A DNA stretch of 12,132 nucleotides from Planctomycetota bacterium (GTDB taxonomy: Bacteria; Planctomycetota; UBA1135), in the NCBI GenBank assembly GCA_045047305.1, contig JASFYO010000034.1:1-12132 (forward strand), in the 5' to 3' direction. The stretch's first letter is position 1. Every line of letters begins with the position of its first letter. A program made the position numbers and the translations under genes. The notes under the pieces were generated by a model that saw nothing but the letters and a program-made list of their open reading frames with translations, had not been told where the DNA came from and did not search any database. This document shows positions 1-12,132 of this stretch, piece by piece.

Positions 1-25
1 TGAAGGCGTTTCCTTTGAGCTGCTG

Positions 26-601
26 CTAAGAATGCGACGCGACAGGCTTTACCCAAGCAAAGTCTTGCCATGCCTCGTCCAAGGGGATCTCTGCGACGTG
101 ATTCACATAGTTACTCATCGTTTTCATCGCTACACCGACGATGACTTCCATGGCTTGAGCAGGTTGATAGCCCGCACTTACAAACGCAGCCAGAGCATCG
201 CCCTGAACACGTCCACGGTGCTCCACCACTTGTTCCGTGAAGCGGCGCAAAACCTCTAAACGTGCATCTGGGATCTCACTGCCATCTCGAAGTGCCTGAA
301 GAAACTCTTCCGGCATGCCAACACTTTTAGCGAAGGCACTATGCGCAGGCACTCAGTACATGCAGTCATTCCAATAGCTAGTCGCAAGTAAAACGACCTG
401 CTCCTCCACTGGAGTCATGCTGCTTGCTCCCATGAAGTTCGCGCTCAACCCCATGTAGGATTTCAATGCAGATGGAGATGCTGCCAAAGTCCCAAGAAGG
501 TTCGGCACCATGCCGAATTTCTTTTGAGCCATGGCAAGCATCGGGCGTGACGCTGGTGGAGCCGTCTCTGGTGTAAAAATGGGGAAAGATTCGTTTGGCA
601 T
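26..601 (-). CDS. AhpD/carboxymuconolactone decarboxylase-like protein, 191 aa, with in-frame TGA at 353-355 (probable selenocysteine, CxxU)
   Basis: ORFs 353..601 (82 aa) and 26..352 (108 aa) are contiguous, in the same frame and separated only by one TGA. The joined protein shows the family pattern throughout: FGMVPNL..LA.SP..L..Y, EEQVVLL..S..N.CMY*V.AH, L..FT..VV..RG.V, AGY...Q..EVI.GVA.KT.SNY.NH.A..PLD. Confidence 0.88.
292..352 (-). promoter_or_regulatory. Candidate SECIS-like stem-loop immediately 3' of the in-frame UGA
   Basis: mRNA after UGA, folded by eye: GUGCC(+14..18) pairs with GGCAU(+34..38), and CGCU(+21..24) pairs with AGUG(+28..31) around an AAA loop. An outer helix GUGCCUG(+1..7)/CAGGCAC(+55..61) is also possible. 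The apical loop lacks the G typical of bacterial SECIS elements. Confidence 0.4.
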
Positions 602-626
602 CGTTCTGTATGTTTAAGTTTCTAAT

Positions 627-1235
627 TTAAGTAGAGAGGGCGGGGGAATCGGCAAAGATTCCCTGGAGCGCAACCTGCATGGTGCGACGCAATGTGGACA
701 AGGTTTGCCCTGACCTCGCTTTCACCACCACACCTTGCATGACGCTTTGCACCAAGCTGGCTGCGTCGAAGGCACTCAGATTTGGACGCAACCCACCTCT
801 AGCGTGCACGCGCTCACATGCCGCGAGGAGAGCATCGAACAGACGTTGTTGCTGCTTATTACCAAAGTCACGCAACTCCCGATCGTGTGGCCCCTGTTCG
901 ATCAACATATTGATCAGTAAACATCCGCGAAAATTGTGATCACCAAAAACGTTTTGCGGTACGCGTTTCAAAAGCACCTCTTCCAAAGCTGCCTGGCCAT
1001 CAGGGTTTGTGAGTAAAGGCTGGAGGATGTTCTCGTCAGTGGAGCGGTCATAGAGACCCAAGGCAGCTAAAAACAAGGAGCGCTTATCCCCGAAGGTGCT
1101 GTACAAGCTAAAACGTTCGATTCCCATAGCATCCAACAACATCTGAATACTGGTGGCCTCAAAACCATGCAGCCAAAACACCTGCATGGCGTTCTGCAGG
1201 GCGATTTCTGGGTCAAAGGATTTCGGTCGGCTCAT
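627..1235 (-). CDS. TetR/AcrR-family transcriptional regulator (NemR/ComR-like subgroup)
   Basis: N-terminal HTH MSRPKSFD...AMQVFW.HGFEATSI..L...MGI.R.SLY.TFGDKRSLF, with a C-terminal domain containing the RGCLLIN motif typical of this subgroup. Confidence 0.95.
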   Translation of the reverse strand: MSRPKSFDPEIALQNAMQVFWLHGFEATSIQMLLDAMGIERFSLYSTFGDKRSLFLAALGLYDRSTDENILQPLLTNPDGQAALEEVLLKRVPQNVFGDHNFRGCLLINMLIEQGPHDRELRDFGNKQQQRLFDALLAACERVHARGGLRPNLSAFDAASLVQSVMQGVVVKARSGQTLSTLRRTMQVALQGIFADSPALST

Positions 1236-1272
1236 TTCTGAATACTCATTCCTGAATGCTCATTCAGTAATT
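1231..1272. promoter_or_regulatory. Putative TetR operator: perfect palindrome plus an overlapping degenerate copy (14-bp period)
   Basis: CTGAATG-CT-CATTCAG at 1252-1267 is a perfect 7-bp inverted repeat. A degenerate copy CTGAATA-CT-CATTCCT lies at 1238-1253. CTCATT recurs at 1231, 1245 and 1259. The array is directly upstream of, and overlaps, the TetR start codon. Confidence 0.75.
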
Positions 1273-1316
1273 AGACTAGAGTTGGCCCATTTCAAGGAAA
1301 ATTCACCCAGGTACGC

Positions 1317-1347
1317 AAAAACCCGCATACCGTTAAGCGTGCGGGTT
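1317..1347 (-). terminator. Rho-independent terminator downstream of tRNA-Thr
   Basis: Minus strand AACCCGCA-CGCTTAACGGTA-TGCGGGTT-TTT, beginning 8 nt after the tRNA CCA end. Confidence 0.8.
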
Positions 1348-1355
1348 ATTCGTTT

Positions 1356-1430
1356 TGGAGCCAGAGACGAGAATTGAACTCGTGACCGCCGCTTTACGAA
1401 AGCGGTGCTCTACCCCTGAGCTACTCTGGC
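1356..1430 (-). tRNA. tRNA-Thr (anticodon CGT)
   Basis: Minus strand GCCAGAGTAGCTCAGGGGTAGAGCACCGCTTTCGTAAAGCGGCGGTCACGAGTTCAATTCTCGTCTCTGGCTCCA. Acceptor stem GCCAGAG/CTCTGGC, anticodon arm CCGCT-TTCGTAA-AGCGG, T loop GTTCAAT, encoded CCA. Confidence 0.97.
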
Positions 1431-1438
1431 TTGTTTTT

Positions 1439-1475
1439 GAAAGAAGAGCCGGCCTACCGCGGTAGACCGGCTCTT
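1439..1475 (-). terminator. Strong hairpin with a short U-rich tail between the HEAT gene and the tRNA
   Basis: Minus strand AAGAGCCGGTCTAC-CGCG-GTAGGCCGGCTCTT-CTTTC forms a 14-bp stem with one U-G wobble, which pairs only on the minus strand. The stem ends 13 nt before the tRNA 5' end. Confidence 0.6.
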
Positions 1476-1484
1476 GGGAGGCAA

Positions 1485-1512
1485 AGTTTAGCGCGGGCGG
1501 TGGCCGACGCAA
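1485..1512 (-). promoter_or_regulatory. Putative sigma70-type promoter for tRNA-Thr
   Basis: Minus strand TTGCGT (1512-1507), 16-nt spacer, TAAACT (1490-1485), then a C-rich discriminator TTGCCTCCC. This resembles stable-RNA promoters. Confidence 0.5.
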
Positions 1513-1527
1513 GTCCTTGCCAAGTGC

Positions 1528-3507
1528 CTACTGAACGCTAACGCCGGCAGACAGGTGGCCGCCACCCATGACGCCGATAGCGCGCGCGCAGGCTTCGGAC
1601 AAAGCTGCGTCGCCTTCGGTCATCGCGGATTGCAGTGCTGCAGTATCGACTGCAACCCCACTCCGTGCGTAAAGGTTGCCCAACGCGGAAGCCGCTGCGG
1701 AACGGACTTCCGAGCTGCGTGACGTATTGGAGACCACTGCGAGCAGTGCGGGTGCTGCAGAAGCGTCGCCGGAGAAACCGAGGCCGATTGCCGCGTACCT
1801 TGCAATGCTGTCAGCACGACCAAGAGCACCAATCATGGCGCTAGTGGCTACACCAACATCGCCATTATGAGCAGCGTGCGCCAAAGCCTTCGCTGCAGCA
1901 GTTGCCATGGTTACATAACGCTCACGTTGCGCATCAAGATCGGCAAAGCTATCGATGATGGTTGCAGCGTCGACCGAGTCGACTACGTTTGCATCCATTT
2001 CGCCAGTGCCATCATTACCAAGAACGTACACCGGAGTGCTGCCAAAGCGAGGATCCATACGCAGGCTCTTCACCACGCGTCCGGCGTAAAGGTCGGAGAG
2101 TGGGTCTGCGATTACGAATGCATCCACGTTGAGGCCGAGGTGCATGTTGACCAAGCCGGTGGCTCCATCAGCAGCGACAGTGACATCTACGCCTGCCATC
2201 ATCAGAGCTTCTGCCAACGCACTTGCGCGGTCGGCGTTGCCATCGATGATGTGCACTGCACGCTGAGCATCGAGGCTCAGTGCAGCAGCAAGATTACTGG
2301 TCACGGCGGAGCTGTAATCACCCTGGTGAGCCAATGCAATCGCAGCGCTGTGACTAACACTTGGGATTGGGCTTTGCAGAGCTTCCTGCAGGCCGTTCCA
2401 AGCTTTGCCACCAGCACCATCAAGAGCAGCGATCAGGACCTCTGCGGTTGCGGCGCGGTCACTCTGGACAGCGCGAGTCAGTGCCTCATCGATGGCGGCA
2501 TGGCCAAGGGTGAGAAGCGCATTGTTCTGCGCAGTCCGCTGCTCTGCGAGGTCTTCGCCGTAGCCCTGAAGGATGGCGACCTCACTGGCATAAACCATAG
2601 CCAAGCGCCATTCAGCACCCATCGCACCCAATTCGTTAGCGCGAAGAAGGCTGTGCTTGGCAAGCTCCATTTCGACCACGTTTTGTGGCACGTCATACGG
2701 GCTGAGGGTGCGACCATCAATGGTCCACAACACGCCGTAGTTCTCGGTTGGAGCCAAACCACGCACCATGTCGTGGTGGAAGTAGTACGAGCCTTGCTCG
2801 AGCAGCATGGATGCTGCATCACCGCTCACGATGGAGCTAGCCAAAGCTTGTACCGAACCGTCGCCATCGTTGGCAGCCATGTCGGCAACCCGAGCCATGG
2901 TGCGTGCATCACCGAGTGCATTCAACACGTGAAGGGAGCTCAAGCGCACCTCGGTGTTGGTGGAATGGGTTGCGGCCAACACTGGAAGAACCATGTTGGA
3001 GCCCATGCGGGACAAAGCGTAAATCGCAGCCAAGCGACGGCTCTCGTTGGAATCTCCCAATGCCGAAACCAGTGGGACAGCTCCGAATGGACCGAAGTTC
3101 TGGCTTAGAGCGAAGATTGCGTTGGCGCGGTCGGAGTATGAGTCCGAGAAGCATCCTTCCGCAGCAGTTGCAGCTGCATCTAGATCACGCATGGCCTCGC
3201 GGCCTTCGGTACGTGCAGAAGCAAGGATTTCCCGCGCGAAAGCTTCGAACTCACCACCTTCGATCAGAAGCTCAAGCAGAGCATCTTCACTTTGGTGTAG
3301 CATCTGCAACGCATCTGCGTTGGATGGGTTCGAGGCAACAATCTCGCGGAACTTGGCCGTTGCGGCCTCATAGTTGCCTTGGTGGTAGGCAGCCATGCCC
3401 TGATCGAGCAGTTGTTGCGAGGATTGGGCGTTCGCGGAAGTCGCGAAAACAGTAAAGAGGGTCGCACCTACTAGAAGGTGCAGCACCGATGTCCGAATGA
3501 GGCTCAT
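1528..3507 (-). CDS. Exported TPR/HEAT-repeat protein with an inserted degenerate receiver (REC-like) domain
   Basis: 659 aa. Signal peptide ending SANA-Q, a TPR-like helix pair (QGMAAYHQGNYEAATAKFREIV), several HEAT/PBS-like repeats (AVPLVSALGD...RLAAIYALSRMG; EVRSAAASALGNL) and a REC-like segment (AVHIIDGN...AGVDVTVAADG...VDAFVIAD...LRMDPRFGSTPVYVL). Confidence 0.8.
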   Translation of the reverse strand: MSLIRTSVLHLLVGATLFTVFATSANAQSSQQLLDQGMAAYHQGNYEAATAKFREIVASNPSNADALQMLHQSEDALLELLIEGGEFEAFAREILASARTEGREAMRDLDAAATAAEGCFSDSYSDRANAIFALSQNFGPFGAVPLVSALGDSNESRRLAAIYALSRMGSNMVLPVLAATHSTNTEVRLSSLHVLNALGDARTMARVADMAANDGDGSVQALASSIVSGDAASMLLEQGSYYFHHDMVRGLAPTENYGVLWTIDGRTLSPYDVPQNVVEMELAKHSLLRANELGAMGAEWRLAMVYASEVAILQGYGEDLAEQRTAQNNALLTLGHAAIDEALTRAVQSDRAATAEVLIAALDGAGGKAWNGLQEALQSPIPSVSHSAAIALAHQGDYSSAVTSNLAAALSLDAQRAVHIIDGNADRASALAEALMMAGVDVTVAADGATGLVNMHLGLNVDAFVIADPLSDLYAGRVVKSLRMDPRFGSTPVYVLGNDGTGEMDANVVDSVDAATIIDSFADLDAQRERYVTMATAAAKALAHAAHNGDVGVATSAMIGALGRADSIARYAAIGLGFSGDASAAPALLAVVSNTSRSSEVRSAAASALGNLYARSGVAVDTAALQSAMTEGDAALSEACARAIGVMGGGHLSAGVSVQ

Positions 3508-3552
3508 TTTCTACCCTGGTTCTTGAGTGGGCTCGGGTAAAGCAAGGGAAAC

Positions 3553-3585
3553 ACGTAGACGGTCCGTTAGTGACGACGTTTACGT
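3553..3585 (-). other. Imperfect intergenic hairpin between anmK and the HEAT gene (possible weak terminator or mRNA stability element)
   Basis: ACGTAGACG (3553-3561) and CGTTTACGT (3577-3585) form an inverted repeat with one mismatch and an inner GTC/GAC pair. It is followed by GTTTCCCTT on the minus strand. Confidence 0.3.
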
Positions 3586-3606
3586 AGGCAACATCATAAG
3601 AACGAC

Positions 3607-4761
3607 CTAAGTGGGGTCAAGCAAAGGTCCGGGAGACCACTGCCCTAAAACACATTGTTGCCGACATCCAGTAGTCGACAGCCAAGTGCTGGGCTCTTGA
3701 AGCAGAAATGCGTCGCCCAAAAGTGCGAAGGCCACGGCCTCCCGCGCATCTGGCTCCCAGCCCAATTCCGCATAGGAATGGACCCGAGTTGCGCCCAGGT
3801 GCCGGTTTAGGGCTGCCTGAAGGGCGGAATTATGCAAACCACCGCCCGCAACATACACCGCCCCCCCCTGCCAGCCGGCAGCTTTCAAGCTCTCGCCAAT
3901 ACTCCAGCCGACCAGCTCCGCCAAAGTGGCTAGGATGTCGCAAAGCTCGGCTTGGGGGGCTAAATTTCTCGTTTTCTGGGCAAGCGCCGCGCCGAACTTC
4001 TCCAAGCCAGTGCTCTTAGGTGCCGCCTGCTCAAAGTACGCATCTTTCTTCAAGGTCGCGAGCAGATCTCCCAGCACGGTTCCTGACGCAGCAAGCGCCC
4101 CACCGAGGTCCATCTCCTGATTAGCCTCGGCGCGCATGAGCACATCGAGTGGTCCATTCGCAGGACCCGAATCCCAAGCTGTGGGTGGACCGGATTTCGG
4201 CAGCAGGGTGATGTTGCAGATGCCGCCTAAATTCAAAATGACACGCTCCACCCCGCTTCCACCATGCAACACCCAGTCGGCAAAAGGAGATATCGGTGCA
4301 CCTTGTCCGCCGCCGGCAAGATCTGCAGTGCGGAAGTTGCCCACCACATCGGCGCCGACAGTGTGGGCAAGAACGGAAAGGTCACCAAGCTGCATCGAAC
4401 CATCCATCGGCTCGCCGCTGTGGTGATAAACGGTTTGCCCATGACTCGCCACGCAAGTGAGATGGTCTATCGGGAAATCGATACGCTCGAGGAAAGTAGC
4501 GGCACAACGTCCGAAAAAGGCGCCGAGTGCGTAATCAAAACGGGCTACGTCGGCCAGTTGCCATGCCGACGCCATATGAATGGCCTGCTGCAGCTTTTCA
4601 GGAAACTGCGCTGCGGCGGCGGAGAGCTTTTCCACCACGCGTTCCTGACCCTCGCCGGTCACCCGAATCAGCGCTAAGTCCACGGCATCGGCCGAGGTTC
4701 CTGAATTCAAGCCCAGGATGTAGCGCGGCTCACTACTCGGAATGCCGCGCATTTGCTCCAC
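3607..4761 (-). CDS. anmK: Anhydro-N-acetylmuramic acid kinase
   Basis: Family motifs GLNSGTSADAVD, SHGQTVYH, FR..D.A.GGQGAP, LNLGGICNIT, DSGPAN, PKSTG.E.F, GGG.HN and EAVAFALLG. The start may be GTG 4761 or ATG 4752. Confidence 0.95.
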   Translation of the reverse strand: MEQMRGIPSSEPRYILGLNSGTSADAVDLALIRVTGEGQERVVEKLSAAAAQFPEKLQQAIHMASAWQLADVARFDYALGAFFGRCAATFLERIDFPIDHLTCVASHGQTVYHHSGEPMDGSMQLGDLSVLAHTVGADVVGNFRTADLAGGGQGAPISPFADWVLHGGSGVERVILNLGGICNITLLPKSGPPTAWDSGPANGPLDVLMRAEANQEMDLGGALAASGTVLGDLLATLKKDAYFEQAAPKSTGLEKFGAALAQKTRNLAPQAELCDILATLAELVGWSIGESLKAAGWQGGAVYVAGGGLHNSALQAALNRHLGATRVHSYAELGWEPDAREAVAFALLGDAFLLQEPSTWLSTTGCRQQCVLGQWSPGPLLDPT

Positions 4762-4769
4762 CGTGTGAC

Positions 4770-5453
4770 CTACTTAGGGATACTCAATACCCAGCCAATA
4801 TTCAGCACGGTATTCTTATCCTTAAGTAGCTTGGGGTTCGCACTGACGATGCGATCGACCTTATAGCCTTGGCCATAATACTTCTCGGCGAGGCTCCACA
4901 AGCTGTCGCCAGCGGAAACCGTGTGCGTGCGGGCGCCTGAGTTAGCTTCGCGGACAGTGCCACTTCCCTTTTTGCTATGCGCGACAACCGCGGCCGCAGT
5001 CCGGTCGGGAAGCACAAGCTTTTCACCTGGAACCAGGTGGTTGGCATCGAGACCTGGGTTGGCGTCGAGAATCTCGCTCATCCGACGCTGACTGCCCAGC
5101 TGATCCTGTGCGATTTCAGACAAAGTGTCGTTGGGCCGGATGGTGTAAATCTGCGGCTGGTCCATCTTTGGCTTACGCACCGATGTTGGCTGCCCCACAC
5201 GATCCTGCTTGGCAGGCACCAAATCCTGTGCCTTCAGCTTGGTCTTGGAACCAAAGTCAGGGAAAACCTCTTGCTGACGAGGTTTTTCAACCCCAGCGCT
5301 AGGCTCCTCTGTCGGATCATCAAGGGAAATAAACAGTGGCTGACGTGCGTCCACTGTGTCGCGAGGCTCAAGGCCTTTGACGACGACGACTCCAAGTAGC
5401 ACTCCAACCAATGCAAGCGCGCCGATGATGATTTGTTTTTCTAACCTTCCCAT
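4770..5453 (-). CDS. Membrane-anchored protein with two LysM peptidoglycan-binding domains
   Basis: N-terminal TM helix (IIIGALALVGVLLGVVVV), LysM1 YTIRPNDTLSEIAQDQLG...ILDANP...LVPGEKLVLP, and LysM2 HTVSAGDSLWSLAEKYYG...IVSANP...LNIGWVLSIP. A GGAGG Shine-Dalgarno sequence lies upstream. Confidence 0.93.
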   Translation of the reverse strand: MGRLEKQIIIGALALVGVLLGVVVVKGLEPRDTVDARQPLFISLDDPTEEPSAGVEKPRQQEVFPDFGSKTKLKAQDLVPAKQDRVGQPTSVRKPKMDQPQIYTIRPNDTLSEIAQDQLGSQRRMSEILDANPGLDANHLVPGEKLVLPDRTAAAVVAHSKKGSGTVREANSGARTHTVSAGDSLWSLAEKYYGQGYKVDRIVSANPKLLKDKNTVLNIGWVLSIPK

Positions 5454-5472
5454 GGTGATCCCCTCCAGGTGG

Positions 5473-5533
5473 CCTCAATATATGGTTCTAATTTGAAAAT
5501 CCAAGCAAAATCTTGTGCCACCACATCTTGTGG
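5473..5533. promoter_or_regulatory. Cluster of NrdR-box-like palindromic sites
   Basis: Three 16-mers resemble the consensus acaCwAtATaTwGtg: cctCAATATATGGttc (5473-5488), aagCAAAATCTTGtgc (5503-5518) and ccaCCACATCTTGtgg (5518-5533). Confidence 0.45.
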
Positions 5534-5559
5534 CGGTCAACCGCCAAGACACTAGCTAT

Positions 5560-6261
5560 CTAGTTGCCCTTGCGAAGTCGATTCTGCACCGCCTCTTCGA
5601 CCCCTCGCGAGCGATAGGGCGACAAGATCCAAAGCTTGCGCCGCCGTATGCCGCGCAAAACTTCTGCGGCCTCATCTCGTGTCAAATGATCCGGGCTGAA
5701 ACGCGCCAGGTACTTCAACGCAGCTGAGCGATCGACATCCTCGAGCAGTTTACCCAAAAGCAGCCGCGCCAAGGGATTGGGTGCCCAGCCTGCGCCGAAG
5801 TCCAAAATCAACACCTCCAGGCCTTGGCCCAGCAAAATATTTTGCCGCTGACGCAAGTCCAAATGGAACACTCCGCGGTCATGCATCTTCTCAACCAGCT
5901 CCAATAACTGGTCTGCGATACGCCGTGGAGCCAAGCGAAAGTTGTCGGGGCTTAACACCGAACCGTGCATGACATCCATGGAAAAGGCGTTGCGGTCAAT
6001 CCGCTCACGCACTACAGGGAAACCGCGAATCCCCTCTAATCTACGCATTAAGCGTCGTTCACGCCCCATAAGGAAACGCGCAATCCAACGGCTATACAGC
6101 GGCAAGGAGATGCAATCCTTCACCACACGTTGCCGGCCGTCTTTACTTTTGGTGCGATACACCGCCGGCTTCCATTTGGAGCCTCGGCTCAACACCTCTT
6201 GCTCCGACGCCGCAACCTCCGCTCTTGGCCAAGCAGGTAGCGGAGGAAATTTCAAAACCAA
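5560..6261 (-). CDS. Protein-kinase-like fold enzyme (Kdo/WaaP LPS kinase or RIO-like family)
   Basis: VVKD lysine motif, RERRLMRRL helix-C Glu, catalytic loop RGVFHLDLRQRQNILL and ILDFG. The TTG start is uncertain. Confidence 0.85.
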   Translation of the reverse strand: MVLKFPPLPAWPRAEVAASEQEVLSRGSKWKPAVYRTKSKDGRQRVVKDCISLPLYSRWIARFLMGRERRLMRRLEGIRGFPVVRERIDRNAFSMDVMHGSVLSPDNFRLAPRRIADQLLELVEKMHDRGVFHLDLRQRQNILLGQGLEVLILDFGAGWAPNPLARLLLGKLLEDVDRSAALKYLARFSPDHLTRDEAAEVLRGIRRRKLWILSPYRSRGVEEAVQNRLRKGN

Positions 6262-6267
6262 CTCGAA

Positions 6268-6864
6268 TTAGAGATTGGCGAATGGCGACCACATCGGTGC
6301 CGTCCAGATGCCAAGCATGACCAAACCGAGGGCAGGGCCCCAGGAAAGTTCGTGGTTATGCAGCACCATGTCCCAAGAGAAACTGCGCTCTTGTCCACTA
6401 CGCCATGGCTTCAGTTGAGGCCAAAAATCCGGCACGTTAGCGGCGTGGATATCGACTTCCTCGCCAAACAATTTTTGCAAGCGCGGATATTCACGCTTCA
6501 TTTTGCGTGGCATGTAGAAGGCCAAAAAAACTACCACCAAAACTGCAGAAAATCCCCAGACTAATTGGCCGCGTAGGGCGTCGGCATTGCCTGCGGCGAG
6601 CGCCACGCCGAGCAACGCCAAAAAACTACCGAAGTAAGCCGGGTTGCGCAGATAGGCGTAAGGGCCGCTGGTCACCAGCAGCATGTTTTTGTCGAGATAG
6701 CCAAAGGCCCAAATCCGCAGCAGCCAAGCCATCAACACCAGTACGCAGCCAAGCGTAAAGGTGGGAAGACGGGGGTCCGCCAGAGAAACCAACAGGATTC
6801 CACAGCTATACACAGCTGTCTTACGCCAGGTCAGTCGTTTGGATGCTCTTTTCTCGCCACTCAT
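6268..6864 (-). CDS. Isoprenylcysteine carboxyl methyltransferase (ICMT/PEMT) family integral membrane methyltransferase
   Basis: Several hydrophobic helices, with LRIWA.GY..K...LVTSGPYAYLRNPAYFG and a C-terminal E...L...FG......VP.FWP motif. Confidence 0.9.
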   Translation of the reverse strand: MSGEKRASKRLTWRKTAVYSCGILLVSLADPRLPTFTLGCVLVLMAWLLRIWAFGYLDKNMLLVTSGPYAYLRNPAYFGSFLALLGVALAAGNADALRGQLVWGFSAVLVVVFLAFYMPRKMKREYPRLQKLFGEEVDIHAANVPDFWPQLKPWRSGQERSFSWDMVLHNHELSWGPALGLVMLGIWTAPMWSPFANL

Positions 6865-6931
6865 GGTCTTGCGGGGATTGCCCCCGTAGACGATGATTGT
6901 CCCGTCCCGCGCTCATCAATCAACCTTTCTG

Positions 6932-7648
6932 ATGCGAAACCTACTTCTGTGCTCCCTCGGCCTGCTTTTTGCTTGTGCCGGCCCTGCTTCGAACTCGAAT
7001 TCTGCTGCCAAGGCCCCCCCCATGGCAAAATCAGACTCGGCTGACTCCGCTAACCTTGCGAATTCTTCGGCGAATTCCATCCAAAGTCCCGATGAAGCCA
7101 TCCTCGGTAGCAGCGCAGAACGTGAAGCCATTCGTCGGCATGAGCAAATGCTCGCCGACCTTGCCAAGCGCGGCATCTACCCGGAAAACAAGCCAACTCA
7201 GGTCTCGGTGAGCTACCACCGCGCTGGCACCACGATTGGACTCTACAACGAGGCCAACATGTCGCAAAGTGAGTACTACACCACCGCACGTTCCAGCGCC
7301 AAGTTTAAGATCATCCCCAACATTGAAATGGGTGCGCTGTTGAAGGCGTTAGATGATCTCGGTTACTACGAGGAAGCCAAAGATGGCGTGTCCCGTGTTT
7401 CGGGTGCCAGCCTTACAGTGGTGGTCCGTCAAGGCGGCGAAGAAGAGAAGAGTTACTCCTTGAGTTGGGGCGCGTCGATGGGCAAAACCAACAACAAGCT
7501 CACTCAGACTTGCGCCGATGCCGTCCGCGTCATTTTCGACACCACACGTTCGGTCCAAGTGGTAGACAACCCTAATGGCACTGACTTTTTCCAAAACGAA
7601 AGCAACCGCATTCGTAACGAGAACGCGCGCAACGCGATCAAGCATTAA
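6932..7648 (+). CDS. Hypothetical lipoprotein
   Basis: Starting at ATG 6932 gives MRNLLLCSLGLLFA-C, a basic-hydrophobic signal with a lipobox, followed by a Ser/Ala/Asn-rich linker and a globular domain. It ends 3 nt before kdsB. The ORF-track start at 6893 is probably too long. Confidence 0.8.
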   Translation: MRNLLLCSLGLLFACAGPASNSNSAAKAPPMAKSDSADSANLANSSANSIQSPDEAILGSSAEREAIRRHEQMLADLAKRGIYPENKPTQVSVSYHRAGTTIGLYNEANMSQSEYYTTARSSAKFKIIPNIEMGALLKALDDLGYYEEAKDGVSRVSGASLTVVVRQGGEEEKSYSLSWGASMGKTNNKLTQTCADAVRVIFDTTRSVQVVDNPNGTDFFQNESNRIRNENARNAIKH

Positions 7649-7651
7649 GTC

Positions 7652-8392
7652 ATGAGCGGCCGGACCCTGGTCGTCGTTCCTGCGCGACGCGCCTCAAGCC
7701 GTTTGCCAGAAAAGCTCCTGCTCGCGGAATCGGGCAAACCGCTTTTGGCCTACACCCTAGACGCCTGCCTGCGCGCCAAGCTGGCGGGGGGAGTGGTGGC
7801 CGCGGTCGACGACCAGGCTTTGTTCGAAATCGCCGTGGCTGCCGGCGCAGAAGCGGTACTCACCGACCCTAATCTGCCCTCTGGTACCGACCGCATGTGG
7901 GCCGCAGCTCAGCAATACCCAGATGCCGAATTCTTGGTCAATGTGCAGGGGGATGAGGCCGAAATCGAGCCCAAAGCCATCGACGCCGTCTGTCGGGCCT
8001 TGGCCGAAGGATGCCCTGCTGTGACCCTTAGCGCCCCCCTTGCTGCCGACGCCGTGGACGACCCGGCTGCGGTCAAGGTGGTCAGCGCACTCTCCGGAGA
8101 TGCGCTTTACTTTTCCCGCGCCGCGCTCCCCTTTGCGCGCAGCCCAGGCGTCATCGCCCCGCGCCTACACCTTGGGGTTTACGGCTACCGGCGCGACGTG
8201 CTCGAGCAATTTGCCAAATGGAAACCCACCCCCTTGGAACGCGCCGAAGGTTTGGAGCAGTTACGCCTGCTCGAACACGGAATTTCTTTGCGTGTTCTCG
8301 AATGGCCGCATGCTTTCGCGGGAATTGACACGCGGAAGGATTACGATGCCTTCCTAGATCGCCGTAAGTCCCCCGGCGACCCCCTTTCATGA
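7652..8392 (+). CDS. kdsB: 3-deoxy-manno-octulosonate cytidylyltransferase (CMP-Kdo synthetase)
   Basis: Motifs VPARRASSRLPEKLL, SGTDR, VNVQGDE, VKVV...G.ALYFSRA.LP, HLGVYGYR and LE..E.LEQLRLLE.G. Confidence 0.97.
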   Translation: MSGRTLVVVPARRASSRLPEKLLLAESGKPLLAYTLDACLRAKLAGGVVAAVDDQALFEIAVAAGAEAVLTDPNLPSGTDRMWAAAQQYPDAEFLVNVQGDEAEIEPKAIDAVCRALAEGCPAVTLSAPLAADAVDDPAAVKVVSALSGDALYFSRAALPFARSPGVIAPRLHLGVYGYRRDVLEQFAKWKPTPLERAEGLEQLRLLEHGISLRVLEWPHAFAGIDTRKDYDAFLDRRKSPGDPLS

Positions 8393-10035
8393 CCCGTTAC
8401 ATCTTCGTCACTGGTGGTGTGGTTTCTTCCCTCGGTAAGGGAATCACCACGGCCTCCATCGCTGTCATGCTGGAAAAGCGTGGCTTGAAGGTTTCGATCC
8501 AAAAATTGGATCCCTACCTCAACGTCGACCCTGGCACCATGTCTCCATTTGAGCATGGTGAGGTTTACGTAACTGAAGATGGCTATGAGGCCGATTTGGA
8601 TTTAGGCCACTATGAGCGCTTCTCGCAAGCGCCGATCGGACGCCATAGCAACGCCACCACCGGCTCAATCTACTCCGAGGTCATCAAGCGCGAGCGCGAA
8701 GGCGGATATCTAGGCCAGACCGTACAGGTGATTCCGCACATCACCGATGCGATTCAAAACGCCATCCTGCGTGGCGCACCGAAAGGCACCGATGTAGCCA
8801 TCATTGAGATTGGCGGAACTGCAGGTGACATTGAAAGCTTGCCGTTCCTCGAAGCCATCCGTCAGTTTGGCATCAAACGGCCAAAAAACGAGGTCATGTA
8901 TGTGCACCTCACCCTTTTGCCCTACCTCAATGCTTCCGGCGAGATGAAAACCAAGCCGACTCAGCAGTCGGTGGGCAAGTTGCGCGAGATTGGCATTCAG
9001 CCAGATGTCTTGGTGTGTCGCTGTGAACGCCCCATGACGGAGAATATGCGGCAGAAGATTTCTTTGTTCTGCAATGTTCGCTCCGAGGATGTGATTCAAG
9101 AACAAGACGTCGAGACCACGATTTACGAAGTGCCGCTGGACTTGGTCAAGGAAGGCCTCGATCGCGCCCTGGTGCAACATCTAAACCTACCCAGCAACAC
9201 ACGCATCGACATGTCTGACTGGGAAGACCTGCGCGAGCGCTGGGCGAACCCAAAGGGAGAAGTGGTCATTGCTGTGGTTGGCAAGTACATCGAGCTCCAC
9301 GATGCCTACAAGTCCATCTATGAGGCGCTCATGCACGGCGGCGCTGCACACCAGCACAAGGTGCGCTTCAAGAAGGTCGCAGCAGAAGATTGTGCCGATG
9401 GCAACATTGAGGAGCTCCTCAGCGGCGTCAGTGGCCTGTTGATCCCAGGTGGATTTGGCGAGCGCGGCTTAGAGGGCAAAATCCGTGCCTTGCGTTGGGC
9501 ACGAGAGAATCTGGTTCCCGCATTCGGCATTTGTTTCGGTATGCAGGCCATGGTTTTGGAATATGCGCGGAACGTCGCGGGGATTCCACTAGCCCACACC
9601 AGCGAGGTCGACCCCAATTGTGCAGAGCCTGTGATTCACTTGCTTGGCTCGCAGGAAGATGTCACCAACAAAGGTGGCACCATGCGTTTGGGCGCTTATG
9701 CCTGTCGCCTGCTTGAAGGCACCAAGACGGCAGAAATTTATGGTCGCGACATGATTTTTGAACGTCACCGTCATCGTTGGGAATACAACAACGATTACCG
9801 TGATCGTTTGCAGAAAGCTGGCCTGAAGTGCGCCGGCATTCATGAGAAAGATGATTTAGTCGAAGTCGTTGAGGTGCCAGAGCATCCGTTCTACATTGGC
9901 GCGCAATACCACCCGGAGTTCAAGTCCAAGCCACTGGCTCCGCACCCGCTGTTTACCGCTTTTATCGGTGCAGCACTCGAATACCAAGCGACTCCGGCCG
10001 ATGCCGAGGAAGTCGCGCAGATTGAAAACCGATGA
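8389..10035 (+). CDS. pyrG: CTP synthase
   Basis: Motifs YIFVTGGVVSSLGKGI, KLDPYLNVDPGTMSPFEHGEV and KTKPTQ, with glutaminase residues GICFGMQ and QYHPEF. ATGA overlap with kdsB. Confidence 0.99.
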   Translation: MTRYIFVTGGVVSSLGKGITTASIAVMLEKRGLKVSIQKLDPYLNVDPGTMSPFEHGEVYVTEDGYEADLDLGHYERFSQAPIGRHSNATTGSIYSEVIKREREGGYLGQTVQVIPHITDAIQNAILRGAPKGTDVAIIEIGGTAGDIESLPFLEAIRQFGIKRPKNEVMYVHLTLLPYLNASGEMKTKPTQQSVGKLREIGIQPDVLVCRCERPMTENMRQKISLFCNVRSEDVIQEQDVETTIYEVPLDLVKEGLDRALVQHLNLPSNTRIDMSDWEDLRERWANPKGEVVIAVVGKYIELHDAYKSIYEALMHGGAAHQHKVRFKKVAAEDCADGNIEELLSGVSGLLIPGGFGERGLEGKIRALRWARENLVPAFGICFGMQAMVLEYARNVAGIPLAHTSEVDPNCAEPVIHLLGSQEDVTNKGGTMRLGAYACRLLEGTKTAEIYGRDMIFERHRHRWEYNNDYRDRLQKAGLKCAGIHEKDDLVEVVEVPEHPFYIGAQYHPEFKSKPLAPHPLFTAFIGAALEYQATPADAEEVAQIENR

Positions 10036-10295
10036 ACGACCAGCAAACTGTTCCTGGAGGTGACTTCCGCCTCTTCTTGCAGAAAATCGCCATGCAGGGC
10101 TTTTACGCCTTAGGCATGATCGACATTCCAGGCGCGCCGAAGCAAGACGAGAACTTACCGCTTGCACGCACCGTGATTGATGACTTAATGATGCTGCGTG
10201 AAAAAGTCGGCGACAACCTAGAAGAAGGCGAGCGCATGACTCTAGACAAGTACATTTCCGACTTGCAGTTCCAAGTTGTAGAGCGCTCGAAGTAA
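10032..10295 (+). CDS. DUF1844 domain-containing protein
   Basis: 87 aa with the pattern F..F...IA.Q...ALG.I..P.......L.LAR..ID.L.ML.EK...NL...E...L...I..LQ. ATGA overlap with pyrG. Confidence 0.85.
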   Translation: MNDQQTVPGGDFRLFLQKIAMQGFYALGMIDIPGAPKQDENLPLARTVIDDLMMLREKVGDNLEEGERMTLDKYISDLQFQVVERSK

Positions 10296-10298
10296 GCC

Positions 10299-11303
10299 AT
10301 GCACGCTTTCCTGATTTGCCTGGTTGTTTCTCTACTTGGCGCAGCGGGATTGCATGCACAAATCGAAGTCGGTGCGGTAGCTCCTGAAATCCCGAAGACC
10401 CAATGGCTAAACTCCGAAAAGCCGTTGTCTTTGGAGGAATTTCGTGGGCGCGTCATCGTGCTGTTTTTCTGGCCGGCGGAAGAGACCGAGCGCCTTTTAT
10501 ATAAATCGACCTTCATAGAAACATGGAGACCGATTGAAGACTCGAATGCGCTCTACTTTATTATCAGCGATGACACCGCAGAGGCCATCGCTCCTTTTCT
10601 TGAAGCGAAAGAAATCCCTATTGCGACTGCAACCTCCTCCACGGCGAATCAGCTTTACTTGCCGGGACCAGAGCCTTTCGCTTTCATCGTTGGCTGGGAT
10701 GGCCGCATAGCCTGGCGTGGATCTCCATACAGCAAAGACATCCGTAAGGCCCTTCAGGATGAATGGCTACTTGCTCGGAAATTGGATAAGACGTGGGACC
10801 CTCGCCCACTGTTTTCTGACCCTTGCTGGGACGATTTCCTCCATGCCTGCTTAGATGACAAATTACAGAAGGCCGATAAGGCGTTAGATAAACTGACGAA
10901 GCACGAGCACAAAGGCGTTGCACGGTACGCTGGTAAGTTGAAGCAAAGTTTGCGGGTACGAGTGAAAGATCGGGTGGCCTATGCCAAACAGATTGCTCGA
11001 CAAGGTCGGGCGCAAGAAGCGATTCTACTTCTCGAAGAATCGGTCAAGCTGTATAAAGGATTTGAAACGGCTAAGGAGTTAAAAGCCGATATTAAGTCCA
11101 TCAAATCCGCCGGGAAATCAGTGCTTGGCTTAGATAAAAAGCGTGTTCGAGCCTTAACCAAGGCGTTTAGAGGAGATCGGAGTGGAGCCTTGAAGGATTT
11201 AGTTGCACTTCAAGCAAGGGCAGAAGGATCTCGGCTAGAGAACATCGTCAAAGCTGAAATCGGCTTCGTGAAGAGTATGGGTGTGATTGTCGAGGACAAG
11301 TAA
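10299..11303 (+). CDS. Exported TlpA/redoxin-fold protein lacking CxxC, with a basic helical C-terminal domain
   Basis: Signal peptide (LHA-Q), then VGAVAPEI....WLN.EKPLSLEEFRGRVIVLFFW and P.AFIVGWDGRIAWRGSP, which are thioredoxin-fold hallmarks. The C-terminal half is Lys-rich and helical or TPR-like. Confidence 0.8.
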   Translation: MHAFLICLVVSLLGAAGLHAQIEVGAVAPEIPKTQWLNSEKPLSLEEFRGRVIVLFFWPAEETERLLYKSTFIETWRPIEDSNALYFIISDDTAEAIAPFLEAKEIPIATATSSTANQLYLPGPEPFAFIVGWDGRIAWRGSPYSKDIRKALQDEWLLARKLDKTWDPRPLFSDPCWDDFLHACLDDKLQKADKALDKLTKHEHKGVARYAGKLKQSLRVRVKDRVAYAKQIARQGRAQEAILLLEESVKLYKGFETAKELKADIKSIKSAGKSVLGLDKKRVRALTKAFRGDRSGALKDLVALQARAEGSRLENIVKAEIGFVKSMGVIVEDK

Positions 11304-11312
11304 ACTGAGGCC

Positions 11313-11906
11313 ATGAAGGCCTCTTTGCTGTTTCCCGTTTTGCTGCTACTGATTGGTGGTGTATGCACTTTCTCCAACTCGGCTGCCGGGCAGGACCCTG
11401 CCCGAGAAATCACACCACAGCAGCCAACCAGCGTCTTGTTCGTACGCCATGCCGAGACCGCAGCCGACGCCAACGCGCCGCGCAATCCGGAATTGTCCGA
11501 GCGCGGGCTTACTCGGGCTCATGCCCTAGCCGATTTGCTCATGCACGCCGGAATTACACACATATTTGCATCGGAGTACCAACGTACACAAAGCACGGTA
11601 AAAGTATTGGCAGAACGAATTGGGGTCGAGGTGGTAGTGGTTCCAGCCGGACAAATGTATCGGCAGATATCGGACCTTAAAAAATTGCCATCAGGTTCCG
11701 TGGCGCTCGTCTGCGGTCACTCCAACACGGTTCCCGCCATGGTGTTTGGCATGGCGGGCGAGATTGCGGATCTCAAGGACAAGGTTGGGCGGGAGCAGGT
11801 ACTTGCACATGATGCCTACAACCGTTTGTTCTTGGTGACCTTGGCAGCCAATGCAGGTGCCGCAGTCAAAACTTTGGAACTAGGCTACGGCGCCTCCAGT
11901 TCCTGA
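11313..11906 (+). CDS. Histidine phosphatase superfamily protein (SixA/phosphoglycerate mutase-like), probably exported
   Basis: Motifs LFVRHAE, LSERG..RA, ASEYQRTQST and LVCGHSNTVP, plus an N-terminal hydrophobic signal. Confidence 0.92.
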   Translation: MKASLLFPVLLLLIGGVCTFSNSAAGQDPAREITPQQPTSVLFVRHAETAADANAPRNPELSERGLTRAHALADLLMHAGITHIFASEYQRTQSTVKVLAERIGVEVVVVPAGQMYRQISDLKKLPSGSVALVCGHSNTVPAMVFGMAGEIADLKDKVGREQVLAHDAYNRLFLVTLAANAGAAVKTLELGYGASSS

Positions 11907-12132
11907 AGCATGTTCAGCAACTGACCGCAAAAAGCGTAGATGTCTCCGGGCCAACGCGCGGATAGATAGTTACGGTCGCGTACAAAGAAACCTCGGCTAA
12001 GTTTTGCTGAGGTATCGCGATAGATGGTTTTGGGACCAGTCACGAAGTCATCGGGCCTAGCCAAAAGCGCAAGAACTGTGCCATCGTCAGACTCCTTATT
12101 CCTCGAAGTTTGTGTGTATATCCGCACAATTG
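11885..12132 (-). CDS. C-terminal part of a DJ-1/PfpI (type 1 glutamine amidotransferase-like) protein, partial and possibly a disrupted remnant
   Basis: RGFFVRDRNYLSARWPGDIYAF matches the C-terminal V.DgN.lsaR.P.D...F motif of PfpI-like proteins. The frame is open to the window edge and overlaps the convergent phosphatase gene by 22 nt. Confidence 0.65.
   Translation of the reverse strand, partial: IVRIYTQTSRNKESDDGTVLALLARPDDFVTGPKTIYRDTSAKLSRGFFVRDRNYLSARWPGDIYAFCGQLLNMLQELEAP

Follow-up and report, generated by a model that had tools for sequence, protein, structure and literature searches.

Whether an in-frame UGA at the active site of a short gene of a Planctomycetota bacterium (UBA1135 lineage) encodes selenocysteine (Sec), and whether this Sec form is one of those already known, is the question raised by the locus described here. 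The gene lies close to the end of contig JASFYO010000034.1 (assembly GCA_045047305.1), of which a stretch of 12,132 nucleotides, the window, was analysed. An earlier note on this DNA had proposed a hidden selenoprotein. The gene and its UGA, as characterised here, are as follows.

26..601, minus strand: AhpD/CMD-fold gene of the S. pneumoniae AhpD / SMU.961 subfamily, 191 codons, with a CxxU motif (C80-M-Y-U83, H87).
353..355, minus strand: in-frame UGA, codon 83, putative selenocysteine, in a column that is Cys in nearly all homologues; the same TGA is found in an orthologue (L155) and in a public contig (run X1).

Around codon 83 the minus strand reads AAT GAC TGC ATG TAC TGA GTG CCT GCG CAT (NDCMY*VPAH), and the frame from ATG601 to the TAG at 28-26 gives 191 residues, its sole internal stop being the TGA at 355-353. 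The earlier note had described two halves in a single frame, forming a 191-residue protein free of other lesions, with the UGA at the second Cys of the motif, and had predicted that pipelines would miscall the gene as two ORFs. All of this was borne out: the frame is continuous from 601 to 26, column 83 is Cys in 79 of 81 homologues and in 225 of the 230 of a larger alignment, and ORF callers do cut the 191 codons into 82 and 108 aa, a protein collection containing the 82-aa half of the window gene (NCBI source) and a 96-aa C-terminal half. The further remark that the GTG following the TGA has no clear Shine-Dalgarno sequence is true, but weak as an argument, because the gene's own ATG601 also lacks one. 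Two separate genes are ruled out by one fold and one continuous alignment.

On the basis of sequence, the gene is a member of the subfamily of S. pneumoniae AhpD and SMU.961. Its product matches PF02627 (CMD) with 26.6 bits, against a cut-off of 23, and shows the other marks of the AhpD/CMD superfamily, an all-helical AhpD fold and a CxxC/U-xxx-H motif. The closest sequence matches are 3LVY (E 1e-33) and 6E8L (E 5e-33), the next entry being at 1e-9; the predicted structure (pLDDT 97), modelled with Cys at position 83, has a TM score of 0.89 to both, and the 6E8L/3LVY subfamily occupies Foldseek ranks 1-8. A debrominase was also found, by structure search, to have the same fold as the model. 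Curated families fit less well: for TIGR01926 the scores are 63.7 (window) and 66.3 (L155) against a cut-off of 81.8, the protein falls well short of the NF041238 and NF053654 cut-offs, and has no match to NF041047 at E<=1. The second Sec AhpD of the host, on contig C55, passes TIGR01926 with 129.7. Active-site residues are widely conserved among the 230 homologues (C80 in 217, H87 in 217, E66 in 212, N164 in 215); the third active-site cysteine of the streptococcal enzyme aligns with S163, a position that is Cys in only 10 of the 230. One subfamily member (L021, G037:C42:20826-21368) is devoid of both cysteines and of the histidine (ENASAYGVAAA).

The host genome (2.83 Mb, 87.7% complete) encodes selA, selB, selD, tRNA-Sec and RF2, and a search for the four sel genes, which the earlier note had advised, thus found selA, tRNA-Sec, selB and a TGA-containing selD. 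The tRNA-Sec scores 75.6 bits and has a UCA anticodon, and the selB match reaches 280 bits; selA, the Sec-containing selD and selC are clustered within 6.5 kb (G000:C29:99547-106037; L257), and selB lies on contig C10. As the same note had held, UGA is not recoded genome-wide, a reassignment ruled out by the 237 of 857 long non-overlapping ORFs that end in TGA and by the presence of RF2. A coding-potential screen of the host gave 40 candidate read-through UGAs; 18 readings were scanned and eleven UGAs at redox positions of known families, other than the one studied here, were kept. They belong to Prx, BCP, two TlpA-like proteins, one AhpC/TlpA-like protein, MsrA, a VPGU protein with two Sec, a deiodinase-like protein, SelD and the second AhpD-like gene.

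Some of the other in-frame TGAs of this genome deserve mention in their own right. The second AhpD-like selenoprotein (G000:C55:5169-5726, minus strand; L256) is of the classic type (DCHY*TFAH), with a consensus CGUGUU-loop SECIS common to its relatives in the family. A VPGU-family thioredoxin-like / MsrA-like protein (G000:C56:16186-17094, minus strand; L248) contains two in-frame TGAs (NF041383). A 1075-aa FG-GAP / ASPIC-UnbV (CRTAC1-like) protein (G000:C63:2548-5775, minus strand, TGA at C63:3738; L303, L308), having a paralogue at C63:261-872, features an in-frame TGA outside any CxxU motif (DVDL*SSFW), followed at 17 nt by a textbook SECIS, GCGCAC-GGUC-GUGCGU. One TGA is present in all 30 family matches, its position being verified in 8 of 8 loci, with compensatory changes in the stem. 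A 2026 review (PMC13188914) does not mention CRTAC1, ASPIC, UnbV or FG-GAP in its main text, and this protein is possibly an uncatalogued selenoprotein family. At G000:C49:18964-19524 (minus strand; L252) a small ORF ending in STVC-TGA, presumably BolA-like, is in frame with a Grx4 monothiol glutaredoxin: these are probably two adjacent genes, because no SECIS-like hairpin is found. Likewise, at G000:C44:9371-12856 (L304) a VWA-domain gene is in frame with a downstream multicopper-oxidase / cytochrome c gene, which resembles copper nitrite reductase; these are likely to be two genes, with no read-through.

The fate of the UGA in relatives bears directly on its meaning. A HMMER search identified an 82-aa protein, 79% identical and ending in the same Tyr, and the metagenome pattern scan provided the DNA, L155, where a TGA at codon 83 interrupts an otherwise open frame of 190 codons with the same tetR upstream. 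Between the two genes, pS and pN are 0.71 and 0.142 before the UGA, 0.74 and 0.138 after it, and no stop interrupts the 105 downstream codons that were compared; the corresponding dN/dS values, roughly 0.07 and 0.05, are imprecise, because synonymous sites are near saturation. The earlier note had proposed to look for relaxed selection after the TGA and for its recurrence in relatives: no relaxation is seen, and the TGA is kept in L155 while homologues have Cys. Conservation of the UGA, with coding constraint on its two sides, is thus documented in one independent orthologue. A public contig (run X1) spanning positions 1-1500 also retains the TGA; it shows 11 differences from the window at other positions, 4 of them inside the gene and 3 of these synonymous, and its sample may be related to that behind the window. 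The public runs X1-X4 are assembled contigs. X3 and X4 cover the tRNA only, and X2 is not counted as support, because its TGA lies 10 bases from the contig end and it comes from the same study as X1.

These data weigh heavily against a pseudogene or a sequencing error, that is, a TGY-to-TGA change or a wrong base call in a Cys-type AhpD. Such an accident would fit the patchy occurrence of the gene, found in 0 of 48 other genomes of the family (completeness 69-92%), and the absence of a consensus SECIS from the window gene. It would not explain the same TGA in L155 despite near-saturated synonymous sites, the equal pN and the open codons downstream, the TGA kept in a contig that differs elsewhere, or the position of the TGA, exactly on the catalytic Cys in a genome that uses Sec. 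L155 by itself largely refutes this explanation; since the orthologue keeps the TGA and purifying selection is equal on both sides, we consider a nonsense mutation or an error very improbable. A functional gene might also have its UGA read as Cys, by a tRNA of the ReC/selC* type, or leakily as Trp. UGA-to-Cys recoding tRNAs do exist in some bacteria (PMC13582414), and the missing consensus SECIS would suit this reading as well. ARAGORN, at its default threshold, detected one tRNA-Sec and one ordinary 77-nt tRNA-Cys, only one RF01852 match is above cut-off, and Trp is found at column 83 in 0 of 230 homologues. A tRNA could have been missed, given the 87.7% completeness of the genome; overall, decoding as Cys or Trp appears very unlikely. 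The Sec reading of the earlier note is supported by the Sec machinery, by the TGA kept in the orthologue and by the constraint on both sides, and codon 83 is almost certainly recoded as selenocysteine, since a dead gene would not show such conservation.

How the UGA is recoded is less clear-cut. The consensus bacterial SECIS has G, usually then G or U, in the first two loop positions, and lies 16-37 nt from the UGA (PMC13188914, Fig. 2 legend). Fits were scored with our own implementation of this consensus, and not with bSECISearch. The window gene has no consensus SECIS at 16-37 nt, the best fit costing +7.4 to +8.0 kcal/mol; among the other host UGAs, 8 of 11 satisfy the strict rule within 0.5 kcal/mol of the MFE, and 10 of 11 the loose one. 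The window gene and L155 have in common two stacked, adjacent hairpins:

315..339, minus strand: predicted hairpin 1, GUGCC-UU-CGC/loop/GYG-UU-GGCAU, +17 to +41 from the U of the UGA.
293..315, minus strand: predicted hairpin 2, GAAGA-GUU-UCUUC core, candidate displaced SECIS, +41 to +63; the distance from the UGA to the GUU loop is 47 nt.

Hairpin 1 is at the usual SECIS distance and is stable, with core pair probabilities of 0.98-1.0 in both genes, which differ by one G-U to G-C change and by the loop, UAAAA in the window gene, hence without G, and GCAAA in L155. Hairpin 2 is present in the MFE structure of both genes: its upper-stem pair probabilities are 0.62-0.82 in the window and 0.76-1.0 in L155, those of the lower stem 0.03 in the window, where another pairing competes, and 1.0 in L155. 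Its GUU loop is also found in the host selD and in one TlpA-like gene.

Several observations support selection on this RNA. Synonymous identity over codons 84-104 is 12/18, versus 45/117 elsewhere (stratified permutation, p 0.013-0.023), codons 37-54 forming another synonymously conserved block (10/16). For the 63 nt that follow the UGA, folding is better than in synonymous recodings, with z of -2.15 and -2.33, values of -2 or below being reached by 1 of 28 Cys controls. The codon for F100 completes the GUU loop and its stem; this residue, found in 0 of the 230 Cys homologues, is one of 3 private residues among the 144 shared by the window gene and L155. The two independent Sec lineages found are too few to show covariation of the RNA. 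We tentatively propose hairpin 2 as the SelB site, a proposal that falls somewhat short of an even bet, with hairpin 1 as the alternative recruiting element. In L155 hairpin 1 is favoured over hairpin 2, because it is hairpin 1, with its GCAAA loop at 23 nt and a stem of 3 bp, that lets this gene satisfy the loose rule, and that rule only. Other points against a specific role of hairpin 2 are the competing pairing of its lower stem in the window gene, the second conserved block at codons 37-54 and the fact that F100 is not the sole private residue.

In a tree of 162 rows, the window gene and L155 are the sole Sec tips within a clade of 128 tips (support 1.0). The tree includes 25 Sec rows and is built on a subset of the proteins, with 10 of the 171 pattern-scan loci listed; L062, which is without the motif, was dropped, and the 3LVY and 6E8L sequences are not among the rows. 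The trait column did not drive the tree, because the stop was read as Cys. In a 42-row tree, a single clade of 14 Sec rows, the host's own classic Sec AhpD among them, was rejected by the AU test (p-AU 1e-40; LG+G4 quick search). We are therefore highly confident that Sec arose here independently of the classic Sec AhpDs, and the simplest reading of these sequences is likely to be a separate Cys-to-Sec gain in the common ancestor of the window gene and L155.

The Sec form of the subfamily was found in two lineages only, among the matches listed. Orthologues were searched in the 48 other genomes of the family, with no match. All loci inspected in 400 genomes of the phylum (28 of 28) and in 338 of the order (27 of 27) have TGC or TGT, with no TGA form, and none of the 27 matches in 351 Gemmatimonadota-phylum genomes has a TGA; the order genomes that have the Cys form and carry selA are 5 out of 5. 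A single-protein search for relatives in genome contigs found none, and plasmid tblastn returned only matches below 60% identity. None of the 51 matches of a GTDB scan for the TGA pattern is of this subfamily: 47 are AhpD-like genes of other subfamilies, mostly from Ktedonobacteria (best 67 bits), and 4 are chance matches. The metagenome scan produced at least 120 loci, with one orthologue among the matches listed, the others having at most 51.6 bits; the pattern used fits only 87 of 230 Cys-type flanks. Most rows of L076-L126 and L127-L246 belong to a large, uniform clade from Ktedonobacteria; its AhpD-like genes have the CxxU motif and conserve the hairpin CUGCCUU-GGC-AAGGCAG downstream of the UGA.

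AhpD-related selenoproteins are not new. Descriptions of CxxU AhpD-like and CMD-domain selenoproteins go back to 2005 (PMC1088965), these proteins are abundant in the GOS data (PMC2398784), and a table of Cys-to-Sec events in AhpD-like families appeared in 2006 (PMC1794560). The 2026 review distinguishes four families, CxxU AhpD-like (TIGR01926), CMD-like (PF02627), distant AhpD and AhpD-related (PMC13188914), and independent Sec gains in new subgroups are a published pattern (PMC13582414). The window gene might consequently be an ordinary member of a catalogued AhpD-like or CMD-like Sec family, and its origin nothing new. It passes PF02627, one of those four families; events of this kind have been on record since 2006; BSepDB, with 57,630 entries, 12.6% of them without canonical SECIS, may contain such members; and the limited reach of the TGA pattern, together with a metagenome scan known through its listed matches, leaves room for further Sec forms. 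Among the papers listed by the literature search, none is on a Sec form of the subfamily, which may already be in BSepDB. On the other side, the protein is below the TIGR01926, NF041238 and NF053654 cut-offs, while the other Sec AhpD of the same host passes the first of these. Six signature words of the subfamily gave 0 matches in the GOS selenoprotein file, for the part available (PMC2398784 supplement), the tree rejects common Sec ancestry, and the phylum, order and Gemmatimonadota genomes provide no TGA form among their matches. Membership in a catalogued family is accordingly a serious possibility, though not the one we favour. Our preferred reading, which we consider very probable, is that of one gene for a 191-residue AhpD-fold redox protein, whose UGA stands for Sec (CxxU) and which likely made its own switch from Cys within a Cys-using subfamily.

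The surroundings of the gene feature a regulator and a tRNA:

627..1235, minus strand: TetR-family regulator, 25 nt upstream of the AhpD-fold gene and co-oriented with it; also upstream of the orthologue in L155.
1238..1267, no strand assigned: two imperfect palindromes (CTGAATGAGCATTCAG-like) in tandem, immediately preceding the start of tetR, a likely TetR operator.
1356..1430, minus strand: tRNA-Thr(CGT); the tetR-ahpD cassette lies just 3' of this tRNA.
1..11, minus strand: 5' arm of what is likely a terminator hairpin, truncated at the contig end; L155 has the complete inverted repeat.

A sigma-70 promoter scan of positions 1-1530 found none. TetR neighbours within 1.5 kb were observed in 7 of 27 Cys-type loci of the order. 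The tRNA-Thr is covered in 7 of 8 congeners, and in all 7 it is followed by other sequence; tetR has only a 32% match, in 1 of 8. This, along with the patchy distribution, suggests that the tetR-ahpD pair is an acquired cassette. G+C was discarded as evidence of transfer, 52% being too close to the 54% of the genome. Upstream of the tRNA-Thr, the window (1528-4761, minus strand) encodes a HEAT/TPR-repeat protein and anmK; all 8 congeners have the HEAT gene.

The probable history of the cassette is acquisition in its Cys form, followed by conversion in a host that already made about a dozen redox selenoproteins. SelB and Sec-tRNA would be recruited by RNA structure immediately downstream of the UGA, the recruiter being most likely the GUU-loop hairpin 47 nt away, which the intervening hairpin could bring into reach. 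TetR may repress the two-gene unit through the palindromes at the tetR start, until an oxidant or electrophile relieves repression. In M. tuberculosis and S. pneumoniae AhpD, the second motif position is the attacking nucleophile. By analogy, peroxide or a similar oxidant would be attacked by the U83 selenolate, protons being relayed by H87 and N164/E66; resolution by C80 would give a selenenyl-sulfide, which a dithiol donor, a lipoyl protein or a thioredoxin-like one, could re-reduce. Reduction of AhpD by lipoyl proteins is on record (PMC8945050); for pneumococcal AhpD, weak thiol peroxidase activity and conflicting deletion phenotypes have been reported (bioRxiv 10.64898/2026.01.29.699744), and a literature search for a link between AhpD and hypothiocyanous acid found nothing. 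A thiol/selenol redox role in the detoxification of oxidants is probable, and peroxidase function is what fold and residues would imply. Taken together, the locus could be that of a recently born selenoprotein. A Sec-rich host would have received a tetR-ahpD cassette 3' of one of its tRNAs; Sec would then have replaced the catalytic Cys, and the coding sequence, together with a residue that none of the Cys relatives has, would have been remodelled into an element of two hairpins, whose SelB-binding GUU loop acts from 47 nt, 10 nt past the accepted limit, the intervening hairpin taking up the distance. The SECIS architecture would in that case be undescribed, and no Sec form would precede this one in the S. 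pneumoniae AhpD subfamily; with all its parts, such a scenario is rather unlikely to hold.

The split annotation of the gene is corrected, and a natural Sec counterpart becomes available for S. pneumoniae AhpD, an enzyme of solved structure but unsettled substrate. What Sec gives to this fold could be tested against Cys relatives of about 50% identity, whose hosts carry selA. A SelB site at the distant GUU hairpin would indicate one decoding route for the ~13% of bacterial selenoprotein genes without consensus SECIS, and the spacing rule used in selenoprotein prediction and engineering would be loosened. Should hairpin 1 recode the UGA, or the subfamily already be in BSepDB, the gene would be a routine addition to a family known since 2005.

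Among known systems, the AhpD-like CxxU selenoproteins (COG2128/TIGR01926; GOS 'AhpD-like 1'; PMC1088965, PMC2398784, PMC13188914) resemble the window protein in the AhpD/CMD fold, in the position of Sec within CxxU-xxx-H, in being split by gene callers and in having a SelABCD host. They belong, however, to another subfamily, at about 20-30% identity, and a shared Sec ancestor is rejected by the tree. The GOS 'AhpD-like 1' entries seen are similar to the C55 gene of the host, with its consensus CGUGUU-loop SECIS at 24 nt, and the latter has UGA-bearing relatives across the family and the order. With the CMD-like (PF02627) Sec family, compared by domain and motif only, the window protein shares PF02627 and CxxU; the two GOS 'AhpD-like 2' entries seen look unlike it. 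The best matches remain the Cys enzymes 6E8L (S. pneumoniae AhpD) and 3LVY (S. mutans SMU.961), with 35-36% identity, rmsd of 1.2-1.6 Å, the same N-x-C-x-[YF]-C-xxx-H core and the C-terminal NY motif: they differ in having Cys in place of U83, and their third cysteine aligns with S163. Compared with the consensus SECIS, stable hairpins within the coding sequence right after the UGA are a common trait, whereas the GUU loop is here at 47 nt. The kind of selenoprotein is thus a known one; what likely sets this case apart is a separate, rare origin in an otherwise Cys-only subfamily, together with a non-consensus recoding element.
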